Source: Mobula hypostoma (Eukaryota). Taken from it: a DNA stretch of 64,000 nucleotides. Numbering within the stretch: the stretch's first letter is position 1; every line of letters begins with the position of its first letter. Positions 1 through 64,000 of the stretch are shown piece after piece. Both the position numbers and the translations under genes were made by a program. Under the pieces are notes generated by a model. The model did no database searches, was not told where the DNA came from, and was given only the letters and a program-made list of their open reading frames with translations. Where the stretch lies: assembly GCF_963921235.1 (NCBI RefSeq), contig NC_086097.1, positions 118,112,001-118,176,000 on the forward strand, given 5' to 3'.

Positions 1-1776
1 GAATGTTCAGCCCAGTGCAGAAACTCTTCCATGTTAGAGGCAATGAAGCATTGTAAAAATTTCTCTACTTGTTGATTGGCTCTTTCTGACTATCTGTTGT
101 CCTCTGGATATCATCCACAGACCAAACTCACTGAAGTGCAGAGGAGAGAGAAGAAGGCTCACCAGAAACAGGAGACAAATTGTGGGCCCCAGTTCACAAT
201 GATGTCCTAAGAAAACCATGGAGTTGAACTATATGTTGCAGAACAAGTTCCGCCGTCTCAGCAGTTGAAGTTTGAAGAGGGCAATGAACCGGGCCGCCTT
301 GGAGAACCGGTCCACCATTGTCATGATCACCCTGGCCCCATTGAAAGGTGCCAAAACTGGTAGTGAAATCCATGGCAATGTGGGACCACAGGTGTTGAGC
401 GATCGGCAGGGGCTGCAGGAGCCTAGAGGGCCATTGTCTGGGAACCTGCAATGAGCATATTGAGGGCAGACAGCCATGGACTGATGTATATTTGCCATCA
501 TGGTGAATCACCAGAACCGGCATCGCAGAAAATGCACCTGGATGGCTGGAGAGGGGTGAGGAGACGGCCCACTGGAGTGCTTCTGGGGGCAAGGCCACAA
601 GCTGATATCAGGTGTGAAGGCCAGAGAAGGTTCATGCTCGAGGGCCTGGCAGATCCGTTTCTTGAGACCCAAACAAACAGGGTGAGGAACTGCAAGGATG
701 GAATGATGTGCTGAGGGCCGAATGGCTGAGGCAGGGCATCTGCGTTAGTGTTCTTGGAGCCAGATCAGTAGGAGATGAAGATGAATTGCTCAAAGAAGGC
801 CCAGTGAGCTTAATGTGGGCTGAGTTGGCAGGTCTGTTGTATGGATGAGGTTCTAGTAGTCAGTCCAGATCAGGAAAAGCTTGGTGTTTTCCATCAGCCA
901 ATATTTCCATTAATATGAGTAGCTCCTTGTCTCCTACTCCATGGCAGCGTTGTGTAGAGTTGAGTTTGCATGAGAAGAAGGCACAAGGTTGTGTCTTCCT
1001 GTCCGTCCTCACTGGTAGATGTTGGCTCCAGCACCCATATCAGATGCATCCACCTCTACCACAAAGGTCTGGAGGAGTTCAGAAGGCAGAGAACGGGAGC
1101 GGTGGTGAAGCATCTTTTGAGCTTCTCAAAAGTGCTGTCCATGGCAGCAGAACTGGTTATCTGAGAGGGCGATGAGAGGAGCAGTAGTTTGGCTGTACTT
1201 CCTGATGAAATGGCAGAATAAGTTGGAGGAGCCTAAGAAGCACTATAGTTACTTGAGTGAGTGCGCTCTGGGCCATTCAGTGACAGCTCATTGGGTGTTT
1301 GGTTCTGCTTTGAGGTGAAAGGAGGTAACACAGGAAGGAAATGACCGGAAAGTGGGACTGGCATTTCTCTAACTTGCAAGACAGGTGTTTTTCAAGGAGA
1401 TGTTAAAGGACTGAATGGACATGACAGATGTGGTCTTGGGAGATCCTTGGGGAAGACAAGGATGTCATCGAAGTAGATGAACACATACCTGTGTAGCATG
1501 TTTCAGAGGATCTCACTGATAATTGAAAACAGCTGGACTGTTTAAAAGTCCAAAAGGCAACACCAAGTATCCGTAGTGGGTGTAATGAATGCAGTCTTTC
1601 ACTCATCCACCTGGCTGATACAAATCAGTTTGTACACACTCTCCAGCTTCAGTGTGGTGAACATCTGGGCCCCACAGAGTGTTTCCAATGCACTATCTGG
1701 ATCATGTGCTTATGTTGACAATCAAGTTCCTTTAGACAAGCAGACTCTGCTGGGTCAATTGTTTGTTCACTCATCC
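1..1776 (-). mobile_element. Degenerate Ty3/Gypsy (Tf1/sushi-like) internal region: RT/RNase H/integrase remnants, largely deleted gag
   Basis: Integrase motifs LLQPLPIAQHLWSHIAMDFTT, MVDRFSKAARFIAL, TAETAELVLQHIVQLHG in broken frames; gag-start-like TTGACCCAGCAG just inside the LTR. Confidence 0.85.
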
Positions 1777-2079
1777 TGTCAGGAAATGTAGTGGAGGCTT
1801 GACCCAAACACAAAGCAGCAGAGAGCAATCATTTCAATAAAAACTGCAAAATAACAAGCCATAAGGGGTCACAAAACAAGAGAGAACAGATATTTAACAT
1901 GATGAGGTAACTGAAGACTGGGATCAACTGGTTAGGGCTGGGTGGTACACTAGGTGAACAAGGACTGAGGATGGGAGCAAGGTTTAAATAGGCTGCAGGT
2001 TATGAGTTGGAACCAAGTTGCAGGTGGCTCCTGTTAGCTAAGTGGGGACTGAGTGGTGCCTGCCTGTGCAGGCCTGACC
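1777..2079 (-). mobile_element. 5' LTR of the Tf1/sushi-like Gypsy element
   Basis: Plus strand starts TGTCAGG and ends GGCCTGAC(C); TATTTAAA on minus at 1983-1990; homologous to the solo LTR at 38956-40871. Confidence 0.75.
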
Positions 2080-2084
2080 CTTGG

Positions 2085-2366
2085 AGTCCAAGTCCATAAC
2101 TCACTGAAATTGACTGCATAAGTTAATAGGGTGGCAAAGAAGGAATATGGTATGCTTGCCTTTATTAGTTGAAATATTGAGTTCAAGAGTCAGGAAGTTA
2201 TGCTCAGCTTTCTAATCTCTGGTCAGGTCACTTTTGTAACATTGCATTCAGTTCTGTTCCCCCATTATAAGAAAGAGGTGAAGGATTTGGAATGGGTGGA
2301 GAACAGGTTTACCAGGATACTGCCTGGATTAGAAGGTATGTGCTATGAGAAGAGATTGGATAAACC
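2085..2366 (+). mobile_element. CR1 LINE fragment (resumes about 3750-3860 after an insertion)
   Basis: Typical CR1 ORF2 C-terminal sequence (GMLAFISxNIEFKSQEVM..., RFTRILPGL). Confidence 0.75.
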
Positions 2367-3749
2367 TTGATTCTTGGTTCTTGGTTCTTGATCCTCCAAA
2401 ATATTCCGCATGGAATTTAAACTGGAGGTGGCAGAGGGTGGACTTAAGAAAGAGATTTTTGAAGGAGAAAAGCTGCCTTAAATTTAATTGGGTTTGGTTC
2501 TGTGACCATGGTAGGATGAAGATTATTCCATGCTTTAATTGTGTGGGGGTAAAATGAATTGCTGTACACATCTGACTTGATGGTTAGTATTTCAAATTGA
2601 ATTGAGTGCCCTCGTCTGTTCCTAATAGGTTTAGGTTTGATGTGGGATTGGTAGTCTATGTCGAGCTGACCATTCAACATTTTGTAAAAACAGGTCAGGT
2701 GGTGTGCTTCACGCCTATCTTTGATAGAGTTCCACTTTAATGAATTTTAAAATTGAGTAACTCTCGCTTCTCTCTCATATGTATCGGGCTGCCTGTCTTT
2801 GGACTCGCTCGATGGAAGTAATATTTTTGTTTGTGTATGGGTCCCATGCAGTAACTGCATATTCCAAACGTGGCCTAACAAGGCTGAGGTACAACTTCTC
2901 CTCGACTGAAGTTGAACAAAGATGAAAATTGCCTCTCAAAAAATTTAGGGCTCCTGTTGCATTCACTGTTGCATGATGCATCTGACTATTCCAGCATAGA
3001 TCATTCTGGATTTTGATACCAAGATACTTGATCTGCTTGGTTTCTTCAAGGGTGACACCCAGGATTTTATATGATGTTTTACCTGGTTTTCTCTTCCTGG
3101 TGACACGCATGGTTTCACATTTGGAAGGATTGAACTGCATGGCCCATTGTTGTGACCACTCAACCATACTATCAAGATCTTTTTGGAGAGCATCTTCAAC
3201 ATCAGCTGATTTAATTGGATGGTATATCAAACAATCATCAGCAAAAAGTCTGGTGGTACTTGTGATTTTTTTGTGGATGTCATTAATGTAAAATAAAAGC
3301 AAATGTGGGCCCAGCACTGCGCCCTGGCGTGTACCACTTAACACTGCAATTTAGAGCTTTTTCCTTTCACACGTACACACTGAGGACATTTTGTCAAGAA
3401 AATGGAAATCCATCTTTTAATATTGAAGCGGACACCGTAGAAGTCGAGCTTCCTAAGTAATCTTTGGTGAGGAATTTAACATCAAATGCTTTGGAGAAGT
3501 CGAGCACTACTAACTCATTGATGACATTGTTATCAAAATTTTTGGCTAGGTCATTTATTGTCAGGATAAGCTGAGGCTCGCTTGATCTATGCTTCCTAAG
3601 AGCATGCTGATTGTCAGCAAAAAATATTGTGTCTGCTAAGGTACCTCATCAGATTGCTGTCAATTATGTGCTCCAAGAATTTACAAGAAGTGCTTGTTAA
3701 AGAAAGGTCGATAATTTGCTGGGTTGGTGGTCGGACCCTTCTTAAAGAC
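2367..3749 (-). mobile_element. 5'-truncated CR1-group LINE of a lineage distinct from the dominant CR1, inserted into a CR1 copy
   Basis: RT motifs VFKKG..NPANYRP, QGAVLGP, RLFADDCLIY, LVRPRLEYA...WDP, IERVQRQAAR; 3' tail (AAGAACC)n at about 2367-2390. Confidence 0.85.
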
Positions 3750-3859
3750 CCTTCTTCCTTTGCAACAGTGGAAGCTAAGAGGCAACCCGATAAAAGTTTA
3801 TAAAATTATCATAAATGTAGATATGGTAGACAGCTGAAATATTTTTCCCAAGGCCAAAA

Positions 3860-4170
3860 GAAATTTCCACTCAGATTCCTCTTAGATGTTTCACCTTTCA
3901 CTCTAAGTATATGACCTTTAGTCCCAGTGTCACACAAACTCAGTAGTAAAACTGCATGTATTCACACTATTTATATTCCTCATAATTTTGCATACCTCTA
4001 ATAAGATCTTCCCTCATTCTTCTGCACACAAGGGAATGAATCCTAATCTGTCCAACTTTCCCTATAAATCAGGTCCTCAAGAACTGGTAACATCCTCGTA
4101 AAATTTCTTCGCACTCTTTTAGGCTTTTAATATCTTTCCTATAGATTGGTGACAGGAACTGTACTCAACA
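3860..4170 (-). mobile_element. CR1 LINE fragment
   Basis: Reverse complement of CR1 ORF2 C-terminal sequence. Confidence 0.6.
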
Positions 4171-4962
4171 GATAGCCACATGAATATGCAGAGAATGGAG
4201 CAAACTGGACTTGTGTAGGCAGAAAGGACTAATTTAATGTGTTTAGCACAGCATTGTGCATTGATGCATGTGTCCCTGTGCTGTTCTGTTCTATTTTCCA
4301 CATTCTCTTCGGCTTGAATTGCTGAGAAATTCCAGTATTTCTCTTCTTATTTATAACTTCATGAAACATTGCCACCAGATGAATCAAACTGGTGCATATG
4401 AATTTTTTAAAGGGAAGGTACTAGTTGTCACTCATCACTTCTGAAAGTACTTGGGAATAGGCACCATTTTCAGATGTCTCTCAAGATCTCAGTTGAAGAG
4501 TTAGTTCCCTTCAGAGGCCCACCTACACACTTATTCTATAATGAAGCAGTCAAGTATCTGGATATATTGGAGAAGGTGCAGAAGGGATCAACTATGATGT
4601 TTGCTGGATAGGAGACTATTAGCTAGACAAGTCAAGTTATTGTCATTTAACTATATACATACTTATAACGTCTATAACCACATAGTGTATATAGAAATGG
4701 GACAACATTTCTCCGAACCAGAACGTAAAGCATATAACACACATAACACACAATAACTTATGAAGGTAAGGATAAAATCTACAGATGAATCACGCATAAA
4801 TACGAACTAGCATGCATTAATCCTAAATATCGTAAGGTACGGAACAGATTAACCAGTGACACTTAGAATATAATGTGGCAGGGAGTTCAGAAGCCTAATA
4901 ACCTGGGGGAAGAAACTGTTTCCCATCCTGATTGATCTTGTTTTATTGCATTAGGGTCTCCT

Positions 4963-6380
4963 TGTCATGGTCCGGAACAGGGTCCCTTTAAATTTAGCTT
5001 GTTTATGTTACGATCTGGACCGTTGATTCTCTATTTTCCCATGTTCCTCGACTTTGGTGATTAGAGGCAATTAACACTCGGCTGAAACGATAGTTTATAG
5101 TCTCTGTCTTTCAGCTGTTCGGTGCGGGAGTGTCTGCAAAGTCTGCAAAGTCACGGCATGCCAATGTCATCTGGCCGGAGCAAGCCTTGTCTCCACCCGA
5201 AGCGTGTGCTGGTAATTCACCTGTCCTCACCGGAGCAACCCAGTCCAGTTACCTCGCCGAAACGAGCCTGCAAAGTTTCCTAATCAAGGTGGGTCCATCA
5301 GTTAACCCGCCGGAGAGCATCAAAAGCCACTGTCTACTGTTCCTGGGCCGAGTCGAGAGCTCAGCACTACCCGGAGGCTCCAAGCACCATGTCCTGGCTC
5401 CGGCGGCATCCAAGTACCATGTCCACGTCCTGGCTCTTGCAGCATTCAAGTACCACGTCCAAGTCCTGACCCTGGCAGCGTTCAAGTACCAAGCAAGTCC
5501 TGGCCCTGGCGGCATTCAAGTACCATGTCAAGTCCTGGCCCTGGCGGCATTCAAGTACCATGTCCAGTCCTGGCCCTGGCGGCTTCCCAGTTCCGAGTCT
5601 AGTCCTGGCCCTGGCGGTCTGTGATTCCTGTCCTACCCCCTTGTCTGAATCCCTTCTCTGCCCCTCTCGCCTCTAGCCCTCGTCTGCAGCCCCCACCTGC
5701 ACTTCGGTCTAGTTCCATCACCGGAGCTAAATCGGTACTGCCTGGTGTTCATTCGTGTTGGTCTTGTCTTGTCTCGTCCTCGCCTCCGTGGGGTAAGTCT
5801 GGCCATCTTCCCGTTGCCCTGTGGGGAGTCATGTCTTGTCTTGTCCTGTCCTCGCCTCTGTGGGGTAAGTCAGGCCGTCTTGCCGTTGCCCCGCGGGGAG
5901 TCGTGTCTTGTCTTGTCTTGTCCTCTGTTCTGTGTGTGAGTCCTGGCCCTATGTCCTGTGCCCTAGGAGGGATCCCGGTTCTCTGTTCTGTGTATGTGTC
6001 CAAGGTTCCATGTACCTGCTGTCCCGAGACCGAGGCTCTGTTTTCCATGTTCTTCCTCTCCCTAGCCCATGTCATGTCCATACCTGGTTCTGGGGTCCGA
6101 GCCCGAGGCAAGACCCAGGTACTGCGTCCTTGCCCAGTCTCGGGCTCGGAGTCCATACCCTAGCCTCTTCATGTCTCCGCTAGTTCTGGGATCCGATTCC
6201 GAGTCCAAGCCCAGACCCTTGGTCCCAGCCTAGTCGTAGTCCTGAATCCTTATCCTGTCCGCTATTCCTGCTTGTGTCTTGATCTCCTGGTATCGTACCA
6301 TAAACTAAACCTAAGTAACCTCACAAGATGTGTCTTGCATTTGGGCCCACCCTTGCTCCCAATGCCCTGCCTTTGTGACA
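4963..6380 (+). mobile_element. Solo LTR (Gypsy-type, 1418 bp) with internal minisatellites
   Basis: TGTCA...TGACA termini; perfect 5-bp TSD CTCCT (4958-4962, 6381-6385). Confidence 0.85.
5380..5620 (+). repeat. Minisatellite of ~30-36 bp units (GTCCTGGCCCTGGCGGCATTCAAGTACCATGTC..) inside the solo LTR
   Basis: About 6 imperfect copies seen directly; a second ~62-bp tandem pair at about 5760-5925. Confidence 0.9.
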
Positions 6381-6844
6381 CTCCTGCCTGATGGTACAAA
6401 GTCAAAGAGGATTTGGATTGATGGGTGGGTTCCCTAATAATACTAAGGTCCCTGTGTACACAGTGCTCCTGATAAATGTCCCCGTGGATGGAAGGGAGAC
6501 CCTTATGATCCTCTCAGCTGTTCTCACAGACAGATATCAGATGAAGTTGCAACTTGTCAGGATGTCTCAATGGTGCTCCTGTAAAATGCACTTAAGTCGA
6601 GGGGGTGGTGGGGTGGGGAGCCTTGTTTGGTTCAATCTTCTTTGGAAGTAGAGGGGCTGGTGTGGCTTCTTCTTCCGGGAGGTGATACTAAGGAACCAGG
6701 TCAGGTCATGGTGATATAAGCTCCTAGGGACCTGGTGCACATAACTCTCTATGGAGGAGCCATGCATTCACAGAGCGGATGGTTTGTCTGCACTTTCCTG
6801 AAGTCCACAATGATTTCCTTTGTCTTCACCATATTCAGGCTTAG

Positions 6845-7604
6845 TGCAGACTGTTATATAAATGGGGAGAAGGTTCAAATATCAGAAGTGTAGAGCGACT
6901 TAGGTGTCCTTGTGCAAGACTCCCAGAAGGTTAATTCACAGGTTGAGTCTGTGGTAAAGAAGGCAATGCAATGTTGGCATTTATTTCAAGGGGAATAGAA
7001 TATAAAAGCAAGGAGATAATGCTGACACTTTGTAAGACACTAGTCAGGCCACACTTGGAGTATTGTCAACAGTTTTGGGCCCCATATCTCAGAAAGGATG
7101 TGTTGTCGTTGGAGAGAGTCCAAAAGAAGTGCACGAGGATGATTCCAGGATTGAAGGGGTTAACATATGGGGCGTGTTTGGCAGCTTTGGGTCTGTATTC
7201 ACTGGAATTTAGAAGAATGCATGGGGATCTCATTGAAACCTACCAAATGTTAAAAGGACTGGATAAGGTTGTTGTGAAGAGGATGTTTCCTGTGGTGGAG
7301 GTATCCAGAACTAGAGAACACAGCCTCGAAATTGAGGGGTGACCCTTTAGAACAGAGGTAAGGAGAGTAGTCCGAAAGTAGTGGATCTGTGGAATGCTCT
7401 GCCACAGACTGCAGTGGAGGCCAAGTCCGTGGGTATATTTAAGGCAGAAGTTGATAGTTTCCTGGTCAGTCAGGGTATCAAAGGATATGGCGAGAAGGCA
7501 GCTGTATGGGGTTGAATAGGATCCAGGATCAACCATGAAGGAATGGTGGAGCAGACTCGATGGGCTGAATGGCCTAATTCTGCTCCTATGTCTTCCGGTC
7601 TTAT
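6845..7604 (+). mobile_element. CR1 LINE 3' fragment
   Basis: MLAFISRGIEYKSKE..LVRPHLEYCQQFWAPYLRKD; CR1 3' end GGCCTAATTCTGCTCCTATGTCTT. Confidence 0.9.
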
Positions 7605-9049
7605 GGTTGTTCTTCTCACACCAATCCACCAGCCATTTCACTTCCTCTCTATACTCTGTCTCAGCCTGATGAGGCCCATCGCTGTTGTCTCATCCACGCA
7701 CTTCATGACACGGTTTCAGCTGAGTCCTGTGTCAGCAGTGAGAACAGCAGCGGGCTGAACATGCAGCCCTGGGGAGCGCAGGTGCTCAGTGCAATAGGAC
7801 TAGAGATGTCACTGCCCACGTGGATTTTCTGTGGCCTTATTGTTAAGAAGTCCAGTATCCAGTTGCAGAGGGAGGTGTTGAGACACAGCAAGGACAGTTT
7901 CTTCACCAGCTTTTGGGGTATCATGGTGTTAAATGCCAAACTGAATCCTTTAAACAGAAGTCTGGCATACGAGAGTCTATTTTCCAGGTTGGACAGGCCA
8001 GAGTGGAGGGCAATGGCTATTCTGTTGTCAGTACATCAATTTGTGCGATAAGTGAACTGGAAAGGGTCTAATGTAGCCATGAGTAAGGTTTTAATGTGCT
8101 CTATGACTAGCCACTCAAAGCATTTCATAATGGTTGATGTTATTCCCACTGGACCATAGTCACTTAGGCAGGTTACCGTCACCTTCTTTGGCACTGGAAT
8201 GATGGTTGCTGCCTTGAAAACTGAAGGGGCAATGGATTGTTCCAGAGAGATGTTGAATATCCATCAGCGCCTCCGTTAGCTGGGCTGCACAGTCTTTCAA
8301 AACCTGACCCGGTACATTATCAGGCCCCACAGCTTTGCGTGGGTTGACTCTGGCCAGCGTCTTCCTCCCCTCAGCTTCAACCAGACAGAGTGTCTGCTCG
8401 TCTGGAGGGGAGGAGTGCCTTCTTTGCCAGCACTTTGTTCTGCACCTCAAACTAGGCATAGAAGACAGTCGGCCTCTCAGAGAGTGAAGCATCCTGGTCA
8501 CTGACACACAGGGTAGACTTGAAGTCTGTAATCTTCTGAATTCCCGGCCACATGTGCCTCGTGTCCCTGGTATTGCAGAAGTGGCTGTAAGTTCTCTGAG
8601 AACGCTCCCATTTTTGCCACCCTGATAAAGCGGAAAAGCATAGTTCTTGCTTCCCTGAGAGCTGTCGCATCTGCTGATTTAAATCCCACGATCCCTCAGC
8701 TGTACATGGATCTCTGCAGTAAGCTATGGTTTCTGATTTTCCCTCACCCGGATGTGTTTCCTGATGGTGACGTGCTCAGTACACTTCTCCAGGTAGCTGG
8801 TCACAGTATCCATATATTCCTCGATGTTAATGTGGTTGCCATAGGTAGCAGCCTTCCTGAACATTCTCTAGTTCGTATTATCAAAGCAGTCCTGCAGTGC
8901 AGATATTGCACCCTCAGGCCAGGTTTTCACCACGTTTCAAACAAATTTGTTGGACTATTATTATTTTTTTCTCTCTCTCTCTCTCGGGAATATTGCAGAA
9001 ATATATACACCTATGAGTGGTATAGGTCGGGTAGATCCTTGGTATAGAA

Positions 9050-9510
9050 TGTTGTATCTGACTAAAACTGAGGCACACAAAAGCTGCAGCTGGAAAATAT
9101 AAAAGTCTTTATTCATGCAGCAAATTTCCAGGAGAGAGAGAGCTTAGGTGAGACAAAGAGAAACTCATTTCCTGACACAATGTTTTTATACATCTTCAAC
9201 ACAAAGATAACAATACGGGCTGACTGCAGTTTCATTTTCTATAGCCACCTGCTTAATTTTAACATTTGGAACATAGTCAGGCAAATTTACAGACCTGCTT
9301 ATTTATAACAGCACATCCCAACCAGCAAAAACCCTTTCAATACTGTACATTCCAAAAGCCCCTGAATGTGAACTGCGGACACCCAAAATAATCCCCTTTG
9401 TTACAGTGTTGAATGATGACTCCATCAATATACAACTAACTTAAAGGTTGAGTGAGAAAACAGAACTGTCCTGAACTGTGCACCTTTACACATTTAAAAC
9501 TGTGCTAATA
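9050..9510 (-). mobile_element. Probable ERV-type solo LTR related to the LTR at 53338-53683
   Basis: Minus-strand ends TATTAGCAC...TACAACA resemble TGTTAGCAC...TACAACA; similar TATAAA/AATAAA layout; only GAA is shared at the flanks. Confidence 0.55.
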
Positions 9511-9787
9511 GAAGGGCCATTCATCTAATATACTTCCCTAAGTTGTTTCCATGGAACAGAGAATGTCCCACACTCAGTGATTGATTTCACTAATCACATA
9601 GTATTAGTTGGAAATTAAGCTGTGTCCAGGTTTTATTTCCTGAAGACTGGTTCTCATTCGAATTAATCCATTATTATTCTAGCCAACATTATTCACCCTC
9701 CAAGTAATGATCTCTAGCATAGAAGATAGGCGAGGCAAGACTTTGTTTTACACGGGGAGGGATTAAATGCAGATATGATAGTAATAT

Positions 9788-10585
9788 CACTGGACAACAA
9801 AGATTTTGCTTCCTGAATACTTTCAGATGTATCTTAGAGATTTTGGGTTACTAATCATGAAAATCACCATGAAACTTCCCTATCACGAACCATTTTTTTA
9901 TGAAATTGCCTTTATTTTTAATTTCAATTTATAATTCAAGTCAGAATAACTGATGCCAAGATTAAGGAAGGCATTCTCGTTGGCCAACAAATCAAACAGG
10001 TCATCAATGACAAGCAATTCAAAGAACTTCTAGTGGGACTGGAAAAAATTGCATGGAAGACGTTAAAAAAAATTGTTGAAAATTTTCTTGGCAACTACAG
10101 AGCACCAAACTACATGCAACTGGTTGACAAGATGCTTCAAGCATACAAAACCATGAAGTGCAACATGTCACTGAAGGTTCAATTTCTGCATTCCCATTTA
10201 AACTTCTTCCCTGTAAACCTTGGCACTGTCAGTGACGGACATGGTGAAAGGTTTCACCAGGACATTGCGGTCATGGAGAAACGGTATCAGGGCAACTGGA
10301 ATCCATCAATGCAAGCTGATTATTGTTGGACACTAACGCAAGAAGCCTCCAATACTGAGTAGAAATGAAAAACATCAACAAAACCTTTTAGCTTAGTTGA
10401 ACTTGCAAATCATCAGTACCGTTCTGCAATTAAACAGATTATATTCAATAAAACTTAATTTCTTGTTTCTCCAAATTCCTATATGATACAAGTAGTCTGA
10501 AATTAGATATTTTTTTAGCTTTAAGCAGTCTATGAGAAAAAAAATCTGAGGAAGCAACACTTTCGAAAAAATTTGTTGTCCAATT
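9788..10585 (+). mobile_element. Internally deleted CMC-Chapaev3 DNA transposon
   Basis: ORF 10033-10362 MSLKVQFLHSHLNFFPVNLGTVSDGHGERFHQDI..MEKRYQG..ADYCW; TIRs CACTGGACAACAAA / TTTGTTGTCCAATT. Confidence 0.85.
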
Positions 10586-10754
10586 ATTAAGAGAACATTA
10601 GATAAGCTCATGAATTGGCAGCAATGGAAGGATATAGACCGATGTTGGGCAGATGGGATTTGTGAGATTGGCATCATGATCAGTGTGGATGTAATGGTCA
10701 AAGGGCCTAATTCTGTGCTGTACTATTGTATGTATCTAAGAATAATCAAACACA

Positions 10755-10925
10755 AACACATACAAAATACTGCAGCAACTCAGTAGGTCCGACAAAATCC
10801 ATGGGGAGGAATAATCATTTGATATTTTGTGCCAAGACCTGTCATCAGGACCAAAACGTTGACTGTTTATTCTTCTCCATAGATGCTGCCTGACCTGCTG
10901 ATTTCCTCCAGGATTTTGTGTGTTT
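10755..10925. repeat. Palindromic interspersed repeat (family common in ray/shark genomes); second copy at about 36620-37120 with a SINE inserted
   Basis: Imperfect inverted arms CAAAATACTGCAGCAACTCAGTAGGTC... / ...GACCTGCTGATTTCCTCCAGGATTTTGTG. Confidence 0.6.
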
Positions 10926-10999
10926 TACTCTGGATTTTCATCATCTGCAGAATCTCTTATGTTTCTGCCTGTAAGAAAGCTCTCCTCCCAAATTATTTA

Positions 11000-11410
11000 T
11001 GTATTTGGTTAGAGCACACCTGGAGTAGACCACACACTAGTTGCCTCATTATAGGAAGGATGTGGAAAGTTAGAGATGGTGCAGAGGAGACTTACCAGGG
11101 TGCTGCCTGGATTACAGAGCAACTCTTATGACAAAAGATTGAGCGAGCTAGGGCTTTTCTCTTTGGAGGGAAGAAGGATAAGTGTTGACTTGATAGAGGC
11201 TTACAAGATCATAAAAGGTATAGAATGGACAGCAGAGACATTTTCCCAGGACAGAAATGGCTAATATGAGGGACCATAGCTTGAAGGTGTTTGGAGAAAT
11301 GTATAGGGGGGATGTCAAAGATAGTTTTTTTTTAAATGCAGTGATTGGTCTGTGGAACACCCTGACGGGGTTGTGGCAGAGGAAGATACATTAGGGACAT
11401 TTAAGAGTCA
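11000..11410 (+). mobile_element. CR1 LINE fragment
   Basis: VQRRLTRVLPGL..SYDKRLSELGLFSLE.RR..DLIEAYKII. Confidence 0.8.
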
Positions 11411-12967
11411 AAGGCCCTTGCTTGTGCTGTATTCTGAGGGTACACCCATGTGGACACACTGAGCCAAACTACCTTGCCTTTGTTTATAAATTTCTGTTAT
11501 CTAGAAATTTTATTTTTGTCTGGGAGGGGGGTGGTTGGGCATAAAAGAGGATATAATGCCTCTTGGGGCAAAAGTTCTCTTGTAAAGCCCTACACCATGA
11601 GTGATAGAAACTGAGCTGTCCAACAGTCTATTTGGAGGGCAGGATGTTCATCAAGGTTTGTGTGTCATTGGCAATTGATCTGATGGATCATTATTGCGGA
11701 AAATGAAAGACTGGCCACATGTTGATTGGAAGAGTGGGGCAGGGGATGGGTATGGAAGGCTGGCATTTGAGCACTCACTGTGGGGAGTGGGAACCTGGCA
11801 GTTTGGCTATTGTGCTAAAACTAGAACATGGGATGGGCTGAGTGGTTTGGAGACTTGGGCTGATAGGCAGAGGTTATCAATAATGTCAATAATATATATA
11901 TAATATATGTCAATAATAATGATAACTAATTTAGCTACCTGATAGGCCTCATACTCCCATTATGCACTGGAAGAACCACATTATTCTAGAAACACCCATT
12001 AACGGGGTTGCCAAGATGATTAAGTGTAAGCTTTTTGTGAATCTTCTAAAGCAACCTAGTATTAGTACTGATGTCAGGCTTTGCTTTCTTGATACTGAAG
12101 TTGGCTTAGGGTCTGAAGTGTGACATCAAGGAACAACTTGGACAATTAATAGGTGATGAACAAAAGTGGCCCTGAATTAGTTATCATCCTGTTTCATTAT
12201 AGGGAAAATTTGATTTTCAGTTGAATAATGTGGAAGCAACTTAAAAGTATGTATTTAGACAATGAATTTGACATCTGCAGTTTTCTGTTTTTATATTAGA
12301 TGACCACTGGTCTACCAAGCCTCCTCACACAGCTGTGATTCCTGAATAACATAAGTGCCCACTCCTCACCTGGAAACAGTTTTGGAATCTCCAACTGAGG
12401 CAAGTAACAAATATTACTGAGTTGAAATAAGCTGGACCTCAGCCCAAGTCAGATAATGGTTCATGCTTATGAACCAACATTTCTCAAGCATCTGAACAAT
12501 TCAGTTTACGAATGTAACTGGTGAATGCAACTGTAAAAATAGAGATAAGTACTCCCAGAAAGATATACCTTATTTCTAATATCCATTTCAACTTCAAGAC
12601 GAATATATTGGCTTTTTCAATCACTCACTGCCTCTAGCTACCTTCCATTACTGCAAATATCTCAGCCCATCACTTCATTATATTGAGGTTTGTTTTCTTT
12701 AATGCTCTTTTAGCCAACATCCCAGTTACATTTTATGCAGCTCTTTCAGAACGCATAAAGCACACGTCCCTACCAATAAAATTTCTGGGCTTCTATTAAA
12801 CCAGTTGTAAAAGGCTGCAGTAATATCTTACATCCCTATCAAATTAAGTTAAATCTTTCTTCACATCTTGAACTGTTACTCATCGTGTCTATGACCTTCT
12901 TATGTCCTATGTCCTCTCAGCCATCCCCTTCCTTTGACAATGCTTTTGATCCTCTTTGATCCTTTTC

Positions 12968-13462
12968 CATAAGATCATAAGACATAGGAGCAGCATTATG
13001 CCTTTGAGCCCATCTAGTCTTCTCTGCTATTCGATCATGGCTGGTTTACTAATCCTCTCAACCCAATTTTTCTGCTTTCTCCCTATAAACTTTTATGCCT
13101 TTACTAATCAAGAACTCCACTTTAAACATGCCCAATGATTTGGCCTCCACAGTCATCTGTGGCAATGAATTCCACAGGCTCACTATGCTCTGGCTAAAGA
13201 AATTTCTCCTCATCTCTATTTTAAAAGGGGCATCCATGTATTCTGTGGCTGTACCCTGTGGTGCTAGACTTGCCCACTGTAGGAAACATCTTCTCCGTGT
13301 CCACTCTATCGAGACCTTTGACAGGTTTTGATGAGATTCCCCCCTCATTCTTCTAAACTTCAGCAAGGACAGGTCCAGAGCCATCAAATACAGCTTATAG
13401 ATTAACCCTTTCATTCCCGGCATCATTCTCATGCACCTCCTCTGGAACTTCTTCAATGCCAG
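12968..13462 (-). mobile_element. CR1 LINE 3' fragment
   Basis: EMRRNFFSQSIVSLWNSLPQ..VEAKSLGMFK; CR1 tail. Confidence 0.85.
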
Positions 13463-13879
13463 CTCAACGATCCACTTTTACCTTTCCATCCCTTTGAGAA
13501 TATTTATTTTATCCTCTTTGTTTTACCATTGTCATCTTTTTTTTAAACTAAAGAAAGAAAGTTGAAATATTTTCCAAGAAGGTGTAATAAAGTAAACATA
13601 AATGTATGAAGTGGCATATCAGGCAGTTTAATTGAAAGCTTTGGTGTGCTGAATTTACTTAATTACACCGTGTTGAATAAGCTGCTTCATTAGGATGCTG
13701 CATGTCCTGCTCAGTAATGCACACTTCTTTTATAGAGAATATGTTGTAAATAGGAAGCAAAACCTCTCAGAACAGAGCGAGTATTCTTCATTTGTGACAA
13801 TAAATTACATGGTTGTATAATTTGTAAGTTTATGATATAATTATGGAACCAGAAAGCAGGTGTTCTTATCATTCATTTT

Positions 13880-14370
13880 GGAGATACAGCACAGTAACGA
13901 GCCCGTGACACACCTGTACGTCTCTGGAAGGTGGGAGGAACTGGAGCACCCTGAGGGAACACGCACAGCCATGGGTAGAATGTACAGTTTCCTTACAGAC
14001 AGCAGCAGAAATTGAACGCCGGTCACTGATCACTAGACAATAAAGCACTATGCCATCCGTACATTGTAACATTGAAACATCCAGTGAAAGGTGTCATTTG
14101 TATTAATGACCAACACGGCTTGAAGATGAGCAGGAGGCTGCCCACAAGGTGTCGCCAAGCTTCCAGCACCAACTTAGCACGCCCACAACTCACTACACCT
14201 AATTCACTATACATTCTTTGGAATGTGGAAGGAAACAAGAGCACCTGGAGGAAACCCACACGGTTACAGGGAGAACGTGCAGACTCCTCGTAGACAGCAG
14301 CAGTAATTGAACTCAGGTTGCTGGCACTGCAATAGCGCTGCATTAACCATTACTTTACCCTGCCACCCCT
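13880..14370 (-). mobile_element. Two adjacent SINE copies (tRNA-derived, V-SINE/HE1-like); further copies near 16720-16940, 35500-35830, 36780-37075, 38130-38320
   Basis: Recurrent GTGGGAGGAAACC.GAGCACCTGGAGGAAACCCAC core. Confidence 0.6.
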
Positions 14371-15101
14371 AACACGTTCTTGAAGAATTATTCATGATTC
14401 AGCAATCCTGGTGAATTCAAAGGTTTGTTTATCACCAAGGTATGAATGGAGTATACAACTTTGAGATTCAGCTTCTCCAGGTAGCCAAGGAACGAAGAAA
14501 ACCATGAAAGTCATTCAGAGAAAAACATCCCCCACCCCACAAGAAAATAAATCTCACAAATGGCAATATGATCATTAATCCCCACACACACACACATAAA
14601 ACAAAAACTTGTGGAAACAGCGACAAGAACATCAACACCCCACACAGAAAATTAAATCTTGCAAATGGCAAGAATGTCAAAACCCAAATCCTAACCTCCC
14701 CGCAGAAAAAATAACAACTAGCAATTCATGTTAAACAGCAACAAAAAAGAACAGGAGAAAGCACAGATAGTGAAAAAATATAAAACTGAAAAAGTCCAAT
14801 TTGAACTACAGCCCACAGTACAATCAATAAGTCACAGAACTTTGGTAACATCTTCTGACAGCATCGAGGGAGAGAGGGACTACTTGAACGCAGAGGCCTT
14901 CCCTTAAGAGCAGTGAATAAGAGATCCATCACACACAGACATGTTCCCTCAAGTTTAGAGAAATCAGGATTGTTCTCGTTGGAGCAAAAAAAATGAGAGA
15001 AAATTTATTACAGATGTCAAAAAGATCACGATTTGATCAGCTGGCATAAATAGAAGTGTCTTTTATTTTTTTATTTATATAGAACAAAGCCCTTCCAGCC
15101 C

Positions 15102-16700
15102 CACAACTATACCCCTTCCGCACACGAAACCACCACGGTGGGCTTCACAGCTGAACAGGTGAGAAGACAGCTGAAACGTCTCAACCCAAGCAAGGCTGCA
15201 GGACCGGATGGTGTCAGTACCAGGGTGCTCAAAGCCTGTGCCCCTCAGCTATGTGGAGTACTTCGCCATGTATTCAACATGAGCCTGAGGCTCCAGAGGT
15301 TTCCTGTGCTGTGGAAGATGTCCTGCCTCGTCCCTGTGCCGAAGACACCACGCCCCAGCAGCCTCAATGACTACAGACCGGTGGCATTGACCTCCCACAT
15401 CATGAAGACCTTGGAGAGACTTGTTCTGGAGCTGCTCCGGCCTATGGTCAGGTCACACTTAGATACCCTCCAGTTCGCCTACCAGCCCCGACTAGGAGTT
15501 GAGGATGCCATTGTCTACCTGCTGAACCATGTCTACGCCCACCTGGACAAGCCAGCGAGCACTATGAGGGTCATGTTTTTTGACTTCTCCAGTGCGTTCA
15601 ACGTCATCCACCCTGCTCTGCTGGGGGAGAAGCTGACAGCGATGCAGGTGGATGCTTTCCTGGTGTCATGGAATCTTGATTACCTGACTGGCAGACCACA
15701 GTACGTGTGCTTGCAACACTGTGTGTCCGACAGTGGGGCAGCACTGGGGCTACACAGGAGACTGTCTTGTCTCCCTTTCTCTTCACCACTTACACCTCGG
15801 ACTTCAACTACTGCACAGAGTCTTGCCATCTTCAGAAGTTTTCTGATGACTCTGCCATAGTTGGATGCATCATCAAGGGAGATGAGGCTGAGTACAGGGC
15901 TACGGTAGGAAACTTTGTCACGTGGTGTGAACAGAATTATCTGCAGCTTAATGTGGAAAAGACTAAGGAGCTGGTGGTAGACCTGAGGAGAGCTAAGGTA
16001 CCGGTGACCCCTGTTTCCATCCAAGGGGTCAGTGTGGACATGGTGGAGGATTACAAATACTTGGGGATACAAATTGACAATAAACTGGACTGGTCAAAGA
16101 ACACTGAGGCTGTCTACAAGAAGGGTCAGAGCCGTCTCTATTTCCTGAGGAGACTGAGGTCCTTTAACATCTGCCAGACGATGCTGAGGATGTTCTATGA
16201 GTCTGTGGTGGCCAGTGCGATCATATTTGTTGTAGTGTGCTGGGGCAGCAGGTTGAGGGTAGCAGACACCAACAGAATCAACAAACTCATTCGTAAGGCC
16301 AGTGATGTTGTGGGGATGGAACTGGACTCTCTGACGGTGGTGTCTGAAAAGAGGATGCTGTCCAAGTTGCATGCCATCTTGGACAATGTCTCCCATCCTC
16401 TACATAATGTACTGGTTGGGCACGGGAGTACATTCAGCCTGAGACTCATTCCACCGAGATGCAACACAAAGCATTATAGGAAGTCATTCCTGCCTGTGGC
16501 CATCAAACTTTACAGCTCCTCCCTTGGAGGGTCAGACACTCTGAGCCAATAGGCTGGTCCTGGACTTATTTCCTGGCATAATTTACATATTACTATTTAA
16601 CTATTTCTGGTTTTATTACTATTTAATTATTTATGGAGCAACCGTAACGAAAACCAGTTTCCCCCAGGATCAATGAAGTGTGACTATGACTATGACTATG
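15102..16700 (+). mobile_element. Young 5'-truncated Rex1/Babar LINE (RT with a single frameshift near 15740)
   Basis: ORFs 15138-15860 and 15707-16552: KAAGPDG, NDYRPVALTS, FFDFSSAFN, LQKFSDDSAI, YKYLG, GQSRLYFLRRL; (ACTATG)n tail. Confidence 0.93.
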
Positions 16701-17216
16701 TCAAGCTTCACTGCCCAGAATCAAACCCATTTAACCCTAGCCTAATCACAGGACAATTTACAATGACCAATTAGCCTACTAACCGGTATGTCTTTGGACT
16801 GTGGCGAGAAACCAGAGCACCTGGAAGAAATCAACACACTCATAGGCTGTACTAACTTCTTAAAACAATGTTGAAATCGATCTATGAACTGCAATGTCTT
16901 GAACTGTAATGGTGTTGCACTAACTGCTACACTACTGTGACACCCCAAGTTATTCCCATTAGAATATAGTTCAAGCCATAGGCTCCACAAATTTCAAGTG
17001 GCAGGCAAGAGAAAAAGCTGTCCATGTCTTCTGACATGGAAAGTGTTGGAAGACATTGGCAAAGCATGTGGTGAAAACAAAGCTATCTGGAACAAAATTA
17101 GATTGACACTTGAGGGGAAAAAACATGCAGGACTACAGGAAAATAGGGCACAAAGATCTGGCACAAGACTGACAGGCTAATTGGCTTCCTACCATCCCCT
17201 CAACAACGTGTACTTC

Positions 17217-17657
17217 CACTCAGTGGCCACTTTATTAGGTACACCTGCTTGCTAATGCAAATATCTCATCAGACAATCACTTGGCTGAAACACATTGCAT
17301 AAAAGCACGCAGACATGGTCAAGAGGTTCAGTTGTTGTTCAGACCAAAAAGCAGAATGGGGAAAAATGTGATCTAAGTGACTTTAGTCTTGGAATGATTG
17401 CTGGCTCTAGTTTGGGTTGTTTGAGAGTCTCAAACTGCTGATCTCCTGGGATTTTTTTTTAATGCCGAACAGCCACTACAGTTTAGTGAAAATAACAAAA
17501 AAAAAATCCAGTGAGCAGCATTTCTATGGGTAAAGGTGCCTTGTTAATGAGAGAGGTTAGAGTAGAATGGGTAGACAACTAGCAGAAGACCACAAACATA
17601 TACTCAGTATCCACTTTATTAGGTAAAGGGTGTACTTAATAAACTGACCACTGAGTG
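17217..17657. mobile_element. Non-autonomous Tc1-like element
   Basis: TIRs CACTCAGTGGCCACTTTATTAGGTACACC / GTGTACTTAATAAACTGACCACTGAGTG; same family at 45124-45728. Confidence 0.8.
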
Positions 17658-17685
17658 TCCTCAATGTATATAAAGTTAAGTAACC

Positions 17686-18065
17686 TAGAAACATAGAAAC
17701 ATAGAAAACCTACAGCACAATACAGGCTCTTTGGCCCACAAAGCTGTGCCAAACATTACCTAGGGTTACCCATAGTCCTCTATGTTTCTAAGCTCCATGT
17801 ACCTGTCCAGGAATCACTTAAAAGACCCTATCGTTACCGCCTCCACCACCGTTGCTGGCAGCCCATTCTACTCTTTCACCACTCTCTACATAAAAAACTT
17901 ACCCCGACATCTCCTCTGTACCTACTTCCAAGCACCTTAAAACTGTGCCCTCTCGTGCTAGCCATTTCATCCCTCGGAAAAAGCCTCTGACTATCCACAA
18001 GATCAATGCCTCTTATCATCTTGTACACCTCTAACAGATCACCTCTCATCCTCTGTCGCTCCAAA
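17686..18065 (-). mobile_element. CR1 LINE 3' fragment
   Basis: RMRGDLLEVYKMIRGID..TRGHSFKV; tail repeat (CTATGTTT)n. Confidence 0.85.
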
Positions 18066-18936
18066 CCCAAACCTATGTGGTGAGCAATAAGAAAAATTTG
18101 TGGTAATTTGACCCAAAATCATAAAATTTATCTATAGTTTGGACACCACTGAAAGGGACACTTAGCTGTTAAAAAAAATGTGTAAAGCAACCACCTCTGC
18201 AACACTTGATCATACATGATAACGCAATAGCTCTGTTGCTAGATAAACTGAACCAAAAATATCCTAGCAAAGTAATTTGAACCAAAATTCTAGATGATTT
18301 GAATGATATCAGTACAAGATTGTACAGTAAACATATGGGATATTTTACCAACAACATCTGAATTGATGCCAATTGTTGAATTAATGGATGGTAGACACTG
18401 TTATGGATAACCATAGGGCAAAATCGGTAAGGCGATCAAGGGAGAGGGTATGAAATAAGAAAAGTGAGAAGCTGATAAAGAAATGGTGAAGCAAGAAAAG
18501 AGAGAGAAGAAACAGAGAGCAACAAAATAGAGAACATATACAAAAAGAGTTATTAGCAGGGAACTGGAATTCCAAATGAATGGTAGGTGCTCATTGAAAA
18601 TCCATCGAATCATAACACTGGAAAAGTAAAGGCAAGGCAATCATGATGTCACTCCATTTTACTGGCAAACATCCGTTCTGTTGCCTAAATCCTCAAGCAC
18701 AGCTCACGGTTTGTAAATGCTCCACTAAATATTAAATAATCCCAGATATCTCTAGAGTTAAACACATACATGACGAATGGAAGTATTCCGTATTTAAACT
18801 GTGACATTTACAGTTCAAACAAGTTTACCACTTCAGGGAAGACGAGTAAAACAGAAACATTGCCCATTTTGGATTAAGTAAATTAACTAAATTATTTTCT
18901 TCATGGTGGATTTCAGGTGTTTATTCAATCTCAAAT

Positions 18937-19157
18937 CTAATACTGAACCTTTTTCATTTCGTGCATTGAGTCTGTGTGGAAAGAACAACTTTGGTCCTTT
19001 GGTTCTGTCTTTGTGTTCAAATGGTTTGGGTCAGTTACAGTAAATCCTACAGGAGTCCATCCAAACGGGTTGATTTTTCTCGGTAACTTTGAAACTGATT
19101 TCCAGTTAAAGCAGAGGCAGCGTATGTTATACATTAGCTTTTTTTTCCACCCACATT
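18937..19157 (-). CDS. Candidate terminal coding exon of an unidentified host gene (NVGGKK..LMYNIRCLCFNWKSVSKLPRKINPFGW...VQY*)
   Basis: Acceptor CACTTTCTGTCAG; unique sequence; frame continuity with the upstream exon needs one extra A in the 8-A run at 19139-19146, otherwise it ends NVGGKKS*. Confidence 0.4.
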
Positions 19158-20207
19158 CTGACAGAAAGTGTAAACATCTCCATTATATTAAATATTGCAC
19201 TCAAAATTACTTCTGAATTCACTTTTCGGAATACATTACAAATAATGAAAACCAAGGTAGTTTTTATTCTCCAGCGAAAAAAAGAACACTGGATTATTTT
19301 GTTTACAAATTTTGGAGGTCACACTTCTACAGCTGCTAGGCAGGCATATTGGAATATCAAAGACACCTTCCATTAGAATGCTACTTGGACTTGTTTCAGT
19401 AAATCAAGTGATATTTTGTCTACTTTCAATCAGCCAGATCTCTTCCCCACCCATCAGACCCATTTAAAAAAACTTTTTCTCTGTCCCCTCACAACCATTT
19501 CTGAAATTATAGGCCAGGATATTTAGGCTTAGAGTCAGAAAACATTACTGTACCTGAAGGATTGTAGAAACCTCTTTATTTCCTGTTGGATTGGATCTTA
19601 GAGGGGTTTAAAAGGTTGGCACAACATCATGGGCTGAAGGACTTGTACCATGCTGTAGTGTTCTGTGTTCTAAAGTCTGCATGCCTCAAAGACACATGCC
19701 AACTTCAGAAATAAGATTGATGAATTCTGATAGGGAAGGAAATTAAGGAGTATGAGGACTTGTTGTCTAAGTGGAGATGAGGTGTAGATTGACCTTAATC
19801 CAATTCGATGTGGCATAGGTTTGAAGAACTGAGTAACTAGTAATTGTTTCCTCTCTTGCAATATCGTTTACATTTTAAAAGTACTTTGTTGGCTACAAAC
19901 TGCTTTGAGAGCCCCAAGGTCTTGAAAAAATGTTATGTAAAAATGCACCGAGGTCATGAAAAAGAATCTTTTAGATCTTTATGATCATTTGTCATTATTA
20001 TATTGTTGAGCCCTTAGTTTCAAATATTTGTTTGAGCAAGAATTCTATTATTTGGCATTGCCTGTTTATGTACTTATTATAATACTTTTAGATGTTTCCT
20101 TCTGAGGAATCTAAATTTTTCTTTGATATAGAGTCATGAGCTTTTATGATCCTAAAACTACCGGTGCTGCACATTTAAAACTGGAAATGTTTTGGAGAGT
20201 ATCTTAC

Positions 20208-20289
20208 CTTATTATCAAATTGCTTACAGCACTCTTGGAAGGAAATACACCATTTATTGAACTTGTCCACAACATGTAGAGAGATCATC
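20208..20289 (-). CDS. Candidate host exon, 82 nt, phase 2 to 0 ((R)MISLHVVDKFNKWCISFQECCKQFDNK)
   Basis: TTTGTTTAG acceptor, AAG|GTAAGA donor, open frame matching the phase of exon 25422-25462. Confidence 0.6.
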
Positions 20290-20399
20290 CTAAACAAATT
20301 TTCATTGTTGTTCATATGCAACAACATTGTAAGGTTTTATAGGAGTATACAAATTTAGGAATGCTCATCTTTAACAGTATAACCAGAAGCCAGAACCCG

Positions 20400-21830
20400 G
20401 TGGTTTTTAGGTATGGTAATTTCAATCACCACTTCATTCAGCAAGCTGCTGAACTTATGCTTCCTCTACATAGTGTGCTTAAAGGAACCACCACTAATCA
20501 AATGCTTGACTGGTCTGCAGACGTGACAAGCCATTTGGCGATACCAACTGAGCTCCTTCCAGCACGACGTTACTGGTGCACCTGCTCCCCAACTATGACC
20601 ATTACTACTAATGCTTCAGACTATGCTGTGGGTGCTGTGCATGAACAGTTGTTCAGAGGTGTGTGGCAGCCACTCACCTTCTTCAGCCGGCAGCTCCAGC
20701 CCCCCTGAATGCAACTACAGCACATTTGATCATGAGCTTCTCGGTCTCTATCTGACTGTTCGCCATTTTTTGTTTTCTTCTAGAGGGTCGCCATTTCACA
20801 GCGTTCATTGACCACAAACCTTTCATGCATGCAATGGCCAAAATATCAGACCCCTGGTCCGCATGGCAGAAAAGCCATCTGGCCTACATATTCGAGTTCA
20901 TAACTGATATACAACATATCAAGAGCAAAAATAATGCTGCGGCTGATCGGCTTCTTACGGCCACCCGATGAGGCCGTACACATAAGGGTTGACTGTGCTG
21001 ACATGGCAGCCGACTAAGTTACTGATCCAGAGGATGAGGCTTAATGAACAGCAGCCACGGGCTTGCGGTTGTCTGACATTATGTTTGAGGAGGATGGGGT
21101 TTCTCTCCTGTTCGATGTCTCAACTAATCGTCCTTGCCCCATAATGCCCACAAACTGAAGATGGACTGTTTTCAACTCTATACGTGACCTCTCAGATCTA
21201 GGCCTCACAGAAACTGGTTGCACTAAATTTGTTTGGCACGGCATCAGAAAGAACATGCATGATTGGACGACCTCTATGGAGTGCCAGCAGGCAAAAATTA
21301 AATGTTATCTTCAGGTGCCATTGGCAATTTTTGAGGTCTCTCAGCAACTGTTTGACCATGTCAATGTGGACCATGTCACTCTTCCCACCGTTTCATGCTC
21401 CTTCTTACAATGGTGGGCCGTACCGCCAGGTGGCCAGGGGTCATCCCTCTAGCATCGGCGACAGCAGCAGATGTGGCTTAGGCATTCATCAACATCTAGG
21501 CTGCCTGGTTTGGCAGCCCCATCTAATATTTCCTCTGACCGTGGTCCCCAATTCATCTCAGACCTCTGGGCTGAGATGGCCCAGATCCTCAGCGTTAGGC
21601 TACATCACCCCATGGTGTATCACCTACAATCCAATGGCCTATGCTCCTTAAAAGCTGCTCTGAGGGCTTTGCTGATGGATGAGTGTTTGATTGATCATCT
21701 CCCCAAGTCCAGCTGGGGCTCAGCTTCTCCAAAAGAGGATCTACAGTCGCCTGCAGCTGAGTTGTTACAAATGCCAGGTGACTTCATTCTTGACATCATG
21801 ACCACCTGGTTGGCATTTCAACAGCATATA
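20400..21830 (+). mobile_element. Degenerate Ty3/Gypsy pol (RT end, RNase H, integrase)
   Basis: TNASDYAVGAVHEQ..WQPLTFFSRQL, YSTFDHELL, DHKP, ISSDRGPQFISDLW, YHLQSNG. Confidence 0.88.
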
Positions 21831-22034
21831 GGATTGTTGCTCGCTGCCGCTTACGTGCGAGGCGGGGGAGCTGGGGAGGGACTTCGGGGTTCTAGCATTT
21901 AACTGCCATTCATTCTTTGGGGCACTCCTCTATTTTCATGGATGGTTGCGAAGAAAAAACATTTCAGGATGTGTATTGTGTACATTTCTCTGACACTAAA
22001 TTGTACCTTTGAACCTCTGAAACCAGAGCACCAT

Positions 22035-23040
22035 GAGCTGGTCTTCATCAAAGGATCAGAGGTGGAGAAGGTTGCCAATTTTAAGTTGGTTGGTGTTATC
22101 ATTTCAGAGGATCTGTACTGGGGTCACCAAGTAAATGCCATTATGGCAAAGGCGGGCCTCTAATTTCTGAGAAGTTAACAAAAATTCGTCATGTCACCAA
22201 AAACTCTGAAAAAATTCTATAGATACTCAGTAGAGGATTTATTGACTGGTTGCATCGCAGCCTGGTATGGAAATCCTAATGTCCTTGAACAGAAAAGCCT
22301 ACAAAAGACAAAGGATACAACCCAGACCAAAACAGTTAAAGACCTCCCTACCATTGAGCATATCTACAAAGAGAGATGTTGCAGGACAGCAGCATTCATC
22401 ATCAAGGACCCCCACCTTGAAGGACATGCTCTTTTCTCACTGGTGCTATCAGGAAAGAGGTACAGTAGCCGTTGCTCCCATGCCACCAGGTTCAAGAGCA
22501 GCCATTACCTTTCAACCACCAGGTAACTTCACACATCCCAACTCTGAACTGATTCCACAACTTCTGGACTCACTTTCAAGGACTCATATTCTCAATATTT
22601 ATTAAATAATTTATTATTATTATTTATTTTATCAATAAGCTTCTAGACCTTGGCCTCAGTACCTTCTTATGCCGTTGCATCTTCGATGAACTCCATCAGC
22701 ACAGGTGCCTGTTATTTCTTTTGTGAAGATTCAGCATGACATCTAAATCTTTGACAAACTTCTATAGATGTGTGGTAGAGAGTATAGTGACTGGCTGCAT
22801 CACAGCCTGGTACGGAAGCAGCAATGCCCTTCAACAGAAAATCCTACAAAAAATAGTGGGTGTGACCCAGTTCATCACCAGGTTCAGGAACAGTGATTAC
22901 TCTTCAGCGATCAGGGTCTTGAACTAGAAAGGATAACTTCACTCAACTTCATTTGCCCCTTAACTGCAGTGTTCCCACAACCTGTGGACTGACTTTCATG
23001 GACTGTTCATTTCATGTTCTTGATATTTATTGCTTAATTA
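22035..23040 (+). mobile_element. Two Rex1/Babar LINE 3' fragments
   Basis: FYRYSVEDLLTGCIAAWYG and FYRCVVESIVTGCITAWYG motifs; (TTA)n tails. Confidence 0.75.
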
Positions 23041-23059
23041 TTATTATTATTATTGTTGC

Positions 23060-24400
23060 CGTTGTAATTTTTTTCTCATTTCAAGCTGGTAAAACCTGAG
23101 GTACTGGCATAGCCAAGCACACTCATTTCTCAATTGCTAGGAACTTTCGGACTATACTAGTGGTGTTTAGTAATGTGGCTTTCTGAAGATTTACATAAAT
23201 ATTGCTGAGTAGGTCAAATTGTTTAATGCTATTGTGCTTTGACATTGGGATGATATCAGTTATATTGGGACAATGTATACCCTGTCCAGGTTCCATCGTC
23301 TTTCAATTTTCTCTTTTAATTCTGCATATTTCTGGTGTTTTCACTTATTTATTTCTGTATGTTGTGTGTGTTTGGGATGGTTTTATCTATTAAGTAAGTT
23401 CTTGTTGTTTTTTGTTTATATTGCAATATTATATCTGAAAGGTTAATATGGATTGTCCTATCTGTAGTAATAGATCAATCTAATATAATTTGTAAGACTA
23501 TGACTCCAAAACTGGATCAGTATTTTATTTATAGTAAGGTATTGTATCTTTTATGAGTTTGTACTTTAAGGATTTTTGTGAATGATGTTTGCCACTTGAT
23601 TGTGCATATGTAAGTAATCGATTGAGTTAAACTGCCAAAGGTTCCAATAATGTGTTGGATTGTATCTGGTTTCTCTGGGCATTTTCTGCATTTACCATCT
23701 TGAATTTGCTGGTCTTTAATTAAGTATTTTTGATTTTTTTTTGTGTTATCCACACATTTGATGCTTCCTTGACAACATCTAGTCTGCTCAGATCATTAGG
23801 ATGTCTTCCATGGAGGGTCATGCACTTCCATTGGTTAAATTTTCTTCTATAGTGCTAATATCTTCATTTTTCTGCATGCTGCTTTCATTTAACTTTAGTG
23901 ATCTATACTTCTTATTAGAATTGCATATGCTCAAGTGGAGCGCTGAATCCTGTTTTTGTTGATGAAAATGTATCATTAGAAGTTATATCTGACCGTTGTG
24001 TAAATTTTTATGTCTGTTATTCCTCTTTCTCCTTCTGTCCCAGGTAGTATTAATTTAAGTGCGTTCAAGTGTACATAGCATTTTCTAAAAATTTGTCATT
24101 GCTGGTCTTATTTTTCTTTGTAAAATATCCAGATGGGTTTTAAACTGAAATATTATGCCAAAGATATATTAATATGGATGTAACAAAAACCTTTATTGCT
24201 CTGTTATGTTTTTACTATTGAACTCTATTTGGCAGATTTTCTTAAGGTTTAAAGTAAATTCTGACAGAAGTTTTTCTTTTATTGCACTACGATCACTTTC
24301 TTTGCTTGTTGATAGCCCAGATATTTATATGCTTCATATTCATCCCTCGGTTGTATTTTGTCCTCTTGCTCTGTTTTATATTCTACTAGCTCTATCTTTA
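23060..24400 (-). mobile_element. Degenerate R4/Dong-clade non-LTR retrotransposon (RLE type), 3' part
   Basis: KCRKCPEKPDTIQHIIG zinc motif, HNQVA-like and PDI-like RLE motifs, GRGITDIKNLHN; abuts a (TTA)n tract. Confidence 0.65.
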
Positions 24401-25421
24401 TCATTCTTATTATTTCTTGTTTTTCTCTCTTTTTTTTTATTTGCACAGATTATTGTCCTTTGTATACTGGTTGTCCACCCTATAGTGTAGTTTTTCATTG
24501 ATTCTGTTGTCATTATTGGGTTTTTTGAGTATGCCCACAAGAAAACAAATCTCTAGATTGTTAATGTAATAAATATGTACTTTGATAATAAATTTACATG
24601 GAACAGCAAACTTTGAACTTTTTCTTTTTGTATTTGCACAAATTGTTGTCTTTTGAACATTGGTTGTTTGTCTATCTTTGTCCTGTGCAGCTTTTCATTG
24701 ATTCTATTGTGTTTCTTTGTATTCACTGTGAATGCCTGCAAATAAATGAATGTCAGAGTAGTATATGGTGACATATATGTACTCTGATAAGAACTTTACT
24801 TTAAGTTTTGAACTTTAAAGATTCTTAGCCTGAAATAGATTCATGAAAGTTACACTGGGATATTCGTGATTTTATAATAAACCAATATTTCTTTCAAACT
24901 ATCTGATTACAAAATCAATTTTTTTTGAACTTCAATAGTGAAAGCATGGTAACAGCAAAGTATTATTTTAGCATATATTTTGTAAAAGAAAAATCAATGT
25001 TCTCCCCTATTTCTTATGACTTTGCATCCTGCCTCACAATAAAACTGATTGCAATGTAGTCAATGTGATCATTATAAGTCACATTAGCTAGAGGAGAAAG
25101 CTCGCGAAGGGAGCTGTTTGAATCATGTAACGAACAGAATTGTAATCTGAGAGAGATATCAATAAATTCAATTTTAGAAGAATGCATCACAGATTAGACA
25201 CTGTAATATGCCCATGATGAATGAAAGGAGAAAAATATATTATGTATAACATCCATATCAAATCATTTAAAAACTTACAAATTATTAATAAAGGACAATT
25301 CTTACTGCTACGTGGACAAATATGGCAACTGTGTTTGCTCAAAAATAACCCACAAAGAAGATTTTGCAAGAAAAAAATGTTAAAATATCTTGATGATACT
25401 AGCATAGAAATTAACATTTAC

Positions 25422-25462
25422 CTGGAAACAAGCAGAAGTCTTCTGCTCTTCTTTAAGTTGTG
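25422..25462 (-). CDS. Candidate host exon, 41 nt, phase 0 to 2 (HNLKKSRRLLLVS(R))
   Basis: TTTTTATGCCTTAG acceptor, CAG|GTAAAT donor, phases match both neighbours. Confidence 0.55.
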
Positions 25463-25840
25463 CTAAGGCATAAAAATGTGCCCAACTGAACAGTTAGATC
25501 CCTGTTCAACATCTCATCAGAAAGATAAATCATGTGTTAGTCTCTTAGTTATTTCCAATTTATGAAGCCAACATTCAGATAAGTTTCTTTACTTCTGATG
25601 TTTGAATGATTTCTGTTTCAGTTTTTTCCTCCACCACAACAGCACCTATCTTAACTGTACACCTATCACAGATCTAGGTGTTATCTTGGGAATTAACTCC
25701 CTGTCCATTTTATGCCCAGTTGAAAGAGTCCAATTCAAAACGTAACGTTAATTGAAAAAGATATAGGATATTCTGTACAGAAAATGATAGTTGACTAGCT
25801 GGGGAAAATATCTTCTGAGATAGTTAAATCCTTAGCTTAC

Positions 25841-25948
25841 CTTCCGCCATCTTATTATATCCACTGGGGGTGTATTTCTTTTGTAGGAATATTTATGCAA
25901 GTACAGTATATTTCCATTTTTGGATTGGTATTTATGTCGAAAAAGTAC
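25841..25948 (-). CDS. Candidate host exon, 108 nt, phase 0 to 0 (VLFRHKYQSKNGNILYLHKYSYKRNTPPVDIIRWRK)
   Basis: AG acceptor after a T-run, AAG|GTAAGC donor, 36 open codons; the inverted copy is frameshifted. Confidence 0.55.
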
Positions 25949-26855
25949 CTATCATGCTATTTCCAGTTGAAAAAAAATGCTTCTCCAAATCGGAATTTGC
26001 TTGAACATAAGACAATTTGTAGATGATCCATGGAAGAATTATTCCTCAAACCCTAAACCACCCACTTCAGGATAACAACATCTTGTTCTTAACTGCACGT
26101 TATGTTGCTGATTTTGCCTATTAATTTTCTGCTAAAATACAAGATGCGAATATTACTAACCTCCTAGTAATATGATAATTATTAATTAGTAAAGACCAAT
26201 TAGTCAATTTTGGTTCAATAAGAGTGAAATCTTATTCCATCAAACAGTGAGTTATCAATGGAGGTCCTTGAAATGAAAATATTTTATTTACAACTTTTAT
26301 TGTTTTCTCTTTTTCTTTTTTATCTTAACTTATTTTTTCCATTTCCTCACGTTAATTTCTCTTTCTGAGTTCATCGTCTAAATGATCCTGCTTCTTAATT
26401 GTTTTTCTCTGTCTCCTCAATTCTTAATGTGCATTTATTGAGGGGATTAGCTGCTGTTGTGTTGTTCACCGAGATCCAAGTGATCCCTCACCACATCGTT
26501 GTGGACTCACATTTTCAGCAACCTGTAAGACCGTTCCAGGCAACGGTCTAACTGAGAAAATCATGATCTCTTATTATGACCTGCTATCACCCTTAAATGT
26601 AAATACAACTATGCAATACTTGAATTAATTTTCTAACGACTGCAATTTTCTAACTACTTACAGCACCTGAGCAAACCTGCTTATTATAACCGTGGACTGT
26701 CATCAGATCTTTATCCAGGATAGGTGGAAATGTTGATTTTTCTATTTAATTTGGCTTCAGGGCCATTGGCTTTGACATTTGCCTAGTCCTTCCAGCTCTG
26801 AATGCCTGTGAACGGTGCCCCAGGCATAACTAAATTAGTGAAATAGTGACTTATA

Positions 26856-27350
26856 TGAGGGGTGATTGATAAATTCATAGCTTAAATTAGAAGGAGATGA
26901 GTTATTAACTTCAAACTTTCTGCATTTTCACTCAAAGAGTTGATCTGCACATGCGTGTAACGAGAGCGGTGTAACTCATCTCCTTCTACCTTAGGCCACG
27001 AACTTATCAATCACCCCTGCTATGGACCACCTCGAGGTCCAAGATGCTCTCATTAAATGCATGTGCAGTTCAACTCTTTGAGTGATAATGCAGAATGTTT
27101 GAAGTTAATAACTCATCTCCTTCTACCTTAGGCCACAAACTTATCAATCGCCCCTGCTGTGGACCACTTCTACAGAGAAGGGATCCATATGCTCCACGAC
27201 CGCTGGACTAGGTGTGTACATGTAGGAGGGGACTATGTTGAAAAGTAAATGTGCTAGATTTTCTAAAATTGACTCCTTAAAGTAAATGAGCTAGGTTTTC
27301 TAAAATTGACTCCTTCTACTTTAGGCCACAAACTTATCAATCACCCCTCG
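26856..27350 (+). mobile_element. Non-autonomous mariner element with internally reiterated TIR
   Basis: TA TSD; TIR (C/T)GAGGGGTGATTGATAA; transposase C-terminal remnant FYREGIHMLHDRWTRCVHVGGDYVEK* at 27168-27248. Confidence 0.85.
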
Positions 27351-27699
27351 TATTTATCCAGTCATGAAGAGGTTTCATAGACTCTGACTTGAATATAGTG
27401 GGACTTATCACTTCAATCCATGCACCTGTATTGTATGTTAACCTGTTCAGTGGTAGAAAATTGGAAACTGCTCTTAATATTTTCTTAATATTGTTGCCAT
27501 GGCCAGGCAGACAATCTCTGAAGAGTATTGATAATGGCCGGGACCACTCATCTTTTAAAGTCATAGCCCCAAAGGCGGCAATAGCAAAACCACTTCTGTA
27601 GAAAACTTTGCAAAGAACCATCATAGTCGTGAGAAGACCATGATTACCGACATCATACCACATGGCACATAACGAATGAACAAATGTTGGTCAATATTA

Positions 27700-27908
27700 A
27701 TTTGGAGAAGCTTTTTTTTTTCAATTGAAAATAGCATGATAGCTACTTTTTCTACATAAATACCAATCCAAGAATGGAATTGTACTGTACTTGCATAAAT
27801 TTCCTACGAAAGAAATACTGTCCCAGTGGATATAATAAGATGGTGGAAGGTAAACTAAGGATATAACTATCTCAGAAGATATTTTCCCCAGCTAGTCAAC
27901 CATCATTT
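27700..27908 (+). pseudogene. Inverted duplicate (pseudo-exon) of 25782-25990
   Basis: Roughly 90% identical (by eye) to the reverse complement of 25782-25990; 1-bp deletion breaks the frame; donor changed GTAAGC to GTAAAC. Confidence 0.85.
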
Positions 27909-28957
27909 CATTCAAATTAAGTCATTCAACACCAGTGTGGAAGAGGTAAACCTTGAATCTAAATATAAATACTGTTTGAACAGATTCAATGACCAAGAGA
28001 AATCAAGTATTTCCGCCATATAATTTGAACAAAACTTTAAGTTAAGAATTAGTTACAGCGAAAGTATATCTGCAATTTTTAGCAGCTTTGATAAGGGAGA
28101 TGGGAGTTGAGACAAGCTTACATGTCATAAACTGAAAATCTGGCCTTTCTTGCTTTTGGATTAGAACTTTGGACAATTATGCTCGAACTCTGTTTTCCAT
28201 CATTCGCCATTTTCTCTCCAACTGGTTGATATATCAACCTCTGGCTTCTATCTCTAGTGAGTGTTTGACCTATTTGCCTGTCAATCTCAGTGGAGCACTC
28301 CTTAATTAGTTGGATGGTTGCTAAGGTAACAGAAGGAATCAGGGAATGAAAAAAAGAATTTATGCATGAACCGTGAGTGATTTTAGTCCCAGCTGTAATG
28401 ACACCAAAAAGAAGTGAAGGTCATTACAAATTTTACATTTATTCTGCTTTATACAAAATGCACTAACAAAACTGTATAATAGGATTAGTATGGGCATATT
28501 GGAAAATGGCACTAACATTTGGTAGTACTTTTGCCCACTCGGATGAGCTTGAAAATGGATGCCATTTTGCACTTGAAGGAATTTCAGAAGTTCTTTTTCC
28601 CCACTTTTGTTTTAACTAATTGGTTCCTAAAGCCTGGAATTTGTTTTTAAAGATAATATGAACTGTATTGGAACTGCTCCATGCTTGTTCCTGCAGAAAC
28701 ATGACTCCAGGATGACATTCCATACACCGTCAACCTTCAGAGCATGCCATTCAGGGACTTGTTTATTTATTGACTTCATGTGCTTTCGAGCTTTACTGTG
28801 CAAACTATCATATACATAAAACTGTCTGTATTATCAAAGTATGTATATGTCACTACATACACTACTTTGCAAAAGTCCGAAGCACATATATATATTTGTA
28901 AAATTTGTAAACTGCAAATTTGTAAATCTGGCAGGGGCAAAGGATGTTGGGAATGGG

Positions 28958-29665
28958 AAGACCATAAGACGTGGGAGCAGAATTAAGCCATCCAGCCCAT
29001 TGAGCCACTCTGCCATTTCATCATGACTGATTCCAGAACCTGTTCTACCCCATACACCCGCCCTTTCCCCGTATCCCTTGATGCCCCAACCAAGCAGGAA
29101 TCTATAAACTTCCGCTTTAAATATACCCATGGACTTGGCCTTCACCACAGTCTGTGGCAGTGCATTCCACAGATTCACCACTCTTCAGCTATTAAAATTC
29201 CTTCTTACTTCTGTTCTAAAAGGTTACCCTTCAAATTTGAGGCTGTGCTCTCTAGCTCTGACTAGCCCTGCAGAGGAAACATCCTCTCCACATCCACCCT
29301 ATCCAGTCCTTTCAGCATTCGGTAGGTTTTAATGAGATTCCCACACATTCTTCTAAATTCCAGTGAGTTCAGACCCAAAGCTGCTAAATGCTCCTCATAT
29401 GTTAACCCCTTCATTGTAGAATCATCCTTGTGAACCTCCTCAACTTTCTCCAATGACAACACATCCTTTCTGAGATATGTGACCCAAAACTGTTGGCAAT
29501 ACTCCAAGTGCAGCCTGACTAGTGTCTTATAAAACTTCAGCATTATCTTCTCGTTTTTATATTTTATTCCCCTTGAAATAAGTGCCAACATTGCCTTTGC
29601 CTTCTTTACCACAGACTCAACCTGTGAATTAACCTTCTGGGAGTCTTGCACAAGGACACCCCAGT
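28958..29665 (-). mobile_element. CR1 LINE 3' fragment
   Basis: LVRLHLEYCQQFW, VNLWNALPQ..KAKSMGIFK; close to the copy at 6845-7604. Confidence 0.9.
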
Positions 29666-30008
29666 TCCTTTCTAAGGGTGGAGCACAATGGGAGAAGCAT
29701 GGAGCAGGTGGCAGAGAAGGAGTGCCAGGACCAGGTGTGGCACATGCGCAGACAGACCCAGCCCCGAGATGCCAGGCAAAGTCATTTGATTCTAAACAAT
29801 CAGCTTATTGATCATTACAGAATGTCTCTGTTGTTTATCGCTCCTTCCCCTATCCCTTCCTCTTTTCCTAACCATGAATCCCCTCTTCCTGCCCCCTTCT
29901 CACTCTCAGTCCACAACAGGGACCCATATCAGAATCAGGTTTATCATCACTCAATATGCCATGTTTTTTTATGGCAGCAAAACAGTGCAATGCATAAAAT
30001 TACTAAAG

Positions 30009-30069
30009 TACTGTGCAAAAGTCTTAGGCACCCTATATAACTGTCTTTGCCTAAAATCTTTGCACAGTA
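30009..30069. mobile_element. Tiny Tc1-like MITE
   Basis: TACTGTGCAAAAGTCTTAGGCA ... TGCCTAAAATCTTTGCACAGTA inverted ends. Confidence 0.6.
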
Positions 30070-30724
30070 GTGTACTACCCCTGGGATTTTTTTTTTGTAG
30101 ATATTCAGAGTAGAACAAAAAATACAATACAATCAATGAAAAACATAGACTGACACACAAAACTTTTAATTGTCTGTGGTGGTACTTGAGATAAACAAGA
30201 GAGATAGAAATCTTATTTACCCAAATGTTTGTTCACAACCACTCTATTTATTTAGACCCATATTATATCCAATATAATATTGTATATTGGTTTAGAGAAT
30301 TGAAATAAAGAGATTGGAATTTATTGTTGCTTAATCTCAACTAGAATTAAGAGGTAATTCCAGTTATGCAAATACCAACTCAGAGATGCAAACAATAAAC
30401 TCAGGTAGCAGTTATATGAATGTATTAATTAACTGAAGCATGATTCCTTTGGAGTAAGAAACAAATAAGAAGCAACACACAGAAACAGGACTCAAAGTGA
30501 AATTCATTGTTTTTATAGGAGCAGAAATGAGAGAAGATAAAAGAATGATTTAAATGCAAGCACCATTTTGCTGTCCTTGTGACTAAATGAATAGGTAGAC
30601 ATTTGAGTGTTGTTTTCCCATCTTTCTTAATCCATGAACTACAAGTACACTTAGAAAATCCAGTCAGGTATTATTTGATTTAAAGATATTTAATGCATGG
30701 GAATTTGACCAGAAGATCATTAGA

Positions 30725-30975
30725 CTATAAAAAATAGGAGCAGAATTAGGTAATTTGGCCCCCATTTCATTATGCTGATCCATTTTTCCTCTCAGCCCCA
30801 ATCTCCTGCCTTCTGTCCATATCCTTTCAGGCTCTGACTAACCAAGAATCCATCAACCCCTGCCTTAAATATACCCAATGATTTGGCCTTCACAGCTATG
30901 GCAACGAATTCCACTGATTCACTACTCTGGTGAAAGAAGTTTCTCCTCATCTCTGTTTTAAATGGATGTCCCTCT
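30725..30975 (-). mobile_element. CR1 LINE 3' fragment
   Basis: HPFKTEMRRNFF..KAKSLGIFK. Confidence 0.8.
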
Positions 30976-32291
30976 TTGTTTGAGTTGTGTGACATTACTA
31001 ATTTCTTTGTGTATGTATTTTCCTCTTACAAATCTATTTAAGATATTGTACAGTGTCCTCTATGCCCTACCCCAAGTATAGAAATACATTAGGTGGCCAG
31101 ACCTATGATGGCACTCAACAGCGACTTCTTCCAGCTCATCTGCAAAAACGGCTTAATTTTCTACCTTTAATGCTTCGCTTTTCCCTTTTCAAGGTGGCTA
31201 GGGTTCTGTCGAAGACCCTGACCTTGAGCTACACTTCAACCTTGGTTCTTTGCAGCAATGGGCCCCGTTCCAAGGGCTTATTGACAGGCCACTTTTCGAT
31301 ATCCCAAGGACACGGCTTGGAAGACAAGCAGACCTTCGAGGTTCTGAGGCTTTGCAGTCCTGGGAGACAAGCTGATTCCACCGACTGAAACATTAGGGGA
31401 GAAAACAGAACAGCGGATCAGCTGCCATGGGTTCTGTACTCGGTGAATAGAGCACTCTCATTCTTTCTCGTGTTGGTGGGGGAAGTTTGTTGCTGACTCT
31501 CAAGTCGGAGAACTAAAAAAATGGTGACACAGCAGACTTTAACACTGTAAATCAGTGAGTTGTTTGTTTTTGTTGGTCTCCTTTCTCACTGTGAAAGGGT
31601 GACACCTCTCTGTCACTTTATTCGTATGTTGAATTGTCAGGTGAATAATCAGCTTCTGTTGTACTGTAGATCATGGTCTTTCTTGTTGGCTTTCCTATTG
31701 CTTGCTTCATGTGTGGAGGGTGCAGATGTATATTTTTGCTCAAGTAAGTCGGGGAGGGGAAGGGCCATTGCTTTGCTGACACTTGTGAATGGGTGGGGAT
31801 GGTATTGTGGGGGCCTTTCAAGTTCTAACATTTTTACTGTCACTGATTCTTTGGGACACTCTCTGTTTTTGTGGATGTCTGTGAAGAACAAGAATTTCAG
31901 GTTGTATAATGTATACATTCTCTGATATGAAATGAGGTTGTTGAACTAATGAATATTATACCAGAATTCTCAGCATGCATTTCATCAGTCTTCTTGATTT
32001 ACAAAATTCCATTTAGCATACTTTCTAATGTGATCTTTTTCATAAATCAAGATGTAGTTGCAGATAATGCATAATATCCAGATGTTCCTTTTCCAATATA
32101 TTACCACAACTTCAAAATGCTTTAATCAAGAAAACCTTCTGAAAATCTAAATACATCACATTTACCCCCATGCTTATTTTGCTAATCTCATCATCAACAA
32201 ACTCCAAATGATTAATTAAAAGTGATTTCTATTTCGTCTAACCCCGACAACAGAGCTCTGTCCTATATTCTTTTATAGGTGTTTTACTTAC

Positions 32292-32330
32292 TTTCATTAT
32301 AAATAAAGGCTGTTCCCAGATTATCAACAC
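32292..32330 (-). CDS. Weak candidate host exon, 39 nt, phase 0 to 0 (VLIIWEQPLFIMK)
   Basis: Strong AAA|GTAAGT donor, weak acceptor TAATTCAG; phase compatible with exon 25841-25948. Confidence 0.25.
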
Positions 32331-33213
32331 CTGAATTATGGACATCCACACATATGAATGGGCTCTCATTAATATTATTGCATTCAATAGTCCTACGTAC
32401 ATACATATGCTCATTCCCATGAATGGCAGAACTGCTCTCTTTCTCTCCCTCTCTCCCCCTCCCTCTCAACTTTTAGTATTTGTTCTATCTTATCAGACAA
32501 ACAAGAACCAGTCTTGAAAAAAACACGTATTTAATGTAACTTCCTTTCAGTAATAAAAAAAATCCCTTAAAAACACAAGCTGCCAATTTCACCGCAGGAG
32601 GCACAAGAGGTAAAGCTTTGGAAACTGACAAGCTATCATTTTCATTCATACTTGTGAAAGCATACTCTACTTAACATTGTGGCTCTGGAGTCCAAGTTTC
32701 AGGAAACTAGTAGTATCAACTTGAATGGTCTTATGTACTGATACTTCAAGTTTTCTGAAACCAGCCATTGACTGTGGGACATCCTGATTCTATATCATTA
32801 TAACTAGGCAAGGGAAGATGGTAAATAAAAATATTCATGGCATCAATATTAACATCATTCATTAAAATACTGATTACAGCATTGAGAGATTTATGGTAAA
32901 ATCAACTATGGATGTCTGTAGAAATGAAACTGATAACCCGGCTACTGACTGTACAGCATTTATCTCTTGAGTTTTCACTATCTGTTTGATTCCTGTCTGT
33001 TTTCGGTCTTCCTCCTTTCTTAAAAAGTGGGATCACATCTGCTATCCTCCAGTCTGCTGAAACATGGCAGAATCACTACAATTTGGCAAGAAGATAACTA
33101 TTTTCTTTACAGTCACCTTATTCAAAACTCTGGGATATAGGTTATTAATATCTCTAGATACTTGGTTCTCAAACATTTCTAGTGGATTTTGTTGTATGAA
33201 AGCAAACCAGAAA

Positions 33214-33911
33214 CAATGGGTTCCAGTTAACTGGGCCATTGATTAATTGAAGAAGCTGCTTATTTGGGACAGGTCTTAAGAACAAAAACTAATTGAGAAA
33301 ATAGTTGGAATTCCCTTTGTTTGCTTGTGACACTATACTACTTAATTAGGACAGGAAACTGTTGCCCAACAGTTTGTAACTAGCTTCAGTCACATGAAAT
33401 TATGTGGGTTATAAACACTATGCAAAGCTTAGAACAAACAGTTTTTAAATAGCATCATTTTCATGTGTTTGTGTTCAAAAGGCAGTGATTTCTGTCATTT
33501 ATAGTTGGAGAGTAATAAGCAGTAAGAGAATTTAGAACTGCTTCAATCACAGCAGTTTCAAGCATTCGGTTTTGGAAATATCAGAAACGACGGGAGTGAA
33601 AGTGAAATGTTGCACTACTTCAACAAGGTAGGAACTGGGAACAAGGAATTTGAAAGTATTGACAATCACCTTAAATGTTACAATGAAAATGAAGATTTGG
33701 AGGATGCAATCATTGATCAGAATGAATACACAGTTTTATAGTACTGTAGTGCTGAGGTAGATTTCTAATTTGTTATTTATTTTATTTAAATACATAATTT
33801 GTTACTCAGTTTGTCTTTTGTTACCTTTATAACTTTTTCTATGAAACTTTTTGCTAATTGGGACAGCTGCTTAATTAGGTTCACTGTTTCCCAATTAACC
33901 CAAATCCACTG
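33214..33911. mobile_element. Old pogo/Tigger-like non-autonomous DNA transposon
   Basis: Degenerate TIRs CAATGGGTTCCAGTTAACTGGG / CCCAATTAACCCAAATCCACTG. Confidence 0.55.
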
Positions 33912-34819
33912 TGATTGTTTACTTCCACTGCCATTTCCTTATTCCCCATAATAAATTTTCCTATCACTGTCTTCTAGAATCTCACATTTTCCCTTGATAA
34001 TCAGGAAGTGATTTGGGGAAATTTTCAGATGGAACTATCTATTTGATTCTAACTGGAATGGTAGGCATTGATTTTGAAATCAAGGGTCCTGAAATGCAGT
34101 AATGTTCCTCTTCTTCAAGTTAAAACTTGTGTTTAATTGCATTATTATATTTTCTTTTAATGCTGTGAGAATGAATTTCTAAACCCTCTTCCCCTTTTTG
34201 AATATTGCCATATGATCTTTCAGAATTACAGTTAAGAATTTACTTTATCATATCATTTGAAAGATTGCAATTCTAATAGAATACTTCCTCAGTGCAGCTC
34301 TGAACTATCAGCATGAATATTGTGAACAATATTGCCGAGTGTGAATTTCCTGATTGAGATGATGAGAGTACGATGACTGGGCTACACAACTTTAAGTGTT
34401 ACATTATTATAATAAGCAGTCACCATTTGAGGCCAATATACATGCACTTAATTGACAAGGGAATTTAATTTCTGTGTTCATTCAAAAAATACATCTGACT
34501 TTCTGTATTCTGCAGCTACACAGCAAATCTTTTTTAATACTTTAGTTCTCAGTTTAAATAAAATCAAAGTCATGAAGTCACAGACTTTGAGTCACTTTTA
34601 AGTATAATTTTGTAACTATAATTTATATATATATTATAAATATAAATTATATATATATATATAATATGTGGTTTGGATTAAAGTCAGCCAAAAACTTTAC
34701 AGCATAGAACTCAAGAGAAATTGTGATTATAGTAAAGTGATCTTTAAAATAGCACTTGATAAATTTAATCCTCAAATATTTAGCATACCCAATGAAAAAA
34801 CTACAGCCCATCTAATGTA

Positions 34820-35405
34820 GGCACCTGAAACCTCTGGAAAAATAACCAAAGACCCTTATGAAGGATTTTGTGAATCAGCACTAACACAATGTACGTTCTG
34901 GAGGAGGCTAACACGAACAGCATCTCCAGCATGATAAAGCAACACCAACTCCAATGGACAGGTCATGTCATCTGGATGCCACACTCAAGTGTCCCCAGGC
35001 AGATCCTTTACTCCCAGTTGAAGGAAGGTCAGTGAGCCCCTGGTGGGCAAAGGAAATGTTTCAGAGCTAACATCAAAATCAGTCTGAAGAAATTCAATAT
35101 TGCATCTAAAAACTGGGGAGATGTTGCACTCAATAGATACACCTGGAGGAAATCTGTTCAAGAGGGAGCTGTGCTACATGACAGCGACCTCCACTGTGCC
35201 GTAGAGAATAAGCAGCAGCTGTGAAGGAGAGACTGAACAACCAAAAGACCCAACCACTAACCACAGCCACCACTTACTCTTGCCCACACGGCACCAGCAT
35301 ATGTGGATTCCAGCTCAGCTTCCTCATCTACCTTCGGACCCACCAGCAGATAAATGCCTAGGAGAACACTGTACTCAACTCGAATGATACACTACTACTA
35401 CTAAT
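34820..35405 (+). mobile_element. RTE-clade LINE 3' remnant
   Basis: QLQWTGHVIWMP..PRQILYSQL..G.R..GGQRKCF motif, C-terminal CPH zinc-finger remnant, (TAC)n tail. Confidence 0.75.
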
Positions 35406-35944
35406 ATAGAACAGCAAATTAAAATCAAGCCAGTATTATTCCTTTCATTCTAAAGCCATCAGATATAACTGCAACCTCATTCTGATTCCATTACATGTGA
35501 TATGGTGGCATAGCTACTAGAACTGCTGTCTCTTAGCTCCAGCAACCCACATTCTGTCCGGACCTCTGGTGCCAACTGCATGGCGTTAGCATATTCTCCT
35601 TGTCACCATGTCGGATTTCTCTGGAATAATAATTTCTTCCCACATCCCGATGATGAGCAGGTTCATGGGTTGACTGGCTACTGTTAGTTGCCCCCACGGC
35701 CCCCCCCCCCCAGAAATGAGTTGGAATATCTGGAGGGAGTTGAGGAGAATAAAATGTGGATGATTGGAAATGAGTGTTAAGCAGCTGGATACTTTCAGCT
35801 GAAAGACTTATTTCTATGCTGTCTGACCCAGCGATCCCAGGTCCTGGAGATTATGTGATTAAAATATTGGAGGTAACAGTTAAAATCTGTATTTGTGTCA
35901 AATCTCCAATGTAGAGTTAACTCACCCTGCGATGCTGTCAAAGA

Positions 35945-37560
35945 GTTATAGAGTTAAGCAGCAAGGAAACCTGCCACATGGTCCACAAGTCCGTCCTAAT
36001 CAATAGGCACCCATTGGGATTATTCCCATCTTTCAGCACTCGACCCAAGGCCTTCCATGCCCAGGTAATCCAAGTGCTCATCTAAACACTTGCTGAGAGC
36101 TGCCAACAATCTGAAACACATTATTCTCTCAGGCAATAAAATTCAATTACTTAACACTCACTGCATGTAAAAGGTCTTCCTCAATCCTCTCTAAATACTT
36201 TACCCCTCACACTAAATCTATCTCCTCTAGTTTTCCTCTGCCTCTCAAATGGGGAAATGTTTACTGCATTTTACCTGATCAGAATCAAGTTTAATATTAA
36301 TGGCATAATTTAAGAAATTTGTTCCTCATCATTTTCTATACTTTGGTTATATCCCCTCTTAAACACCTCTGCCCCAGGGTGAACTGACCAAGCCTCTCTC
36401 TTCATGACTGAAATGCTGCAGCCCAAGCAGCCTCCCAGTAAACCTTCTCTGAACCCTCTGCAACTATATCACTTTTCTCCTATACCTTGGTGACCGGCAC
36501 TGCACACAGTATTCCAGCCGAGATCTGATCAGTGCTTTATAAAGCTAGAGCACCACATCCTTGTTCTTATATTCAGAATACATTTCCACAGGTCCTTAAC
36601 CAGGTTGTCTCCCTATACCTAAAATGCTGGAGGAACTCAGTAGATCAGGCAACATCTATCAGAGAAATAAATAGTTAATGTTTCAGGCTGAGACCCTGAT
36701 GAAGGATCTTGGCCCAAAATATTGAGTATTTTATTGGTGCTATAAAGATAAAGATTAGCCTTATTTGTCAATAGTAGATTAAAACATCGAAGCAAACATT
36801 GAAACGCGTTGTTTGTGTCAAATCAAATCAGCAAGGATATTAGTTTACAGCCCACAAGTGTCGCTATGCACTTGGTGCCAATGGAGCATTCCCACACAAA
36901 TTATTAACCATAGCCGTACATCTTTGAAATGTGGGAGGAAACCAGTGAACCTTTTGGAAATTCACATGTCACAGGGAGAACGTATAAGCGACTTACAGAC
37001 AGTGGCGTGAATCGAACCTCGATTAGTGATCGTTGGTGCTGTAATAGAGTTACACTAACCGCTATGTTAATGTACTGCCTGACTTGCTAAATTCCTGCAT
37101 AATTTTGTGTGTGTTGCTCAAGACTGATAGCATTTGCTGTGACTCGTGTGTTTATTGCCCTGTGCTGTTACTTTTAAGATCTTTGAGCTTGTACCCTAAG
37201 TTCCCTCTGTTTGTTCGTATTCCCTAGCAGCCTACTATACATGGAGTACGTCCTAGCTACATGAGTATTCTCAAAATGCGTCAGCTCACAATTATCTGGA
37301 TTAAACCCCATTTGCTATTTCCGATCGCCTCATGGTAAGATGTATCCTCCACATTGCAAACAACTCCACCAACTTTCATGTTATATGTAGACATTCTGGT
37401 CATGCGTCTTACATCCATACCCGAACCTCTCACATGTATTACAAACAGCAAGTGACTCAGCACCAGTTCTCTGTGGAACACTGCTAGTTACAGATATCCA
37501 ACCAGACAAAAAAACCCTTCTATCACCACCCTCTATCTACTATTGCCAAGCCAATTTGTC
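35945..37560 (-). mobile_element. Old CR1 fragments interleaved with a palindromic repeat and a SINE
   Basis: Degenerate CR1 ORF2 on the minus strand at about 35945-36590 and 37150-37560. Confidence 0.6.
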
Positions 37561-37815
37561 AGCCTCAAAAAGGTATAAATATCACAGTCACAATAGGGAT
37601 CTGGATTCCTGATGAATGTGCAGTAGGATGTCTCTCAGTCTTCTGTAACATAATGACTAAAGATGTGGACAGATGGCAAAGCTGATGTACAGTATTGTGT
37701 AACATAACCTGACAACAAAAAAAGGGTTTTGAAACTCTGGCAGATTAGTATAGGTTACCTAGAATAGCCAGCAGCCTTTATGGGATGACTCAGAGGATCT
37801 GACCATGTATGAGAA

Positions 37816-38096
37816 TAGGGGAGAGGAAAGAAGTTAGTGAAAGAAAGAGAGGAAGAGAAAGGGAGAGAGAAAAAAGGGGGGGGGAGAGAAGGGGGGAACA
37901 GACAGAGAGAAGGGGGAGAGGGAGGGGGGCAGAGGGGGTACAGAGAGAGAGTAAGAGTGGGAGAGAGAGAAAAAGGAGGGAGAGAGAGAGGGAGGGAGAG
38001 GGGAGAGGGAGAGGGGGAGGGAGAGAGGGGAAGGGAGAGAGGGGGAGGGGAGAGAGAGAGAGAGAGCAAGAGAGAGAGAGAGAGAGAGAAAGAAAG
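37816..38096. repeat. Polypurine (GA/GGA-rich) low-complexity tract
   Basis: About 280 bp almost exclusively G/A on the plus strand. Confidence 0.95.
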
Positions 38097-38955
38097 ACTT
38101 TATCATCATGTGAAGATTGAAACATACAGTGAAATGTTTCATTTGTCTCAATCACCATCAGTCCGAGGATGGATGTACTGGGTCCAGCCCATAAGTGTCA
38201 CCTTACTTCCAGCCTCAACATAGCATACCCACGATTCTCTAACCCTGACACATACATTTTTCAAATGTGGGAGGAAACCAGAAGATCCAGAGGAAACCCA
38301 TGGTGGGAGTGTACAAACTGATCACACTCTACTATGCTTTATTTAAAGGTAAGAATTGAGTTTTGGCAGGTTGTGCCTGCCTGCAGCATAATGAAAGACA
38401 CTGGTTGCAAAGCTCAAACACACAGAAGTCTTGAAATTAATAGCAATAATATGGCAAGGAATGAAAGATAGTGGTGGAGGAAACATTAAGCCTGGATGTT
38501 TACAACAGGGCATGTTAAATGGAGAGGATGGTATTGATCACGATCAATCATTTTCTTCAAGAGGAGGAAAGCGTGAGCAATGCGCATCTATCAAATCTTG
38601 GAATAAGGAAATCAAAGGAAGCATATTAATTAAAGAAAACTGGCTCCAAACCATATCGCACATTCATTTAGTTGCTTTTTAGAAAATTAAAATGTTCCCA
38701 TTTGCAGAATAGTTCAGAGGTTAGAAGAATACTTCAAACTACAGTTATTTGCGGTAGCAGACAGCTATAAACTCAACACCCTTGATCAGGAAATAGGAGG
38801 AAGTTAATTTGGCATTCCGTATGATCATTAAAGGTCCTGTTACTTCGGAATTTTGAGGCCATGTATTGAGTGATAGGGTGTCTAAATGATGAACCAAACT
38901 AGTCTAAATCACATTTGGCTTGGCTTGTAGGATTATGACTTTCATGATGACATCC

Positions 38956-40871
38956 TGTCAGGCCTACACAGGCAGGCAGCTCTCAGGCTATGTCCACACT
39001 AGACAGGATAAATCCGTAACCGAAGCTTTTTCTCTTCGTTTTGACCCTCCGTCCACACTAAAATGGTGTTTTCCTCCCCCAAAAAATGGAGCTTTTCAAA
39101 AACGCTCCCCAGAGTGAATAAATTTGAAAACGCCTAATGGCCGATGTACTGTGTACGGGTAACCGGCAATTTTTAAAACAGCTGTCATGACGAGCCGGAA
39201 CAGATGGTGACAGCAGCACGGCATTTCATTGTTTTCTTGAACGCAACTTCCAACACCACAACAACAATGGCGGACAGCTTCATGTGTGTGTTGTCTACTC
39301 TATTGTCTATGTTAATTTCAACCCCCCCTCCCCACACAACCTAACAATTTCAGAACAGAGGGCAACGAGACTGAAGCCAGAAGAGTTAGAAATGTACTCA
39401 CCAGATACTTTGACCCATAACTAACTGAATACTGAATAAATAAGTATACTCACTTCACCCTGTTTTCTGTCCTTGCTTGTATGGAGGTGGTTTACCTATT
39501 TACGCAAGTACTTCTCTAACAACAGATGTGTAACAGCCTAATGTAACATTGTATGGAAATACAAGATAACCCTAATGCAGACATGTTTTATACATTTAAC
39601 AAGGTGCTTTTTTAATGTATTACTTGTGCAAACATTCAATAGATGCAATTGTCACTACTTTCAAAATGTCATTTTTAATTAATAGCTTATGTTTGGCAGA
39701 GAAGTGAAAATGTTAAGGTCAAAAAGGAAAATTGTAAGTTTCACTTTTACTCCGGTAAAAATAAAATCGCTTTTGCCCAGTAACTCGTTTTATTGCACAT
39801 CTTAAATACAGCAAAATAATACAGAAAGAGATAGCAAAAGTAAAGGCAAACAAATGAGGTAACAGCAAATTTCACTTTTCCCCAGTAACAAGGTAACAAG
39901 CATTTAGCTGTAGCTGTTGTCAATTTCATCGGTGAACAGACTATGGCTGTTGGAAATGTTTCCAGGATGACCCCTCTGTAAGAGTGGGGAAGATGTTGGT
40001 GGGGCCACCTGAGGATCTGTATGTCCATATGTGTAGCGATTGTAGTGGCTGTGAGGCTGGTATTGTGGCGATGAAAAGTACTGTGGGGGGGGGGGGGAAC
40101 CATCATATTCCTTATCATTGCAAATCCCTCTGCAACAGAGTTAGTCAGTTTTTCAATGTTTGTCATCAGCCGGGTCATACTGTCCGTGAACTCCCTGTCG
40201 GTTGCCTCCATACATTCCAGTATTTGTTTTTTCAGTTTTAAGTCCTCTTGCGCGAGAGCCAGCAGCTGTCCGTCGTTTGGCAATTTCCTTTTAAGTATCT
40301 CTAGTCTGTAACTGGACAAACGCGCACCAAGACTTTCACGACGAAAATCCATACTGAACATGCCGCAGCCATCACCTGTTGCTTGATCCAAACTGCCAGA
40401 GTCAGGCGTACTCGTCGAAGTGGGTGAGTTCTGTAGATGTGTCCTGCTCATGCCCAGTAGGAGGAGATTCGCCCAAATACCCGTTTTAATGTGGACAGAG
40501 GTATTTAGGTATTTTCAAAAATGCCTAGTGTGGATGCCTGTCATTTTTACGTAAAACTGGCGTTTTCAAAATTATCCGGGCTAGTGTGGATGTAGCCTCA
40601 GTCTCCACACAGCTAATAAGGGCCAGCTGCCACTCCTTTCCAACTCGTTACCTGCAGCCTATTTAAACCCAGCTCACATTCCTTGCTTCCCCGTGGAACA
40701 AGCCAGCTTCAACCAGTGCTCCTAGCCTTCAGTTACCTTGTATTGATTCTTTTTTGTTTTGTGGCCCCTTGCAGCTTGTTATTTTGCAGTTTATTATTAA
40801 AGTGAATGCTCACCGCTGAGTCATCTCTGCTTTTCTGTCTTTGGGCTAAGCCTCCTCTACACTTCCTGACA
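38956..40871 (+). mobile_element. Solo LTR (family of 1777-2079) interrupted by a Harbinger element
   Basis: TGTCAGGCC...CTTCCTGACA; flanks CATCC/AATCC (5-bp TSD, 1 mismatch). Confidence 0.75.
38986..40597 (-). mobile_element. PIF/Harbinger-like deletion derivative (1612 bp) retaining a coiled-coil/Pro-rich ORF remnant
   Basis: TIRs GGCTATGTCCACACTAG / CTAGTGTGGATGTAGCC; 3-bp TSD TCA; ORF 39747-40451 resembles the C-terminal half of Harbinger Myb/SANT-type ORFs; no DDE transposase seen. Confidence 0.82.
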
Positions 40872-41629
40872 AATCCAAGAATGTCAGCAAATTCCTGAGA
40901 AAACCAAGTAACAAAATCCAGAGAGATGGACCAAACACAAGGTACAGCATTACTCAGCTGTTAGTTATACAAGTTGGCAGATATTCCTCAGCAATAGTTC
41001 TTTTGAAGTCCAGATACTTTCTATGCCAGAAGAAAGGACCCACGGTGGCAACTTTCAAGTCTATATACAGGGCAATAGATAATTGTATGGTTCCTGATAC
41101 TACACTCTCCCAAATTGAATGAAATTCTTATAAGAACCCACAAAGATTGAGCCTTCACAATATTACAACAGCTGCTGATGGCACAGATTTATTTTGCATG
41201 ACGTCTGCAATCCTAGCAACTGAAATGTAAGACAACAGGACTTTGAAGTTTGCAGTCCGGGTAGTCTGCAAGTTATTAGTGATATAGATTGACATTGCTG
41301 AATATTGTTCTCTTATAAAGAAGACTATTTATGGCAAGAGGGTCTATCCTTAAGAGGGAAGCAGGTCGCTTTCAAGATATTCAGAAGTTTTAGCTTTTGA
41401 GATAAATTGCATGGGTTATGACAGTATAAGACTCAATATATAAATAGCTCTGGCAGAATGAATGTTTAAGGATGAGCTGAATGGCTTAAAGAATTAAAAC
41501 TCAGTAGGACATTTTCAGTCACCTTACAGATATTCAAAAAACATGTTTTCAGACACGATTGTTTAACTACAATGACACCTTCAAAGATTTCATCACTTTC
41601 CAAGCACAGTTACAAATTAAACCCACATC

Positions 41630-41978
41630 ATGAGAATGATACAAGCAATGAAAGGATTAGGTTATGGGGTGGGGTTTGATTGTTTTAGGTCTCCACTCAC
41701 TGGAGTTTAGAAGAATGAGGGAGGATCTCGTTGCAATCTATTGAATATTGAAAGGCCTAGGTAGAGTGGATCTGGAGGGGATGTTTTCTACAGTCAGGGA
41801 GTCTGGGGCCAAAGCATACAGTCTCCAAGTACAGGGATGTCACTTTAGAACAGAGATGAGCAGCAAATTCTTTAGCCAGAGGGTGGTGAATCTGTGGAAT
41901 TCATTGTCACCACAGTCAGCTGTAGAAGCCAAGTCATTGTGTATATTTAAAGCGGATATTGGTGGGTTCTTGATTACG
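41630..41978 (+). mobile_element. CR1 LINE fragment
   Basis: FRTEMSSKFFSQRVVNLWNSL..VEAKSLCIFK. Confidence 0.8.
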
Positions 41979-42855
41979 TAAGAACTTAAGAAATAGGAGC
42001 AGGAGTAGGAGTCTGCTCTGCTATTCAATAAGATCATGGCTGATCTGACCATGGACTCACCTCCACCTACCCCATAACCTTTAATAACCCTACCATGCAA
42101 AAATCTATCCAACCTTGTCTGAAATATATTTTTAATTAGGTAGCCTCCACTGCTACAGTGAGCAGACAATTCCACAAAGTCACCATCCTTTGGGAAAAGC
42201 AGTTCCTCCTAATCTCTGTCCTAAATTTACTCCCCCAAATCTTGAGACTATGTGCCCTATTTCTAGTCTCACCTTTCACTGGAAACAACTTTCCTCTCCC
42301 TATCTTATCTACTACTTTCATAATTTCATATGTTTTTTTATAAGATCTCTTCTTATCCTTCTGAATTCCAGTGAGTACAGTCCCAGGCGACTCAATCTCT
42401 CCTCATATTTCTAACCCCCTCATCTCTGGAATCAACCTGGTGAACCTACTCTGCACTGCCTCCAAAGCCAATATATCCTTCCTCAGGTAAAGAGACCAGG
42501 ACTGCACACAGTACTCCAGGTGCAGCCTTACCAGTACCCTGTACAGTTGCAGTGCAACCTCCTTGCTCTTAAGTTCAATCCCTCTAGCAATGAAGGCCAT
42601 CATTCCATTTGCCTCCTTGATAACCTGCTGCACCTGTGAACCAACCTTTTGTGAATCATGCACAAGCACTCCCAAGTCCCTCTGCACAGCAGCATGCTGC
42701 AATCTTTTACCATTTAAATGATAATCTGACCTTCCATTTTTCCTTCCTAAGTGGATGACCTTGCATTTACTAACATCGTACTCCATCTGCCAGATCCTGG
42801 CCCACTCACTTAACCTATCTATATCTCTCTGTGGACTCTTCGTATCTTCTGCACA
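41979..42855 (-). mobile_element. CR1 LINE 3' fragment
   Basis: SKCKVIHLG..QRDLGVLV..LVRLHLEYCVQSWS. Confidence 0.9.
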
Positions 42856-44041
42856 GGTGGAAATGTTTATGGGGAAAACCAGAAGAATATGGTTGATGGG
42901 GATAATAAATCAGCCATAATAGAATGGACCTGGGCACAATTGGTGAGTTCAAAATGGACAAAATTTTCTAGGGCATAGAAGACTGTCTGTGAAACCAACG
43001 GCCTCTTGATTGCTACAGTTGGTACAGAGGACTTTTGGAGCACTTTGGAGGAAATGGTGCAATAATTTCAACATCATAACCTGACAATCGAATGGTCCCT
43101 TTGTATCGCCAGGGAATGTATACCTTAGTCTAGTGGTGGATGCTGATGGAGGAAAATCTATTAAAGACAAGGCTGTATGTAGTTAAGAAAGCTAAGAGTC
43201 CAGCATGTTACAGATCAATGTTCCTTTCTACAATTATTCAGTATTATTCCTGATTTTTTTCCCTGAATTTCACTCACATCAACTCTGAACTGATTCTTTA
43301 TCCTATGGACTCACTTTCAAGGACTCTACAGCTTATGTTCGCAATAGTATTTATGTACTTATTTATGATTATATTTTTGTATTTGTAGTTTGTCTTCTTT
43401 GTCAGCCTTTGTGTGGAACTTTTCATTACAGTAATTCTATTGTATTTCTTCTACTGTGAACACTCACAAGAAAATTAACCTCATTGTCGTATATAGTGAC
43501 ATATAATTCCTTTGCTAATAGACAAATTAACCTCGAACTTTGACACTGTACTTGTGAATATATTGTATCATTGCACCAATTTACAGTAAGTATAATGGGA
43601 AAAGCAATTGAACCAAAATACGTTATTTGTTCAATGTAAGCAGAGTTTGAGTAGCAAGACTCCTCACTATACAAGCAGAATGCTTCAGTGAGGCTTCCAG
43701 CTGTAGTTTAGACATTACCATCAGCTATGAAATGAATGCAGTTCAGAGACATTCTACAGCATTCTGCATACACTTTACACAAGTAAACAAATCACGAGTT
43801 GAGAAGGTAGTGTTGGCACTCATTTTTGATCTGAGAACATTTGTCACCTCCTACTGGGAAGACTCTTTGCTCTGGATAATGATCATAAACTAGTTTTTCC
43901 AATTGTGAGTCGAAAAGCAACAATTCTGGATGTGCTGTCACAGCATGATTGCATGATTGAATAGTGTTTGCCAGAGCAACATATAATTCTAATAGTGCGT
44001 TCATTATAAAAGCTGAATCATCTGATATTGGTCGAGAAATG

Positions 44042-45040
44042 TTCAAAGTTCAAAGTAAATGTTATTATCAAAGGACATCTCCATCACCATATACAACCCT
44101 GTGATTCATTTTCATATGGGCATACTCAATAAATCTGTAGTACAATAACCATAACAGAACCAATGAAAGATAACCCAACTAGGGTATTCAACCAGAATGT
44201 AGAAGACAACAAACAATATAAATACAAAAAGAAGAAATAATAATAATAAATAAATAAGAAATAATTATTGACAACACGAGGTGAAGAGTCATTGAAAGTG
44301 AGCCCACAGGTTGTGGGAACATTTCAATGATGCAGCAAATGAGCTGAATGAAGTTATCCCAATTGGTTCAAGAGCCTGATGGCTGAGGGCTAATAACTGT
44401 TCTTAAACATGGGTGTGTGAGTCCTGAGGTTCTTGTTGCTTCTACTTAATAGTACCAGAAAAAAAAGAGCGTGTCCTGGATGGTAGGGGTCCCTGATGAA
44501 TGATGCTACATTCCTTCAACATCCTTTCATGTTGATGTGCTCAATGGTTGGGAAGGCTTTACCCATGATGGACTGGCTATATCCAGTACTTTTTGTAGGA
44601 TTTTCTGTTCAAGGGCATTTCCATACCAGGCTGTGATGCAGCCAGTCAATATACTCTTCACCACGCATCAATAGAGGTTTGTCGAAGTTTTAGATGTTAT
44701 GCCAAATCTCCACAAGCTCCTAAGGAAGTAGAGACACTGCCACACTTTCTTTGTAATTGCTGGGCCCAGGATAAGTCCACTGAAATAACAACACCTAAAA
44801 ATTTAAAGTTGCTCACCTTCTTCACCTCTGATCTTCTAATGAAGACTCACTCATGGACCTGTTGTTTCCTTCTCCTGAAGTCTATAGTCAGTTTACTGGT
44901 CTTGCTAACATTGGTAGTTGTTGGTAGTTGTTATGAAATCGATCAACTAGATCTTCATCTCCCTTCCAAATGCTGATTCATCACAACATTAACCTAGCCA
45001 ACGACAGCAGTGTCATCAGGAAACTTGAATATGGCATTGG
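44042..45040 (-). mobile_element. Rex1/Babar LINE 3' fragment
   Basis: Minus strand KFPDDTAVV, NFKFLG, VVKSILTGCITAWYG; tail TTTGAACTTTGAA. Confidence 0.75.
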
Positions 45041-45123
45041 CACTGTTCGCCAATGCAATTGAGAGATGAGGATTTCTGCAGCACAGGTGAATAGATTGCT
45101 CGAGCAGTTCAGAAACCAAGGTA

Positions 45124-45728
45124 CACTCTGTGCCCACTTTATTATATACTTCCTGTACCTAATAAAGTGGCCACCAAGTGTATGTTACAGGTCTTTTGTT
45201 GCTGTAGCCCATCCACTTCAAGGTTTGACGTGTTGTGCATTCAGAGATGCTCTTTTGCACAGCACCTTTGTAATGCGTGTTAATGTGAGTTATTGCTGCC
45301 TTCTGTCAACTTGAACCAGTCTGGCCATTCTCCTGTGATCTTTCTCTTTAAGAAGACATTTTTTCCCCACAGAACTGCCACTCACTGGGTGGTTATTATT
45401 TCTTCCACCATCCTCTGTGTAGACTCTAGAGATGGTTGTGTGTGAAAATCCTAGGAGAGCAGCAGTTTCTGAGATACTCAAACCACCCTGTCTGGCACTA
45501 ACGATCACTCCCACATTGAAAGTAATTTAGATCACATTTCTTCACCATGTCTGCAAGCGTTTATGCACTGAGTTGCTGCCACATGATTGGCTCATTAGAT
45601 ATTTGTGTTAATGAATAGTTGTTTAGTTGCTCCTAATAAAGTGGCCAAGGAGTGTAGATTGGCTCATTAGATATTTGTGTTAATGAATAATTGTTTAGTT
45701 GCTCCTAATAAAGTGGCCAAGGAGTGTA
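45124..45728. mobile_element. Non-autonomous Tc1-like element with a 72-bp tandem duplication of its right end
   Basis: Homologous to 17217-17657; remnant GLSISETAALLGFSHTTISRVY (HTH); 45585-45656 repeated at 45657-45728. Confidence 0.8.
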
Positions 45729-48094
45729 GACCTATAAATGTTGCAGTGTATCTTGGAAGAGGGATAGAAATACAGCAATAAAGCAAAAGGCGATGGCCAG
45801 AAGCAAAGAAAAGCAATTTAAACAAAGAAATAGAATCTCCAGATTAATGATCAAAGAATTTGAAGTCCACAATCCAAAAAGGTGTTTAGTATGCCTTAGG
45901 TGCAGGTCAGAAATGTCCAGGTTGATCAGATGATCACAGGAACAGACAACTCTGAACATGCTGAAATGACGTGGGATGATGAATCTATTTTTGATGATTC
46001 CAAGGAATTAATTATTGTTCAAGAGTCACAGAACTGTGATGAGTTAAGCCAAGGGGCTGCAATTTCTACTTTTTAAAAGTATTAATGCAATGTCAAAGAC
46101 ATGTCCGTGGCTGAGGAGGTCAGACCAAGTACCAAATGACAAACTCAATGTTTAATAACTCTGCATACATCTAAGACGTGTTCACTTATTTTTAAAGTGG
46201 AAAATATTATGATGTCTTTCTAGGCAATATGCAAACAAGTTGCCTAATAATAAAAGGTAATGATTTTTATTATATATTTATAGGATGCAAGTATCACCTA
46301 CTCAACTGGAAACCCCCATTTCATTTGTCTGTTTTGTGCATTTTTAATAACCCAGATAAAACATATCCTAAACTGGACACAGTCCTCTTAAAATCCACCG
46401 CAGTTAAAATGGCAGCCATAAATAAAGCAATTAGACTAAGAAGATCAGCATTAAGTGGTTTAATTTGGCTAACAGGAAAATTTACCACTGAGATAAATTT
46501 CATGAAGCCTTGTAATTACATAATGCAATCATAAAGGCTCAAGGAAACAGAACAGTTTAAACATTTATAAACTACAATATTGTCCAAGCAAATCAGCTGC
46601 AAACAATACATGGTGTTGGAATTACCTGAAAAATTAATGATGTATGAAGAACACTTGCTGTAATTAATATGCAAATTGACCAGCAGTTTGCAGTGCAGAC
46701 TAGATACCCCTTGAATTACAAATCACCACAAATTGGTGTAGGATTGTGTCTTTCTAAAACATGCATATTTTCCTACTTTTCTCGTCTTTTCTTAATTCAG
46801 CCTTTCAATATATCTCTTTATTTATCATACCTTAATACATTTGTCATTGAACTTATTAATGCTATTTCACCTTCTTTCTGCATCTTGCCCCTCTTTGTTT
46901 TTCAGTGTTTAAAAGTTCAATGGTTAATGATACACTGTAAATTCCATTGCTCCCTCCAATCTGAGAAATTCTTCTTCCTTCTGTGCCTCATTTTGTCAGC
47001 TCAGGCTTCCAGAATGAGGCAGGACAAAATATTACGGGATTAAGGTGGCAGGAAAAACGTCAAAATAACGAGGCATGCAAATCATCCAGCAATAATCATT
47101 AACACATCTCCCTTTCACAGGATAAACATGTGGTCAAAGTCCATGAAGGCAGTTCTTTAAATAGCATATCTCAGTATTTCTATTACTGGTCTGGAATTGC
47201 TCAATTTACCTCACCCTCCTTAATCACCTGTCTGACAGGAATTCTTTCTTGCAGTCATAGACATCACTACATCCTCTCACATTAGCACTTCAAGTTAGAC
47301 ACCCACATGCTGAAGCTTGCAAATACTGAGTCATTCAGCCTTGACAGTCACATCCTCCAATTAAAGTCACAGACGGAGGGCATTGTGGCTTCTGCCAAGA
47401 TACTGGACATTCATCAGAACAATTTTCTGCCTTTGATCACTCTTTAATTGGACAGAAAATGGCAGAGGTCATATGTATGTTGCTTTGTAAATTTGCTTTG
47501 AAACTTGTAGCATCCTAAGAAACTTGTTACATGCTCACCAATAATAATTTTAAAATTTAACAACTAAGTTAAATCTTTTATTTATGTTTTATTTATGAAT
47601 TGTTTTGTTTGAAGCACTCTAAAGCAATTTGATTTGTCATACAGAAGTTATTCTATGGAGCAGACTCGAAATAGCCTAATTCTGCTCCTATATCTTATGG
47701 TCTTTTGATCAGTGATAGTTGGAAAATAGCTGAGACATGGTGTTACGATAATCCTTGCAATTTATCTGAAACTTGATCTTCACAAGATTAAGTTTCTTAA
47801 TGCACGTGCAAAGGATGATAGTTCCTGTTTAAACAGTCCCCTGGTGTCATTTGATTGGATAATTTCATGCTCCTGCCATGACTTTTTTTCTTGTAGCCCC
47901 AAGGGGGAGGCTTGAGGCACTTCCCTATCACTCCATCTTGGGCCAGGAATTCCCACAACTAGTAAGAATGCTGTATTTTTCCACGGAAGCTTTCAGAATG
48001 TCCTTGAATTACTTTCACCGTCCGCAAAGATTGCTTGCAGTAACAGAGCCTGAAATAGAATGCTTGATACAAAGGAGGTGAGGGAGGTATGTGG

Positions 48095-48800
48095 AATGTT
48101 AGCTTCAACGGCCGAGGCACTCTGTGCAGAGTGTTGATTGGGCCACACTTGAAGTACTGTGTGCAGTCTGGCCGCCCACTACCGTATAGGAAGTGTCTTA
48201 CTAGGCTAAAGAGAATGCACTAAATACTTACAAGGATGTTGTTAGGATTAGAGGGATCAAATTTATGAGGAGAAATTTTAATAATTCGGTTTATTTTCTG
48301 GGGAGCAAAGGAGTCTGAGAAATGACATGATAGAGGTACATACATAAATCATGAGAGACATGGACAGGATATATAGCCAGAGTCTGTACCTCAAGCAAGG
48401 GAGCATAGGTTGAAAGTGGGAGTGAGTCGGTTTAAAAAGGATTGGAAGGGTAATTTTTCATGCAAAGAGTAGATGTATCTGGAATGAGTTAGCAAGGAGT
48501 TGAGTGAAAGCAGGAACAATTACATTATTTAGGAGAACTCGAACAAAAATTATACCAGTGCCTAAACTGAGCTTCCTTAACAACTATTGTCCACTAGCAC
48601 TCACATCTACGGTGATGAAATGCTTTGAGAGGTTGGACATGGCTAGAATCAACACTTGTCTCAGGAAGGACCTGGACTCACTGGAATCTGCCTATCACTA
48701 CAATAGGTCTACAGCAGATATGATCTCAATGGCTTTCCACGTGGCCTTGGATCATCTTGACTATGCAAATACCGAAGTCAGGGTGCTTCTATTGACTAAA
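48095..48800 (+). mobile_element. CR1 fragment followed by a Rex1 RT fragment
   Basis: PHLKYCVQ; then IIPVPK..NNYCPLALTSTVMKCFERL. Confidence 0.7.
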
Positions 48801-50529
48801 TTCCAAAACAGTGAATATTTTTTTCCAGATTCTTAATGACAGAAGATTTATAATAATGTATTTATAAATCATAATATTTATAATATATTTTATACATTTT
48901 CCTCGTCATTTTAGAAACATGAAAAGACAACAATTCTCTTGTTAAATGCAGTGAAGCTGAGTTACTCATCAATGGAATTTCTCTGCAGAGTCTCATCACA
49001 CATGCTTAACAAAAGGTTAAACATTATATCGCAATCTTGATATAATTTAAAATTCAAAGACCAAATTACTAAACTACGCTTATGATGAGGAATAATTCAA
49101 TGTAAAAACTGACCACTATTCCTGATGTCTATTTCCCTCTAGACCCATTCACCTGCTTGTTCATAGTATCCTCCAATAGTCTTTAATGTCAAGCCGTGTC
49201 CAAATCCCTCTTTCAGAATCATCTTGAGTGCAAAAGTCAAAGTCAAAGTAAATTTATCATTAACATTCATATATGTCACCATAAACTACCATGAGATTAA
49301 TTTTCTTGCAGGCATTCACAGTAGAACAAAGAAATGTAACAGAATCAATGAAAAACAACACTCAAAGACTGACAAACAACCAATATGCAACGGAAAACAA
49401 ACTAAAATTACAAAAGCAAAACAAAACAAAATAATAATAATAATAATAATAGTAACCAGGCCTACACAGAAATATCTATGTAAATCTTCAGAAAGCCAAA
49501 ATACTAAACATCACTAAAATAGTCTGCAAGTTCCTAACAATTGAGAAATAAGTGTGCCTAGTTATGTCGGTATCTCAGGATTTACCAGCTTGAGCTGAGA
49601 AAAAGTGAAAATATAATATTAATAGTAATAAAGAAGTAAATAAATAATACTGAGGTACAGTGATATTCATAGTAACATCTTTTGTAGTCAAGAATTTTAT
49701 CTCTTTGATTATTATTTTTTTCTTATCTGCACTTTCATGTGCAACTTGCTACTTACAATTTTAATTGCTCAACAATGAATGGGAACAAAGTTAATTGTTG
49801 TTTGCATTAAAGACCATTCAGTGACAGACTTATTTTCTGTGTGGCCTCTGTGGAGGAGGAAGGAGGAATATCTCAAGAAATTGCTGACTGTCTAATGATG
49901 GCAACAGATTGGACTTTGAATTAAATGTGGTAGTCCAGGTAGTACTGAGCTTTGTTACCTCACCACCATGGAGGCCAGTTCTAAAAGCACTAAGCCCTTG
50001 GTAACAGTTACCAGCTGATTGTCCAAGAGAAAATCATCAGTGACACCTACCACTAACCTGATTAATTTATCCCAAGGAGTCACTGGTAATCCAGCCCTTG
50101 CATGAAGTGCAGCCTCAGCTATAACTCTTTCTGCTGCTTTATTCTTTGCTCTTTAATCTTGCAGTGTCAATATTCACTGGTATTACTTGTGGTCCCCAGC
50201 TCCAGCTGCGTTGGAGACATAATAGACCATAGGTACTGGAACCAGGAGCAAAAATAAAGGAATGGCTGGAGGAACTGAGCAAGCCAGGCAGCTTCTGTAG
50301 AGGCAAGAAGGTCAGGACTCTGTATCAGCATTAAAGGTCAGTTATTTTTGCAATCAAACATTAAAAAAAGGATTACTTACTGCATTACAAAAGGAAGCAA
50401 ATTGGTCTATCAGGTCCATGCTACCTCATAGCAGAGCAATTCCATTCCTCTTCTTATTTCCCTCCTTCACTCCCATGTGACATATTCTTCTTTTCACGAG
50501 CCTTTTAACGTCCCTTTTTGATTTTTTTT

Positions 50530-51775
50530 GTCACTAACCGTCACTAAGTCAAATTTGGTCAGATTGTGTTTGGAGTATTTTGAGCAGTTTTGTGCCTCAT
50601 ATGTCAGAAAGGGTGAACTGGCATTGGAGAGACTCCATGGGAGGTTCACACAAATAATCTTGGGAATGAAAGGGTTAAGCTTTGAGGAGTGTTTGATGGC
50701 TCTGAGCCTGTACTCTCTGATGTTTAGAACGTAGAGCAACAAATAAAGAAAAAGAAGCTGGGGGCCAGAGGAGTTTCTGAAAGGGCTATGATAATTTTAC
50801 TATATTCTATATATATTCATCACTTGAAGCAACAGCACTCCGATATGAAATTTTGGTTCAGAGGTCTGTTGGAGTTGCACATTCCAGACTAGGTTGGGGA
50901 TCCATTTGGGGTGAATGTGAATGATGTTTGACACCACATTGCAAGAATGTCTTACTGAGATGCAAAGTGATATAACAGCTCAAGCAAAATTCAAACGCAG
51001 CAAGCAAAGTTTCTGGATAACTAATGATATTCAAAATAAGTTTTCACAGATCTGGGAGAAAGCAAATTTGTTTTTACTTAGATTTCCCACCTCTAATCTA
51101 GTTGAATGTATTTTTAGTTAAGCCCTTCACCTGTTCATAACCATACTGATGCTGTGATAAGAGGTGATCTTCAATTATCTTTAACCAAGCAGCAAACAGG
51201 TATTCAAAAACTCACGAGTTTGCATCAGATACAGGGGTCTCTCAAAGTACCTAAAGTAATGATATCAAGTATGTTTATCTTGAAAGTTGGAAGAATACGA
51301 TATGGATGATAAATAAAGTATTGATTTAGTTTTATTTTAGCAACTAACAGAGACCATGAAGGGTGGGTTCCGGAGAGGTAAATGAAACTCAAAAGAGACT
51401 CATGAGCAGAAGAAAATTGATAACTACTGGTTTAGAAAAAATGGGGGTGGGGGGGAGGTGATCTCATTGAAACCTACCGAATAGTGAAAGGCCTGGATAG
51501 AGTGGACGTGGAGAGGATGTTTCCACTTGTGGGAGCGCCTCAGACCAGAGAGCACAGGCTCAAAACAGGACATCCCTTTAGAACAGAGATGAAGATCAGA
51601 GGGTTGTGAATCTATTGAATACATTGTCACAGATGGCTGTAGAGGCCAAGTCATTGGGTATATTTTAAGTGGAGAGAAGAGTGTCGAAAGGGAAACTAAG
51701 TCAGCTATGATCAAATGGCAGAGTAAATTTGATGGGTCAACTGGCCTAATTCTGCTCCTATGAATTATTGTCTAA
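50530..51775 (+). mobile_element. CR1 LINE 3' fragment split by a hAT element
   Basis: LVRLCLEYFEQF..ALSLYSLMFR, resuming after 51430 with DLIETYRIVKGLDRVD. Confidence 0.8.
50730..51429 (+). mobile_element. hAT (Charlie-like) DNA transposon remnant
   Basis: 8-bp TSD GTTTAGAA (50722-50729, 51430-51437); hAT dimerisation-like FWIT..IWEKANLFLLRFPTSNLVE..FS; degenerate right TIR. Confidence 0.75.
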
Positions 51776-52116
51776 TATCCTTACCTATAAGCATGCCTTT
51801 GGGACGTGATGGGAAACTAGAGCTCCTGCCAGACTTCACTGTGTAAATGTGTGTATTCCACACAATCCACACCCTATGTCAGGGTCAAACACTGGTCCCT
51901 GGCTCTATGAAGGAACAACCTTAACTAGAGTGCCATCATATCTGCCCTTAACATTATTCAGAAAACCTCCTAGCATAAAAAGCAAACTCTAGGCAGTAGT
52001 ATTTTGAACAAGCCTTTTCCAACTTGTGGATAAGAAAGCAACTGTGAAAACTGAATATTTATTGGAGAATTTGCATGATTCTTGATCAACCCCGTGAATT
52101 GCTGTTTTCTTCTCAC

Positions 52117-52232
52117 CTTAGTTCCCTTGGCAAGGACCCTGGGAAACTTGAGAATGAACTGCTTAGTTGAAAATTGGTTCCAAATGAGAGATTATTACAT
52201 GTTATTAGGCAACGTGCTTCTCTTGAGAGCTT
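52117..52232 (-). CDS. Candidate host exon, 116 nt, phase 0 to 2 (KLSREARCLITCNNLSFGTNFQLSSSFSSFPGSLPREL(R))
   Basis: Acceptor GTGCTGTTTCCATAG, donor AAG|GTGAGA, single open frame in unique sequence. Confidence 0.35.
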
Positions 52233-53337
52233 CTATGGAAACAGCACAACATGCAGAGATGAACGTGGAAGTCCATCTGCCATGAAATTGATTCACTTAG
52301 AGCTCTGCTTTTCCGCACCATATGATTCAACTTCAATAAAAGTTTAATTGCAAAGGAAGATGGCCGTGCTCACTGTGAATTGTACAAAGTTTCTGATTCT
52401 TATTCAGGCCCTCTGAGTTCAAATTTCAAAGTAAATTTATTATCAAAGAATGGATATGTCACCATATACTACACTGAGATCCATTTTCTTGTGGGCATTC
52501 ACAGTAGAACAAAGATATTAAAAAAACACAGTGGAAAAACTATGCACAAAGATTGACAAACAACCGAAGTGCAAAAGAAGACAAACTGTGCAAATACGAA
52601 TATAATAAAACAATCAATCAATCAATCAATCATATTATGAACATAAGTTTTAGAGCCTTGAAAATTAATGCAATGGTTGTGGAATCAGTTCAGTGTTGAG
52701 GTGAGAGAAGTTATCCACAGTGGTTCAGGAGCCTGATGGCTGTAGGGTAATAACTGTTCCTGAACCTGGTGGTTTGGGACCTAAGACCTCCAGCAGACAA
52801 TGGGTGGTGAGAAGGATGTCTGATCGTCCAGTTTGGAGGGGCACTGTATTTCACAGTAGCCTAGAATTCATGTCTACATACTATTTCTGAGATTTTGGCT
52901 CACTTCTTCTTGGCCCATGGATAGTACTGTTCACCCAGGGCTTCATAGCTCAGGCAGGACGAGTCATAGAGTCATACAACACATCCAGTCCATGCCAAGC
53001 TATTATTCTGCCTAGTCCCATCGCTTTCACCTGGACCATAACATTCCCAAACTTCTTTTGAATGTTGAAATCAAATCTGCATCCGCCGCTTCTGCTAGTA
53101 ACTCATTTGAAATGCTTGTTAGAGTGAGTTTTTGGGTAGATGATTAATTTACACTTAAATGACTCTGGCCACCAGTCTTTTATTTGACAAAGTACTGCGG
53201 ATTGAGTTCACAACAATGCATTTCCTAAAAGCTGTGAATATCGGGATACTAGCCAGACTCTGCAAATGGAAGTGTGAAGTTTACAGGTAGTTTCAAAGAC
53301 AGTATTATCTATACTTTATAATATTAATTGTCTTCTA

Positions 53338-53683
53338 TGTTAGCACGTAGAATCCCAAATAAGTATATTGTGGATTTGACTTGCACTCCTAAAGGCTGTG
53401 AGTACCAACCCAGACATGTTGGCGTCAGGAGGAAAGGATGAAGTCAGAAGGTGTGATGTTTTGTACATAGCTTCAAAAGGAAGCATTGTCTATAACTTTG
53501 TAAGTAGCGATTGCCTTTTGTGTTTAGCATATAAATATCGAGACACATTGGGCTACCAGACCTTTCTACCGAAAGTGTCTCCGTCCGTATGATGCCTGCT
53601 GTACCTTGTTGTGTTGAATAAAGGAGCTGCTTTGTATCTACCAGTGACTCTGTCTGTCTGGTGATTTCATCCACGCTACAACA
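53338..53683 (+). mobile_element. 5' LTR of endogenous retrovirus (346 bp)
   Basis: TGTT...AACA ends, TATAAA 53530, AATAAA 53617, PBS directly downstream. Confidence 0.85.
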
Positions 53684-53685
53684 TT

Positions 53686-53703
53686 TGGTGTCAGAAGTGG
53701 GAT
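53686..53703 (+). promoter_or_regulatory. Primer-binding site complementary to the tRNA-Leu 3' end
   Basis: TGGTGTCAGAAGTGGGAT, complement of ...ATCCCACTTCTGACACCA. Confidence 0.88.
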
Positions 53704-54051
53704 ACCATCACGACCCGTCGTATGGCCAGCGTTCCTAGCAGTCTAAGTTGGTGGGTATTTTTCTAAAATAACACTCACATTTGGATCTGTTCGGTAAGTG
53801 GTACACGGGAACACAAGGTATCATGAACACAGAGAGCTGAACTGGTGGTTATAAAAGTAGTGTGTACATGTGCATGTGTGTTTATGTAAGTGAGGAAACT
53901 TTACGTGTTAACTTAGTGAGACTTGGACCACAGTTGCGAAGGTGGTAACCGACGGTACGATTCGAGATGCCAGAGTAGAGGCATGTATACTCGTTTTTGC
54001 ATTTTAGTGTATGCGTTTACAAGTGTGATGCAAAGGAATATAGCAGGCATC

Positions 54052-55135
54052 ATGAGTTCGGGTACTCAAAAGTGGCAGATTGTGGAATATATACTCTGCG
54101 GTTTTAACTATGTGCTGTTTAACTGGTACCTGTCTTTTATATTTTGTGTAGTGTGGGAATTAGTGTGGAGATATCTCAGCAAGAGGTTTTACCCAGATAG
54201 ATCTACCAGAATGGCACCTATTGAGGTCAGGCAATGTCAGGTTAAGAATCCTGATGATCCAAGCCAGCCCTTGACCTTGATTACGACTATTCATAAGCCC
54301 TTCACCTCCGGGGAGAAACAGAGCATCTTATCTGAGTTGCCCTCACATAAAGTCGTCCTGTGGGAATTCAGAATTCTGGCGTAAGCTTGAGGAAATGGTT
54401 GAAATCCACCAGATGTGCCCTAAAGATATACACGCGTTAGTGAAAGCAAAGTGCCCGAGGAATATGTGGGACAGGATGGCCCAGGGGGTGCGAGATGGTA
54501 CATGCGCAACTACCGGGAGCACCAGTAATGAAGAAAGATATCGTTCCTTTAAAGGGGAAGTGAGGCAGCGGCTGGGGGGAGGTGAGAGTAGCTGGGGAAC
54601 GATAATGGCAGTGACCCAGAGGGCTGATGAGACAGCCATGGATTATGCAGAATGTAAATACCGAGCATATGAAGAGTATTCAGGGTTGGATAATCCAGGG
54701 AAGGACGACCCAGTCTTCCTAAAAATGCTGAAGGAAGGCCTGAGCTCAGCCTGCCAGGAAGTTTTAGATTTAGGTATAACGTAGGGTCCAACTACTCTGC
54801 AATGGTTTCATGGGCCAGTGAGATAGACCAAAGAAAAGGTAAGAGGAAATAGTAAAGTGGGTAGACTGGATGCAGCTGCTGTGATGTCCAGGAGAGTTTG
54901 TTTTACATGCTAGCAGCCAGGGCACCCAGCAAAGGACTGCCGGACCAGGTATAAGACAGTGAAGGAGTTGATACGCTACAGCTGTGGCCTATCGTGTTCA
55001 AAAGGGAGGGGGAAAACCCAGGCGAAGGAGACGGCAGACACCCAGTCACTCACCCCATCAGCACCCAGTCTGTCCAATCTGACTGCTGATCAGATCATAG
55101 AACTAGTACAGAGGGCTTCTAAGTCAGGAAATTAG
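54052..55135 (+). pseudogene. gag: ERV gag (frameshifted): hydrophobic N-terminus, capsid-like region, CCHC knuckle, PSAP motif
   Basis: HKPFTSGEKQSILSELP; VTQRADETAMDYA; CFTC*QPGHPAKDC; second knuckle partly deleted; PSAP at 55055-55066; TAG at 55133-55135. Confidence 0.8.
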
Positions 55136-56585
55136 CTGGCGGCGGCCCCCACTGCCAGCGCTGGTGACCCGAGGATGTATACAACGGCACTGTTAGGGGG
55201 ATGGCAATGCAATATGTTAGTGGACACAGGGGCATCGGTATCAATAACTGACCTATCCTTACCAACAACCAGACAGGCTATTTATATTATGGGAGTAAAG
55301 GAAAAACGGTAAAAGCAGAAAGAAGCAAGTCGCAAGTACTGGAAATTGGGGGAGTGCAGCTTCCAGTGTATTTCTGGGGTATGTCCAAATAGTGAGGGCA
55401 CGATCCTTGGAATAGACATCCTAAGGTAAGCAGGAGCTGTTATATAATCAGGAAAAGGAGAAGTAATATGGACAAGTCAGGGGCAGCGAACACGCACAAC
55501 CAACAGATTACACAGCATGGCTGGCATAGGCAGAGCTGCCCCGATCATTAGAGACTGGAGCCAGGCTGGTGTCTATGGGTTACCTTGTCTGCAGTTCCCA
55601 GCTGTGTGGGCTAGGCACAAGCAAGATTGTGGGCAGGTAAAGAGAGACCCAGTTAAAATAGATGGGGACCTGCATAAACCCTGTAAGCAGTATCCTATAA
55701 AACCTGATGCACTGACAGCTGTTCAGGGTATAGCGAAGGAACTAAAACACCAGGGGATACTCAGAGAGACTGCAGCCACTACTAACTGACCTATATGGCC
55801 AGTAAAGAAACCCGATGTGTCATATCGGTTAACAATAGACTATACCGCCCTTAATAAGATCACGCCCAGATTGCATCCCATTGTGGCGAGCCCTGCGACA
55901 ATCCTGAATGGCCTGTTTCCAGAACATAAATTTTGGATATCGCCAATGGGTTTTGGGGGCTCCCCTTAGCACCTGAATCCCAAACCCGATTTGTCTTCAC
56001 CCTGGGTGGGCGACAGTATACGTGGACCAGACTCCCCCAGGGATTCCACAATAGCCCAGCTATTTTTCATAAGGTCATGGCGCAGACTTTGGAAAAGCTC
56101 AATTTAATGCCCTATGGGACGACCATCTTACAATATGTAGGTGATCCATTCATTGCTTCGGAAGATAAAGCAGGCCACTTGGGAGCAATGGCCAGTGTTT
56201 TAGAGGTACTGCAGAATGAAGGGTTTAAAATCAGTCCACACAAGGCTCAGCTGGGCAAACAAACCATACAGTACCTGGGCTACACCATTTCCCAAGGGAG
56301 GAAGGACGTATCAGATGACAGACGCTCGACAATCAGCTCCATGACCCACCCAGTCAACATAAGGGGATGTGAGGAAGTTGATGGGTTTGTTTAACTACTG
56401 CCCAGATTTTATACCGGGGTTCTCAGCACTAGTGGCCCCGATACAGGTCTTGATTAAAGGAGGGAAGCCCCTCTGGAAGAAGTAAAGTGGGGGTCAGAAG
56501 AGGAAAAGGCCTTTACAGAAATCAAGAAAGCTCTGGTTTCTGTAGCCGCGCTAGGGCTACCAGATGCAGCTCGCCCTTTTCACCC
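55136..56585 (+). pseudogene. pol: ERV pro-pol, part 1 (protease and RT), snakehead-retrovirus-like
   Basis: LVDTGAS; WPVKKPD..RLTIDY; LDIANGFWGLPL..YTWTRLPQGFHNSPAIFH; LQYVGD (decayed YVDD); QYLG. Confidence 0.9.
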
Positions 56586-57936
56586 TGTTACATACCTCAA
56601 GGAGATCTGTGATTTTTTTTGTGTGAGAATGATGTAATGGTCTTTTGGAGGTCACCTGATGTAATTTTCCTGCCAATGTGAGGTCACGTGATGACATGTG
56701 CACCACGGGTATATAAGGGAAGACCTCAGCTGACGCAGTTAAAAAAAGGGTAAAGATATTGTGATCGCTGATTGTTTATCTGGATGTTAAATGTACAATG
56801 AAAATTTGTTTTTTATGGAGTGATATTTTAACATTTGTAACACTCCTACTGTACATTAGTTTATAAAGTGCTGAAAGATAAGACTGTATATAATGTGTAT
56901 TGTTACGTACCCCGTAACTGGGTTGCCAAACCAGCAGAAATGGATCACTCAGTTGGAGTCTGGAGTACTAGAACTAAGAAAGTTTTATTAAAGAAACAAG
57001 CAACACATTAATCGAAAGGATAATAAATGCAACAGTTCAGCGATGATAAACGCACATGTGCACAGAATTAAGATAACAGCATCAATCAAGCTCTATCGTT
57101 GTCTAGGGGTAAATGACCAATTTCAAAATGACTCAAAGTTCAGTCCAGTTTGTAGTTCAGTTCGCAGTAATCGTTGCCATGGCGATGGACAACGTGGGGG
57201 AAGAGAGAGATAGAACAGGAACAACTGATCATTCAGAACACGGCTTCACTCACAGACCAGCGAGATGGCTCACAAACAGCTTTTGGGCGGGTCCTTGGTG
57301 ATGTCACCTGAGGTCACCGACTGTGACCCCTCCTCCAGATGCGGTCGATCCTCTGCAGTGAACCCGGCACCCAGGCAAGGGCGGACACACACCGGGTTCC
57401 CGCTGATCGTACCTTTCCACCCTTGTCGTTGTCTGGTACTTCTCACCCACTCGTGAGAGGCGCACCGTTTCCAGGGTCTCGTTACCTCGGGTGGCGTGTG
57501 TCCCTGTCTTAGCGAACCTGTCCCTTTTTATCCCCCTGCTGGGGTATCGCCTGTCCATCACTTCAAACAGTTCAGGGTTCAAAGGTGGGGGGAGCCGCTC
57601 CAGACAGCTCTCTCTCCCACATCCCTTCATTACACATCTCCAGACGCTGCTCCATTGTTCCTTATCTCTCCTTCCCCTGAGGGCAGGTGGCAGACCAACT
57701 GCTGATGCCACTGATGCTAGCCCAGGCCAGCAAACATCTTAATTTTATGTGTATTCTCGTAACACTTCCCCCCTTTAAGGATTTTTACCGGGAGGTAAAA
57801 ATTACAAACATGACTACATTATCTGATACATACACAATATACATCTTTAACAGTTATTTAGCTAATACAGAGAATTTGAAGCTGTCAACACCTTGACAGA
57901 CAGTCATCACATTTTCTGTTCCTTTTACACGTGTTA

Positions 57937-58878
57937 TTAATAATCCCTTAGACCAGGCTCCAACTCAGCAAACTTCATAGTGGCCAAAAACACTGATGAA
58001 TTGCGACCAATGTAACCTCTCATTTGGTTTTGTCCCGGACCACAACAACAAGGGTCGTCCCATTCCGACTCAATTTTCTCTCGCAAGGGCTTAGTAGGAG
58101 GGGGACGGGTATTGACCGCAGAGTTATTGCAAAACTTCCTGCAGTACCCCACCATTTCCAAGAGCCTTCTGAGGGCCCTCTTGTCTGTCGGGGTTGGGAG
58201 GTCAGCGATAGCCTGCACTGTAGCTTGCATCACTGCCAGCTGCCCCTGTGTCACCACAATTCCCAGGTAAGTGACTCTCGTGTGGCCGAATTCATTTTTT
58301 TCAAGGTTCACTATCAAACTGGCTTCAGACAGCCGTGTTAAATTGCCAATACACACCTCTGTGTTCATCAGCCCTTTAGTCACTGAATTACTCGAAAAAT
58401 ATGGGTGTTGTTTACTTGGCTGCCCTATTGTAACCACAATCACCCAATGTCCCAGTTCTTTGCATTTCCTCGGGACAATCAAACACATAGGTGCGAGTCG
58501 TTTAATTACTCCTTCTAAAGATTCGCTTTGTTCGGGGATTAAGGGAGAGACCTTATCAGTAGATCTGGCCAAAACAATAGCCTTCTCCCATCTGACCGAT
58601 CCCATCCTAATCTTTTCAAAATGGTTTTTTCCTCTTATCAAGGGGCCCCTAGCTTCATTGATTTCCACGCTAACACCGACTAGGTTTGTTAGCATATCAA
58701 AAGCCGGTGACCGTCTCAGTTCGCGTCGGTCATGATCAATAACATTTTTCCCCCTGGGCAGCCGGTAACTCTCTTTCATGATTCCACCAACTGTTTCCTC
58801 CAGCACCGCAAAATGTCCACCGGGGGGTACCTCGTGGGCCATGTTAAAAACCTCATCCCCATAACTCTTTTGCACCAC
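57937..58878 (-). pseudogene. Collapsed pol remnant of element B (integrase N-terminal fragment, then RT fragments)
   Basis: AHEVPPGGHF; VCIGNL in place of YxDD; LSEASLIVNLEKNEF..VTYLG..LRRLLEMVGYCRKF. Confidence 0.8.
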
Positions 58879-59142
58879 CCCCCACTCCTCATCTGCGGAA
58901 TACTGTCCTTGATTTCCCTTTCTTCCTTAGCACTTCCTCATCCGCACAATAGCCTACTAGTTCCCTTGTCAAGGCTGTGTCAGAGAGAGCTGTCTCTGCA
59001 AAACCCATCAGCCCCTCGCCTCGCTCCTGCGTCTGCACAAATTCTTTCCTGGCTACTGCTACGTCCGTCCCAGCTCCCTCACTACCTCTTATCTCACTAC
59101 ACCCTGTCTCATACAAGGTTGGCAGAAATGTTTCAGCCAAAT

Positions 59143-60837
59143 TCACCATCGCGGGCGGGCCTCCATGCTGGCAGGCTGACCCGTCAATCTCACGACTGGG
59201 AACACGATTCCTCCGGCGATGTCATTACCGAGCAAGACTTCTACGTCTTTCATCGGTAATTCGGGCCTCACCCCGATCGTGACTAGTCCAGAGACCAGGT
59301 TGCTCTGTAAGTGTATCTGGTGCAAAGGGACTGACTCTGTCCCTTCCCCAACACCTTTGACCTCTACCTCCCCAGTCTGGGTCTCTGAGCTAAACTCTAA
59401 TACACTCTTCAGTATTAGTGACTGACACGCTCCCGTGTCTCTCCAGATCCGCACTGGAACTGGTTTTAACCTCTCCTTCACTGACACCAGTCCGGCCGAG
59501 ATAAACCTCTCGCGCCCTTCCTGAACTTTATCAGACCTCCTCCCCCTTGGGGGTGGGTTTGCCGGCTCAATACAGCCAGTCGGAACCCCCGTCTTTCCTT
59601 TCCTTGGGCCAAAGCACCTGGACGCAAAGTGTCCGACTTTCCCACAATTATAACAGACGACCCCAGGAGACTTCCTACCAGGCTGCTCCCGGTCTACCTT
59701 ATCCTTTTCACTAGTCCCCGGCTTACTTTCTGACTTTTCCGGCGGACTCTCCCCTCCGTCCTGACTACCCTTCTGGTAGCCTTTACTCGGGGCAAACTTC
59801 ATTTTATGCGTCAACGCATACTCATCCGCTAACTTAGCAGTTGCGGCTAACGTGGCTGCCTCTTTCTCATCGAGGTAGGGTCTCATACCCTCAGGGACAC
59901 AACCTTTAAACTGCTCAATCAGAATCAGCTGCAGCAGTCTGTCACAATCCCCCTCTACCCCCTTCGAGGCGCACCAACGCTCACAATATGTTTGCATCTC
60001 GCGAGCAAACTCCAAATACGTGCTGTCCCACCGCTTCCTCGCATTCCGGAACCTCTGCCGGTATGCCTCCGGGACCAACTCATAAATCCTGAGGATGGCC
60101 TCTTTCACCACCTCATACCTCTGGGCATCTTCCGCGGACAAAGCTGAGTAAGCTTTTTGGGCCTTCCCTTTCAGCACACTCTGAAGTAAAACAACCCACT
60201 TATCCCTTGGCCATTCCTGACTTATAGCCACCTTTTCAAAGTGGAGAAAGTACCGATCCACGTCGGTATCGTCAAAAGGGGGAACCAGCCTTACCTCCTG
60301 GGTCGCCCGGAACCCTCCACCTTGGTTCGGCACGAGCCCCTGCTCGGCCCTTATCTTTAACTTCTCCAGCTCAAATTCCCTTTCCCTCTGTTTCTCCTCT
60401 CTCTCCAACTGTCTGTCCCTCTCTCTCTCTTCTCTCTCCAACTGTCTTTCTCTCTCTTGCCTTTCTACCTCTTTCTCTTTCTCCCACCTTTCTAACTCTC
60501 TCTCCTGCCTTTCTAACTGTCTCTCCTGCCTTTCTAACTGCTTCTCTTCGTGTTCTAACTGCCGTACCCGGAACTCGTGCTCGAGTCTCAGTTTTTCAAG
60601 CTGTACCTGTACCGCGTATCCAGCAGGTTTTTCAATAGACACCTCCCCCAGCTCACCTTGGGGAAACACACCTTTAGATACATAGTGCTCTACAATAGCT
60701 CTGTGTATCTCCTCTCTCCTCATTGTCGACTTCACCTTAGCAAGATTCACCCGTTTGGCCACAGCTATCAATTCCGATTTCCTGGCATCCTCTAATGCCT
60801 CCAAGGTCGGCGCCTTTATAAATTCCTCAACCTCCAT
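59143..60837 (-). CDS. gag: Intact Gag-protease ORF of element B (564 aa)
   Basis: E/R-rich coiled coil; capsid FEKVA..WPRDKW..LKGKAQ..YELVPEAYRQRFR; knuckle CYNCGKVGHFASRC; protease RDTGACQSL..LLGND. Confidence 0.9.
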   Translation of the reverse strand: MEVEEFIKAPTLEALEDARKSELIAVAKRVNLAKVKSTMRREEIHRAIVEHYVSKGVFPQGELGEVSIEKPAGYAVQVQLEKLRLEHEFRVRQLEHEEKQLERQERQLERQERELERWEKEKEVERQERERQLEREERERDRQLEREEKQREREFELEKLKIRAEQGLVPNQGGGFRATQEVRLVPPFDDTDVDRYFLHFEKVAISQEWPRDKWVVLLQSVLKGKAQKAYSALSAEDAQRYEVVKEAILRIYELVPEAYRQRFRNARKRWDSTYLEFAREMQTYCERWCASKGVEGDCDRLLQLILIEQFKGCVPEGMRPYLDEKEAATLAATAKLADEYALTHKMKFAPSKGYQKGSQDGGESPPEKSESKPGTSEKDKVDREQPGRKSPGVVCYNCGKVGHFASRCFGPRKGKTGVPTGCIEPANPPPRGRRSDKVQEGRERFISAGLVSVKERLKPVPVRIWRDTGACQSLILKSVLEFSSETQTGEVEVKGVGEGTESVPLHQIHLQSNLVSGLVTIGVRPELPMKDVEVLLGNDIAGGIVFPVVRLTGQPASMEARPRW

Positions 60838-60912
60838 TTCTGCTGTTTGTCTTTTCTTTCTTTCGGGAATTTTAACCCAATCAATTTACTCCGTCCCAAA
60901 TTTAGCGTTCAA

Positions 60913-60932
60913 AATCCCGGACGAGAACCCCA
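60913..60932 (-). promoter_or_regulatory. tRNA-Pro-like primer-binding site of element B
   Basis: TGGGGTTCTCGTCCGGGATT versus canonical TGGGGGCTCGTCCGGGATT. Confidence 0.8.
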
Positions 60933-62779
60933 CTTATGTTACGTACCCCGTAACTGGGTTGCCAAACCAGCAGAAATGGATCACTCAGTTGGAGTCTGGA
61001 GTACTAGAACTAAGAAAGTTTTATTAAAGAAACAAGCAACACATTAATCGAAAGGATAATAAATGCAACAGTTCAGCGATGATAAACGCACATGTGCACA
61101 GAATTAAGATAACAGCATCAATCAAGCTCTATCGTTGTCTAGGGGTAAATGACCAATTTCAAAATGACTCAAAGTTCAGTCCAGTTAGTAGTTCAGTTCG
61201 CAGTAATCGTTGCCATGGCGATGGACAACGTGGGGGAAGAGAGAGATAGAACAGGAACAACTGATCATTCAGAACACTGCTTCACTCACAGACCAGCGGG
61301 ATGGCTCACCAACAGCATTTGGGCGGGTCCTTGGTGATGTCACCTGAGGTCACCAACTGTGACCCCTCCTCCAGATGCGGTCGATCCTCTGCAGTGAACC
61401 CGGCACCCAGGCAAGGGCGGACACACACCGGGTTCCCGCTGATCGTACCTTTCCACCCTTGTCGTTGTCTGGTACTTCTCACCCACTCGTGAGAGGCGCA
61501 CCGCTTCCAGGGTCTCGTTACCTCGGGTGGCGTGTGTCCCTGTCTTAGCAAACCTGTCCCTTTTTATCCCCCTGCTGGGGTATCGCCTGTCCATCACTTC
61601 AAACAGTTCAGGGTTCAAAGGGGGGGAGCCGCTCCAGACAGCTCTCTCTCTCCCGTCCCTTCATTACACATCTCCAGACGCTGCTCCATTGTTCCTTATC
61701 TCTCCTTCCCCTGAGGGCAGGTGGCAGACCACTTGCTGATATTACTGATGCTAACCCAGGCCAGCAAACATCTTAATTTTATGTGTATTCTCGTAACAGT
61801 ATGTTGTAAATTTTATACCTTTGTTTTTTTTTGTAATCTGTTAATTGTTAAAATTTTGTTTTTTAAGAGACCAAAATTTTTTGGAGGGAGGTGTTACATA
61901 CCTCAAGGAGATCTGTGATTTTTTTTGTGTGAGAATGATGTAATGGTCTTTTGGAGGTCACTTGATGTAATTTTCCTGCCGATGCGAGGTCACGTGATGA
62001 CATGTTCACCACGGGTGTATAAGGGAAGACCTCAGATGACGCAGTTTAGTTTTTAGTTTTAAGATTTCCAGCTAGAACATACTGTGTCTCCGTTTCTGTT
62101 GTGTATTTGTTTTTATGACGCAGTTTCACTTTTAAAGCGGTTGTAATGTTCTGTTGCAAGGTACAATAGTGCTGGATTGGCAATTTTTGCTAGATGTGTT
62201 GATGTACCTTATTCCAGCAGTAGTACGGGAGAGTGAAGACTTTATCAAAGCACAGGACCTCAAGGATTGAAGGGGAGTTGGTATTGTTTGGCAGTTTAAC
62301 GAAGGATCGACCTTATTGAGTCTTTGTTGAAGGAGTAGCGACCTGCATCAAATATAACTCTTGCCAAAAGAGCAAGATAGCTCATGCAAAGGTTTGCTCT
62401 CTAGAATTTAAGGTCAGTTGTTTTTAACTGTTTATTTCCTGCATCGTGAATCCTTTGTACAGAACCAGCAGGAACGTCACGTCTATGAAGAAATCCTTCT
62501 CCAGAGAAGTCTCTCCCAATTGAACGTATAAATCTGTTGGACTTTCGAATTTACCATTTTAAGAACTATATCTGACTTTAACACTTTAAGAACTGTTTCC
62601 TCATTTAACGCTTTAAGAACCAGTGCCAAGTGATGATTTGTTGAACGGTTGCATTAGCGGTTAACTTCCGGTTACGGTTTTCGTTTGTTTATTTTATCGT
62701 TCATCTGTCTGTAGTAAATGTTTGGTTGTTTTTATATAACCTGTCTCAATTGATATTCATTGTTGCCGGTTACGTAACA

Positions 62780-64000
62780 ACCTATACTGTAGTAACGAAG
62801 GAGGGTACTACAATGCGGTAGTAATGCAGGACCATGGGGACACTAGAAGGCTGGTGGCCTATTACTCTATGAAACAGGACCCCGTTGCAGCAGGACTCCC
62901 CCGCTGTGTTGCAGCTTTGGACTGCACCGTGTGGGCTGTGCGAGTAAGCAAACCAGTTGTGATGATGGGGCAACTGATCCTACACACACCCCGTACCATT
63001 GTAGAGCTCCTGAACACGAGGAGGCTGAGGGTAGTCACCGATAGCCGAAGGGAAGCTTGGGAGGCAGTTCTCATCCCAAACGACAAATCAGTAACTATAG
63101 TTAGAGACACGGAAGATCCTGCGAGCGCCATCCTAACAGAGGGAGAAGCACGTGAGTGCCAAATAGAAATTCTCAAGGAGGAAGATATCGGTGTGAAGGG
63201 AACACCTCTGAAAGGAATAGCAGATGAAATCTTTATAAATGGGTCTAGGAGGTACATAGATGGGAAACCACGAACTGGGTGGGCCGTGGTAAAGGAAACA
63301 CGTGAAGAGTTAGCTTCAGGAGCACTGCCGGGGGGTTGCTCAGCTCAGGTAGCAGAACTGGCCGCTCTGATAGAAGCTCTACGCTGCAGTGAGGGCAGAC
63401 GGGTAAATATATATACCGACAGCCAGTATGCATTCGGGGTGGTGCATGATTACCTAATGGCTTGGGCACGACGAGGATTCACAACTTCAACAGGTGCTAA
63501 TATTCAGCATGGGCACCTAATACAACAGCAGTGAGCCTGCCAGAAGAGGTGGTAGTGATTAAGGTGAGAAGGGTCAGAGCATGAAACAGAAGGGAAGTGA
63601 GTGGGCAGATGTTGCTGCGAAGAAGGCAGCAGAGGAACAAGAGGCAATTGAAATTGCAAGTGTGCAAGAGGAAACGACAGAAGCCAGCTTAGTAAAATTA
63701 TATGAAGAGGTAGAGGCAGAAGAGAAGGAAAAATGGAGGAGGAAAGAAGCAAAGGAGGGACAAGATGGGTGCTGGACACACGAGGAGGAGAGTCGCGGTG
63801 GCCCCACCCTGTATTAGACAGATACTACTAAAGTTATACCATGGGGTGATGCATCAGGAAAGGCAGAGCTTGATCACAACCCTCTGGCAGGACTGGTTGT
63901 CCTGGGATGGGCGGGGATGTTGAGAAATTCTGCCGCCGTTGTATCATTTGTGCCCAGCATAACCCTGGTAAGGGCAGAAAGCTACAGTTGGCAAATCAGC
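62780..64000 (+). pseudogene. pol: ERV pol, part 2 (tether, RNase H, start of integrase; continues beyond the window)
   Basis: LVAYYS..DPVAAGLPRCV; IFINGS; SAQVAELAAL; VNIYTDSQYAFGVVH; integrase HHCC YHGVMH..CRRCIIC. Confidence 0.9.

Follow-up and report, generated by a model that had tools for sequence, protein, structure and literature searches.

Identity of the element and its interruption by later insertions

The end of this stretch of Mobula hypostoma DNA raises the question of which kind of retroelement it carries: a relative of snakehead retrovirus (SnRV), as the first-pass annotation proposed, an undescribed lineage, or an element that is not retroviral at all. The window, by which we mean the whole 64,000-nucleotide stretch that was analysed, holds at 53,117 to 64,000 on the forward strand a genuine but decayed endogenous retrovirus (ERV), split by two nested LTR retrotransposons (Table 1). 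Among the features of Retroviridae, the ERV has an LTR, a primer binding site (PBS), a retroviral capsid, and a second RNase H behind the tether. The assignment to retroviruses rather than to Gypsy elements was borne out by the dual RNase H, by the capsid, by all trees, and by the reverse transcriptase (RT), with identities of 27 to 31% to Gypsy-type rows versus 58 to 60% to shark-type rows. The copy is a dead provirus, from which no working protein is made. Rfam and ARAGORN scans of the window gave no match.

Table 1. Features of the ERV and of the elements inserted into it (window coordinates)
Feature	Position	Strand	Basis or remark
5' LTR, probably 567 bp, TGTT...AACA	53117..53683	+	Contigs of other copies
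TATA-like box (putative function)	53530..53535	+	Sequence
AATAAA polyadenylation signal (putative function)	53617..53622	+	Sequence
PBS, tRNA-Leu(CAA)	53686..53703	+	2 nt past LTR; 18/18 probe identity
97-codon open frame into capsid start; probable gag N-terminal part	53920..54210	+	Openness p 0.0012
gag capsid and nucleocapsid	54211..55132	+	37-44% to Heterodontus P0008
TAG gag-pol junction, both genes in same frame, SnRV-like	55133..55135	+	Sequence
Protease and N-terminal RT	55136..55929	+	49% to P0277 residues 3-254
RT palm and thumb	55930..56585	+	Frameshifts near 55,930 and 56,370-56,470
Element A, internally deleted LTR element	56586..62779	+	Interrupts pol
Element B, Gypsy-type retrotransposon within A	56901..61798	-	Target duplication GTAT
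Tether (degenerate first RNase H), then second RNase H	62780..63534	+	Pfam
Integrase N-terminal region, frameshifted, ends at window edge	63566..64000	+	Zinc-binding domain E 2e-5

Element A consists of a 5' LTR stub (56,586 to 56,747), a purine tract reaching 61,891, and a 3' LTR (61,892 to 62,779). Its target duplication, ACCC/ACCT, is 4 bp long with one mismatch, and its LTRs differ by a K2P distance of 0.046 over 157 nt. Element B carries a Gag ORF with SCAN and CCHC domains (60,837 to 59,146) and a pol remnant (58,926 to 57,937), with LTRs at 60,937 to 61,798 and 56,901 to 57,764 (K2P 0.020). Contigs linking 56,581 to 62,780 were found in 4/4 runs, as were contigs with a joint between 56,896 and 61,799. 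The decayed ERV copy would have been struck first by element A and later by element B.

LTR and primer binding site

TGTTAG starts occur at both 53,117 and 53,338, and the first-pass annotation had taken the latter as the start of a 346-bp LTR. A 1,852-nt contig from another copy aligned over 53,116 to 53,361 and then departed from the window sequence, a second contig of another copy, with 31 differences, crossed 53,338 uninterrupted, and at 53,128 and 53,198 the contigs added up to a depth of the same order as at 53,516. Given contigs that end at 53,116 or cross 53,338, together with the comparable depth, the LTR most likely spans 53,117 to 53,683; 53,338 would be an LTR-internal position, and the shorter length was not confirmed. 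A search of the window for a second LTR of the ERV found none.

The proposed tRNA-Leu PBS was confirmed, as 18/18 nt are identical to those with which a mouse tRNA-Leu(CAA) probe begins at its 5' end (PMC7997516). This primer carries little weight and is not diagnostic of lineage. Among other elements, the primer is tRNA-Arg in SnRV, tRNA-Ser in the elephant shark's CmiERV lineage I and, from its name, Leu in ERV-L. The earlier contrast with SnRV stood in so far as the PBS in the SnRV record (L015) differs from that of the ERV; a literature search on the SnRV arginine tRNA, and on the primers of ZFERV and SSSV, found nothing. The Leu PBS string was absent from the first 300 of the 318 pages of the loki supplement and from the S2 Data of Xu et al. 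(PMC6001957), a file in which long DNA runs are missing, and both blanks say little.

Pol and phylogenetic placement

The annotated pol order of protease, RT, tether, second RNase H and integrase was recovered as domains, with the integrase core lying past the window end. The protease motif (55,223 to 55,231) reached no better than E 0.057 in Pfam, and stops at 55,310, 55,427, 55,445 and 55,787 interrupt the protease and N-terminal RT. The RT matched RVT_1 with an E value of 4.9e-24; both reported motifs, LDIANGFW (55,933 to 55,956) and YTWTRLPQGFHNSPAIFH (56,017 to 56,070), were located, and the catalytic motif near 56,131 to 56,142 is degenerate. Downstream of element A, a single ORF matched RT_RNaseH, the tether (E 6.6e-5), and then RNase_H (E 2.1e-14).

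The RT trees placed the ERV among retroviruses and not within Ty3/Gypsy, with the split from Gypsy supported at 100/99 to 100/100 across three trees. The RT piece grouped with P0272, P0002 (whose cluster includes a Mustelus asterias member) and P0008 (Heterodontus francisci), at 99/92 in one tree and 100/99 in another. Independently, the tether and RNase H piece grouped with P0272, P0002 and P0275 at 100/97. These shark proteins, which form one starred clade with the ERV, have pol frames far more intact than that of the ERV; P0272/P0001 and P0002/P0275 (Mustelus asterias) were 58 to 60% identical to it in the RT core. In the tether and RNase H, identity was 53 to 54% to P0002, P0275 and P0272, and 29% to SnRV. 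For P0008 the values were 46% in the RT core and 44% in the capsid. Next after the shark proteins came Pimephales and Clupea-cluster proteins (100/98, RT tree).

Two named ERVs of Xu et al. 2018 (PMC6001957) resemble the element by eye. Rh_ty_ERV4, from the whale shark, agrees with it at 22/27 residues where the protease begins, carries the same RT motifs and likewise has gag and pol in frame across a stop codon, TGA there versus TAG here; Ch_my_ERV12, from the green turtle, has capsid and RT motifs in common. In the S2 Fig of that paper both labels follow HERVL and Snakehead_retrovirus and precede salamander foamy, an order taken from the PDF text and not from the drawn tree. With these look-alikes already catalogued, the suggestion of an undescribed lineage was unsupported as to sampling; the literature search found no paper describing the lineage's anatomy. 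The ERV is an additional member of a known, little-described group with kin in the whale shark and turtles, and not a new kind of virus. We consider it likely that it is a simple orthoretrovirus-type element of the aquatic "SnRV-like / Clade Huo" assemblage, belonging to the Rh_ty_ERV4/Ch_my_ERV12 sub-lineage and lying off the SnRV branch itself.

Deeper in the tree, the ERV clade may represent the stem lineage of class I (epsilon/gamma), which would make "SnRV-like" a grade and the ERV a form that links SnRV to class I; we regard this as possible, at somewhat less than even chances. In the best trees the clade stood beside class I-type rows, with SnRV outside, on a branch to eel, Coilia, epsilon and gamma rows at 92/90 (90/93 in a wider group) that reached an SH-aLRT of 99 in the quick tree. 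The top tether and RNase H identities outside the clade were to class I-type fish rows, and Jern et al. give SnRV an intermediate position, with the epsilon viruses on one side and the spuma-like ones on the other (PMC1224870). However, the careful tree gave this branch no star and drew the alpha, beta and delta rows into class I, which points to a long-branch artefact, and the AU test left four alternative placements unrejected (p 0.236 for SnRV as sister, and 0.137, 0.107 and 0.106). The ERV RT itself fell outside the 100/99 class I-type group and was not nested among the epsilon-like (Clade Mu) rows. The power of the AU tests was low, as even a basal placement by the Gypsy rows went unrejected (p 0.106); forcing a broad Huo clade led to a mild rejection when the ERV-L-like row was included (p 0.034), the p values without that row being 0.09 and 0.14. 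The AU tests settle no backbone placement. The class I stem reading and the preferred assignment agree on the nearest kin and differ solely in deep placement.

Gag and other copies of the family

The gag region carries a frameshift near 54,350 and premature stops at 54,782, 54,824 and 54,911. A single CCHC knuckle was found near 54,899 to 54,940 (zf-CCHC E 3.7e-4, with X placed at the stops), and the capsid region was Gag_p30-like in the ESM Atlas (0.91); an AlphaFold model of the capsid piece had a mean pLDDT of 46 and was unused. The gag piece matched P0008 at 29% over 148 aa (E 1e-10) and SnRV Gag at 31% over 54 aa (pairwise E 0.001). A Gag homologue search of 3,324 candidates returned P0008 alone, which is weak evidence. 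The description of gag as compact holds in part: counted from where the capsid begins it has about 307 codons, but upstream of that point the frame stays open for 97 codons more.

This upstream frame, the openness of which was assessed against Markov resamples of the leader, has ATGs at 53,983, 54,028 and 54,052 and contains a hydrophobic stretch. A tblastn comparison found nothing in it that resembles the N-terminal part of Gag in P0008 or SnRV; P0008 has ∼145 pre-capsid residues unlike those of the ERV, and two zinc knuckles. A membrane anchor at the Gag N-terminus was rejected, with hydrophobicity no higher than chance (p 0.32) and equally high scores in the other two frames.

Every bin of the ERV was covered by contigs matching at 85% or more, from runs that carry three organism labels. 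The LTR bins had ∼10 times the summed depth of the inner bins, a value that is no copy number. One 430-nt contig of another copy aligned in its whole length over 54,105 to 54,537, a 33-nt skip in the upstream gag frame was seen in 3/4 runs, and one contig of run X9 departed from the window sequence at 54,160. Cover of the ERV in run X19, which is RNA by guess only, was not counted as expression. Locus scans for relatives of the ERV in viral contigs found none, and 14 metagenome loci considered as relatives were set aside, all being 22 to 32% identical.

It is conceivable but rather doubtful that the family is an intracellular retrotransposon, with the Gag matrix/coiled-coil swapped for a short hydrophobic leader and env lost, as in mouse IAP/MusD, the precedent in PMC2791754. 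The dissimilar Gag N-terminus, the open 97-codon frame, the 430-nt contig, the recurrent skip and the many copies are consistent with such a history. Against it, the env region lies outside the window, the leader is as hydrophobic as its base make-up predicts, the departing X9 contig means that copies with another N-terminus may exist, and the comparison protein P0008 is a gene model. In a fuller and equally doubtful form, the ERV would be an env-less cartilaginous-fish offshoot of a deep aquatic lineage, with a short hydrophobic Gag leader, tRNA-Leu(CAA) and many copies, parallel to IAP/MusD and maybe bridging SnRV and class I.

Comparison with SnRV and other named retroviruses

SnRV (10,688 nt) was the closest named virus, at 41.5% and 124 bits in the RT, and has the in-frame TAG, one knuckle and capsid likeness in common with the ERV. 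The label "SnRV-like" thus stands in the broad sense, the look-alikes also falling in the Clade Huo label block, and is not borne out in the strict sense, SnRV not being the sister in the longer RT, integrase, or tether and RNase H trees. SnRV differs in its 618-aa Gag, its PBS, an insert between RNase H and integrase, a divergent integrase and accessory genes; integrases of the ERV's relatives were 36% identical to that of SnRV versus 40 to 53% to other rows.

A strict SnRV clade, in which the ERV would stand as immediate sister to SnRV and CmiERV lineage I, is improbable. A 154-column tree had SnRV as sister to a 21-row group containing the ERV (81/73), the AU test left this placement unrejected, and the single knuckle and TAG junction are both SnRV-like. 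The link was, however, lost in longer alignments, the stretch from RNase H to integrase is longer in SnRV by ∼150 residues (243 versus 95), the PBS is different in SnRV and in CmiERV-I, and the integrase of SnRV differs. A gag-stop-pol arrangement in one frame with a zinc knuckle also occurs in epsilon and gamma viruses, according to PMC1224870, and so is unspecific. CmiERV lineage I (Han 2015, PMC4422223), an SnRV-related ERV of a cartilaginous fish, has an LTR starting with TGTTAG, as here, but another PBS, an LTR of about 820 bp and a long Gag with repeats; the CmiERV-I-like row P0018 grouped elsewhere than the ERV in two RT trees. ERV-L, in the same broad Clade Huo, is without a zinc knuckle, and an ERV-L-like row was 35% identical in the RT.

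A lokiretrovirus, foamy-like virus or Gypsy element is extremely improbable and largely refuted: DIANGFW is present in loki RTs too (the RT trees contained no loki row) and the top PDB match of the RT piece was a foamy-type enzyme, but loki RTs in the printed alignment mostly have RCPF or RxPF where the ERV, compared by eye, has RLPQG, foamy viruses have no zinc knuckle and express pol by splicing (PMC1224870) whereas the ERV has a CCHC and an in-frame junction, RT identity was 29 to 34% to foamy and 27 to 31% to Gypsy-type rows, and the second RNase H argues against Gypsy.

Implications

In the ancestral element, transcription would have started from the LTR, with its TATA box and AATAAA signal, and host tRNA-Leu(CAA) would have primed the minus strand at the site found here. 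Read-through of the TAG, by analogy with SnRV, gamma and epsilon viruses, may have yielded Gag-Pol, supplying the integrase and an RT that carries both a tether and a second RNase H. The family, which the contigs show in many copies in the host group, would have multiplied there and then decayed.

The three nested elements provide a relative clock at a single locus. The ERV adds LTR, primer and gag-pol junction anatomy to a thinly described shark, teleost and turtle group close to the unsettled root of the orthoretroviruses, a region in which denser taxon sampling could tell an "SnRV-like" clade from a grade. Should the family turn out to lack env and to have a rebuilt Gag N-terminus, intracellularisation would have arisen independently outside mammals as well.

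Structure and state of the element

A decayed endogenous retrovirus (ERV), an LTR element read on the + strand, closes the right end of the window. Its reverse transcriptase (RT) domain was recognized by Pfam (E 4.9e-24), and the RT motifs reported in the first-pass annotation were located at 55,933-55,956 and 56,017-56,070. The open reading frame at 62,740-63,534 gave a weak RT_RNaseH match followed by RNase_H (E 2.1e-14, Pfam), a pair that is the tether plus second RNase H defined for retroviruses in PMC7947760. In tblastn searches with intact relatives, the protease, RT, thumb, tether, RNase H, and integrase N terminus were recovered collinearly, and residue 453 of the shark ERV protein P0272 matched both flanks of a 6.2-kb gap in pol. 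The retroviral order read from the sequence (protease, RT, tether, second RNase H, integrase) was thus borne out by Pfam and tblastn. The integrase catalytic core, env, and 3' LTR lie past the window end. Three premature stops were found within 260 codons of gag and four within the first 264 codons of pol. The frame is also shifted at several points and the catalytic motif of RT is degenerate, so the copy is dead.

Features in the window
Feature	Position	Strand	Remarks
Tandem repeat	5,390-5,976		Units of ~35 nt
Tandem repeat	45,585-45,728		Units of ~72 nt
5' LTR	Probably 53,117-53,683	+	567 bp; start from contigs of other copies
PBS	53,686-53,703	+	Identical to the first 18 nt of the mouse tRNA-Leu(CAA) probe (PMC7997516)
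Element A	56,586-62,779		Internally deleted LTR element
Element B	56,901-61,798	-	Inside A; SCAN + CCHC Gag; perfect 4-bp duplication

LTR and primer binding site

The LTR ends at 53,683, and TGTTAG is present at both candidate starts, 53,117 and 53,338. A contig of 1,852 nt from another copy matched 53,116-53,361, beyond which it differs from the window; another, with 31 differences, spans 53,338, and contig depth was alike at 53,128, 53,198, and 53,516. The start at 53,338 chosen earlier, which had given an LTR of 346 bp, is therefore probably wrong, and 53,117 is favored by these contigs, from which the tabulated length follows. The tRNA-Leu primer binding site (PBS) was confirmed by its identity to the probe. 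Both snakehead retrovirus (SnRV) and CmiERV lineage I carry a different PBS, which we take to be Arg and Ser, respectively. Grouping by PBS is inconsistent for many ERVs, according to Jern et al. (PMC1224870), and with these differences primer choice is labile among the relatives.

Gag and the gag-pol junction

The gag piece at 54,353-54,781 shared 44% identity with P0008, a Heterodontus francisci gene model, and was assigned to retroviral capsid by ESM Atlas (0.91; 186/256 features). A single CCHC knuckle lies downstream, followed by a TAG at 55,133, after which pol continues in the gag frame; SnRV has the same gag-TAG-pol arrangement in one frame. From the capsid start, Gag comprises ∼307 codons versus 618 in SnRV, in keeping with the compact gag noted at first, but the frame is open for 97 codons farther upstream (P = 0.0012). 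This upstream stretch showed no likeness to P0008 or SnRV by tblastn, and its hydrophobic part was not unusual for its base composition (P = 0.32). One contig from a single sequencing run (X9) diverges from the window at 54,160; given this contig, copies with a different Gag N terminus may exist.

Nested elements and other copies

Three levels of nesting (B in A in the ERV) occupy 56,586-62,779, and the ERV is older than both insertions. Element A retains just 160 nt of its 5' LTR plus its 3' end. Element B, presumably Gmr1-like, has a Gag-protease frame open for 564 codons and a deleted pol. The two LTRs of B differed by a distance of 0.020 and those of A by 0.046, the latter across just 157 nt, corresponding to 4.5 to 45 and 10 to 105 million years, respectively, from the mammalian rate to a tenfold lower shark rate, as assumed by Han 2015 (PMC4422223). 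Contigs bridging A and contigs bridging B were found in all four runs aligned; hence, uninterrupted ERV copies exist. The region 52,600-56,585, a query that includes flanking repeats, was partly present in 20 of the 24 listed runs (11 studies), none with at least half of it, and the inner ERV was covered in contigs for all three organism labels examined. The host is likely a cartilaginous fish.

Elsewhere, frames resembling additional Gypsy pol fragments (194-607 and 20,343-21,902) and numerous LINE-like fragments (2,775 to 51,771) were seen by eye, and no host exons were recognized in the window by the same means. An open frame of 255 codons at 39,747-40,514 (-), of unrecognized kind, is perhaps a DNA-transposon gene; its exact sequence was absent from the collection searched.

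Kinship

Homology searches yielded 270 proteins, and rows were hand-picked for five trees. Exogenous virus rows were added from IMG/VR loci and labeled by RT motif against the alignment in the PMC7947760 supplement. The rows included no lokiretroviruses or lentiviruses, ERV-L was represented by motif-similar rows only, and the ERV was entered as single natural frames. The nearest named proteins were from sharks, with RT-core identities of 58 to 60% (P0272, P0275, and P0002), followed by P0008 and the eel-cluster protein P0160 (46% each), SnRV (41.5%), WEHV-1 (P0030; 39%), gamma (32 to 37%), foamy (29 to 34%), and Gypsy-type (27 to 31%) rows.

In the 90-row, 154-column tree, SnRV was the weak sister of a 21-row group that holds the ERV (81/73); this sisterhood was gone in longer alignments. 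The shark-type clade received 99/92 in the 64 × 281 tree, with SnRV within a basal polytomy, and 100/97 in the tether-RNase H tree (40 × 252). Under a mixture model (48 × 430), the clade holding the ERV received 100/99, its union with Pimephales and Clupea-cluster rows 100/98, and the next join, to class I-type rows, 92/90. An integrase tree of relatives only (48 × 247) gave no grouping with SnRV. In AU tests, forcing the ERV with SnRV gave P = 0.236, placement with foamy P = 0.107, and placement beside Gypsy P = 0.106; a broad Huo clade gave P = 0.034, rising to 0.090 without an ERV-L-like row and to 0.137 without the eel row also. By these alignments, the nearest kin are firm and the tree backbone is not.

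The sister teleost clusters, P0157 (Pimephales promelas; 23 members) and P0163 (with Clupea harengus members; 31), contain many near-intact pol gene models, which suggests that these elements were active recently and have moved between hosts. SnRV pol is ∼150 residues longer than P0272 in the interval that separates RNase H from integrase (243 versus 95). Two H-x-T/S motifs lie in this interval, a pair that we take to recall a 2H phosphoesterase.

A lineage already sampled

SnRV-related ERVs have been reported in elephant shark (PMC4422223) and, in PMC4977317 and PMC12193657, for fish, amphibians, reptiles, and birds, and Xu et al. 2018 (PMC6001957) defined Clade Huo as SnRV related. In the printed passages of their S2 Data, rh_ty_ERV4 (whale shark), ch_my_ERV12 (green turtle), and an_an_ERV1 resemble the ERV or P0160 by eye, and in their S2 Fig, the same three come last in the Huo block, by label order rather than topology. 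The lineage, suspected in the first-pass annotation to be undescribed, was therefore sampled in 2018. No account of its LTR, primer, or Gag was found in literature searches on fish or shark ERVs and SnRV; subscription papers, Repbase, and parts of supplements may hold one. The ERV is genuine, if ordinary and decayed, and adds a new member to an aquatic lineage that has been sampled but only sparsely described.
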